From contig OX597837.1 of assembly GCA_951406725.2 (NCBI GenBank), positions 16,616,001-16,680,000 of the forward strand: DNA of 64,000 bases. The letters run 5' to 3'. The position numbers and the translations under genes were made by a program. Of the stretch, positions 1 to 64,000 are shown piece by piece (positions within the stretch are counted from its first letter, which is position 1; each line of letters starts with the position of its first letter). Source of the stretch: Octopus vulgaris (taxonomy: Eukaryota). The notes beneath the pieces are model-generated. The model saw only the letters and a program-made list of their open reading frames with translations, ran no database searches and was not told where the DNA came from.

Positions 1-51
1 GTTTAACCTCACGATCGGATATTCAGTCCGACTATTTCTATGTCCTCGCAC

Positions 52-142
52 ATGCATGCATGCATGCATGCATGCATACATACATACATACATACATACA
101 TACATACATACATACATACATACATACATACATACATACATA
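52..142. repeat. (ATGC)n/(ATAC)n compound microsatellite
   Basis: Directly visible tetranucleotide runs. Confidence 0.95.
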
Positions 143-867
143 GTCCTTTCTAAGTAAAACCAAGCTCTTTTCCTTTATTTTCCTTGCCCTGTGAAAATAT
201 ATTTAAATATATTTAAAGCAAAAAAGATAAAAGAAACACTGCAAGTGAGAAATGTCAAAAGTCTCAGCGAAGCAACCAATTTTCAAATAAACACATAAAT
301 ACATATTTGAGGAAAAATTTATGGGACACTTGGTGTTTTTTTCTTGGTTGCCCTGTAGTTTAGCAGCACAAATCTTCTTCTTTCACATGCAAGAATAAAT
401 CAGTTTTAAGCTAGTTACTTATATGCCTGTATGTGTGCGTGCATTTGTGAAATGTACACATACATGCCATGCCACTTAAGGGAGGATTACATATCCTGTC
501 ATTGTGTGAGATGATGAAAAAATGGTTTTAAGAAACCTATTGTGTTCAGTTTGACATGAATCCCCAGCCACTGCCCCCACACACCACCACCACCACCACC
601 ACCCACCACCACTGCCATCACTACTCTTCTATGGTTGCTCAATGTTGCTGCTCATTTCTTATTTGCCCAGAAGGGGGTTTATAACAGTTAGGTGATCTAT
701 TCCTTTCCCTTGTTTTCATTGTTTATTACTGTACCTACTCTACTCACTACCTCCACACTAACCTATGACTCCTTTCTCTTTTTTCTTCAATAACTACTTC
801 ACACATACTCATACAGTCCCTCTCTTTCCTCTCTCTCCCTCTCTCTTGCTTTAGGTGTGTATGTATG

Positions 868-943
<76 letters not shown>

Positions 944-947
<4 letters not shown>

Positions 948-2198
948 GTTGTCAAGAAAGTTCTTGCAGGTTTTTAACCTTTAAATTCAGATGCATATAT
1001 CTTGGATCAAACAAAACTTTATTAATCGAAATAAACACCATCAGAATCAACACACTTTTGCCAATGCAAAACAAGTTTATTTATGCCAGTAGCATAAGAA
1101 TCCTGCGTTCTGGCAGTGATGAAGTAGTTGAAGGTGTGTTTAGCATCGTCTTGGCTTTTGAAGCATTTCTCACGCAGGAAGTTGTCGAGATGCTTGAAAA
1201 AGTTGTAGACGGTAGGTGAGAGGTCTGGTGAGTATGGCAGATGAGGCAGAGTTTCATAGCCCACTTCATTCAACTTCTAGCTGGGTCAGTTCTGCGACGT
1301 GCGGCTGAGTGTTGTCGTGGAGAAGAATTGGTCCTTTTCTATTCACCAATGCTGGCTGTTGTTGTTGGAGTTTCTTTTGTATTTCATCCATTTGCTGACA
1401 GTACTTCACCGTAATGGTTTTGCCTGGATCCAAAAGCTGTGATGGATGAGACTGGTCGCAGACCACCAAACAGTCACCATGACCTTTTTTTGGTGCAACT
1501 TTGGCTTTGGGAAGTGCTGTAGAGCTTTGTCAGTGTCCAACCACTGAGCTGCATGTTAACAGTTGTTGTAAAGAATCTACTTTTCATCACAAGTCACAAT
1601 CTAGTCAAGAAAGGGTCATTCTTATTGTGTAAAAGAAGTGAAGACGACACTTCAAAACGGCATTTTTTTTGGTTCTTTTTCAATTCGTGTGGCACCCATT
1701 TCTCAAGTACTTTTGTTTTTCCAATCTCTTGGAAATTGTCGTATACATTATGTCTAATTCAGAAGCAAGCTCTCGAACAGTTGTGTGTGGATTGGCTTTG
1801 ACTAAGGCTCTTAGTTGATCGTTGTCAACATCCAATGGCCGACCACTATGCTTATCATCTTCAAGACTCTCGTCACCGCTATGACATTTCTTGAACCACC
1901 ATTGTGCTGTACTTTCATTAGTGGTTCCTGGGCTAAATGCATCATTGATATCGTGAGCTGTTTCAGCAGCTTTTCAGCCTAGCTTGAACTGGAATAAGAA
2001 AATTGTGTGAATTTGCTTTTTGTCCATGTTGAATTCAACGTTTCAGAAAAAATGGTTTAATTATTCAAAAAGAAGAAGAGTAACACGATTTGATAGAGCA
2101 AAAAATGGGCTTTAGAATGATATATAAAGTCAAAGTAATTTAACGAAAATTAATTTGAAAATACAATTTTAAAACTAAAATTAAAAATTCTGCAAGAA
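944..2198 (-). mobile_element. Mariner DNA transposon, Hsmar1-like (cecropia subfamily), decayed
   Basis: TA followed by TIR ttaggttgtcaagaaagttcttgcagg at 944; only a partial complementary TIR (aaaaattctgcaagaa) survives at 2183-2198; encloses a transposase relic. Confidence 0.9.
1022..2027 (-). pseudogene. Mariner transposase pseudogene
   Basis: Minus strand reads MDKKQIHTIFLFQFKLG..., WVPHEL (1681-1698), IVTCDEK, LLHDN, YSPDLSPT and a C-terminal WQKCVDSDGVYFD; contains stops and frameshifts. Confidence 0.92.
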
Positions 2199-2199
2199 T

Positions 2200-3300
2200 G
2201 TTGATTCCGGCATTAGGGATACTTGACTGATCTGTTGAAGAAATCAAATCCATAAAAATTAAAACCCACAAGATTCTAACTTCAACTGGAAATCTCCACA
2301 AAAATAGTGATATTGACGGACTCTATCTAAGAAGGGACAAAGGAGGTAGGGGCTTGAGGTCAGTGCAGCCTTTAAATGTCACATAGTCCCTCTCAGACTG
2401 TGCTGACTAAACAATAATGGTAAAAATAAATATATTATCTTAATGCTAAAAAGTGAAGGAAACAATATCCTGTGTGTTGGAAGTGAACTCCTCATGAAGT
2501 ACTCACTTCCTGATGATCTCTAATGCAACCCCAAATCAGCTGAACTAGCACACCTCAAAGAAGACACGGATGTGAAACACTCAACATACCACAAAGAGAT
2601 TATGCATGGCTATGTTTCTCCTTAACTTGAAGAAGATAGCAATATTAACATGAAGTGAAGCCTCTCTTGGAATTGAGACCATTACATCACATCACACTTT
2701 GAAGGCTATGCATTTGCAATCCATGAACAGGAGATTGCTTCAAAATGTCTATTCAACAAAAAACAATAAAGCACGTGGAGTTCCACGATGCAACAATAAA
2801 TATAAATTGTCATATTTTTATGGAAGACGTCACATGTGATTAGAAGTTGCCCAAAAATGCCATCAAAGTACTAACTCCCTATGCAACATGACATTGTTGC
2901 AGAAACAATATACAATGCTATTCATAAAAAAGACTGTCCTGGAATATAGAGAATCCTAATTATTGAACATGTATATAAATAGCAGCTCAAAGAATACTGG
3001 AAACATTCCCAACAAAACATCTGTCATATGTCAGCATAACAGGCTGGATATTGTTGTTTGAGACAGACAAGGAAAAGTATGTACCATCATAGAGGTCAGT
3101 TGTCCTGCTGATGTGAATATCTCTTTGAAAATCAAAGAGAAAGAAGATGACTATGGAGAACTGCTTTGAAACCTCCAGCTTCTCTATCCAGATTACAAGT
3201 TTACCTTTGTACCAATGATAATTGGTACACTTGGTTTTGTAAGTAAATAATTGTCAGTCTGGATAAGCTTGGATTTTAAGAAAAACAAATCAACCAGCTC
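2200..3300 (+). mobile_element. R4/Dong-like non-LTR retrotransposon 3' fragment (restriction-like endonuclease), decayed
   Basis: Reads SDIDGLYLRRDKGGRGL, FEGYAFAIHEQEI, HNRLDIVV*D, IEVSCPAD and FVPMIIGTLG with many stops. Confidence 0.75.
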
Positions 3301-3469
3301 CTTCTTCAGAGGAAGAATTTAAACGATTAAATACAGAAGAGACATACACATCATCATTTTAATGTCCAATTTTCCATACTTGAAGAGTCAGATGACATTT
3401 GTTGAGACATATTTTTCAATAATTGGATGCTCTTTCTGTTACCAGCCCTCATTTCAATTGTTGAACAAC

Positions 3470-3785
3470 AGCTATGCTGGGCAACTGCCTTAAACAGTTG
3501 TTTTCAATCAAACAGATCAACCTCAGCACTTGCTTTTAGGTCTGCTATAATTTCTGTTGGTCTCTTTTGCCAAACTGCTAATTTACAGAGATATAAACAA
3601 ACCAACACTGGTTGTCTAGGGAAGGTACAAACACACACGCGACAGGTTTCCACACAGTTTCCAACTACCAAATTCACTCGTAAGGCAATGGTTGGCCTGG
3701 GGCCCCAACTTGCCATACAGTGGGACTGAACTTGAGAGAAATTAGTTGCAAAGTGAGCTTCTTTACCACAAAGCCACACCTTCTG
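3470..3785 (-). mobile_element. tRNA/CORE-type SINE, diverged
   Basis: Reverse complement matches head, body and tail of the SINE at 7494-7880. Confidence 0.7.
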
Positions 3786-4363
3786 TCTATTCATAGATTT
3801 GTCTTATTCAGTCAGAGCTGCACCAGTACCAAACAACAACAACAACATCAACAACCAATCCAAATTGTACCTCAACAATAAATAACAAGAGGTTGGCTTA
3901 ATATGGTCACCAAATTTGCTAAAAATAACAGCCGAATTGCCTCACATCACACTGTTACCATTTTAGAAAAAAGGAAAAGACACTTTAGACAATGTAGTCT
4001 GAGGACAACCTCCCTAAGAAGACAGTATGGTCATGGCTGGAATGTCTTTGATCAGGGAAGTTGATCTCGATTGATGCAGTGGGTGGGGTGGATGTTAAAC
4101 ATCACCTCACTATCATCATCATCATCATCGTCATGATCAGCCCACAATCATGATACACCACCATCACCACCACCACCACTACTACTGCTACAACCACAGG
4201 CACTAACAACAACACTGCCACCACCATCACCACCACTTCCTCTACTCCTCCACCGCCACGACCATCGGGGGGGGGGGTCATCTGGCAGCCATAGCTTTTC
4301 AAGATTTATTTGCTAAAAAAAGATAGCAGGGCCTGGAGGGGTGTTACATCAGCATACTGATAA

Positions 4364-4402
<39 letters not shown>

Positions 4403-5149
4403 CACAATCACCACCATCGCCGCCGCCGCCACCACCACCACCAATGCAGCCACTACCTTCAGCAGTGCCACAACCTTAACAACAGTAACACCCACTACCA
4501 CTGCTGCTAACGCCATCACCACCACCATTACTTCTGTAAGCACCTGACACAATCACCTTCTCAAAAGCTAGCAATATGGGCAAGTACCCTGTTGGCTATC
4601 ACAGGTGGCGCTGTAATTGTTGACTGGTTTACTTAGCATTGTTTATTGTTGTTGTTGGTGTTATTTTTTGTTGTAGTTGTCGGAGAATTACTGCACAAAG
4701 ATTGAGGAATGAACCTTAGAAATTGCTGGTTAACATAAGGTGAGTGCCTCTGATACATGTTCCTTCATTGTTCTAATCTGACTTGTTGTGTTATATCATT
4801 GTACTACAGGTTGGCCCTGATTGGAATGTTCTTCTGATTTGTTGCTATGATACAGATGTTGTCTTACGCAGTTGTTAATTTGTTGCTGTGATACAAATGT
4901 TGTGTTACATCATTGTCCTGATGGAAATGTTATTCGACTTCATTGTTTAGGTGCAAGCATGGGTGGGTGGATGTAGTTAAGAAGCTTTCTTTGCGACCAT
5001 GTAATCTTGGGTTCAGTTCTACTGCATGACACCCAGAGCAAAAATCTTCTATAACCTCAAGCTTACCGAAGTTTTGTGAGTGGATTTGGTAGATGGAAAG
5101 TGTGTGGAAATCTGCCATAAGTGTGTACATACACACACACACACACACA

Positions 5150-5361
5150 CGAGGGGATGCTGAAAAGTTCTTGGCTTTAAGGGTTTTGGGTAAGGTCTAG
5201 TTAGAGGCCCAACCTTCCAAGTTCTTTTAAAGGGCTTTGGAAAACTGTACTGCTGTAATAGATGTGTGAACCTGAGAGAGGACTATGTTGAAAAAAATCA
5301 TTAGTTACTGATCTTCCTCTATTTTCTTTTACTCAAAGCTAGGAACTTCTCACTACCTCCT

Positions 5362-5363
<2 letters not shown>
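5150..5363. mobile_element. Mariner-derived MITE (truncated second copy near 41328-41500)
   Basis: Degenerate TIRs cgaggggatgctgaaaagttcttggcttt / aaagctaggaacttctcactacctccttg; internal CVNLREDYVE relic of a mariner C-terminus. Confidence 0.7.
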
Positions 5364-5412
<49 letters not shown>

Positions 5413-5686
5413 ATACATATATACACACATACATACATATGTGTGTGTATATATATATATATATACACATACATACATACAAACACAGTAGTGTTTGCAC
5501 CCCACTACTGCCTGACAACTGGTAATTAGCAGTACAGCAAAAAAGTACCAATAGAATATGTACTTAAAAAATTAGTTCTGGGGTCAGTTTGTTTGGCTAA
5601 AACCCTTCAAGATGGTACACTAGCATGGCCATAGTCCAAATACTTAAACAAATGAAAGACTAAAAGAATGTGTGTATGTGTGCGTA

Positions 5687-5719
<33 letters not shown>

Positions 5720-6225
5720 ATGTGTGTATGCATATAGATGCATGTGAGTATAAGTTTGTGTCTCCTTGCCTTGACATCATAAGATAGTTATAAACGAATG
5801 CCATCATCATAGGAGTGATGTCATTCACTTTCAGTCTTTCATTAAAACATGTCTGGTCATAGGAAAATATTACCTTATTTGGAAACAAGTGAGGTTTGAC
5901 CCCAGCAAAAGTTGTAAAAACAAAGTCTGCTCCACAAATTCCATTTGACTGATGCAAGGACTGAAACTGGATGTTTTATATATGCCTTTTGTCTCATCAA
6001 CCTATAGGCCAACCTAAAAAGAGATGTTAAGCAATGTTAATGATGTTTCAATGTCTACTTTGGTATGGTTTCTATAGCTTGATGCTGTTCTTAATGCCAA
6101 CTGTTTTACAAAGTACACAGAATGCCTTTTTTATGGCAGCACCATGAGTGAGGTTCCTGGGTACTTGTAAGACAAGATTCCCTCAAATGAGTGTTGAAAG
6201 AGATGAAAATATGACAGAGAGATTG

Positions 6226-6274
<49 letters not shown>

Positions 6275-6433
6275 AATATATAGTGACATATATAGAGAGG
6301 AATATAGAGATACATGTATATATATAGAGATATATATATATAGAGAGAGAGAGGTCTGGTGCTTTAACTTTCCACAAAATGTTATGAAGAATAGTCTGTC
6401 ATATCACAGGGCAATTATATTTATGGGTGTGTG

Positions 6434-6469
<36 letters not shown>

Positions 6470-6496
6470 GCATGTATATATATATATATATATATA

Positions 6497-6710
6497 CCAT
6501 CATCATTATCCTTTAACGTCCGTTTTCCGTGCTAGCATGGGTTGGATTGTTTGACCGGGGTCTAGGAAGCCAGAAGGCTGCACCAGGCTCCAGTCTGATC
6601 TGGCAGTGTTTCTACAGCTAGATACCCTTGTTAACACTTATCACTCCGTGAGTGTAGTGGGACTTTTTACATGCCTCTAGCACAGGGGCCAGAGGCCACT
6701 GGCAATGATA
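6497..6710 (-). mobile_element. RTE LINE 3' end fragment
   Basis: Same terminal sequence and (GAT)n tail as the longer RTE copies. Confidence 0.8.
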
Positions 6711-6915
6711 TATATTTATATATAGTTTGAAGAGAGGTTACATGTCAGTGGCCATTGGACTTTGATGAATTGTCTATAAGCCTGGGCGTTTTATGGCTGT
6801 GAAACCATTGGTTACTCTATGATTGGCCTTATATTTGACCTCCTGTAAATACATTACTGTTTAAACTATTTGTGTGTGCTTTTCTTTTGAATATATGATC
6901 CACTGACGATATATA

Positions 6916-7482
6916 CACTACCGTCAGAAATTAATTAGCACCCTTGATTTGCTCACCATGAAGCATGGTAGGGGTGGTCTGATGGTGTGAGGGGCGTTCA
7001 GCTACAGTGGTGTTGGGTGGCTCTATGCCGTCGAAGGCAACATCAACGCAGCAAAGTATGTTGAGATAGTACGGGATACCTCTTTGGTGGCGAGGAGTAC
7101 GTGCTGGCCAGTCACCTGACCTGAACCCTATTGAGAACCTCTGGAGTCGATTGGGTAGGGATTTGAATGTGCAGCAATACAGGAACCGACACGAGCTGTT
7201 TGGGGCACTTCTTGCTGCATGAGAGGCCATCCCTGCACAGTACCTGCAGGCACTCATAGACAGCATGCCGACCCGCGTAGCAGCTGTCATTGCTGCCAAA
7301 GGAGGAGCAACAAGATATTGACTAAATTTCATGATTAATAACAATTGTGTGGCGTGCTGGGATATGTTTTAATAACTTTTTGATTAAAAACGAGTTCATT
7401 TCTGATAATAAGTTAATTAAATTAAGAAAATGTAAGAAAATGTAGAAATTTGAGAAGTGCTAATTAATTTCCGACGCAAGTG
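6916..7482 (+). mobile_element. Tc1-family non-autonomous deletion derivative
   Basis: TA-flanked 26-bp TIRs (cactaccgtcagaaattaattagcac / gtgctaattaatttccgacgcaagtg); internal KHGRGGLMV*GAF, QSPDLNPIENLW and SMPTRVAAVIAAKGGATRY*. Confidence 0.92.
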
Positions 7483-7493
7483 TATATATATAT

Positions 7494-7880
7494 AGGCGTA
7501 GGAATGGCTGTGTGGTAAGTAGCTTGTGTAGAACTACATGGTTCTGGGTCCAGTGCCACGCAGTGGCACTGTGGGCAAATGTCTTCTACTATAGCTTTGG
7601 GCCAACCAAAGCCTTGTGAATGGATTTGGTAGATGGAAACTGTAAGAAGCCCGTTGTATATATGTATATGTTTGTGTGTCTGTGTTTGTCCCTCTAACAT
7701 CGCTTGACAACCGATGCTGGTGTGTTTACATCCCCATAAATTAGCGGTTTGGAAAAAGAAACCGATATAATAAGTACTAGGCTTACAAAGAATAAGTCCT
7801 GGGGTTGATTTGCACTACTAAAGGCAGTGCTCCAGCATGGCCACAGTCAAATGACTGAAACAAGTAAAAGAGGAAAAGAG
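7494..7880 (+). mobile_element. Full-length tRNA-derived CORE-type SINE (octopus OR-like)
   Basis: A-box-like tggctgtgtggtaag, B-box-like gggtccagtgcc, CORE-like tgggcaaatgtctt, internal (TA/TG)n and tail cagcatggccacagtcaaatgactgaaacaagtaaaag. Confidence 0.85.
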
Positions 7881-8112
7881 TAATACAAAACAATTTGTTG
7901 TTAAAAGTCACATAAAAGAATTGCTGAAAACAATCTCAGTATTGAAAACTTGGAAAGCCAAAATTGGGGATCCAGAATATTTTTAATTTACTCACAGAGT
8001 CAGCCAGATTCCAAAATAGTTGGGCTACGGCGTCTAGGAGAAAAGTTGAAAAAGTGTGACACTGATACACTGACATTCACATTTATCATATCATATATTA
8101 TCATATTATATT

Positions 8113-8280
8113 AAGGTGGTGAACTGGCAGAATCATTAGCACACCGAGTGAAATGTTTAGCAGTGATTCGGCCAAGGCCAACTTTGCCTTTCATCCTTTC
8201 AAGTTTGATAAAATTAGTACCAGTTATGTACTTAATCCCTTCCCCTAAAATTTGAGGCCTTGTGCTTCCAGTAGAAAGAA
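8113..8280 (+). mobile_element. Second SINE family (ggcggcgagctggcagaa head), internally deleted
   Basis: Head ggtggtgaactggcagaatcattagcac and central actttgcctttcatcc; related minus-strand copies near 34530-34720, 37275-37385 and 55730-56130. Confidence 0.65.
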
Positions 8281-8376
8281 TTTATTCAAGTTGAAAAAGT
8301 GTGACACACTGACATTCACATTTGCTATATTAGACATGTTTATTTTTGAAGAAACTATATTTCAATTAAAGTATAT

Positions 8377-8421
<45 letters not shown>

Positions 8422-8444
8422 ATGTGTGTGCGTGTGTGTGTGTG

Positions 8445-8482
<38 letters not shown>

Positions 8483-8497
8483 TGTGTGTATGTATAT

Positions 8498-9667
8498 ATC
8501 ATCATCATCGTTTAACGTCCGTTTTCCATGCTGGTATGGGTTGGACGGTTCGACCAGGGTCTGGGAAGCCAGGAGGCTGCACCAGGCTCCAGTCTGATCT
8601 GGCAGTGTTTCTACAGCTAGATGCCCCTGTTAACGTCAACCACTCCATGAGTGTAGTGTGTACTTTTTATGTGCCACTGGCACAGGTGCCAGGGGAGGCT
8701 GGCAACAGCCACGATTAGTAGGTGCTTTTTATGTGCCACCAGCAATTTCCATTTGATTTTTATTTTGATGTTGATGTACTTGACTCAATAGGTCTCCTCA
8801 AGCACAGCAGGTCACTCTACAATCAAAGGTAAGCGCAGCAGGCCATCTTGCGATCAAAGGTACTTTGGATGGGCTGGGCCTGCTATGTGAAGCTGGTGCA
8901 GGAAACACCCATGAACTCACGTTATTTGTTGGGTCTTCACAGTTACAGCATACCTCCAGTGGTCTTAGTCTTTCGTCATTGCCTCTGTGAGGCCCAACAT
9001 TCGAAGGTCATGCTTAACCACCTCATCCCATGTCTTCCTGGGTCTACTTCCACCCCAGATTCCTGCAACTGTTTGGGAGTGGCACTTCTTCACACATCTT
9101 TCCTCATCCATCCACAGTACATGACCATACTACCGTAAAGGTCTCTCTTGCATGCCATATCCAATGCTTCTTATGTCCAGCATTTCTCTCAGGGCATTTA
9201 CACTCTGTTGTGTGTGCACACTAACATTACACATCTAGCGGATCATGCTAGCTTCATTTCTTTCTAGCCTATGCATGTCCTCTGCAGTCAATGCCCATGT
9301 TTCACTGCCATGAAGCATGGCAGTTCACACACATGCGTCGTACAATCTACCTTTCACTCTGAGCGAGAGACACTTTGTCACCAGTAGGGGTAGAAGCTTT
9401 CTAAAATTTGTCCAGGCTATTCTTATTCTAGTGGTAACACTCTCTGAGCATCCACCCCCGCTACTAACTTGGTCACCTAGGTAGCGGAAGCTATCATCTA
9501 CTTCTAGTTTCTACCTCTGGAGTGTGATGGAATCTGTTTTCTGAGTATTTGTGGTGTCTGTTGCCCCTATGCACCTGCCGCACATGAAAGCTATTTCTTG
9601 GTTAATTTTCCTTTGATGTTGCTGCACCTCTTATGTGTACATAGCTTACACTGGGTACATCTTATGG
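8498..9667 (-). mobile_element. RTE-clade LINE, 5'-truncated (PHD-containing family)
   Basis: Minus strand encodes part of the Cys/His finger, FRYLGD and LRVKGRLYDACV..MLHGSETW, then the 3' UTR and (GAT)n tail. Confidence 0.88.
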
Positions 9668-9755
<88 letters not shown>

Positions 9756-9791
9756 TCATCATATATATATTATATGTATATAATATATATA

Positions 9792-11363
9792 TCTCTTATT
9801 ATAAAAGGCAGATTTTATAGAAATCTACAATATAGGATTTCTTCAATTACAATTTACCTAGCATTTTTAAGAGTAGAATGCATCGGGTCGTGCCAGGTAC
9901 AGTTTTTCAAATTTCATCCCCAATTAAGCAAAATTTCGATAAAACTCACTTTGTGGTGTGTAAGTGAAGTGCTTTTCTTAGTGTGGGCTACAGCACACAC
10001 ACACACAAATGGAGCGAACTGCTTCACTCATGCTATCACCCTAATTTTTCCTCCTTTCTCTTTGCAAGTGTGCAACGATTAAAGTGAAAGTATTTATATA
10101 AAACGGATGAACTGCTTCACTCATACTTTCTCTTTGCAAGTGTACCTTAAACCACTACTCAAAAAAAAAACACAGCAAACAGAAACAAATAAATACATAA
10201 CGATTTACTCCTCACACAATTTCTTCAATTAGAGTTTACCTATGATTTTTCAAAGTACTTCCATTCAGTCATGGCATACAAAATTTCTTTCAATTTCACC
10301 CCATTTCAGAAAAAATTTAAGAAAACTAAATATTTTACCATTTCACTTCAAAGCCTTTACTCTGCATATTACTCCCACTTCCTCTTTACACACATACACA
10401 CGCAAATATATAAATAAAATTGTAAACTAACGTGTGTGCGTGTGTGTGCGTGTGTGTGAGTGTGTGTGTGTGTGTGTGTGTGCGCGTGTGTGTGTGTGTG
10501 TGAGGGTGCGTACTGGTTTTCAGTTCATATTAATCAAATTAATATTCACAAGAAGGACTATTCATTATAATACATCAGTTCCACACATTTACCCTGGTTC
10601 CATTTCATTTGCCATTTCACACATGTATGTAAACAAATTCATTTCTTAAAAATTTCAATTCATTTTCTTTTTCAATTCATACAAAGTTTTTAGGACGAAT
10701 ATAAGATCTAAAGTATATCCAAGTAGCAGAAAGATCGCCCAAAAGTGTATATAGATATTTAAATGTATTTATATATTCATCTATACACAGATGTATGTAT
10801 AATGTGTGTGTATATATTTCCATAGAGGTAACCATTCACTCCATACAAAGTTATTTAGGACGAATATAAGATCTAAAGTATATCCAAGTAGCAGAAAGAT
10901 CGCCCAAAAGTGTATATAGATATTTAAATGTATTTATATATTCATCTATACACAGATGTATGTATAATGTGTGTGTATATATTTCCATAGACGAAACCAT
11001 TCACTCCGCACAAAGTTTTTTAGGACGAAAATAAGATCTAAAGTTATCTCTAAGTAGCAGAAAGATCGCCCAAAAGTGTATATAGATATATAAATGTATT
11101 TATATATTCATCTATGCACACATGTATGTATAATGTGTGTGTATATATTTCCATAGAGGTAACCATTCACTCCATACAAAGTTTTTTAAGACGAAAATAA
11201 GATCTAAAGTTATCTCTAAGAAACAGAAAGATCGCCCAAAAGTGTATATAGATATTTAAATGTATTTATATATTCATCTATACACACATGTATGTATAAT
11301 GTGCGTGTATATATTTCCATAGAGGTAACCATTCAATCCATACAAAGTTTTTTAGGACGAAAA
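9792..11363 (+). mobile_element. Putative non-autonomous Helitron-like element carrying an internal tandem array
   Basis: Starts a|tctcttattataaaa, similar to the 5' end of the adjacent Helitron; no 3' CTAG end was identified. Confidence 0.4.
10678..11363. repeat. Tandem repeat of about 165 bp, four copies plus a partial fifth
   Basis: Unit catacaaagtt..ggacgaa..agatctaaag..gaaagatcgcccaaaagtg restarts at about 10678, 10842, 11007, 11173 and 11339. Confidence 0.93.
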
Positions 11364-12210
11364 TCTTTATATATAAAAGAAAGGTTGTGTGTCTGTCTAC
11401 TCCGATTTAGATTCCTAACTACTCCCACATTTTGCGATGCAGTTTAACCAAAACCGGGTATCTTATAGTCGTGATTCATATCGAGCCCTTCTGGGTATTA
11501 GCGAGCGTCTACGATGAGTCTACGATTTTACAAATAATTTACCATTATTTTTTTCCATTTTAATGCATATTTTTTTTAATAAAGGGAAGTAACTCTCAAA
11601 CTTCACACCAATATGCGTGCTCATATGCGACGTAATATCACATCAGCAGCATTTCCTCACACCCTCCTTGCACTTGGCGAAGGCAAAATACCAGGGGATG
11701 AAAATGGTAATATTGCCATCGATTCCATATGTACCATTGTTAAGACGCCTTCTGATCTCAGAGATGCAGTGTTCCCAGATCTACAAGCTAATTATCAGAA
11801 TATGGATTGGATTGGCAAAAAGGCTATACTGGCCCCGACGAATAAAACTGTTCACCATATTAATGATGAAATGCTAAAACTCATTCCTGGGGAAGTCTAT
11901 GTATATCAGTCTATTGATACAACTCCTGACCCAGAGGACGTCATCAACTATCCAATAGAGGTACTCAATTCCTTTGAGCACCCCGGACTACCACCACACT
12001 TTCTCAAACTTAAAGTTGGTACCCCTATAATGCACATCAGAAATTTGGTTCCCCCAAAACAATGCAATGGCACACGTTTGATCGTTAAGTCCTTATCTCC
12101 CACAGTAAAATTATATCAATATTTGCCTGAATAATCATCATAATTCAGTGCAATCATTAACAGTACTTTCAAGCAATTCAGCCCCGAGCAACGCTGGGCA
12201 ATTCTGCTAG
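11364..12210 (+). mobile_element. Non-autonomous Helitron with PIF1-helicase fragment
   Basis: 5' TC after A (a|tctttatatataaaa), subterminal GC hairpin gccccgagcaacgctgggc and CTAG|T end; no TSD. Confidence 0.88.
11613..12134 (+). pseudogene. Helitron RepHel PIF1-like helicase fragment
   Basis: LLALGEG, ILAPTN, LNSFEHPGLPPHFLKLKVGTPIM.IRNL..KQCNGTRL motifs. Confidence 0.9.
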
Positions 12211-12539
12211 TAATATACATATATATATTATATATTATATAATATATATAACATATATGTACATTGTATATTATATATTATATATATATACATATATATA
12301 TTATACATATATATATTATACATATATATATATTAGAGTCAAAACTATTGAAAAGGTTGCAAGATGCAACGAAAATTTTAGGACAATAACAATAAGAAAA
12401 AAGTGGAAATTTTACCGGTGAGTGTGGTAAATAATAAGGCACAAAAAGAAAATGTCTCTCCCCAGACATAACAGAATATGCTTCAACACACGAATTCATA
12501 TAAAGAATCTTGAAAACTAAATCCCAAAACGAAAATATA

Positions 12540-12902
12540 TATATATATATTTAAACGGCAAAATGTCTGTGTGTATGTCCTTTATATAAATCGACAATTT
12601 TTCAGTTAGAGAGCTCACACTTTCTATGGTCATTTAAAACCATCCAAGGGTGGTCGTGCACATCTTTACATTTCTCCAGTCACTCTGCAAAGCCATTAAA
12701 GAATCAATAGAAGTGATTTTTGGTGAATTTTCTATCCAAAACCCAATCAAAATGCCTGAAACTTGATACGCCAATTAAATGCCAGCTAGCTGTATGTGAT
12801 TGGTCGGAGATTTGGACACTACTCGGGTGTATGTGCGCACGCACGCACCTGTATATGCATGCACTAGCACTATGACACTGCAACGCTGGGTCATAGTGCT
12901 AG
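12540..12902 (+). mobile_element. Short Helitron-like element
   Basis: Ends in a 14-bp-stem hairpin actagcactatgac...gtcatagtgCTAG|T with a gcaacgctggg loop like the 3' end at 12181-12210. Confidence 0.65.
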
Positions 12903-12950
<48 letters not shown>

Positions 12951-13277
12951 TATATATATTATTTATATATAGCAGCCACAGCAGGAAATGTATTAGGACA
13001 TGAAATGTAAAAGCCGGACTAGATTATTTTAAGCACAACTCCATTATCTTCCAAGACAAAAAGGATGCCAACAACAACATTTATATATATATATTATATA
13101 TATATATATTATATTATTTCTAAATATATTATATATATATATATTTTATATATGTATATATCATATATATATATATATATATCCATAAATATATACATAT
13201 TATATATATTGATAGGCGCAGGAGTGGCTGTGTGGTAAGTAGCTTGCTTACGAACCACATGTATATATGTATATACT

Positions 13278-13486
13278 CTGTCAAGAGTCCCAGAGGTGCA
13301 ACTGAGAGTAGCTGTATCAAACTCCATTCTTCACCAAGTGCCACATATTAGACGAGGTTCATCGTAATAACAGTGTAGCACAAAACGGCGGTGCATCAGC
13401 ATGGCCGCAGCTCTGAGCTGAAACTAGAAAATAAATATATATATATATATATATAATATATATTACATATATATATATATATATAT

Positions 13487-13583
<97 letters not shown>

Positions 13584-13769
13584 TAATATATATTATATAT
13601 ATATATATATATTTATTTTCTAGTTTCAGCTCAGAGCTGCGGCCATGCTGATGCACCGCCGTTTTGTGCTACACTGTTATTACGATGAACCTCGTCTAAT
13701 ATGTGGCACTTGGTGAAGAATGGAGTTTGATACAGCTACTCTCAGTTGCACCTCTGGGACTCTTGACAG
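13278..13769. repeat. Long inverted repeat (about 160-bp LINE-tail arms around a (TA)n core)
   Basis: 13278-13440 is the reverse complement of 13606-13769. Confidence 0.93.
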
Positions 13770-15143
13770 GAAGATGTCCAGCTTTGATTTAAAAACCGCC
13801 ACATCTACTTTGTTCAAGTTCCTCAGACTCTTTGGGAGGATATTAAATAACTGTGGGCCCTTGAAACCCAGGCTGTTGCAGAAGCTGGTCCTGAAGCGTG
13901 ATGGCATTGCTGGGATCTTTGGCACTATGCAATGTCGTCCCATTCTAGCATTGGTGTAGCTTTCAATGCCAAAATTTGGCACAATTCCTTCCAGGATCTT
14001 CTAGACATATATTACTGCATACCTCTTCCGTCTTCTCTCCAGGGAGTAGAGTCTTAGCTGTTTCAACCTTTCCCAGTAGCTGAGCTGTTGCAAAGAGACG
14101 ATCTTCTTTGTGAATCTTCTCTGGGTTGCTTCAAGGTCCGCTGTTAATCTTACACTGGTGGGTGACTATAGCTGTGAGCAGTAATTCAGGCGGCTGAGGA
14201 CGAATGTCCGCCAGAGGACCATCATGGTTTCCTTATCTCTGGTTCTGAATGTTCTTAGGATTCATCAAGGCAGTTGTCTGCACTTTGTCGCCATCCAGGT
14301 AATGTGCACTTGGAAAGAGGTATCATCACTCATGTCGATACCCAGGTCCCTCACAGACTTAGGCTCTGGGATTGAAATTCCCTGTGGACCGGTGTATCCT
14401 GTAAGTTTAATATTCAATTTTGGATGCTGGTAGCGCAGGGCCTGGAATTTTTCAGCATTAAACTGCATATTATTATCCTCAGCCTATCTGTAGATTGAGT
14501 CCAACTCCTGCTGCAGGTGTGCAACATCGCTGGGGTTCTGTATTTTCTGCGAGACTTTCGTATCGTCTGCATAGCTGGCCAGAGTGGCTATCCGGGCATT
14601 TGAGGGCATATCTGAGAGGGTCACTATAAAAAGCAGTGGTCCCAAGACAGTGCCCTGTGGAACACCGCTCACTATTTGCGTGTTCATAGAGGTGGCTCCA
14701 TTAACCACTACTGCCTGACTCCTATTTTTCAGGAAGTCATGTAACCACACTCCAAGTTTTCCAGCTATGCCGAGGTCACATAGTTTGTGGCATATCATAC
14801 TATGATCCACCTTGTCAAAAGCTTTTGCAAAATCAAGGTAGATTACGTCCACATTTGATTTGTTGAGTAACTGCCTCAACACCCAGTAAGAGCTGGGTCA
14901 GGCAGCTCCTACCTGGTCGAAAACCATGCTGGGTATTACTCAGCAAGTTATTTTCCTCAAGGAATGCGATTAGTTTCTTTCTGACTATCCGTTCCATGAC
15001 TTTGCTGATGTGTGAAGTCAGAGAGATAGGCCTATAGTTTTTGGCATCTGCTCTACTTCCCCCTTTATGTATTGGGCATATTATTCCCTCCTTCAGCTTG
15101 CTTGGCAGTTTGCCATTTGCAAGAAATCTCTGGAAAAGAATCT
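13612..15143 (-). mobile_element. CR1-like LINE, 5'-truncated, RT region to 3' end
   Basis: [58 protein letters not shown] and LYSLERRR, with frameshifts. Confidence 0.9.
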
Positions 15144-15270
<127 letters not shown>

Positions 15271-15599
15271 GTATATATATATGTATATATATATATTTGT
15301 GTGGTAAGTAGCTTGCTTACCAGCCACATGGTTCCAGGTTCAGTCCCACTGCATGGCATTTGGGCAAGTGTCTTCTACTATAGCCTCGGGTCAACCAAAG
15401 CCTTCTTAGTGGATTTGGTAGACAGAAACTGAAAGAAGCCCGTCGTATATATGTTTATGTGTATATATATATATGTTTGAAAACTAATTTCTGTGTGTCA
15501 ATGTGTCACATTTAGACCCCCTCTCTCACTATTCAATGACATTCCTACTATTCCTCATGATAGCGTGAGAGTAATAGAAGGCATAGAAACAGTGAGGGT

Positions 15600-15920
15600 G
15601 GTGGAAATTGTAGTTGTGATACCCATGCCAGTGGCATGTAAAATGCACCATCCGAACATGGTTGATGCCTTCGCCACCTTGACTGGCTTCCGTGCTGGTG
15701 GCATGTCAAAAGCACCAACCAATTGTGGCCGTTGCTAGACTCCTCTGGCATGTAAAAATCACCCACTACACTCACGGAGTGGTTGGCATTAGGAAGGGCA
15801 TTCAGTCAGATTGGAGCCTGGTGCAGCCTCCAGGATTCCCAGACCCCAGTCGAACCGTCCAACCCATGCTAGCATGGGAAACGGACGTTAAACGATGATG
15901 AGGATGATGATGATGATGAT
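15600..15920 (+). mobile_element. RTE LINE 3' UTR fragment
   Basis: UTR repeat units, ggttggcattaggaagggcat motif and (GAT)n tail. Confidence 0.8.
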
Positions 15921-15922
15921 AT

Positions 15923-15953
<31 letters not shown>

Positions 15954-15958
15954 ATCTC

Positions 15959-17085
<1,127 letters not shown>

Positions 17086-17224
17086 TATTATATATATATT
17101 ATATCATCATCATCATCATATATATATATATATATAATGTATATATATAATATATATATAAATATATATATAATGTATATATATATATATATATAATGTA
17201 TATATATAATATGTATATATATAA

Positions 17225-18082
17225 TTCTTTTTCTTTTTTTTTTTGAAAGTTTCAGCTCAGAGCTGCGGCCATGCTGATGCTCCGCCATTTTTCACTACAT
17301 TGTTATTACTAGGAGCCTCCTCTAATATGTGGTACTTGATGAAGAATGGAGTTTGATATAGCTACCCTCATTTGCACCTCTTGCCGTGAGGTAGGCTCAT
17401 CTGGGACTCTCGACAGGAAGAGGTCTAGCTTTGATTTAAAAGCCCCTACATCTACTTTGTGCAAGTTCATCAGACTCTTTGGGAGAATATTAAAAAGCTG
17501 TGGGCCCTTGAAACCCAGGCTGTTGCAGAAGCTGGTCCTGAAGGGTGATGGCATTGCTGGGATTTTGGCACCATGTAGTGTCGTCCCGTTCTGGCATTGG
17601 TGTAGCTTCCAATGCCAAAATTTGGCTCAATTCCTTCCAGGATCTTCCAGACATATATTACTGCATACCTCTTCCGTCTTCTCTCCAGGGAGTAGAGTCT
17701 TAGCTGTTTCAACCTTTCCCAGTAGCTGAGCTGTTGCAAAGAGACGATCTTCTTTGTGAATCTTCTCTGGGTTGCTTCAAGGTCCGCTGTTAATCTTACA
17801 CTAGTGGGTGACTATAGCTGTGAGCAGTAATCCAGGCGGCTGAGGACGAATGTCTGCCAGAGGACCATCATGGTTTCCTTATCTCTGGTTCTGAATGTTC
17901 TTAGGATTCATCAAGGCAGTTGTCTGCACTTTGTCGCCATCCAGGTAATGTGCACTTGCAATACCCAGGTCCCTCACAGACTTAGGCTCTGGGATTGAAA
18001 TTCCCTGTGTACCTGTGTACTCTGTAGGTTTAATATTCAGTTTTGGATGCTGGTAGCACAGGGCCTGGAATTTTTCAGCATT
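17225..18082 (-). mobile_element. CR1-like LINE 3' fragment, second copy
   Basis: Near-identical to 13612-14460; reads LSYWERLKQLRLYSLERRRKRY. Confidence 0.9.
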
Positions 18083-18093
18083 ATATATACATA

Positions 18094-18136
<43 letters not shown>

Positions 18137-18162
18137 GTATATATATATAATGTATATATATA

Positions 18163-18215
<53 letters not shown>

Positions 18216-18231
18216 GTATATATATATAATG

Positions 18232-18296
<65 letters not shown>

Positions 18297-18699
18297 ATGT
18301 ATATATATATATAATGTATGGTTTAACACGCAATTAAATTGACATTAAAATTGGCTGCATGATTTTAGTCATGTCGTTTTGTGTTTTGAATTCAAATCCT
18401 GTAAAACTAGGCTCTGTCTTGACAACAACAACCCAAATTATACATCTCTGTGAATTTAATCAGAAAAACTACTCTGTTCTGGAATATTTTTCCAACACAA
18501 TCTAACACTCTACACAGTAATAAGTTTTTGAATCTGACAATATTCTTGCATTGCCAAGAAACGTAACAGAACTTGTAGAATGTTACTGAATAAGCTTAAT
18601 TACTCTGTAAAATGAAAAAAAATTAGACAGCTTTTGCCAATGTGGAAACTTTAATAATGCCTTTGTATTTTGGACTCAAAATCCCATTTACAGAAGACA

Positions 18700-19120
18700 A
18701 GAAAAAATTGAAATCGATTAACATCAATGGAAATTGCAGCTGTGATACCAGTGCCGGTGGTACGTAAGAGAACCATCTGAATGTGGCTGTTGCCAGCACT
18801 GCCCTTACTGGCCTCGTGCCGGTGGCACATAAAAAGCACCATCCGATCGTGGCCGTTGCCAGCCTCACCTGGCACCTGTGCTGGTGGCATGTAAAAAGCA
18901 CCCACTACACTCACGGAGTGTTTGGCGTTAGGAAGGGCATCCAGCCATAGAAACATTGCCAGATCACTGGGCCTGGTGCAGCCTTCTGGCTTCCCAGACC
19001 CCAGTTGAACCGTCCAACCCATGCTAGCATGGAAAGCGGACGCTAAACGATGATGAAGATGATATATAATATATATATATATACATATATATATATGTAT
19101 ATATATATATATGTGTGTAA

Positions 19121-19152
<32 letters not shown>

Positions 19153-19805
19153 TGGACATACGAAGCATCAAATGTGGTGTGCAAGAGAGGCAAATGCGCT
19201 GGTATGACCATGTGTTATGTATAAATGAAGACTGCTGAGTGAGGAAGTGCCACTCCCTAACTGTAAAAGGAACTTGTGAAAGAGGTAGACCCAGGAAGAC
19301 ATGAGATGAGGTGGTGAAGCATGAACTTTGAACATTGGGCCTCACAAGGGCTTTGACAGGAGACTGAGACCTTTGGAGATATGCTGTTATTGAGAAGACC
19401 CGGCAACTAAAGTGAGATGGCAGCCATGCACATCCAGCCCTGTTAAGAATACCCCTGATGCACTGAAAGTCACTTTCCTTTTCTCTGTTTTCCTAAACCA
19501 CGTGCTTGTCACACACAACTCCTTCTAATCACAAAACACGATATGATATGCTTGAGAAGACCTATTGAGTCAAGTAAAACCAATGTCGTAACTGGGGCCG
19601 CTGCCCCTTGACTGGCTCCAGTGCCGGTGGCATGTAAAAGAGCACCCACTACACTCTTGGAGTGGTTGGCATTAGGAAGGGTATCCAGCTGTAGAAACTC
19701 TGCCAGACCAGATTGGAGCCTGGTGCAGCTGCTGGCTCTCCAGACCTCAGTCAAACTGTCCAACCCATGCCAGCATGCAAAACGGACATTAATCTATGAT
19801 GATGA

Positions 19806-19808
<3 letters not shown>
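18700..19808 (+). mobile_element. Two adjacent RTE 3' fragments (about 18700-19055 and 19152-19808)
   Basis: MRWYDHVL and GRPRKT relics, UTR repeat units and (GAT)n tails. Confidence 0.8.
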
Positions 19809-19882
<74 letters not shown>

Positions 19883-20231
19883 TGTATGTATGTATGTATG
19901 TATGTATACAAACAAGATAAAGAATAAGAGAAGCAATATATTTCATTTACAATGTTTTGTTTCCATCTAATGACAAGCAATTCTTAATCTTTATCCTAGC
20001 TGGAAGGGCATTATTAGGTCTTAAGAAGAAATATTATGAAGTAAACAGACTTAAGAAAATAAAGGTGTAAAACAACAATAAAACAAAAATAAAACAACTA
20101 TATCATTGTATAGAAAGAGGAGCATTATATAATAGTGAAATACACTTGCCTCACACACACACCTATACTTACATATACACACAGGCACAGACATATGCAT
20201 ATATATATTCATATATTTAAACACCTGTCAG

Positions 20232-20262
<31 letters not shown>

Positions 20263-20269
20263 GTGTGTA

Positions 20270-20336
<67 letters not shown>

Positions 20337-20383
20337 GTGTGTGTGTGTGTTTGTGTGTGTATATACATACATATATATATATG

Positions 20384-20429
<46 letters not shown>

Positions 20430-20458
20430 CATATATAAATATATATATACATATATAA

Positions 20459-20503
<45 letters not shown>

Positions 20504-20620
20504 CATGCACATACACATGGAACATGCATACATACATGCACACAGACATACACACATACATACACACACACACTCGCACATACACTCGTGCACATGCACA
20601 CACACATGCACATACATACA
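19809..20620. repeat. Compound (TA)/(TATG)/(TG)/(CA) microsatellite region
   Basis: Directly visible, with a short unique segment inside. Confidence 0.85.
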
Positions 20621-21698
20621 ACATTTTAGTTACAACAGATGAACAATTACATTATATCTGACATCTTATGTTCAGGTGTTACTTCCTCAAAATTATCATT
20701 CTCCCCTTCTGGGCTCAGCTTAACCTCAAATATTAAATAATCTGCTTGCTATAGTTGTTGTTTAGCTCTAGGTCAACCTCAGCTTAGCAAACCTATAATA
20801 AAGATTGTTCTGTTCATCCACATCCTGCCTTTTTCCACTAGATATCTAGGGCTACATTATCGAATGTATCTTTTAAGATGTTTAGTTTTAGATTTCAGGC
20901 AGATTTGGCTGTTATTTCTAATAGGTCAAATGACTGCACAAAGGATCCTTGATTGGCTCTTGAAAAGTAAAAAAAGTGTTTTTTTTTAATTTTTCACTTA
21001 TTGAGTCGGATGGAAGAGGTATTGCTTATGATCTTTGTAGGTTCTCTGAACCCATTGTGACTAATGCCATTAATGTTTTGTTTAAACTGTTGTGGATTAA
21101 CAATCCCACCACAAGGTCCTGTCCTTGTTGCAGTGTGGTAGCTTATATGCTTCAATGACCCTGAGAGTTGTGCTCAATGGGTCAAAGGGTAGAGGTCAGA
21201 CTAATGTGGACCACATCTTTCCAGAATTAAAAAGGTGTCAAGAACATCCCTACTAGAAAAATAGCAAAGCTATAAAAGCATTGATGACAATTCAAAGCCA
21301 ACAAGATTCAAGAGAGGAAGGGCTTCCTTGAGGGAAATATAAGATATAGTGCAGCGAAAGCTGAAAGCATGTCATAAAAACAGCTTAATATGAGACACTG
21401 GAAAAGAACTGGAGAGAAGCAGGAATTTAACTGGAGAGAAGCAGGAAAGACAACCTAGGGTCAAGAATAGTGGAGAAAGATCATTGGTAGCCTATAAGGA
21501 GTGAAGGGCTTAAGGAAATAAAATAAGATTAATAGAAAAACATAAGGTGGGAAATTACTCCAGAGGACCAATCTTTTGTAAAAAGGGGGACCAGGCTTAA
21601 AGGGTAGTGCAGAATGGAGGGGCTTGGATATACCATGAGTCAGGATGTTTATCTTCCATAAAGTGTGGTGGTGGTAGAAAGAGGAAGAAAAACAATGA

Positions 21699-21755
<57 letters not shown>

Positions 21756-22189
21756 GAGATCTGAAGAGCATAAAATGTAAATAACAAAAATTCATATTAT
21801 ATATATTTAATATACATATTGTATACATTTATACATTTATACATGTTACATACTTGTATACATGTTTCAGACATGTACATGTATTGTATACATGTTATAT
21901 TTTGTGTATATGTTGTTCATATGTTAATATATCATGTTTGTTGCTCAACAGCTTGTCTTTTCAATTTGCCTTCTATTCTGAAATTTCTCCACTGTTCTAG
22001 AATTCTGTTATTCACTGTAATTTAACAAAGATATCTAACATCATCTCATAGGCACAAACTTCTGTGGTGGTGGGGAGGAGTAGTTGATTATATTACCCAC
22101 CCCACAGAAGACTAAGTGGTAAGTCAGCCATAGCATAATTTAAACTAAGAATGTAAGCATACTAATAAGTATCAAAATATATACTCATC

Positions 22190-22610
22190 TGGGCACAAGT
22201 GTGGCTGAGTGGCAAGAAGTTTGCTTCCCAACCACATGGTTCTGGGTTCAGTCCCCTGGTGTGGCAACTTACGTAGGTGTCTTCTATTATAGCTCCAGAC
22301 CAACCAAAGCCTTGTGAATGAATTTGGTTGATGAAAACTGAAAGAAGCCCCTTGTATATGAATATATTTATGTGCGTGTGTGTGCTTTTGTATTTATATT
22401 TGTCTGCCACCACCAAACCACCACTTGACAATCAGTGTTGCTTCGTTTACATCCCTGTAACTTGGTGGTTTAACAAAAATGACTGATAGAATAAGTACCA
22501 GGATCCAAAGAATAAGTGCTACGGTTGATTTGTTCAACTATACCCTCCAAAATGATGCCCCAACAAGGCTACAGTCTAATGACTGAAACAAGTAAAAGAT
22601 AGAATATAAA
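22190..22610 (+). mobile_element. CORE-type SINE, full length
   Basis: Same head, body and tail as the 7494 copy. Confidence 0.8.
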
Positions 22611-22710
22611 AGATTAGAGATAATAATTCAATTGAAGTTTAGGAAAATAAGGAAAAAAAACAATTATTTTTCTTTTTGCTGTTTCTTTCAGAAAATCTTT
22701 TATTGTGAAA

Positions 22711-25700
22711 ATGGGGCAGAATTTATCAACACTTCAGATAGTCCCTGTTCAGCCTGCTGGAAGAAGAAGGCATCCCATTTCAAGACAATATCATATTCCA
22801 CATCAAATCCACAGCTTTCTGGTACCAGAAAACAAAGTTTTGCCTAAAGAAATTACTCACCGCAAACTTCGTCCAGTTTCTGTGCAGCTTGCAGCAAAAA
22901 ATTCTGATTTTGCATCAATCTGGGGAAATCCGGTCACGGTACTTGATGAACAAATTCGTTCAAGAATCGAAGGTTTGCAAAAAAGCTCTCCTGAAAATCA
23001 CACTAAAAGTTTGGCAAACAAAACAAGGAATGAAATAATTAACCATTCTCCCTTAGGCGAGCAGGATTGCAGTGGAGAGTCTTTATTAAATGCAAATGAA
23101 ACAAATGATAATCAAAATATTAGTAAAAAAGAAATATTACCAGAAAATAAGAAGAAAAGAGAGACAGAAATTGATAATTTCAAAGAAGGGAATAACTTTC
23201 AATTACTTCAACCAATGAATCCATTTGAAAAATCCAGAACACAAACAAAGAGCTCAGAAATCATGCCATCAGAGCAACAAACGAAATATTTACCTTCAAA
23301 TGAAATTCCAAATCCTTTGCTACATTCAGATTATCAGACCAAGATATCAGTCTTTTATTCTACAGCTAACAATGTGAATAACCTGAAAAACAAGGCACCG
23401 ATTGCTTCTTTGCCACAAAAGTGCAGTTTCCCAGTAGACCAATGTTATTCTCTTACATATGCACAGATGGCTGAAATTCGCCGACAGAAATATTCCAACA
23501 TGCCTACACATGAGAATAATTCTATTTCTTCAAATCTTCAGCCTCAAACAAAACCATTGAGTGTATTAGGTTCTGAAAGTAATAATTGCAACAGGAATCG
23601 TCGAAAGAAACGTCAGGCTCCTCTCCCACCTCCACATGCAAATAAGTTTATTGTTCAACCAGAGAACTCACTGTTTACACCTGACACAGGAACCTGTGAC
23701 AATAGTCAAAATGTCTCTTCAAAGTCTTCATGCCAGGTTATCCCCTTTACAGCTAAAACTAATCATGAAAAGTATACTTTTCAAACACAAAATCTTGGAA
23801 TATCAAATCCATCAATGATATCTCAATTTAGCTGTAAACCCAGTGTAGAAGTTAGATCTGAAACTAACAATTTCCAGTCAACAGAAAAAAAATTAGATCA
23901 AAGCTTTTCTGAGACCAGAATTATTTCTGATAATGTTATTTTAATGAAACAAACACAAAGTAACTTTCATGAAAACTTGACTGACATGGACTCATCTGCT
24001 GATTGCTGTTTAAGTAAAACAAATCAACACACTAACCAACAGAATTGGCAGAAAGAACTTAACTGTAAGGTTTCTAATGAGTTTAAATCCTCACCAGGTT
24101 TGACCAGGAGTGATTCCCACACTAGGTACATCAATTTCAGTTTCTCAAACCAAGAAAATCAACATGAGAATCACAGAAAGTCCCTACAGTCAGATAATGT
24201 TTACAATGTTCAACCATACTCAAGGCCCTATGTTCTGACCCCATCAGGTACCATGCTGACCTCTTGTCCAGTGGTCATAAATGATTCTTCCCAAACCAAT
24301 CATGTTAGTAGAACAAATGCACAGAGTAAGGCTGAACTTCAGTTTTCTGAAAAAACTAAAAAAAAACAATATTTTTCTCCGTGGAACAATAATTGCAATC
24401 TTCCTTCAACCAATCAGAGTTACTCTTCAAATAATCTACAGGGGAATGGTGATTCTTCGACAGTAAGTGAGACTTCAGATAAAACAGACCCTTCAAATTT
24501 AAAACTTTCTACATCAACATGCCATACAACTCCAAAATATTTTTCATCCAAAAGTGACCTGACTAATACAACAAATTCTATGGTGTCTTCTGAACTTGAT
24601 AGTGATACCTATCAAAGATATGGATCATTGGTGTCTTCAGCTTCTTTGGATTGGTCAAAAGGCTTTAGTCCAGCCACTGCAGAAGAAATGAAAATGTCAC
24701 GGACTTCGGAATATACACAAAATGTTTGTTCCGCTATACCTTGCAATCAACAAACAAGTGAGACAAAGACAAACAGGGAGGTAGGTCCAGATCACCACAA
24801 TGTTCTTTCCTTTCCAAAGGTAGATGTTGGTAATAGTGCTCAGAGATATCAAGAAACTAGACAAATGGAATTTCCATTTGCCCCTGAACTGAACCAAACG
24901 TTCACAGAAAGAGATAGTTACATGAGAGAGAATTGGCAGTTGAGAGAACCATTACAAACAGTCAATTCTCTTGTTGAAACTAATGCTATAGAATTCTCAA
25001 AGCCTAAATCAGCAGCTCCACCACCACCTCCTCCTCCTCCCCCTCCACCACCACCACCACCACCACCACCACCACCACCACCGCCACCATCATTAGGCAG
25101 AACATTAAATTACTGTCCCCCTCTTCAAAGAGAATTCATAGACCAAAGTGGGCAAAATTCCCTCCCTAGCAGCATTTCTAAGACAACCATTTCATCCAAC
25201 ATTATGAAAGGACTGGAAACAATCTTCAAAGAAGACATCATAGAAGCTCGGAATAGCTTAAGATCAATGAAAAAGCAAGAGAACTCTGATTCTGTAAAAC
25301 CTATGAAAAAAGATCTTCATGATGCCTTCTATTATGAACTAACACAGACATGTTTGACCAGGCAAAAAAGATGGCAGGAGGAAAACTTTAGCAAATTACC
25401 AAATGGCAAAAACCAAATTTTGGGTAATGTTGTGGATAGAACCAAAAAACATTCGGAAGATTTACTGAATAAAAATGCAGTAGAAAAATTTAATAAATTA
25501 TCTCCAAACAATTCCTTCAACTCAAATTCTTCAGAAAATCTTAAAATCAATGGAGACTTTAAAAATCACATATCTTTAAACCAACCCAAGCAGCCTAATT
25601 TGAAAAGTGAAAATCAGAAAGGAACTGACTCTACAAGATCAACAAATGACTGGACTCCAATGCAAGATCTTGAAGATTCAGAAAATTCTGATACAGAGAG

Positions 25701-27149
25701 TTCTGTGAAAAATTCTCAAAGAAAAAACACAACTGGTTTTAAATATAGTCTTATTCCTGAAAATATAAAATATCTAAATAACACAAAGGAATTTTATAGC
25801 AAAAACTGTCCCAAACCAGAATACGATGTCACAAAGAATTCTTTCACTTGGAAGAATGAACAAAGCTTCATTAAGTCAAATTCAAATAAATCCAAAAATG
25901 GTAAAGAAACCAACCCTAAAACATGTGAAGTATCTGAAAATATTGGTTGGGATAAATCTAGTGGAATCAAAAGTAATTCAAAATATAAAAATGGAAGAGA
26001 CTTTGATTATTTGGAAAAGAAAACTGGTAAAATGTCAGAGCAACATCATTTAGGCAGAGTTAAGCATGAGGGAGAGAAAGGAAAAGAAAATGAAAATGGA
26101 TGTCAAAGAGGATGGAATGTTTGGAAAAAGCAGAAGAAATTTCCCAAAGAATCTTCTGTAAATACGAATGAAAAACAGCAACTTAAGGTGACAGAATCAC
26201 AAATTAACCAAAAGGAAGAAGAAATGGAAAGAGAAAGACTCAATCAAATGGAAATAGAATCTGAATTTCTGAAGAAACGGTCAAATCAGAGATTGGTAGT
26301 GGGTAGAGATTGGAGGAATAGATTAACAAAAATTACTAAACAGTCATTAGAAGGAATGTATGATTTGGAAGAGAAAAGAAAGAACTACACTAATAATGAT
26401 CAAAAAGAAGCTGAGTTCAATGAAGACATTACAAAATGCAATCAGAACACATGGAAAGAGAACGAGAAAGTAAATTGTAAGAATGAAGTGAACTTTAATA
26501 AAACAAGAGCTCAGCTTCAGGAGAACTCAACTTCATCGAATGGGATGGCACAGAATCACACTCAATACAGCGAATCTGTAGTTTCTAACAATGAGGGGCT
26601 AACAAATGATATTCTTTTGAAACCCAAAATTGAAAAACAGAATGCAAGCATTTATTTCCCAAATTCTTTAGCACCAAATTATATCCCAAATCCATTTTTG
26701 GGTATATCATCCAACTATTTTGGTACCTCCTATCTCAATGAATATCTGAAGTTAGTTGGTATTGGGCAACCATTTCTACCAATGAACCTTACATACCATA
26801 ATATTCCTGGATATTTAGGAACTAGTTACAACATGATGCCACAGACAACTGATATATATGCAGGAACAAATTTCACAAATCCTTTGCCATTTTTACCTTC
26901 AGTCTTCAATAATTTCTCAGCTATGAGTGAGTCAAAATCAAAAGATGTACAGAACCCAGTCTACACAAGTGATAGTGATGATGCTGATTCATTGTACCAA
27001 TCTCCAGGAACCTACACAGACCAAATGAGTAACTGGAGTTCAGACAATAGCAAGAGTATCCAAACAGAAGATCTAGACAATTCTGACAGTACGCAGTCTT
27101 CTGATGTTTACATGTTTCAAGCAAATAAAGAACAAGACGAGGATTTTGA
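22711..27149 (+). CDS. Large coding exon of an uncharacterised, largely disordered S/N/K-rich protein with polyproline (possible actin-cytoskeleton scaffold)
   Basis: Uninterrupted ORF of about 1480 codons in a repeat-riddled region; polypyrimidine acceptor ttctttcag ends at 22691; ATG 22711 in good Kozak context (aaaATGg); donor GA|GTAAGT at 27149/27150. Confidence 0.85.
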
Positions 27150-27264
27150 GTAAGTAGATTTAAATTGTTTTAGGAGCGTTGGGTCAAGTGAGGTGGAAAG
27201 TATAGGCGAAAGTAAAAACACTAGACAAAATTTCAGTAGGAGTCAGTCCAAATTAATTTCTTTA

Positions 27265-27300
<36 letters not shown>

Positions 27301-27769
27301 GGTGGGGGTTCGTTTCTTAGACTCAAGGCAATTCTGATGAAATAAACTTAAAATCAGAAGCATTCAAGCTAGGATAATCCCGTCTATTTGGGGATTATCT
27401 AATATTACATTATCCAGTATATCCTTTGTAGTTTTAGGGTGTCATTTAATGAAAATGTGTCTCCTATTTTTAGCAGTTTGAGCTACAACATACAAGGTCT
27501 TTCATTGGTCTGACTACCATTTAGAAATGGTTATAACTCGGAGAAAAAAATGGAAAGCAGCTTCATTTTAGCCACTGGTTTTTTAAAATAAACCCTTTAA
27601 TTGAATGACAAGAATATAATGATGATTAAACATTAATTATTTCTACTTATTTAATCAAGATTCAAATTATATATGAATAGAATAAAGGCTTTTTTATTCC
27701 TTTTAAATGATGCAATCTTAAACATGAAGATTTTCAATTGGTTTGATGCAGCTACAGATAAAATCAATA

Positions 27770-27888
27770 TCTGTAAAAAGTTTACTTTCCAACCACATGG
27801 TTCTGGGCAAGTGTCTTCTGCTACAGCTCTGGCATGACCAAAGCATTATAAATGGATGGAATCTAAAAGAAGCTCGTTTTTTTGTATA

Positions 27889-27921
<33 letters not shown>

Positions 27922-28157
27922 TACTTTATCCTTGCCTTGACATTACATGATAGATATAAATGATTATTACCATCATGCAAATGGTGTCCTCCCTTTCCAA
28001 TCTTCCATAAAAGCATGCCTTGTCATGGGAAAATATTACTTTACTTGGTAATAAGTGAGAGTTGATGACAGGAAGCACATCCAGCCATGGAAAATCCACT
28101 TCAACAAATTCCATCTGACCTATGTGAACATTAAAACAATGATGGTGATGATGATGT
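27770..28157 (+). mobile_element. SINE with the tRNA/CORE head but an RTE-type tail
   Basis: Head aaccacatggttctgggcaagtgtcttc, (TG)n, a different body, then gacaggaagcacatccagcc and a (GAT)n end; related body at 5745-5980. Confidence 0.65.
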
Positions 28158-29259
28158 TGTACAATTCCAAATTGTTTTAGTCTATATTTAATAGAAGTAA
28201 CACCAATGTGCCTTCAAAATGTTAAAGGCAATTCTTTTCTTGAACTTCAGAAACAAATGGTTACTGTATCCATTCTACCAGTAGTTTTTCATGACTATGA
28301 CGATCAAAGACAGGCAGTGGACAGCTACTAGTTTCAGTGAAGAAGTACATAGGATGCTGAGCGACAGTTATTGCTTAAAAAGTTCGTTGTTGCTTATGTA
28401 GTTGAACACTTCTCAATGTTGTTAACAACATATTTTTACAGGAAGAAAAGAAAGAAAAAAGCATTAAAATTATAAAAGATCAAATTATTGAGATGAAAAA
28501 ACCCATCACTACCTCACCAAGGACACAAAGAAAAAGTGGAGGGAATGAAGCATCAGAAGATGGTGTGAGGAAGGAATAAGGAACAGTGGCATACGGGGGT
28601 GGTGGTTGTGTTGGGTGTGCTGCTGCCACACCCATTGCCACCTTATTCCAAGCAGTGGGTATAACAAAAGTTTTCCTTTAAGACTTGTGATTAAATTAAA
28701 GAGTAAGGTTAATTATTTATAATGACTTTACCATTTCCGATGGATGTGCAGTGCACACTTAGCACACCTAGAATATACTCCACTGATAATGAGTTGTAGA
28801 CCCCAGAACAAATGGTGTGTTTACCTATGTCCTACAGTCAATGGCGTTGCCTTGGAGAATGGCCAGTGACACTCATTGCAACAGCTACCCCACCTCATGG
28901 GTTTCATTTCTCAAATAGACTGCAGTTGTCTCAAATTATGAGGAGGAAATTAGCTGTTTAGGGTCCAAGAACATCTGACTTCTTGATGGTGACTGGCACA
29001 AACTGACGGCAGATTGTCAGGCTCCTCTATTTGTTTGTCTTCCTCTCCTCTGTGTTATGAGTGGCCATATCTGGCTTCGTGGCCAACGCAATAAGGTTGC
29101 AGCTGGAGAACCTGTTGCAGCATTATCATAAAATTAAAATGAATAAGAAAAAAATTCTCCATGACTTTTCTGATGGTAAGCTTTTTTTTATTTACCTTTC
29201 ATGTCTGGCCTTAGGATGATAAAAAATTAAATGGTTACTACTAGTTTGCTTACAAGTAC

Positions 29260-29640
29260 AGGCTCGGCCATATGGATAAGAAACTTGCTTCCCAAGCATG
29301 GGGCTTGGGGTTCAGTCCTACTGTACTGCACCTTGTACAAGTGTCATCTATTACAGACCTAGGCTGACAAATACCTTGTGAATAGAATAAGTGCCTGGAA
29401 ACTGAATGAAAGAACACTGTATGAGTGTGTGCAAGTGTGTGTGTGTACCTGTTTTGTACCTCCACTGCTTAATGACTTCTGTTGGTTTGTTTATGACCCT
29501 GTAATTTGGTAGTTCAGCAAAAGAAATCAATAGAATTGAATACGTTCCAGACTTTAAGAACATAAGTACTGGGGTAACTTTTGACTAAAACTTTCAATGC
29601 AGTGCTCCAGTCTGGTCCCAGTCCAATGACTGAAACAAAT
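29260..29640 (+). mobile_element. CORE-type SINE, diverged
   Basis: Head and tail (cagtccaatgactgaaacaa) match the family. Confidence 0.75.
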
Positions 29641-30233
29641 GGACTTAGGGTGAATAGTTCTTTTACACTTTTACTTTATTTTGTTTTTTACTTGTTTCAA
29701 TCACTGAACTCTGGCCATGTTAGATCACCACTTTGAATATTGAATATTAAAATTAAAATCCATTTTTGCTAAATGTTTAAATTAAGTGTCATTCATTTTT
29801 GTGGCTTTATTAATACTATCAACAATTATAATGACTTAATTTTTATTATTTTTAAAAATTTATGTAATTTAAAAGTGTAAAATATTCTTTTTGCTCTTCA
29901 AATACAGTTTGAATAGTTAGTGGTTATACAAATAGAAATAATTAATGTTTAATCACAAAGATATTCTTATCTTTAAACTAAGTGACACCTCTTTATATAA
30001 GATATTTAGAGGAGGATCAATGAGTAGCCTTAGCCATTTTAAAACCTCTCCCACTGCTAAGGTTCTGAATTACATCACCAACTGGAATGAGATGACTGGG
30101 CACAGCTGTTTGGATACTGGAGATTTGATATGGCTAACTGGGAATTGAATCTGTTTTGGCAACAGTACTTTTTGGTACTAGAGGTAAACATACATACACA
30201 CATGCACATGCATGCAGAAATATACAAAGACAA

Positions 30234-30301
<68 letters not shown>

Positions 30302-30646
30302 AGAAACATTAAAAAAAAATCAATGTCGAACTAGCAACGTCAAATAGGTGGCATCACCTAAATGATTGAGCTAAACTGTTTAATTTTTATGAGCCCTGTG
30401 ATTTATAAGGTCAGATCCAACATTCCTCTGTAAAAGACTCCAGTCCATTGCAGATGTCTAATACCTATCATCATTTACAGCAGCAATCTAAGAATTAGAC
30501 ACAAAAATTATCTTCTGAATTTTTTTATACATTTATTTATCATTTTCAATATTTTAATTATTTCATTTATTTACGTATTGTTGTTTATTAAATTACTGAA
30601 TTATTTTTTTAATCTATTTCTTATATTTTTTACTTTACTGCAACAG

Positions 30647-30725
30647 TTCAGGAAATGCTTTCTCATCAGAATTTGAAATGTTGACCTCTCAAATGAAGTA
30701 CTCAAAACTGGAAGAACTAAGCTGA
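30647..30725 (+). CDS. Putative terminal coding exon of the 22711 gene (…D SGNAFSSEFEMLTSQMKYSKLEELS*)
   Basis: Long T-rich tract and CAG acceptor at 30644-30646; phase 2 matches the 27149 donor; open to TGA; ATTAAA at 30899-30904. Confidence 0.6.
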
Positions 30726-31114
30726 GCCATTGTCAATCATCAGCCATTAGTCTTCATTAATCATCGTCTTCACTGATTGTTGCTGTTGTCACATTTAAAA
30801 TCTTCACCTCTAAATATAGCAATAACTGTTTTTTAAATAATGCTATATATCACACACCTGTATTTATAAATGTATATGTAAAATATAAATGAATCATTAT
30901 TAAACTTTTACAAGGAAAAGATTGATAGTGAATTAAAAGTTTTAGTTGGTTCATCTTTGTCAGGAAAAAAAGAAATCAGGATTGATAAAGCTATTTCCTG
31001 AGTCATATACACTTATGAGGATGGGGTCAGTTATCTGGATTCTGTGGTATATATATTCCTCCTGGGATAGAATACCAGTCCACAGCATAAATACTCATTT
31101 TTGCCAATTGATTG

Positions 31115-32010
31115 CACTGGAGCAATGAAATGAAGTGTGTATGAAGATAGTATGATTCGCTGGATGTGTAATATCAGTGTGCATACACGACAGAGTGTAG
31201 ACGCCCTGAGAGAAAAGTTGGGCATAAGAAGCATCAAATGTGGTGTGCGAGAGAGGTGACTGTGCTAGTATGGCCATGTGTTATGTATGAATGAAGACAG
31301 CTGCGTGAGGAAGTGCCACTCCCTAACTGAAGAAGGAACCCGTGGAAGAGGTAGACCCAGGAAGGCATGGGATGAGGTGGTGAATCATGACCTTCGAACA
31401 CTGGGTCTCACAGAGGCAATGACAGGAGACCGAGACCTTTGGAGATACACTGTGATTGAGAAGGCACGGCAATTAAAGTAAGATCGCAGTCACGCATGTC
31501 CAGTTCTGTTAAGAATACGCCCGATGCATTGAGCAATATGATATGCTTGAGAAGACCTGTTGAGTCAAGTAAGACCAATATTGTAGCTGGGATCAGTGCC
31601 TCCTGGCTGGCTCCCATGTTGATGGCACGTAAAAAGCACCATTCGAATGTGGTCGTTGCCAGTATCCCATGACTGACTCCCATGCTGGTGCCACGTAAAA
31701 AAGCACCATCCGAATGTGGTCGATGCCAGGTCCACCTGACTGGCTCCCGTGCCAGTGGCACGTAAGAAGCACCAACCGATCGTGACCGATGCCAGTACCC
31801 TCTGACTGGCTCCTGTGGCGGTGGCACGTAAAAAGCAGCCACTACACTCTGGAAGTGGTTGGTGTTAGGAAGGGCATCCAGCTGTAGAAACTTTGCTAGA
31901 CCAGATTGGAGCCTGGTGCAGCCGCTGGCTCTCCAGACTTCAGTCAAACCGTCCAACCCATGGAAAAGGGACGTTAATCGATGATGATGATGATGATGAT
32001 GATGATGATA
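31115..32010 (+). mobile_element. RTE LINE 3' portion
   Basis: GTRGRGRPRKAWDEVV..DL, four UTR repeat units and (GAT)n tail. Confidence 0.88.
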
Positions 32011-32024
32011 ATAATAATAATAAT

Positions 32025-32074
<50 letters not shown>

Positions 32075-32188
32075 CCTGCTCACTTAGCCAGTGGAGTGGC
32101 ATCAATTGAAGGCTAAAACAATGCAAAGTGCATTGTGACCAGCGATGTGTAGCTACATCTAATAGCCTGGTCGGTCACGGTGATCACG

Positions 32189-32234
<46 letters not shown>

Positions 32235-32271
32235 CTGTAAATATAATATGGGACAATTATTTGGTAGCCAT

Positions 32272-32332
32272 GATAAAACTCCGAGTTTCGGATGTCGGGT
32301 TGGAATCCCACGCTGGCATCTCTTCAGTTATC
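32272..32332 (-). ncRNA. Minimal type I hammerhead ribozyme motif (Penelope-like-element type)
   Basis: Minus strand: GAUAA-CUGAAGA-GAUGCC..GACAUC-C-GAA-ACUC-G-GAGU-U-UUAUC; stems I, II and III pair and the CUGANGA/GAAA core is intact apart from one extra C. Confidence 0.65.
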
Positions 32333-33450
32333 GGGCCATCGAAAAAAAATGCTATGAAAATTACCGTTAAAACAAAGGAAAATTATTGTGTGATTGACCA
32401 TTATCAAGACAAAAGAGCTATTTGAATGACCGCTAAGTAAGGGGAGGGAGTAAAGGTAAGGGAGTAAAAATGTTCATAGTAATCGTGTATGTGTGCATGC
32501 CCATACATACACATGCATGCCTGCACATTCACGTACATGTGCCTATATGTATATGCTCATCCACCCTCACTTGAAACACACACATGCTCACCCACACATT
32601 CGTCAAAAAATACCTACCCGCATACATGCTCACACACACTAAACAAGAATACTGCTACCATTTAATGATAGTTTCTCAAGTCTTCAAATTTATTACTGAA
32701 CAACATGCGTGAGTGATTTGCTCATAGTGATCAAATGTTTGTGCTGCATATGAGCTCTTTATTGAATTGACATTGCCTGTCCAGGTACACAGTGTACCAC
32801 ACTTCAGATGTCAAAGTGAACAACAGGAAATGAAATGTTTTGCTCAAGAATACAATGCATCACCCAGTGCAGGAATTGAACTCATGGTTTTGTGATTGCA
32901 AGTGCAACATACAAGCCATGTGAAGTCATGTGGTCTAATGGTTAGTGCTACCATAAAACAGTACTAAAACCCAGGTGTCCTCAAAAACAGGTCATCATAC
33001 ATGAAAAAACAACAAATCTTCATATTGGTTTCCAAGACCGTTATTTGTCAAAGAGACTCAAATAGCTAAAGATGGCAATCTGTTTTACAGACCAAGAACA
33101 CCAGAAAATGGAGGCTTTCACAAAACCTGAGAAAACATTTGCTCTATGATCACTTTCCCAATTAAGTTAAGTTTTGATACATCAAAAAGAAAACAACTCT
33201 GCCTCACTTTACTGAATCTCATTCCTCTCAAAGTGTTTACAAAACCTTTATTTACTGCTGACAATTTTTACAAACAAGTACACAGCACATATAAAAATAT
33301 ATGAACAATAATAAAATATTACATCCTCACTTTTATTAATTTTATTTTCATTTTTGCAATCATTTCTAAAAGAATTTACAATGCATTCTTTGAAAATAAG
33401 CTTTTCTTTTCGAAACATTATTTATGCCAAACTTTGTGGTGTTTCTTTCC

Positions 33451-33502
33451 TCAGTAAGACATCACTGATTCAATAGTTTTATAGTTCTGACTATTCATTG
33501 TT
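33451..33502 (-). CDS. CFAP96: CFAP96/C4orf47 (UPF0602) last coding exon: (K)TMNSQNYKTIESVMSY*
   Basis: Acceptor ttttcttgcag, phase 2 matches the previous exon; resembles the recalled vertebrate C-terminus ALNSKNYKTSSVPSY; AATAAA on the minus strand at 33247-33252 and 33332-33337. Confidence 0.85.
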
Positions 33503-34859
33503 CTGCAAGAAAACAATATGTATCACAGGATTAATAAAGTTTACATTTTGCTAATATTTTAATTTTTTGTTTATGTGTAACATAATTTTATTTCTGTAAT
33601 TTTTGTTGTTAAAAATCTTAACATTAACCCATTAGCTTTCAGATTACTCTGTCAAATGTAATGCTTATATATATATATTGTTGTGAATTAATCAAATATC
33701 TCATAGCTGTGAAATTTCAATGATGTAATTGTTCAATTCTAGAATAACATTGTTAGGTAGGTGTGAGAGGTCAGATCTGGCCAGTTTGAACATAAAACAA
33801 GTAGAATATTTGGACCAGATATAGCTGGTTGAGGCATGATGGCCACAACACACTGACTGGAAGCAGTGAAAGAGTACAGACTAAATGATCATGAAGTCAA
33901 ATATAGTACACACTTGTGTATGCATTTATATACTAATTAAAGAGGAAAGCAAATTTTATGGATGTAAGTTCAAATTGCAGTCACAACCAAACAGAAGATA
34001 CCTGCCCAAAGTGCCATGCTGTAGGATCAAATATGAAAGCATGTTGCTGCAAAATGAACTTCATAATTATACAGCCATGCCTACAAGACATGATCACATC
34101 ATAAAGAAATTCACTTCCCAATCACATAATTTCAGGTTCAGTCCTACAGCATGGTACCTGGGTCAAGCGTTTTCTACTATAATCCTAGGTCAACCAAATA
34201 TTGGTGACTGAATTTGGTAGATAGAAACTGAAATAAACCTGTGTTAAAACAATGATATGGGAGAGGTGACAGTGATGATGATGATGATGATGATGTTAGA
34301 GCTGTGGACGCTGCAGTTTGGAGTGCAAGCTGTAATTTCAAAAAAGAACCAATATGAAGTAGAGACAACTCTTTAGCCCTGCTCTAGACAATTTCTGTGA
34401 TGCTGGTGACACAATACAATGCCCACACTCCAAAATGGATAGTGATAGGAGAAACCTTGCCGAAGAAGGTAGGAATTGAGTAGTTATGAACAACCTATTT
34501 TGGAAGGCAGTAACTCACAATAAAAACTAATAACAATCCTTTCTACTATAGGCACAAGACATGACATTTTGGGGGACCTTGAGTGCTTGACTGGTACTTA
34601 ATTTATTGATCCTGAATGGATAAAAAGCAAAGTCAACCTTGGCAGAAATTGAACTCAAAACAACGACTGATGAAATGCCACTAAGTGTGTTAATGCTTCT
34701 GTCGGCTTAGTGGTTTAATAAGAACTAATAATAATAGTTTAAAATTATGGCATAAGGCTAGCAGTAATAGGGGCAGGAGTAAGTTGATTACATCGGCACC
34801 AGCATTCAACTGCTACTTTGATCATGAAATGTTCAGTAACATGAGGACCAAAGAACTGA

Positions 34860-37237
34860 AGTATTTCGGATTGCAACAAAATTGTGATGTCATAGGAGAG
34901 AAATGTGTCCACATGGATAATGGCACACTTGCATTTAATAATTCTGCATAGAAAGAGGATTGGAGATTCCATTATGAAAGTCTGCTGAACATGGAGAATG
35001 AATGGGAGGAGGAGAACCTACCAAATGTTGACCCAATTGAGGGACCAGCTACCCAAATTGATAGTACCCTGGTAGATAAAGCAATTAGGGATATGAAGAC
35101 AAGGAAAGCCCCTGGCACATATCTGGTGGTGTGGGTTATGGTCTAGTCACCCGTATTGTAAATCAAATAGTTCATGAAGGAGCCATATCCAATAGTGGTG
35201 TAACAGTACCATAGTCAACTGCTACAAAGGTAAAGGTGATGCTTTAGATAGAAATAACTACAGGGGTATCAAATTACTGGATCAGGTGATGAAGGTCACG
35301 GAGAGGATCATAGCCCAACTAATTAGGGAGAGAGTTAGCCTAGATGAGATGGAGTTTGGTTTTGTGTCAGGGAGAAGCACCACTGTTGCTATATTTCTGG
35401 TATGACAACTGCAGGAAAAATACCCAGCTAAGGATAAACCCCTATACTTGGCTTTTGTTGACTTAGAGAAAGCCTTTGACTGAGTCCCCTGATCTCTTAT
35501 CTGGTGGTAAATGTGGAAACTACAGATAGATGAGTGGTTGGTAGGAGCTGTGCAAGCCCTGTACATGGATGCAGTCAACAAGGTGAGGGTTGGCAATGAG
35601 TAGAGTGAGGAATTCTGGGTAGAAGTAGGGGTTCACCAAGGATCAGACCTCAGCCACTTCTTATTCATCATAGTGATCCAGGCAATAACTGGAATTCAAA
35701 ACAGGCTGCCCCTGAGAACTCCTCTATGCTGATGACCTTGCTCTAATAGCTGAGTCACAACCAGAACTAGAGAAGTTTTAGGTGTGGAATCAAAGCCTAG
35801 AATTGAAGGGCCTTAGAGTCAATCTAGCAAAAACTAAAATCCTAGTAAGTAGGAAGGCAGACAAATCACAAACCCCTTCAGGTAGATGGCCCTCCTCAAT
35901 ATGTAGGAAAGGCATAGGTAGAAACTCTACAAGATGTACCCAGTATAAACTATGGACACATAAGAGGTGCAACAATATCAAAGGAAAGTTAACTGAGAAG
36001 ATAGCTTTTGTGTGTGGCAGATGCACAGGGGCAATAAACACTGAAAATGTACAGAAAACAGATTCCATTACATGCCAGGGAAAGAAACTAGAAGTAAGTG
36101 GCCAAGTCTGTAGTGGGGGTGGATGCTCCAAGAGCATAAAATAAGAATAGCCTAGGCAAAGTTCAAAAAGCTCCTACCTCTGCTGATAACAAAGGGCCTC
36201 CAGCTCAGAGTGAAGGGTAGACTGTATGATGCATGTGTGCAAACAGCCATGCTACATGGCAGTGAAACATGGGCTATGACTGCTGAGGACATGCGTAGGC
36301 TTGAAAGAAATGAAGCTAGTATGATCCACTGGATGTGCTTACACTCTGTGCTTACACGACAGAGTGTAAGCACTTCGAGAGAAAAGTTGCATAAGAAGCA
36401 TCAGATGTAGTGTGTAAGAGAGATGAGTGCACTGGCATGGTCATGTGCTGCATATGGACGAGAATAGCTGTGTGAAGAAGTGTCACTGTAACTGTGGAAG
36501 GAACCTGTGGAAGAGGTAGATCCAGGAAGACATGGGATGAGGTGGTGAAACACTATCTTCAAATGTTGGGCCTCACAGAGGCAATGATAGGAGACCGGGA
36601 CGTTTGGAGATAAGCTGTGATTGAGAAGACCTGGTAAGTAAAGTGAGATTGCAGCCGAGGCTGATGCCAGTGTCACATAACCAGCCCATTTGAAAGTACC
36701 CTTGAATCGCCGGACAACACACTGTGCTTGAGGAGGCCTGTCAAGTTAAGGGAAATCACAGTTGTGGCCAATGCCAGTGCTGACACCCGTGCTGGTGGCA
36801 CATAATGAGCACCATTCAAGCATGAGTCGATGCCAGTGCCACTTGACTGGTTCCCACTTTTGGTGGCATGTAAAAAGCACCATCTGAATGTGGTGGATTC
36901 CATTGTCCCCCAACTGACTCCCATGCTGGTGGATCATAAAAAGCACCTTCCAAACGTGCTTGATGCCAGTACCCCACAACTGGCACCCATTCTGGTGGCA
37001 TGTAAAAAGCAGCATCTGAACATGGTCAATGCCAGTGCCACCTGACAGTCTCCCATGCCAGTGTCACATGAAAAGCACCCACTACACTCTTGGAGTGGTT
37101 GGCATTAGGAAGGGTGTCCAGCTGTAGAAACCTTGCCAGATCAGACTAGAGCCTGATGCAGCCTACTGGCTTGCTAGTCCTCAGTCAAACCATCCAACCC
37201 ATGCCAGCATGGAAAACGATGATGATGATGATGACAA

Positions 37238-37269
<32 letters not shown>

Positions 37270-37275
37270 ATGATG
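34860..37275 (+). mobile_element. Longest RTE-clade LINE copy (RT + inserted PHD finger + 3' UTR), decayed
   Basis: NYRGIKLL, FGFVSGRST, AFVDLEKAFD, VGVHQGS, LYADD, GLRVNLAKTK, Cys/His finger, LHGSETW, five UTR units and (GAT)n tail. Confidence 0.92.
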
Positions 37276-38495
37276 AATGGATGAAAGGCAAAGTCAACCT
37301 TGGTGACATTTTAACTCAGAACATATGAATGGACAAATGCCACTAAGCATTCCGTCTGGTATGTTAATGATTCTGCTAGTTCACTGGTTTAATAAGAACT
37401 AATACTTATAAATTAATTTTTAGCCTTGCTGTGGACTGCACAATCTCTCTAGTGACCATCAGTGATATGATAATATACACTAAATCCATGCAGTCAAGTG
37501 AAAGAAATCTTTGAAGACTAATCTAAACTATACAATCATGGGCAAGAAAAAAATATGGTGGTGGTGGTGGTCATCGTCGTCCTTTGACAAAGTTAAACAA
37601 CCAATCCCAACCACTTGGGGTTCATAGTGCAGGTTGTACTACTCACTCTTTCAATCTCTGAATACCAAATGTTGCTCATGAGATCTCTGTGTTTGGGTAA
37701 TTTTCCTGAGTCACCCTCTCACCTTTGAACACCAGTCCATCATAAAGTTACCCATTTACAGCTGGATTAATGTGAAATGCAGTGTTTTGCTCAAGAAGGA
37801 AATCACAATCTTATAATTGTGAATGCAACAACCTAATCCTTAGGGCATTCACCTGTACTGATAATGATGGTAATGAGGATCTATGTATGAGGGGTGTGAA
37901 AATCATTGTGTGTTTGCCAATAAACTTGTGTCAAACAGTATCTTGTGATTTATTCTATGCATGTATTGAATATGTATGTGTGGCAATCATCGTGGGTTTG
38001 CGAATAAATACCTGTGTCAAAACAAAGTGTATTTTACAGTATTTATTCTATGTGTGTCACATCTCTGCAAGCAGTAAAAGGACCTAACCATTCACTAAAT
38101 ACAGCTCAATAGACATAATATCCAACAAAGAACCAGGATAGATATAATCGACTTCAACCAATTCCTTGAAAGTGTTTGCCCAAGCATGTCTACAGTCCAA
38201 AGACAATACCAGCAAAAGTAGTCCTCCTCTACTTCCTCATCAGCATCATTTAACGTCTGTCTTCCATCCTGTCATGGGTTGGATGGTTTGACAGGAGCTG
38301 GCAAGCCAGATACTGCACCAAACGATTACTGTCTGTTTTGGCATGGTTTTTATGGTTGGATGCCATTCTTAATGCCAATCACTTTACAATGTGGACTGGT
38401 TGCTTTTTACATGGCACCAGCACCAGTGAGATCTATTTTGGCATGGTTTGCATGGCTAGATAACGATGTATAAAAGAATATTAGTTGTGACTTAC

Positions 38496-38674
38496 TTTAG
38501 TATATTTTGCTGTAAAATTGAAGTGGTCGGACGAGACTTTTCTTGTTTGAGAGGCACAAACACATTTCCTGATTTGTTGACAACATGTATAGGTCGACCT
38601 TCCTTCACTTTGACATATTCATTCACAGAATGTGTTGGGTATTGATCAAATGTACCAGCCTTCATGCCTCCATC
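38496..38674 (-). CDS. CFAP96: CFAP96 exon: DGGMKAGTFDQYPTHS...KSRPTTSILQQNIL
   Basis: ccag acceptor and GTAAGT donor, 179 nt, phase 0 to 2; GGMKAGTFD matches the recalled UPF0602 motif. Confidence 0.9.
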
Positions 38675-38783
38675 CTGGAAGCATTAGAACATCAAAATAT
38701 CAAAACATCAAAATATCAATACATCAAAATTTATTTCCTATAAAGAAACAGACTGTAAACGCACAACTGACCTCTAAGCAAGG

Positions 38784-38819
<36 letters not shown>

Positions 38820-38986
38820 CATGAAAACATCTTTTATCATTTGTTTGTCTCAGCCTTGTAGGGTTTAGGTAAACAAATTGACCTTTTAAAGTTGGGTATT
38901 TATTCTATTGGTCTCTTTTGCCAAACTGCTAAATTATGGGGGTGTAAACACATTGGCACTAGTTAAGTGGTGATGGGACACACACA

Positions 38987-39047
<61 letters not shown>

Positions 39048-39052
<5 letters not shown>

Positions 39053-39282
39053 TAGGATGAAATCCTACTGAGGACAAAATCCCCCCAAAATCCCCCCTGG
39101 GATATTGTTCTTGCTTTACAATAAAAATATCTTAGGAAAGTGAAATTTTATGAAAAATTTCAAATATTTATTAGTTGATATTTTTGTTAAAATTTGTCCA
39201 GTGAGATTTTGTCCTTGGGGTATTTGTCCTCGGGAGATTTTGTCCCCGGGATTTTGTCCTCAGTGGATTTTGTCCTGATACC
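39048..39282. mobile_element. MITE with internally repetitive TIRs, nested in the (CA)n of a minus-strand SINE (about 38880-39450)
   Basis: actgaggacaaaatcccc at the left is mirrored by gggattttgtcctcagtggattttgtcctgatacc at the right. Confidence 0.7.
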
Positions 39283-39499
39283 AACACATACATACAATGG
39301 GCTTCTTTCAGCTTTCGTCTACCAAATCCAATCACAAAACTTTAGTTGCTCTGAGGCTATAGTAGAAAACACTTGCCCAAGGTGCTACACAGTGGGACTG
39401 AACCCAGAACTATGAGGTTGGGAAGCAAACAGCTTACCATGCAGCTATACCTGTACTGTTAGTTTACATTCTCACTAGGAAACGGGACAGCTGGATCAT

Positions 39500-40930
39500 T
39501 GTTATTACTAAAACCTTTCCTGGAGAGGAATATACAACCGAAGCTAGATTAGTGGCTAGTGAATTCTGAATTAAAGCTCGGTACATCTAGAAACAGATGA
39601 TATGGAGAAGGAAGGTACAGAAGCTAAAGAACTACACATTTGAGAATAATCTTAGAAATATGACTGTTAGGAGAAGGATTTAAATACATAGAGAAAAGAT
39701 GACAACTAGGAATTTCTCTGAAATAACCTGCTTAGGGCTATAAATCCAACATCTGGCTGAGAATTTGGCCCAGCTAAGCTAAAGGTGATGTGTGGGTGGA
39801 ATGACACCATTAATTGAGTAATAAAGATCTAAAAGGCAGGTTTGAATAACCTGTAAAGAAGGCGATAGTAGGGAGCATTATCAAAAAGCAAGAGGGTCAG
39901 CTGGGCAAGGATATACTTGGCTATAGGTGAGGCAGAAGGGAAGAGATTTGTGCATGTCCTGCAATTCAGAGATGTGTAAAGGGTTCAGGATTTTGAGATG
40001 CCATTGGAGTGATATATATTCAAAATGATGAAACATACTCAACACCACTGTGAAAGACAAGAAAGTGGCATTATGAGAGGCTAGTGAAAATGAAGAAAGC
40101 ATGGCATAAAGAAGGACTACTGCATGCTGACCCTACTGAAGGTCAGTTTACAGGACTCAATATTCTCTTCAGCCCATCTAACTTATTTCTATGGGAGAAA
40201 ACTCTTGTATTCCTCTTGTGTTCTAAGGGGCCCTCAATCACATCTTAAGCAGCTGCTCCAAGGCACTGAGCGAGGTACATCATCACACAGAAACATGATT
40301 AAGTCCTGAAGACCATCCTTGAGGCAATCAACTAGGGGATTAGCAACAGCAAAAATATCAGCACTACAGCCAGAAGTATAGTGTTTGTTAAGGAGGGAGA
40401 GAAGTCAATGAAAAGGCTCCAAGGAAATACTTCCCATAGTACAGGACTGGGTGATGGAAGTTGATCAGGAGAAACAGTTGAAATTTTCAGTGCATATGAC
40501 ACAGACTTTGCGGAGACCAGATATCATCTTGGTTTTCTAAGTTAAAAAGCAGCTAGTGCTATTGGAGTTAACTATGTCAAAATCAGGAGTCGATGGAGGA
40601 GTGTCACAAGAACGGGTGGAGAACAAAGTGTCTGTCAGTGAAGGTTAGCAGTTGATGGTTAGCAGGTTGTACTCATAAGTAGGAGCTATAGAAAACTCCA
40701 GGCATTTCAGGAGCTTATAGAAGAATGATCAAGAACAATGTAGAATTGCAGAGAAAGAATCTAGATGGTTCTTGCTTCAAAGAGGTGACTGGTGGGATCA
40801 GCAGAATGCCTCTTCAATACAGATCTAGGTTTTATCAGCCTAGATTGAGTTACCTGGAAGAGGGTATGAGCTGTAAGACCCAAAACATCCAGTAATTCCA
40901 TGATGCAACACTGACAAAATGTCTAAGTAT
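39500..40930 (+). mobile_element. Highly decayed RLE-type non-LTR element (HERO/NeSL-like)
   Basis: TLRRPDIILV...KQLVLLELT at about 40505-40575 resembles an RLE PD motif; boundaries are approximate. Confidence 0.5.
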
Positions 40931-41598
40931 TGCCCTTATGGAGGCATGTTGAACTGATATACATACATTTATTATAATGGCATGGCATTGGTTATGACAA
41001 TGAGTCTTGCAGTTGATCTGATCAACAGAACAGCCAGCTTGTGAAATTGATATGCAGGTGGACGAGCATTCCACAGACATGCATAGCCTTCACATAGTTC
41101 TGAGGGAAACTTAATCTGACAAGAATGAGACAAAGCTGGCCCCTTTGAATTACAGGTACAACTAATTTTTGCCAGCTGAGTGAACTAAAGCAACATGAAG
41201 TAAAGTGTCTTGCTGAAGGAGACAATGTACCACCAGGAATTGAACTCTTGACCAGGAATCATAAGCCAAATATCCCAACAACTAAGCCATGTGTCTACAT
41301 ACATATACATAAGTATATACACACATACGAGGGGATGCTGGAAAGTTCATGAATTTTAAGGTATCACAAAAGGCCTGGTTGGAGGCCCAACCTTCAAAGT
41401 TCTTTTACAAAGCTTAGAAAAAATGAAGGACTGCTGCAATAAAAGTGTGTGAATCTGAGAGGGGAACATGTTGAATAAAATCATTATTAACTGATCCTTG
41501 GGAGGGTTTGGGGGGGAGTGATTCAGAGAGAGAGAGAGAGAGAGTGTGTGTGCACATATATTAAGCAAATGCCCTATTTGTTAAACCTTGTCTGTCAG

Positions 41599-41637
<39 letters not shown>

Positions 41638-41951
41638 CATAATGGATGGTGGCTTTTCTCACGCATAAGGGGTTTAGCTGTATGGCATCTCTTCACACCC
41701 CAAACCACTATTTGCCTAAGACCTCTTAAAAAAAGTGGAGTGGGAGGTCTGAAGGCATGCCATAAGGCTAAAACCCTTATGGGTGAAAAACCCAGGGTAA
41801 CCCCATAAACCAGCCCCCATTATAATATTAACTGCTCAGATTTGTATATTTCTACAGATGGTATATATATATATAAACAGAGAGGGGGAGGGGGAGGGAG
41901 GGAGGGAGAGAGAGAGAGTGAGAGAGGCTGACAGACCAACAGATAAAAACA

Positions 41952-42691
41952 TAAGGTGTTCAGGCTAAATTTGTCAGTTTGCATGAAAGGAAAAGCGAAG
42001 GCTCCAGAACTAGGTGCATGTGTTTCACTGAATCCCTGGGAAGATCCTCAAACACCTCCTTGATCTTGGCAACCAAGTCAGGCTTGGTAGTGCAGGTAGA
42101 GTGGTTGGTACTTTTCTCAATCACACCCTACATAGTAATCTATGGGATCATAATTAGGGGAATTAAGAGGCTAGAAATCAGAGCTGGCAAAGTCATAGAA
42201 ATTCTCTGACAACCACTTCTGATTCTTTCTAGATGTATGGCAAGGAGACAAATCCTGCTGCTACCATCTCAACCAGGGTTGGAGCACAGTCTCCAGCAAC
42301 ATCACATAGCCATCTGAATTGAGCTTAAGGCCCTGTTCAAAGATGTAGAGCAGTACAATGTCTTCTCCACTGGACACACAACCAAACACCATCACAGTTT
42401 GGGGAGAACTCAGTTTTCAAGATGTGCATGTTATGTCTTACAATCTTTACAATATTCCCAGAGTATTGAGCATCAGTCATGATGTCAGCATTTTGATATC
42501 CAGTACAAGCCATCATGATACATTTAACTCTTTACCAGTATTCAAATGACTTCCAGTCCTCCATATCAGCTAACTTTTTCTCAACTACATCTTTAACCTT
42601 TATGCTCTTCAATGCCATTGAATGCCCACCAATACATTAAGCTGTTTCTTCAGGAACAGCTTAAGTATGATGATTTAACCTGAACACCATG
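41952..42691 (-). mobile_element. DD37D (maT) family transposon, internally deleted
   Basis: TIRs ggtgttcaggctaaat / atttaacctgaacacc; minus strand VMVFGCVS and QQD-37 residues-DYYV. Confidence 0.8.
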
Positions 42692-43024
42692 TATGGATGG
42701 ATGGATTGGTAGATAGATGAATAACGTAGATCTGTCATGATCCTCGTGACTCCTGAAGCCAGACTGGCATTACAACCCTCTCCTCTAAACAGGGTGCCGA
42801 TCTGTTGTGAAGTTAATGCCCTAGCTATTGCTGAAACTAATTAACAGGTGAGTGAATTGAAGCAATAGGAAATGAAGTGTTTTATTCAAGACAGCAACAC
42901 ACCACCTGGTCTGGGAATCAAAACCAGGATCCCATGACTGTGAGTGCAAAACCCCGCTAGTTACAGGCCATATGCCTTCACAGATTGATAGATAGAACAG
43001 AAGAAATATTCAGGTTTAGGTTAC

Positions 43025-43219
43025 CTTTTGCCCCACACTGCTTGGAATAAAAGGTTTAAGGGGTTTCAAAGGCTTCCGCTTCTCCTCACCAGTTTTGTGT
43101 TTTGATAGGGTAATACCCGATGGTACTTTAAAAGGGTTGACTGTAAAATAGTCCTCTGGATGCATGTTTAACCTAAAAGGTCCATTCTTCATTAACGTCT
43201 TGTGATGCTTATATTCTTT
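43025..43219 (-). CDS. CFAP96: CFAP96 exon: KEYKHHKTLMKNGPFRLNMHPEDYFTVNPF...FIPSSVGQK
   Basis: ttctctttcag acceptor and AG|GTAACC donor, 195 nt, phase 0 to 0; resembles recalled HHRLLKGAPFKLNLHPRDYFDANPY. Confidence 0.9.
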
Positions 43220-44489
43220 CTGAAAGAGAATAAAAATAAATAGATAAATAAAAAGAACAATATTGAGCATCAAACTATAATTAACTAATTTAAATTTATT
43301 TTAGATTTCTAATAAATTCTGTTTTGCATAAATAGTAATTATCTAATCATACAATCAACAAATGTATTTTTAGTGTATATTTAGCCCAGCTATTACAGTT
43401 AAGTCTACCTAGTCAGTCATTGGTTAGCATTTATCACATGTATATCATTGTTTTGTTTGCAGGTGTGTAGCTTTTGGCAAACACACATACTTTACTGATA
43501 GAGTTTGCTCAGTCTCATCATTGACTGGCACAAGATGTATACCAGGTATCTTTTATTGATTACTTGTTTCACTATGCTTCCCTACAATCATTCTTTCTCT
43601 CTCTCTCTCTCTCTCTCTCATTATATTACCAATGTAATAAGGGAGGGTATCATGTTGGAATTATGTGTATTAGATCCTTGCTTAACACCAACATTTTTAT
43701 ATTGCTGACTATCACTCTTTTTTTTGCCATTAAGCCATCACCTGCTATTCAATAGTGACATCCTCTTACCATCACCCATCTTCAATGCTATCCATCACTC
43801 TGTCATATTACTTCCTCCTCTATTACTCATTGTTGACAATCATCACTATCTCTCTCCCATAACACTCTTTATCATGTACCTTCTCACCATCACTTCCTCT
43901 CATTTCCAGCACTGTGTCTTCTATCACCCAATCTCCCTATTATTACTCTCTTTACTCCTCATTAGATAACTCATGCAGTTTCTATTGAATATCCTTACCA
44001 GCAACTATTATGCAGCTGTCTATCACTGTCTCTCTTCCTTTATTCTCTCTCATGTCACCCTCTCACTCCTGTCACTCTGATTCTTCTCCATTACTTTGTC
44101 TCCTCCATTTGTCAGGCATGAAACAACACTCTTGTGTTAATGATTGAACAAATTAAAACAGCACAGGTTAGCGACAACTCTTAAGCCTTGCAAGTTTTGG
44201 TGTTATGATAAAATGTATCTAGTACACACTGTAGACTGGTTAGCAAAAGAAAAGGAATTAAGCTGTAGAAATCTTGTTCAAAATAGAATATAAGAGGAAG
44301 ATGTGATTCCAGATCCATCTAAGACAGTAATATCTTCAGTATGAACTGATATAAACAGGAAAAGTTTGCCATAGCTGTGCCAGCATGGAAAAGCCAAATG
44401 TAAAATGAAGATGTCAAGGAGGTTGACTTGAGCCACAGCCTACAAGTACAAATTTGCCTTAAGAAAGTCACCTTGTTGAATCATGAATT

Positions 44490-44797
44490 TCACATTATAG
44501 TTTCCATTAAGACAGATTCCTATCTGACTCACAAGTTCCATATAGTTTCTATTAAACCAGACACCTAGCCAACACACATCTTTCATATTATAACTTCTGT
44601 TAAGACAGACTCACAGCCAACTTGTGACTGATGTATTATAGTTTTCATTAGGACAACCTTTTAGCTGACTCAAAACTTTGTAAGTATTATTGTTTCTATT
44701 AAGACAGACTCCTAGCCTACTCAAGGTTTACATATTATAGTTTCCATGAAGACAGACTCATAACCAACTCATGACCTACATATTATAGTTTCCATTA
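44490..44797. repeat. Minisatellite of about 48 bp (continues at 46081-46170 after an RTE insertion)
   Basis: Unit catattatagtttccattaagacagactc.tagccaactcatgactta, about eight copies in total. Confidence 0.85.
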
Positions 44798-46081
44798 ACC
44801 AAAGTTTTAGTAAGTAAGAAGGTAGACAAATCACAAACCCCTTCAGGTAGATGGCCCTGCATGATCTGTAGAAAAGGTGTAGGTAGAAACTCCATTAGAT
44901 GTACTCTGTGTAAGCTATGTACACATAAAAGGTGCAGCAATAGCAGAGAAAGGTTAACAGGGAATATAGCTTTTGTGTTTGGAAGATGCACAGGTACAAT
45001 AAAAACAGAAAATGTACAGAAAACAGACTCCATCAACTGCTAGTGGGAGAAACTAGAGGTAGTAGATAGCTTCCGTTATCTTGGTGACCAAGTCAGTAGC
45101 AGAGGTGGATGCTCCAAGAGTGTAGCTGTGAGAATAAGAATAGGCTGGGCAAAATTCAGAGAGCTCTTACCTCTACTGGCAACAAAGGGCCTCTTCCCTC
45201 AAAGTGAAAGGCAGATTGTACAATACATGTGTGCAAACAGCTATGCTACACAACAGTGAAACATGGATTGTGACAGCCGAGGACATGTATGGGCTTGAAA
45301 GATATGAAGCTAGTATGCTTCGCTGGATATGCAATGTCAGTGTGCATGTATGACAGAGTGTAAGCATCTTGAGAGAAAAGTTAGGCATAAGCGGCATGAG
45401 ATGTGGTGTGCAAAAGAAACGATTGCACTCATATGGTCATGTGATGCATATGGATGAGGACAGGTGTGTGAAGAAGTGTTGATCTCTAACTGTGGAGGGA
45501 ACTTGTGGTAGAGGTATATACAGGAAGACATGGGATGAGGTGGTGAAACATGATCTTTGAATGTTGGGCCTCACGGAGGCAATGACTAGTGACTGAAACC
45601 TTTGACAATATGCTGTGCTTGAGCAGATCCATCAAGCCAAGTGAAATTGTAGTCGTGGCTGATGCTGGTGTCACGTAACTGGCACCCATACTGGTGGCAC
45701 GTAGAAAGCACCTTTCAAATGTTGGGCCTCACAAAGGCAAGGTGCTAGTGGCTTGTGAAAAGCACCTTTTGAGTGTTGAGTCTCACAGAGGCAATGATGA
45801 ATGACCGAGATCTTTGGCTGTGCTTGAGAAGAAAACCCATCGAGCCAAGTGAAATCACAATCAGAGCAGATTCTAGTGTCATACAAATGGCACCAATGTC
45901 AGTGGCATCTAAGAGCACCCATTACACTCTCAGAGTGGTTGGCATCAGGAAGGGCATCCAGCCATAGAAACCATACCAAATCAGACTGGAGCCTGGTGCA
46001 ACCTTTCAGCTTGCCAGACCTAGTCAAATAGTCCAACCCATGCTAGCATGGGCAATGGATGTTAAATGATGATGATGATGA
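44798..46081 (+). mobile_element. RTE LINE, 5'-truncated, PHD-containing family
   Basis: CMIC..C..C....H..C finger, LEVVDSFRYLGD, SETW, UTR and (GAT)n tail. Confidence 0.9.
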
Positions 46082-47776
46082 TTAAGACAACTTTCTAGCC
46101 AACTCATGACTTACATATTATAGTTTCTATTATGTCAGACTCCGAGCCAACTCATTGCTTACATATCATAAGCAATCTTACTCCATTAAGCTAGACTGCT
46201 ACCAGAAATATGGTTTCTGATTTCTATTAGCAGACTGTATGGTTGTTGGATATTAAAGTTCAGAGAGGGGTACAACAGATCAACAAATGGTTCACTACTT
46301 TCAATTTACTTACATTAACTTCATGCCAAAGTGAACTTTATTTATAGAACTCAACATATATTGGCATCTACCTTTAGTTTTAGACATTTTTTAATGGATG
46401 TTTCTTCAGTTATTTCATTGCTAAAAATTTTAAACCATAGACCAACCAGTTCACATTGAATTTAATGACCTTGTTTGTCCTTTATCTTTTACTTGCTTCA
46501 GTCATTATACTGCAGCCACGAGAAAGCACCACCTTGAAGGGTTTAGATGAACAAATCAATCCCAATACTTATTTTTTAAAAACCAGGTACTTATTCTTAT
46601 GGTCTATTTTCGCTGAAGTTATGGAGACACAAACAAACCAGCACCAGTTGTTAAGCAGTGATAGGGTCAAACACAAACATAAAGACATGCACACATGAAT
46701 ACACACAGACACACACACACGGGTATGTATATATACATTATTTTTAACGCATGTGCCTGTTAGTTTACCATATAAGTGTCTGTATGTACTCATGTGAACT
46801 TCATTACGTATATCTGTTAGTCTGGAAGTGAGCGTTTATGAGTATATATGTGTATGTTTATGGGTATATATGTATATATTTACATCTATGTGTACCTCTG
46901 TACAGTGGTGAATTGGCCAGGTTGCCAGCTTGCCCGATGGCAAGTGGACCCCTGCACCATTAGAATTCATATATGAGAGCCCATGTTAGTATCTAAGGAG
47001 CCAATCCCCTTAAATTTGAGAATTTTTTATTCACTCCTGGAAGAATGCATCATGTCAGCTTGGCTGTGTTTATAGACAGTGAAAAGAATACTTTTAACAA
47101 AAAAAAAAAGAAACATTAAATGATAGCACTGTAGTTGGGAAGGGCTGATGCCCCCTCTGTTGTGGCAAGACCCCTGCTTCTGTCTCTCTGTCATACTCTA
47201 ACCTTTCATCCTCTGATATAAGTTCCCCTCCTCAAATGCCCTGCCCCTCTCATAATTCCTTGTCCTGTGAGTTACTTGGTTATTCTGCCAGTGCTGGTGC
47301 CACATTAAAAGCAGCCAGCCCACATTGTAATGTGGTTGGCATTTGGAAGGGCATCCAGCTGTAAAAATCAGGCCAAAACTAACTTTGCCTGTGCTAGTGT
47401 CACATAAAGTGCACTGAATCCTCTCTGTGGAGTGGTTGGTGTTAGAAAGGATATCCAAGCATAAATCCCTGCCAAAACAGCCACAGAAGCCAAAGGTAGG
47501 TTTTTTACCTTGCCAGCTCCTGTTAGCCATCCTACCCATGGAAGATAGATGTCAAACAATGATGATGATGATATATATAGTTTTATTTCAAGATTTCTTA
47601 CTAATAGAGAAAGAGCCAGTTTCTAACCTAGATCCAAGGCTCCTTCATTGGAATTTCAACATCAACAACAAAGTATATTCGTATGCGTGTATGTATACAT
47701 GCAGTTTTGTATGCTTTGTTTTATGTATATCTTCTCATGCATATATTTGCATATCTAGACATGTGCATATATACTT

Positions 47777-48035
47777 AAGTGATAAACTTCAAGAAAGTTT
47801 TGCAGATTTTAACAGTTCAAACGAGGGATTGGATCTATAGTCTTCGAATCAACTTTCTCCTTTCTGGTTTTGGGAAGCCTAATTTCTCAAAATTGGTATT
47901 TAGGCAGTGTGTTACATATCCCGGTGCTCCAATAATTACAGGTATAAACCTGAGCTCGTAAACTGAACTCGATAGAATAACTGCAGATTTCTCAATAGTT
48001 CAACATAGGTATTCTCTTTTGCACTGATCTTCAGA
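47777..48035 (-). mobile_element. R4/Dong-like LINE 3' fragment
   Basis: Minus strand KENTYVELLRNLQL..FIPVIIGAPGYV..TVKICKTFLKF, homologous to 3120-3240. Confidence 0.7.
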
Positions 48036-48497
48036 TGTATGTATGTATGTATGTATGTATGTATGTATGTATGTATGTATGTATGTATGTATGTATGTGT
48101 GTGTGTGCATGTGTGTGTGTGCGTGTGTGCGTGTGCGTGTGTGTGTGTGTATATATGTATGTATGTGTGTGTATGTATGTATGTATGTATGTATGTATGT
48201 GTGTATGTATGTATGTATGTATGTATGTATGTATGTATGTATGTGTGTGTATGTATGTATGTGTGTATGTGTGTATGTGTGTATGTATGTATGTATGTGT
48301 ATGTATGTATGTATGTATGTGTGTATGTGTGTATTTATGTGTGTATGTATGTGTGTGTATGTGTGTATGTGTGTGTGTGTATGCATGTGTGCATGCATGC
48401 ATCCATGTTTGTATGTATGCATGCATGCATTATGTATGCATGTAATGCATGCGTGCATGTATGTATGCATTCATACATGCTTGCATGTATGTATGTA
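48035..48497. repeat. (ATGT)n/(GT)n/(ATGC)n microsatellite
   Basis: Directly visible. Confidence 0.95.
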
Positions 48498-48776
48498 GGA
48501 TAGGCTTCTTTCAATTTCCACCTACCAAATTCACTCACAGGGTTTTTGTTGGCTCAGAACTATAGTAGAAGACACTTGCCTAGAGTCCCACACAAGAGAT
48601 GGATGAGGAATGGGGCTTTCTGTGAAAAAAACAAACAAACAGAAGATGAGACTAAAAATTAATCTTCTTTGTTATTCTCTTTTTTGGTTAGAAAAGTTTT
48701 GAGTGTAAACCTGCTCTAAACAGGAATGTTCAACTGTTTTTTTGTGTAGTATAACCAGATCACTTCAAATACTAAC

Positions 48777-48852
48777 CATATAGTCAGCTTTACATTCTGA
48801 GATAGGATTAGACAAATACTTTGGATAAGGATTGAGTGTAACCTCAGCATAG
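48777..48852 (-). CDS. CFAP96: CFAP96 exon: (G)YAEVTLNPYPKYLSNPISECKADYM
   Basis: ttttttag acceptor and G|GTTAGT donor, 76 nt, phase 2 to 0; joins both neighbouring exons in frame. Confidence 0.82.
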
Positions 48853-48898
48853 CTAAAAAAGAGAAAATATATCATATACATTATATATGTAAACTGAC

Positions 48899-48965
<67 letters not shown>

Positions 48966-50141
48966 TTAAGCAAGATCATATATAAATAAAATAAAAGAAA
49001 TCACACACTGAATATGCAAAGAGCAGCTTGCACTTCCCCCCACACCCCCACCTTAACTCTAACTCTCCCCTGATATAAATATTCCCAGCACTCTTCTATA
49101 TCACCCTTGGCCTGAACAGCCACTCTCAGACACCGGCAACCTGCACACTCATCTAGATGAAGAGGCTCAATCACTGGCTATAGATCTGCTACTTGAATAC
49201 AAGTTAATGCTGACAATATACATAGAGTTATTTCTATCATACTCACCTGATGAAATGCATCTGCCAGGATGGCTGAATAGTAGTAATTAACACACATTGT
49301 TGTTTGTAATATGTCCAGTGATGAACTGCTGGTTGTGATGCATCAAAACAATTGTATTGGTCTGTAATAAAGCACGATCAACCCATTTTCTCTTTATAAA
49401 CTCTATGAATATTTACAGATTTCCACATGTACATCCAGTGAAAGGCTATCTCCATAAAACTGGAAAATACAGAAATCCAGGACACGTCCAATTCCAAGCT
49501 CACTGGATAACTGGTCTGGTATTGTATTGGATTGTCAGATAAGTTTCTTTGTTTTTTTTTTTCTATTTATTTTAATCCTTTCAAATGTTATTTAAATTAT
49601 CATGAAAAATATTTTAACATAGTGTTTTATGATCTTTTTTTAGCAGCTCCATTTTCCCCCCTAAAACTTTTGGTTATCATTTTTGAAATTTGAATAAATT
49701 TTACTTTATTTCAGAAATATGATCTGGGATATGAATAAGGATAAAAAAACCCAAGAAATTGAATGCATTTATCTGGCAATCCAGTGTATCTAAATTTGTA
49801 GAACTATGCAAGCCATTCAAACGCAGATTAATAATTAAATTAATATTTTCATTGTAGTATTTTCTTTTTCTTTTTAGTGCCATTCTTCCTCTAGAACTTT
49901 TATTTATCATTTTTGATATTTGAATAAGTTTTACCTTATTGCAAAAATATAATGATAGGGTGTAAAAAGAAAACTATTTTCTGTACAGTATAGTACAAAT
50001 TATTGATCAAATAAATTCAGAGGAATACTCCCTACTACCAACATACACAATCCCACACCATTAAGAAAAGCAATAACCCTGAAACAAATCTCAGTTGAAC
50101 AATCAATCATTCATTTAATTTTTAAAATGTTTATAACTCAC

Positions 50142-50279
50142 CCATAACCAGTGCCTTTTTTTGGTGGATTCGTGAAAATATTTCTTAAAGATGGTTTGAA
50201 GGGTGGTGCAGGCTTTGGTGTTGGACTCAGAGCAGGAACTGGACCACCAATTGTTCCATAGTAAGAACCAACTCCACAA
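50142..50279 (-). CDS. CFAP96: CFAP96 exon: (S)CGVGSYYGTIGGPVP...NIFTNPPKKGTGYG
   Basis: cttcag acceptor and GG|GTGAGT donor, 138 nt, phase 2 to 2; GSYYGTIGGP and TNPxKKGTGYG are recalled UPF0602 signature motifs. Confidence 0.93.
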
Positions 50280-50629
50280 CTGAAGCAAATAATATATGAT
50301 AATAATAAACATCTGATAAATTATAAAAACTGATCTAAGGGAAATTACTCTAGACAGCCACTATCGATTTCGAAAATTCACGTTTGTAGTAATAGAATTA
50401 TTTCCCTTGGTTCTGGGTTCAGTACTACGATGTGACACCTTCCGCAAGCGTCTTCTACCATAACCTCGGCCTGACCACAACTTTATGAGAGGATCTGATA
50501 AATAGATACTGAAAGAAGCCTGTCACTCACTCACTCACATACATACATACATACATACATACATACATACATACATACATACATACATACATACATACAT
50601 ACATACATGTGTGTGTGTGTGTATAAAGA

Positions 50630-50850
50630 AGCAGTTGTGATCGATAAGAAAGGTGGTAGTAGTACCAATAATTGTCGGCGCCCTGGGAACAGTGAGTAAA
50701 AATCTTGAGATATACATGGAACAAATAGGGGTTGTAATAAGGGTGGAGCACTTGCAGAAAACAGCTCTGCTTGGAACCACTCAAATACTCTGGAAGGTCC
50801 TCGAAAAATAAGAGGTGTAGTACATCTCCAGCGTTAGAAGCTGTGCAAAG
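50630..50850 (+). mobile_element. R4/Dong-like LINE extreme 3' fragment
   Basis: VVVVPIIVGALGTV...LQKTALLGTTQILWKVL. Confidence 0.78.
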
Positions 50851-50931
50851 GCAATGATGATGATGATGATGATGATATCAAAAAAATTCCTCAGGAATAA
50901 GAACCCATGATTGGGTTCAAAATTCTGCCAG

Positions 50932-50980
50932 GATACCTGATGAAGGCTGAAGAGTAAATCAGCTGAAACATTGTGGTAAC
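50932..50980 (+). ncRNA. Degenerate hammerhead-like motif in a probable Penelope-like repeat
   Basis: GAUAC-CUGAUGA-A-GGCUG..CAGCU-GAA-ACA-U-UGU-G-GUAAC; G at the cleavage position suggests it is inactive. Confidence 0.4.
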
Positions 50981-51159
50981 AACGAAGAAGATGAGGACAC
51001 ATATCCGTCCAATGTAAATAATGTAAATAATGTACAGAATTCCCCATCTCAAAAATAAAAAAAACAGTATTCTATAACCGTGTATGGTCAAAGGATGGAA
51101 GTTGTAACTAAATTCATTTATTGAAGAAGTACTTTGAGCACTGCTGGTTTTGATGAAAT

Positions 51160-51850
51160 TTTATGTAGTATCAGCAAAGCTAGTAGTGCTTTTGGTAGGC
51201 TTGACAAGTGTCTCTGGTCATACCATAGAATATCTTTCCAAAGTTAGGATTTATAGCACATGTGTCCTGCCATCATTGTGTTATCTGGAAGGGAGAAATG
51301 GGTTGTTTATCATAGGTATTTAAGGCATTTGGAACAATATTATCAATATTGTCTTAAGAAAATTTTTGGGATTAATTGGAAAATGGCCATCAGTGATGTG
51401 GAGGTATTTTAGAGAAGTGGTTGTTGGAGTGTAGAATCAATGATTCTACAAAGTCGTTTGAGGTGGGGTGGACATCTGGTAAGAATGAATGGTGAAAGAC
51501 TTCCCAGGAACTTTTGTATGGTTAGCTGGAAGATGGTAGAAGACCAGCATGTAAACCCAAAATGAAGTTCAAGGACTGCCTCAGAATTATTCTGACACAG
51601 ACAGGTGTTTCAGTTGTTGATTGGGAAAGCGAAGGACAAGACTAAAATGGACAGTGGAAAAGAATGCACAATGGTTGTTTGAATATTGAAAGAGGGAGAA
51701 TGAAGCACAAGAAGATTAAGAGAAGTCTTAGAAAGAATGAACCTGTGGAAAATGAGGGAGTGTTGCTTTTTATGTGTTTAATTTGTGGGAGGAAATGCTT
51801 GAGTTGTGCAGACCTGATCAGCCATCAGAGAACTCACAGGAGTCAACCCA
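51160..51850 (+). mobile_element. BovB-like RTE 3' fragment with C-terminal C2H2 finger, decayed
   Basis: KASSAFGRL, RLRWGGHLVRM and CLICGRKC...SHQRTH. Confidence 0.75.
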
Positions 51851-52909
51851 TTGTAAATTGTGATATGGCTATAGTACACAACAGAGCATGTGCAACCCTG
51901 TGGAAAGGTGTGCCTTTCAGATATGTGTGTTTAACTCTGAAAGGCTCTGAAATGATGCATCCTCAAGAAAAACAAATTTGAATTTCAAAATCTGCATCCC
52001 AAAGAGAATGTTGTCTGTAAATAATAATATAAAAATATAAATTTCAATGAGAAATAATTTGACTTTTAGATCTGCAAATCTCACACTATCTATCTATCAC
52101 CATCAATCCATATCTCTTTATATATTCATCACACACTTTGTCACTCTCTCTCTCTCCCCATATATGTGCATTATCCTTCACACATTGCTTTCAATTTGTT
52201 TAAAACTTCATCTACTAATGTTTACTTTTATTCTATGACAGCTATCATGTACAAATCCTGTTTTCTGATTGGGTAAAAATGATCAAACGTTAAACCTTTG
52301 TAATATTTTTCTAAAATTTTTCTGCAGTAAATAAATCACATACTTGGATTCAGTATGAAAATGTACATCAATATACGAAAATTTGAGAATTTCCAATTAA
52401 TTTTAAAATTTCAAAATCTGCAGCAGCAACAGAAAAGATCTCTCTCTTTCCATTTTTCTGTCTCTTTCATTTTCTCATGATATATTTTCTCATTCTCTAT
52501 AACGCATATCATTCATGCTTAGTGCATGTGTTTGTTAGTGTGTGTGTGTGTAAGGAATTTCATTAGAGTGACACTGATTTTAAAAAGGTATGTAAAAGAT
52601 AATTTATTTTAATAGCATATAGTATATGTTTTTCTTACACACACGCACACACACACACTCACCTGGTGCAGTTTGTGGGGAGGTTTAAAAATTTAATTAC
52701 AAATTTTGTTTTGTTGTTGATTATATCCCAGTAATGGATCATTGCATCATCATTCCATAAAATGTGTTTATGTGGAGAAAAATATTGAAAAACATCAGCA
52801 TATGTCAGGGTGCCAAAAAAAAAATGAGGAAGATATCAAGTGGTCATGAGATCTGCTAGAAACAGCTACATCTCCCTTAAACCTCTCAACTTTACATCTG
52901 AAAATTATT

Positions 52910-54663
52910 TTGATATTGTATGGTTATCTGGTGGGTGATGTGGAAACTGGGGATTGATGAGTGCTTAACAAGAACTGTACAGGCCTTGTAAAGGGATGTT
53001 GTCAGTAAAGTAAGGGCTGGCAATGAGTATAGCGAAGAAATCCGGGTAGATGTAGGGGTTCACCAAGGATCAGCCCCCAGCCCCCTCCTATTCATCATAG
53101 TCCTCCAGACAATAACAGAGGAATTCAAGACAGGCTGCTCCTAGGATCTCCTCTCTGCTGATGACTTTGCTCTCATAGCAGAACCACTACCAGAACTAGA
53201 GAAGAAATTTCAGGTGTGGAAGTAAGGTTTAGAATTGAAGAGCCTTAGAGTCAATGTTGCAAAAAACAAAGTCCTAGTAAGGCAAACACATCACAAACCC
53301 CTTCAGGTAGACAGCCCTGCTCGATCTGTAGAAAAGGTGTAGGTAGAAACTCCTAAGATGTACCCAGTATAAGCTATGGACACATAAGAAGTGCAACAAC
53401 ATCAAAGGAAGGTTAACTGGGAAGATAGCTTTTGTGTGTGGCAGATGCACAGGGGCAATAAACACCACAGATGCTCAGAAAACTGGCTGCATCACATGCC
53501 AGTGAGAGAAACTAGTAGTAGTTGATAGCTTCCACTACCTAGGTGACCAAGTCTGTAGTGGGTGGGGGGATGCTCAGAGAGCATTGCCACTAGAATAAGA
53601 ATAGCCTGGACAAAGTTCAGAGAGCCCTTACCTCTACTGGTGACAAAGGGCCCCTTGCTCAGAGTGAAAGGTAGACTGTACAATGCATGTGTGCAAACTG
53701 CCATGCTACATAGCAGTGAAACATGGGCTGTGACTGTTGAAGACATGCATAGTCTCGAAAGAAATGAAGCTAGTATGATCCACTGGATGTGTAATGTCAG
53801 TATGCACACATGACAGAGTGTAAGCACCCTGAGAGAAATGTTGGACACAAGAAGCATCAGAAGTGGTGTGCATGAGAGACGTCTGCATTTGGATGGTCAT
53901 GTGATGCATTGTGATGAAGAGAGGTGTGTGAAGTGTTGATCTCTAACAGTGGAAGGAACCTGTGGAAGAGGGAGACCCAGGAAAATGAAATGGTGAAGCA
54001 TGACCTTCAAGTGTTGGGCCTCACAGAGGCAATGACAAAAGACTGAGACCTCTGGTGATATGCTGTGATTGAGAAGACCTGGCAAGTAAAGTGACATCAC
54101 AGCCATAGCCTACACCAGTGTCACATAACCAGCCCATTTAAAAAGTACCTTTGAATCATCAGGCGACATTCCATGCTTGAGGAGACCTATTGAGTCAAGT
54201 AAATGCAAATCAAATCAAATCACAATCAAATGGAAATTGTAATTGTGGCCATTATCACTGCTGGTGGCATGCGATAAGAACCATTCATTCATGCGTGGGA
54301 CACTGCCAGATCTGCCTGACTAGTTCCCTGTGCCAGTGGCACATAAAAAGCACCATCCGTATGTGGTCGATGCCAGCCCCCACCCCATCCCGTCCTGACT
54401 TGCTCCTGTGCTGGTGGCACATAAAAAGCACCATCCTAATATGGCTGATGCAAGTGCCACCTGACTGGCTCCCATGCCGGTGGCATGTAAAAAGCACCCG
54501 CTACACTCTCAGAGTAGTTGGCATTAGGAAGAGCATCCAGCTGTAGAAACATTGCCAGATCAGACTGGAGCCTGGTGTGGCCTCCTGGCTTGCAAGTTTC
54601 CAGTAAAACCGTCCAACTCATGCCAGCATGGAAAACAAACATTAAACGATGATGATGACGATG
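52910..54663 (+). mobile_element. RTE LINE, PHD-containing family
   Basis: VGVHQGS, ADD, Cys/His finger at about 53318-53448, RIRIAWTKFRE, LHSSETW, UTR units and (GAT)n tail. Confidence 0.9.
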
Positions 54664-55493
54664 TTATTTAAATATCCTAGAAACCATGTTAAAGATATAG
54701 AATAAGATATTTTTCAAATTATGGAAATGTAGCACTGGTGGTGCATATAGAAGTTGTAAGAAGCTTGTGATGAACCAACTATGCTACATGTTCATGTTAA
54801 TCACACAGGTTTTTGAAAGAACAGAGTAACAAAAATGCAAATGTCATCAACTCACTGAAACAGCGGTAAGTATGCGATATCATTCACAGATACAAATATA
54901 CATTGTCATCATCATCATCATCATTATCATCATCATATGTTTGCTTTCCATGCTGGCATGGCTTGGATGATTCAACAGAATCCTATGCTGGAGGACCATA
55001 TCTAGTTTGAACATCTCAGTTTTAGCTTGGTTTTTATTGCTGGATGTCCTTCCTAACACTAACCACTTTACAGAATGTATTAGGTATATTTGTGCATGAC
55101 ACCAGCACTAGAGAGGTTGCCTTACTCTTGACAAGACAAAAGAGTCTTCTCAAACCCTGCATTGTCTCTCCTCAATAACCTAGTAACTTTACAGAGTATA
55201 CTGGGTACCTTTTCATAGCTTTAGTACTATTGAGGTGACCTTATAAACCACAATGCAAAAGAGACTCCACCACTGAAAGAGAGGAGAGACTTTAGATGAG
55301 GTGTCGGGAGAAGCTACAGTATGCTGGGTAATACAGATTTATTGCTGTGAAAGGATAGCATTAGAGAAAATAGCAATATGATGAGAGGAGCAAACTTTTT
55401 GTTGTGATATGGAGAGATTAACAGAGAATGCAGGCAAGGAGGAGGAAGAAGTAAAGCACATTCTCAAAGTAACACAAATAAAATATTACTCAC

Positions 55494-55701
55494 GATGTTT
55501 TAAATCCACTACTTGGAATGAATTCCTTTCCCAGATTTTTCTTAGACTCTTTCTGTCTGTATTGGCGTGCCAACCTTACTGGATCACAATAAGCTTCCCC
55601 ATCCATGACACGGGAAAATGTTTCCGTGAAATAACCAGCTTGTGTAGCAGATATTTTTTTCTCACCAGGAACATAAAAATTTTTACCTTTTATGCGTGGA
55701 C
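55494..55701 (-). CDS. CFAP96: CFAP96 exon: PRIKGKNF...QAGYFTETFSRVMDGEAY...KKNLGKEFIPSSGFKT
   Basis: TC|GTGAGT donor in phase 2; QAGYF, GEAY and KKNLGK.F.PS match recalled UPF0602; the AAG acceptor is the less certain boundary. Confidence 0.85.
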
Positions 55702-56189
55702 CTTTGAAACAGAAGTAGGATAAAGACAATAATAATAATAATAATGATGGTGATTTCAAATTTTGGCACAGGGTTAGCAGTTATGTGGGGAGAAGATTAG
55801 TCATTTGCATTGACCCCAGTTCTCAAATGGTACTTATTTTTATCAACACTGAAAGAAGTGACGCAAACTCAGAATGAGAAGAGTTGGAAGAAATATTGCT
55901 AAGCATTTTGTCTGACACACTTACAATTCTGCCAGCTCTCCACCTAAATAATGATAATAATAATAATCCTTTCTTCTGTAGGAAAAAGGCCTGAAAATTT
56001 TATGGGAGGGGGGCTAGTTGGTTTCATTGACCACAGTGCTTAACTAGTACTTCCTTTAGCAACTCCAAAGAAGAAATACCATTAAATATTTTGTGTGGCA
56101 TGCTAACAATTCTACCAGTTCACCACTAATTAATATTAATATAACAACAACAACAATAATAATAATGTTACTGTTGTGTTGAAGAAGAA

Positions 56190-57140
56190 ACATGCTTAGG
56201 TACAAGGTAGGAAGAGGCTTCATAAGATGAAAGATCTTTGTTGTGAATGAGAAAAACAGTTTGGGATGGTACATCAAACAGCAGATTGAACCCTTGCTTG
56301 TTGCATGTTTGAAATAGCAACATGATACCCACCAAAAAATGTGACACATTCAAAGACATTTAAGAAACAAGATGAAGAACAAAAATTAAATAATTGGAAA
56401 ATGAAAACAATGCATGGGTAATACTTCAGATAAATTTAAGGTCATTGGCAAGACCAACACTTGGAGGTGGCTAAGGAAAAGTGATCTGAAAGGATGCACT
56501 GAGGCATTGATATGCAACATTCAGGAAGAAGCTCTGAGAACTAATTATACCAAGCTCGAAATAGATAAGAGCAGTGAATTTCCCCTTTGTAGGATGTTTG
56601 ACAACAAAAACGAAACAATACCACATGTTGTGAGTAGGTGTAGCAAATTGGCCCCAAAAGAATACAAAACGTGGCATAATAACATGGCTAAGTTTGTTCA
56701 CTGGAGATTGTGTGTAAAATATAGTCTTGGAAAAACATGGAAATGGTGTAAACATGAGCCAAAAGACATCTCTAAGAATACTGAATATAATATCTTGTGT
56801 GATTTTACAATCCACTGTAACTCTCTAATAGATGCTCAAAGATCAGACATTGCTGTAGTGAATAAAAGGGAAAAGAAAACTAAGATTATAGATATTGTCA
56901 TACCAAGGGATGCACACGAGCTAGAAAAGGGTGAAAAAATGCAAGTTACTAAAAGATAAAATTACAAGACAATGGGCAATGAAGAGAATAACTATCATGA
57001 TGTAGTCACAGGGGTACTAAGAGCACTAACAATGAAGTCTGAGAAATATGTCAGAGAAATTGGAATTGACATGAAGGTAGAGCATGCTCAAAAACTGCTC
57101 TACTCGGGACAGTGAAGATTTTGAGATTGCTATTTGGGAG
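56190..57140 (+). mobile_element. R4/Dong-like LINE C-terminal fragment (zinc knuckle + RLE)
   Basis: ORF 56414-56959: TEALIC.IQEEALRT, CRM....ET..HVVSRC, RSDIAVV and IIDIVIP. Confidence 0.85.
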
Positions 57141-57999
57141 TTCTATAAAAAATACCTTCCTTCAGATGTGTCACCACAGCAACAAGTGCCTGAAAATGTA
57201 AACATATGGACTGCAATGCCTCTATACAAAAACTGCAAACCTGTGAATGAAATTTTGATAACATTAATCACATATGCATTCATTCATATCTATACAAATA
57301 CTTTATATATATGCACATTACTGTTTGTTCTTGGTCTCTCACTTATCCATCAATAATAATTATAAATACGTAAGAAACTTCAGCACATATCCATGGGCAG
57401 TATTCAGTCAAAAAGTAAATGCTGTGAAGCAGATCTGTCTCTCCATGTCACTGCCCAAACGAATAACAAAATAAAAAAAAAGTAGAACGATGGGCAGATA
57501 CTGTGAAATGGTCTATTATTTACACACACTGCTGTGCAACACTTCTCCAAAAACATACAGGCATAAACTCATACTGTAAATACCCAATAAATTAAACAAA
57601 GCCCACAACGTGTACCATAGAAGTCTGATAACCAACAGAAGAACAGAACCTGCACTGCACAAACAACACACAATACAAAAACTAATAGAACAAAAGACTA
57701 AAACCAAGCCCCATAACAAAACATTCTGATGCAATATTTTTCAAAAGGATAAAATAAAATTCAGCACACACCTCACCAGCACAAAAGGGCAGCAAATGAT
57801 GCAATAGAACGTTATTTGAAACTCAAATGTCAAAAAATAATAGTGGTAATGATGATGGTGACAAATGTTACCTTACCTCAGTTTATGAGAGATGAGTGTT
57901 TGTCAAGAAACTCTGGTTGTAACAGCGAAAATGAAGTTGGACCTTTAAGGAAAGGCCTCTCCCTTTGCAGTGGTTCAATAAAGATGCAGACTGACTACA

Positions 58000-59450
58000 G
58001 CTGATATCCTAATACAATATTAGCAGATAATAAAGCAAGGAGGACAAAGTAGACTAGTGAAGAAAACAGGATAGTGATGCAATACTACATAGAAAGTGAA
58101 TTAGAATGAAAGGGATATAGAAAATGGATGTAAACACTTTGAGTAGAGAAGGCTATGTTTAAAGTGATTGAGCAGAGACTAGTAGATCAAGATAAGGCTA
58201 TTAATAGAAGCGAGTGGATGTCAGAATTGGAGGTGGAGGATATCACAAGAGAACTGGGAAAGAAAGACCAGGCAGTAGGAAAGACAAACAACATAAGAGG
58301 TACAATTCAAACCAAAGAAGAACCAAAAGAAAAAAAATAATAATAGCACTACCAACAAGGAAGAGACAACTGGCACTAGAGATTTAAGTGATTTAAGTGA
58401 GAAAGACCAGAAGATTTTAGAAGAATTGCAAGAAGCAATGAGTAAGAAAATGATTACCAGTATTAAAAGGCACCAACAGAAGGAAGCTGTAAGAAATGAC
58501 CAGAAAAATAGATTCTGTTATCAGTAAGATAGATACTAAAAATATAGGAGAGACTAACTTACTGATCTATGTAAGAGGGCTAATAGTTACTAGTAGATTA
58601 GACATTCCACAAGGAAAGATTAGAAAAGAGCAAATGTGGAAAAGGAGATTACAAAAAGTGAAGACTTAAAGACAAGATCTGGGTTAAATAAAAGCCTCGA
58701 AACTGAACAAGTTAGGAAACACGAGATTTAAATCTTCTCTTGAGAAAAAATACTTAGTCAAAGAGAAAAGATTTGGGACAGTCATAGAAGAGTTGAAGCA
58801 GCATATCATAGCAATTGTAGGTAAGCTTTCCTGATATCGGAAAAGAATAGATCAGTATCAACAGAACAGATTATTTGAGACAGAACAAAGGAGATTTTAT
58901 AACCAAATAAATAGTGAAAAAGAAAGTACTGAAGATGAGAAATCTAATGCAGAAGAAGCTAGAAAGTTCTGGAGTTATATTTGGGACAAGCCAGTCAATC
59001 ATAATGGAGATGCAGTACAGTTAAAGAAAGCGAGGGAAGAACTAGTGAGTGAGAAGTAACCAGATCTAAAACTAACTAGTGTATTAATGTGTAAAGTGTT
59101 AGAAAAAATGCCGAATTGGAAGGTCCAGGACTAGATTTAGTTCAAGGGGACTGGCTAAAGAAATTTAGTAGCTTACAAGGGAAACTGAGGGAACAGATTC
59201 AGGATTACTTTAATGGAAGAATAATACCAGATTGGATGATTAGAGGGAGAACAGTACTTCTTATGACAGACAAAATCAAGGGTAATACAGCTAACAATTA
59301 TAGACCAATCACTTGCTTGCCAGAAATACTTTCAGAAAGCATTTACAAGCACCTTGCTTGCCAGAAATACTTTCAGAAAGCATTTACAAGCACCTTGATA
59401 GCCAGAATTTACTGCCAGAAGAACAAAAAGATTGCAGGAAGAAGGCTAGA
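58000..59450 (+). mobile_element. R4/Dong-like LINE N-terminal and early RT fragment
   Basis: EQRLVDQ, QQNRLFE, PGLDLVQGDWLKKF, GRTVLL and NYRPITCLP; 41-bp internal tandem duplication near 59312-59393. Confidence 0.8.
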
Positions 59451-59599
59451 GATATCCACCCACTTGTTTTTCATCTGTGAATTTTTTTATTATTTTATCT
59501 AAAATAGTTATTTGTAAGTCTGTCATTGAGGTAAGTGTTGATATTGTGGATGATGTCTCCTTTAGAATTCTTTCTGATTCCATTGATTCTGTTTGTTGT

Positions 59600-60170
59600 T
59601 TTCTGGACATGTTGGTGTATACATATGAAGCAGGGCCGTCTCCTAGAAAGGACTTATAATTTGTCTATTTTCCAACTTACTAGGAATTTGGTTTTTACTA
59701 AATTATCTCTAAGACCCTTAGATTCTAGGCCTTGCTTCCACACTTGAAATTTCTTCCCTGGGTTAGGTAATGATTCAGTTATAAGAACAATGTCATCAGC
59801 ATAGAGGAGCTCCCAGAGGTAGCTAGTCTTGAGTTCCTCTGTAATGGCCAGGAGGATTATGAAAAACAGGAGAAGGCTAAGCACCGATCCTTGATAAACT
59901 CCTACCTGTACACTGAACTCGTTAGTATATTCTTTGCCAACATTCACCTTACTGGCAGCATCCTTGTACATTGCTTATATAGCTCTCACTAACCACCCAT
60001 CTATCCCTAGCTTCCACATTGATTACTAGATAAAGGAGTAACAGAGCCTGTCAACAAAAGTCAAGTACAGAAGTTTATTTTTGGCTAAATACTTCCCCTG
60101 AAGTTGCCTTACCAGGAATATAGCATCAGTTGTATTTCTCTCAGGCACAAAACCAAACTGCAACTCACTT
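59600..60170 (-). mobile_element. RTE LINE RT fragment
   Basis: ORF 59654-59971: VGVYQGSVLS, LLYADD and GLRDNLVKTK. Confidence 0.85.
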
Positions 60171-60225
60171 TACAATTGATAACTGTAACTGTACTGAAAT
60201 GACTGAATATGACCTTTAAATACCT

Positions 60226-60304
<79 letters not shown>

Positions 60305-62379
60305 TATTATTTTTATCTTTTGCTTATTTCAGTCATTGAACTGCAGCCATGGTGGGTTACTGTTGCAGAATATGTAGTGAGTGGACACAGAAGTTGGGTG
60401 TTAGGAGGACATGTTGTGGATCAGGGATTCAACAGGGACAGATAGGTGTGTCAGGGTGATGAGGGAGAGCAGGAGATTGAGGAAAAAGGAAAACAGTGAG
60501 TGGTGGGGGAATGGAGAGGGAGTTAGGAAGATGGGTTATGAGAAAGAGGTGTCCGTGACAGATTGTGTATAGCGGCATGGATATAAAACAACATGTCATT
60601 ATGACCTTGATTTAACTTAGCTGGGCAGGTCTTCTCAAGTATAGTAAATCATCAATCATATTTGTCTTTTGTCATCTCCTATGTAAGGTACAACATCTGA
60701 AGATCCTTTTTCACCACTTTGTCCCACATCTTCCTCTTCCACAGGTTACCTTCACATTTAGAAGTTGGCACTTCTTTATGCAGTTGTCTTTATCCATATG
60801 AATTGCATAACCACACCAACACAGTCTTCTCTCTTGTACACTGACATTGTATGTCTAGTGAAGTAGGATGGCTTCACAAAGTAAGCACATGTTTATAAAT
60901 ATAAAATAATGCATTCTGCACTTTCCCCATCATCCAATAATTCTCTATTTTTAAACATCTTCCAAGAAATGTTGCCATCTCTGTCTTACATACTGTTTAG
61001 CTAAATTAACAGGACAAGAAATATTGATATGAAATAACCCCCAAAATGTAACATAATCTAATTAGAAGGAGAAATATATTGTTTGTTGTCAAACTACAGC
61101 ATCAGCAGCAACAACAACAACTATAACAAGACTGCTGCTGTAATTGTTACTGTTGTTAAATAGTTATAATTTGTTCTGCTCCAGCAGGTTTGCTGGCGCC
61201 ATATGCAACTAATAGACCAAATTCATGACAGTATTTCCATCAATTTCACATATCACAAGTAATCAGTTGAGTATTTTGACCACCTGCACTGCCAATACTT
61301 TACAATATTTATCATCATCATTATCATCATTTAACGTCTGCCTTCCATGCTGGAATGGGTTGGACAGTTTGACAGGAGCCAGCCAGGCAGAAGACTGCAT
61401 AGTTTTTATGGCATAGTTTTTATGGCTGGATGCCCTTCCTAACACCAATCACTATGCAGAGTGGACTGAGTGCTTTTTATGTGGGACCAGCACAGACGAG
61501 GTCAGTCGTGGCATGGTTTTTACCACTGGATGCCCTTCCAAATGCCAACCACTTCACATTGTATTCTGAATGGTTTTTATGTGGCACCAGCACTGGCAAG
61601 ACAAGGAACCTTGGAGGAAATGATCTTGTGTCAGATGATGAAAGGTTAGAGTGGAACAGAGAGATAAAAACAGATGTCTTGCTGTAGAGCTCTCTCTCTC
61701 TTTGTATATATATATATATATTAGAAGGTTTAGAGATGATGTTCAGGTATTATATATTAGAAGAAATAAGGTACTCAGAAATCTAGATGGTATTATATTT
61801 ACAGATATTTATTAATATGTCACATGTTTTTATAAATCATATATTAGCGCTTGCATCCACTCTAGTAGAGTCTTCAGATTGAACTTTTTCAGAAAATTTG
61901 TCTCTTTTTATAGAATTATTGAGTGTGTAGGGGTGGAGAGAGATATAAGATAGTACAAGAGGGTGAAAAATGGAGAGAAAGTGAGAGAGTACATGTGTGC
62001 GTGTGCGCGTGTGCTTTTGTATCTGAAGGAAGTGTCAATGGAAAAGAGAAGGAAAGGAAGAAGGAAGAGAGAAAGAAGAAAAATATGTACTTGTGAGCGC
62101 GCGCATGTAAGCTAATTAAGTGGAAGGTTGTTATAGAGACCCCTAATTCAATTCTTGCTATTATGAATCGGAAGTCCCTTGATGCAAAAGCATTTCCAAA
62201 GGACTGGATTTTACTACGTTCATTGGAGAAGACGATTACCGTTTCCATTCCTCTAATTAGCACACATACGCACGTACATACACATCTTGCAACAGACTCT
62301 CGGACATGGATTTCTGACGATTGCCATCTAAGTTATAGGATCCGCTCTTGACCCCCCCCCCCATCAAATCCTGCCATTA

Positions 62380-62975
62380 GATCCCAGGATGACTGGACGA
62401 TATAGGATAGTTGAATGTCATTTCTGTTAATGACCTGACTCAAAGCAATTACATTCTAAGAGACATTTATGTCATATCGAATGACACGAATTCAACGATC
62501 CAATTCCTGACGTCTGTAAGACTGATTCACAATTCTTCCGAGTGTTGTAATCAGCCTATGTTCCTTTCGACGTGGCATCGAGTACCCGAAGGAAGAATGT
62601 GGAGGTGTTCTGTTTTTCATCGATATCGGAGCATTAGACAGGATTCGTTTTTCTGGGTGCTCGTCTACTGTTGACTCTCCTGTTAGAGTTGATGTATTAC
62701 TGAGCCGAGATAGATTGCAAACAGTGTGTTGGAATAAGGCAAGTTGGAATTGCATCGGAAGCAATTGTTAACTGGTACAATTACTTTCACGATGTTTGTG
62801 CTATATGGAGGATTGACAATTCTGTGCAACCTGGAGGGTACGATGCTGTTGTGGAAATTGATGAATCCAAGTTCATGCACAAGAAGTATTATCGTGATCA
62901 TTATCGGCAAGGCCACTCGGTTCTTGGAATGATCGAACGCAGTAGTCTGAAATGTGTTTTAGTTCCTTCCAAGAC
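62380..62975 (+). mobile_element. Merlin (IS1016-like) transposase fragment
   Basis: WRC...SIRQDSFF and GG..AVVEIDESKFMHKKYYR...VLGMIERSSLKCVLVP; truncated at a (CA)n run. Confidence 0.82.
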
Positions 62976-63012
62976 ATGCGCAAGCATATACAGACACACA
63001 GACACAGACACA

Positions 63013-63055
<43 letters not shown>

Positions 63056-63510
63056 ACTAATACACACATGTACACCCACTATCTTTCATATACACGTACA
63101 TTTCATATACATATACATACATCATTCACTTTCTCCTCTGACTTCAAAGTGAATGTCGCCTTCCACACTTCATGAAAACAAAAGTAAAAAATTAAAGATT
63201 TTTATGGAAATTAACGAACAGTCTAACTGTTCTATAACAGTCATGCTGCTATAGGTAGAAGAAAAATCAAAAACATTCTACAAAAATTGGATTCTACCAT
63301 TACAATATTGCGTACATCAGATTTGTATCACTTTTATTTTATTTCAAAGGAAACAATTCTTTCACTTCTCCGGTCGAGTTTCCGACAAAAGCCAATCTTC
63401 GCAGATTTCAGTAGTTTCACTTTCTGACGTATAAAACGAAACATTGCTCAAGATTGTATAAGTAATTATTCTCCCTCTGTCTCCCACTTGGTAAATTCTG
63501 CTGATTAAAA

Positions 63511-64000
<490 letters not shown>

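Follow-up and report, generated by a model that had tools for sequence, protein, structure and literature searches.

A family of RTE retrotransposons in Octopus vulgaris carries a PHD finger inside its reverse transcriptase (RT), and its copies are almost confined to CpG-poor, methylated gene domains. This location suggests that the finger, placed between RT motifs 6 and 7, likely reads methylated histone lysine and tethers insertion to active chromatin; we give this reading a probability of about 0.5. The analysis started from a window of 64,000 nucleotides (contig OX597837.1, positions 16,616,001 to 16,680,000 of the forward strand), and the coordinates below are those of the window.

Copies of the element in the window

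The preliminary description of the window had listed four RTE copies with a Cys/His module. All four were found, with the modules where it had put them and in frame with the RT, flanked by the palm strand (N-x-x-KT) and the F-x-YLG hairpin; a fifth copy was missing from its list. The features are as follows.

8498..9668, minus strand: PHD-RTE copy truncated inside the finger (ligands 1-2 missing), with thumb and 3' UTR
31141..31998, plus strand: 3' fragment of the PHD-RTE family
34828..37234, plus strand: longer decayed PHD-RTE copy, residues 408-1041 and a tandem-repeat 3' UTR
35893..36024, plus strand: PHD finger of the 34828..37234 copy; ligand 1 is S and ligand 4 is Y
44797..45644, plus strand: 5'-truncated PHD-RTE copy with RT palm end, PHD, motif-7 hairpin, thumb and C-terminus
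44858..44989, plus strand: C4HC3 PHD finger belonging to a decayed RTE copy; ligand 7 is F and the W of W-x-H is C
45888..46082, plus strand: 3' end of the PHD-RTE family, from blastn to natural copies
52924..54661, plus strand: decayed PHD-RTE copy, residues 651-1043 and 3' UTR
53318..53448, plus strand: PHD finger with a 1-nt frameshift; ligand 4 is Y
59620..60167, minus strand: fifth copy, an RT fragment (residues 601-788) that stops where the PHD begins
63630..64000, plus strand: 5'-truncated copy of the PHD-less RTE, the control family

The copy at 44797..45644 matches residues 765-1043 of the intact copy L032 with 66-74% identity by tblastn. A stop (45041) and a frameshift (near 45194) interrupt it, and it probably forms one copy with the 3' end at 45888..46082. 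Its decayed finger scores 16.8 bits for PHD and 21.9 bits for C1_1 in Pfam, both below cut-off. The family covers 9,974 bp of the window in 15 merged segments, and the observed/expected ratio of CpG (CpG o/e) in the window is 0.28.

Some details of the preliminary description have to be revised. The spacing C-x2-C-x10-C-x2-C-x4-H-x2-C-x14-C-x2-C holds for the family, but the eight ligands are complete in none of the window copies. The motif GLRVNLAKTK, reported in front of all four modules, is found in the 35.8 kb copy only, and the 44.8 kb copy begins at about 44797. The finger had been placed between the end of the RT and the thumb; F-x-YLG precedes the thumb helices, and the finger is inside the RT. 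We take F-x-YLG to be RT motif 7, which puts the finger between RT motifs 6 and 7. The PHD-less RTE at 63626 had been cited for its short linker, but this copy is 5'-truncated beside a (TA)n run and its linker is unmeasurable in the window; the short linker is seen in the full-length copy L054.

Fragments of other elements also occur in the window, including a Helitron-like Pif1 helicase fragment (11583-12134, plus strand), what we take to be a CR1-like RT fragment (14484-15339, minus strand) and presumably a fragment of an R4/Dong-like element (56405-56959, plus strand). At 22651-27153 (plus strand), an open frame of 1500 aa that includes a poly-proline run is probably a single large host exon; it has no Pfam match, and its residues 760-1020 gave no usable Atlas match.

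The intact element and its clade

What does the element look like when it is intact? A search of the 2.8 Gb genome gave 22,882 first-look candidates, and 150 of them, ranked by similarity to the decayed query, were scored. Near-full single ORFs were found in 2 of 20 fetched copies, L031 (1059 aa) and L032 (1045 aa). Both have the order APE endonuclease (Exo_endo_phos), RT (RVT_1), PHD and then thumb, and all eight ligands are present in L032. Upstream of the endonuclease, 0.3-1.1 kb is common to the copies, with no element ORF of at least 250 aa there. The 3' ends of the family close with a (GAT)n microsatellite tail. In L032, L044 and L047, as at 36780-37079 of the window, the 3' UTR has a variable array of ~50-bp tandem repeats followed by a conserved 3' end.

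Among named relatives of the element, the best match (86% identity) comes from Octopus bimaculoides. Named hosts among the matches are octopus, the catfish Neoarius graeffei and one bacterial MAG record, the last being probably host contamination. One catfish match (P0012), an isoform model of slc22a21, contains almost the entire PHD-RTE ORF, and this isoform annotation is likely a gene-model artefact.

A tree of 62 rows was built by a quick method with the insert removed. The family groups with catfish RTE, Rex3-like and BovB-like RTs, apart from CR1-like and R4-like rows (SH-aLRT 98); these names are labels assumed by us, and Repbase references are outside the tree. One clade (30 rows, SH-aLRT 99) unites the 28 PHD rows with two others. 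These two, P0170 and P0229, had been scored as "no PHD"; both have a long linker, and the finger of P0229 is partly deleted. The sister group is a PHD-less catfish RTE clade (99; joint 96), thinly sampled because searches for PHD-less sisters were saturated by catfish copies. The PHD insert is the mark of one RTE clade. ORF order, RT tree and (GAT)n tails agree with the earlier claim that the finger sits within the RT of a LINE of the RTE type, and RTE is also the name given to the family in the O. bimaculoides VCF. The control family is different: the protein of full-length L054 has 1095 aa, its linker is short and its C-terminus bears a C2H2-like motif. Many copies of this family have 1095-aa frames, and three (L054-L056) are ~99% identical; by its C-terminal motif it resembles RTE-2_OV.

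Conservation and fold of the finger

The insert is 64 residues long. A search with residues 700-930 of L032 gave 429 proteins, and in the best 120 of these the eight ligands are invariant, which bears out the proposed family consensus; W805 is kept in 118 of them. Because this query contained the finger, the search was repeated with the RT core only. Among 120 matches, the strict motif was found in 107, eight ligands with altered spacing in 7 and a truncated or degenerate finger in 5. The insert was absent in one, a catfish RTE whose linker has 31 residues versus ~95. The 10/14 spacing is present in 150 of 169 matches, and C4HC3 is intact in 32 of 47 octopus matches. Two stretches, G-V-G-x-N-S and H-K/R-K/R-C-S, are invariant or near-invariant.

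There are also two kinds of variants. Ligand 4 is Y in 9/47 octopus matches from both subfamilies (L001, L010, L011, L019, L020, L026, L031, L043, L046), a count that is partly query bias and in which L019 and L020 look duplicated; it may mark a mutational hotspot or a variant lineage. A sub-lineage of six proteins (P0219, P0221, P0251, P0270, P0274, P0281) has H-x4-C spacing and an altered first loop, possibly with altered ligand specificity.

Is the insert really a PHD finger, and is it maintained? The Pfam model PF00628 matches 41 of 41 diverse inserts, so chance resemblance is excluded; the score is 25.3 bits in L035 and 29.1 bits for the isolated L032 finger, against a cut-off of 24. Among rival families, C1_2 matches 36 of the 41 inserts and RING families at most 9. 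Between octopus subfamilies (seven pairs), dN/dS is 0.03-0.10 in the finger and 0.06-0.09 in the RT. These values support purifying selection on the finger and rule out neutral decay. In the whole-protein AlphaFold2 model (pLDDT 88.9), the finger is located between strand 766-770 and strands 842-858. The isolated finger (pLDDT 75.6) is predicted to have the PHD fold, and its top Foldseek and VIA rows are all PHDs. Pygopus takes ranks 1-5 in Foldseek with a modest E of 0.013, and comes first in VIA with a similarly modest Z of 5.0 (rmsd 4.0 over 53 residues). By sequence, the closest solved relative is again the Pygopus PHD (E 6.5e-7). C1 and RING readings were ruled out by the Pfam, Foldseek and VIA comparisons.

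Pocket, charge and place in the RT

What might the finger bind? The methyl-lysine cage of Pygopus consists of W366, Y341, V350 and A356 (PMC2726290). Of 183 relatives, 174 fit the pattern, and these positions were mapped onto them via sequence alignment. The W366 position is W or Y in 174/174, the Y341 position is aromatic or His in 160, the V350 position is V, T or I in 171, and the A356 position is S, A or C in 174; all four are kept in 157. The acidic lip of Pygopus (D352, E360) is another matter: the loop has no acid in 168/174 relatives and the E360 position is E in only 9. Mutation of E360 is reported to abolish binding in Pygopus (PMC2726290). The mean net charge of the finger is +6.9 (118/120 relatives). 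Thus, from the alignment, the finger appears to retain a methyl-lysine-type cage while its surface is basic. Such a combination would suit a nucleosome reader that touches DNA, and also a nucleic-acid clamp. On these residues the finger likely reads histone. A complex prediction of the finger with residues 1-30 of unmethylated octopus H3 scored 0.04, in a run without alignment and with methylation outside the model.

Residue 768 of L032 aligns with residue 666 of R2Bm, and by this alignment the finger starts at the 6a site. In R2Bm, residues 672-677 form the 6a loop, which touches target DNA upstream; nicking is inhibited when the loop is deleted (PMC10499050). The finger would then face the target DNA, as 6a does.

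Genomic location

Where do the copies insert? Flanks of 9.5 kb, 4.5-14 kb from the copy and with repeats masked, were compared for 50 of 150 PHD-RTE copies, 50 of 150 PHD-less RTE copies and 40 random loci; one PHD-less flank on a small contig (C60) was swapped for another copy. The median CpG o/e is 0.28 for the PHD-RTE, 0.78 for the PHD-less RTE and 0.76 for random loci, and the groups show no difference in GC content. CpG o/e is below 0.6 in 42/50, 5/50 and 13/40 flanks, respectively, and the difference is stable at thresholds of 0.4-0.7. The PHD-less RTE is even under-represented in depleted loci relative to random ones (p 0.015).

The bias does not depend on choosing loci by the family. 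In 90 loci chosen without it, a 3' end of the family is present in 11/18 depleted loci versus 1/72 others; for the random loci alone, the numbers are 9/13 and 0/27. The 3' ends number ~45 per Mb overall and ~138 per Mb in the depleted domain. When 21 de novo repeat families were compared, only three were enriched in depleted loci and all three map to the PHD-RTE; none of the 18 others (71-93% identity) was enriched there. Young copies, 2-7% from the nearest, have depleted immediate flanks in 16/20 cases, some of these flanks having little unique sequence. Copies of the PHD-RTE are also clustered: with three rows removed from each list (likely duplicates or small contigs), 41/147 lie within 1 Mb of another where 16 are expected (0/2000 simulations), and the number for the PHD-less RTE is 21/147 (p 0.20).

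Host loci give a similar picture. Loci with helicase-domain exons are depleted in 20/22 cases and 8/22 carry a PHD-RTE piece, while 1/20 loci with ligand-gated channel exons is depleted and that locus alone carries a piece (p 0.02 for the difference, with 9/20 channel loci from one cluster). Helicase loci without any piece are depleted in 13/14. These nine loci (L232, L236, L238-L240, L243, L244, L246, L247) belong to a cluster of more than 20 ligand-gated channel genes at G000:C15:56.9-57.4 Mb, each a single open frame of ~400 aa, which to us resembles the known octopus chemotactile receptor cluster.

The depletion is domain-wide. CpG o/e rises mildly, from 0.24 beside copies to 0.37 at a distance of 4-10 kb, so an effect linked to the element may play some part. 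The 3' end runs into (TA)n in 8/11 young copies with a readable 3' end and in 19/87 of a mixed-age set, and target-site duplications are not reliably readable owing to microsatellites. A preference for (TA)n was ruled out as the cause of the bias (8.4 vs 10.7 runs per locus, p 0.43). Overall, there is strong correlative support for biased target choice of the PHD-RTE, and the bias very probably arises at insertion.

Insertions in Octopus bimaculoides

Petrosino et al. (2022) termed an RTE of O. bimaculoides (RTE8BF6ALB220127) potentially active (PMC9115989). At one offset, 118/124 VCF positions of this RTE match L032 (90 reference and 28 alternative bases). The match is collinear across the PHD, whereas the PHD-less RTE requires a new offset for every block. 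By this comparison of bases, the 'active RTE' of O. bimaculoides is the PHD-RTE family. Its 55 PASS non-reference insertions comprise 24 intronic ones, 1 in a terminator and 30 outside annotated genes, and 0/55 are labelled promoter. All 24 host genes of the intronic insertions are methylated in Table S7 of Macchi (4 MP1, 17 MP2, 3 MP3 and 0 MP4), while the unmethylated class MP4 makes up 46% of transcripts. By gene count, and for intronic insertions only, p is 5e-7. This significance is overstated, since the average MP4 gene is shorter; a share of just 10% of intron bases for MP4 would raise p to 0.08. In O. bimaculoides, 5mC is on the bodies of broadly expressed genes and low on transposons (PMC9476566).

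Discussion

How could a finger inside the RT bring about such a location? The best explanation is that it binds a methylated histone lysine, probably aided by a basic surface that touches nucleosomal DNA. The RNP would be tethered to the methyl-lysine nucleosomes of transcribed domains, where target-primed reverse transcription would take place. The endonuclease would then nick close by, often at AT-rich microsatellites. On this mechanism the finger would be the cause of the location bias. Which mark might be read? H3K4me1/2 is a candidate by analogy, as it fits a Pygo-like pocket. K4 methylation chiefly marks promoters and enhancers, and H3K36me would suit gene bodies better. No PASS insertion is labelled promoter and 30/55 are outside annotated genes, which counts against H3K4me reading. 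The basic charge also suits nucleic acid better than the basic H3 tail. It should be noticed that the link between finger and bias comes from one genus and that the control RTE is a distant family rather than a sister clade, so another difference, such as endonuclease, host partner or timing, could cause the bias.

Could the finger then be something other than a histone reader? It might be a basic, zinc-stabilised clamp on target DNA or template RNA, like 6a of R2, with the bias coming from another part of the element or from germ-line accessibility. The net charge, the two conserved basic and glycine-containing stretches, the missing acidic residues of Pygopus and a position equal to that of the DNA-binding loop of R2 all suit this explanation. 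We nevertheless regard it as unlikely. The surface W and the three other cage positions kept in most relatives would be superfluous for a plain clamp, and accessibility alone does not draw RTEs, as the PHD-less RTE of the same genome is depleted in these domains. Nor do (TA)n runs help, since they are common at insertion sites but no commoner in depleted loci. Targeting might also be achieved if the finger docked, within gene bodies, on methylated DNA itself or on a host factor other than histone, from the elongation or maintenance-methylation machinery. The bias follows the DNA-methylation classes closely (24/24), solved PHDs bind VRK1, TET3 and ASXL2 peptides according to structure entry titles, and the missing acids suit a ligand other than the H3 N-terminus. 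Such a partner is hypothetical, however, and 5mC is not singled out, because methylation class also follows constitutive expression; we consider this explanation improbable.

A very different explanation would do without targeting: insertion is random, and either the copies are better retained in gene bodies or they cause methylation and CpG loss around themselves. This may be suspected from the density of copies in the depleted domain, from the lowest CpG o/e beside copies and from the ranking of the first 150 copies by likeness to a decayed query. However, the bias persists in loci picked independently of the family and is also found in young copies and non-reference insertions, families of like divergence are not enriched, and helicase loci free of any piece are depleted too. 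Moreover, octopus transposons are largely unmethylated (PMC9476566). Random insertion is thus very improbable, and the methyl-lysine reader is kept as the main reading.

If this reading is true, the family is a non-LTR element with self-encoded chromatin targeting that loads the housekeeping-gene domains of octopus. The broader scenario would be a widespread LINE clade with a built-in methyl-lysine reader at the DNA-facing 6a site, aiming at broadly expressed methylated genes, with about a hundred thousand octopus copies and still polymorphic; its chance falls a little short of even. PHD fingers in LINEs were previously proposed to guide integration (PMC4120745), and in the PHD-RTE a conserved finger in the RT goes together with a strong preference, measured against controls, for a single chromatin compartment. 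Its near-intact ORFs and the PHD-less sister clade make it amenable to a test of LINE chromatin reading. It also bears on how octopus genomes evolve: an element reported as active in O. bimaculoides falls in introns of methylated, broadly expressed genes, while the unmethylated class, which includes neuronal genes, is not where those intronic insertions fall. The 6a site may tolerate targeting modules grafted on compact RTE enzymes. Our literature search, which covered mainly open-access papers, found no description of a PHD inside the RT of an RTE nor of such a bias, and a search of sequencing runs found no RNA holder of the element on record. Pfam already flags PHD on many proteins of the family, and a Repbase annotation of the finger may exist. 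The Petrosino paper mentions no finger in text or supplement, and no insertion preference in the parts covered (PMC9115989).

Comparison with known systems

The closest likeness in position is the 6a loop of R2Bm (Wilkinson et al. 2023, PMC10499050), which is also inserted between RT motifs 6 and 7, at the aligned site. That loop is a short, base-reading one, called unique to R2 (PMC10499050), whereas the insert of the PHD-RTE is a zinc finger of 64 residues, the element is APE-type, and no fixed target sequence was seen for it. PHDs of LINEs are also found in CR1/L2 ORF1 (Metcalfe and Casane 2014, PMC4120745), where a role in targeting was proposed, and their structural matches include the Pygo entries 2vpb and 3zpv, as for the PHD-RTE. 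These PHDs belong to ORF1 or to the N-terminal end of the RT ORF, ahead of the endonuclease, unlike the finger inside the RT described here. The same authors called the ORF2 structure highly constrained and knew of no functional studies of LINE PHDs (PMC4120745). A PHD inside a retroelement RT is also present in the Chlamys elements (Craig et al. 2021, PMC8557442). They are algal Penelope-like elements of the GIY-YIG class, with the PHD between RT2a and RT3 in five families, and the parts of that paper covered hold no targeting data for them.

The best match in sequence and fold is the Pygopus PHD (Fiedler et al. 2008, PMC2726290), whose W366, Y341, V350 and A356 are kept. Unlike it, the PHD-RTE finger is without D352 and E360, has shorter loops and a basic rather than acidic surface, and has no known partner of the BCL9 type. 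Chromatin-guided integration is familiar from the chromodomain integrases of LTR elements, from HIV integrase with LEDGF and from the PHD of RAG2. The shared principle would be a methyl-lysine reader that guides an enzyme inserting or cutting DNA. Those systems are integrases or recombinases, or they borrow a host reader, whereas the PHD-RTE has the reader fold as part of its own non-LTR polymerase.
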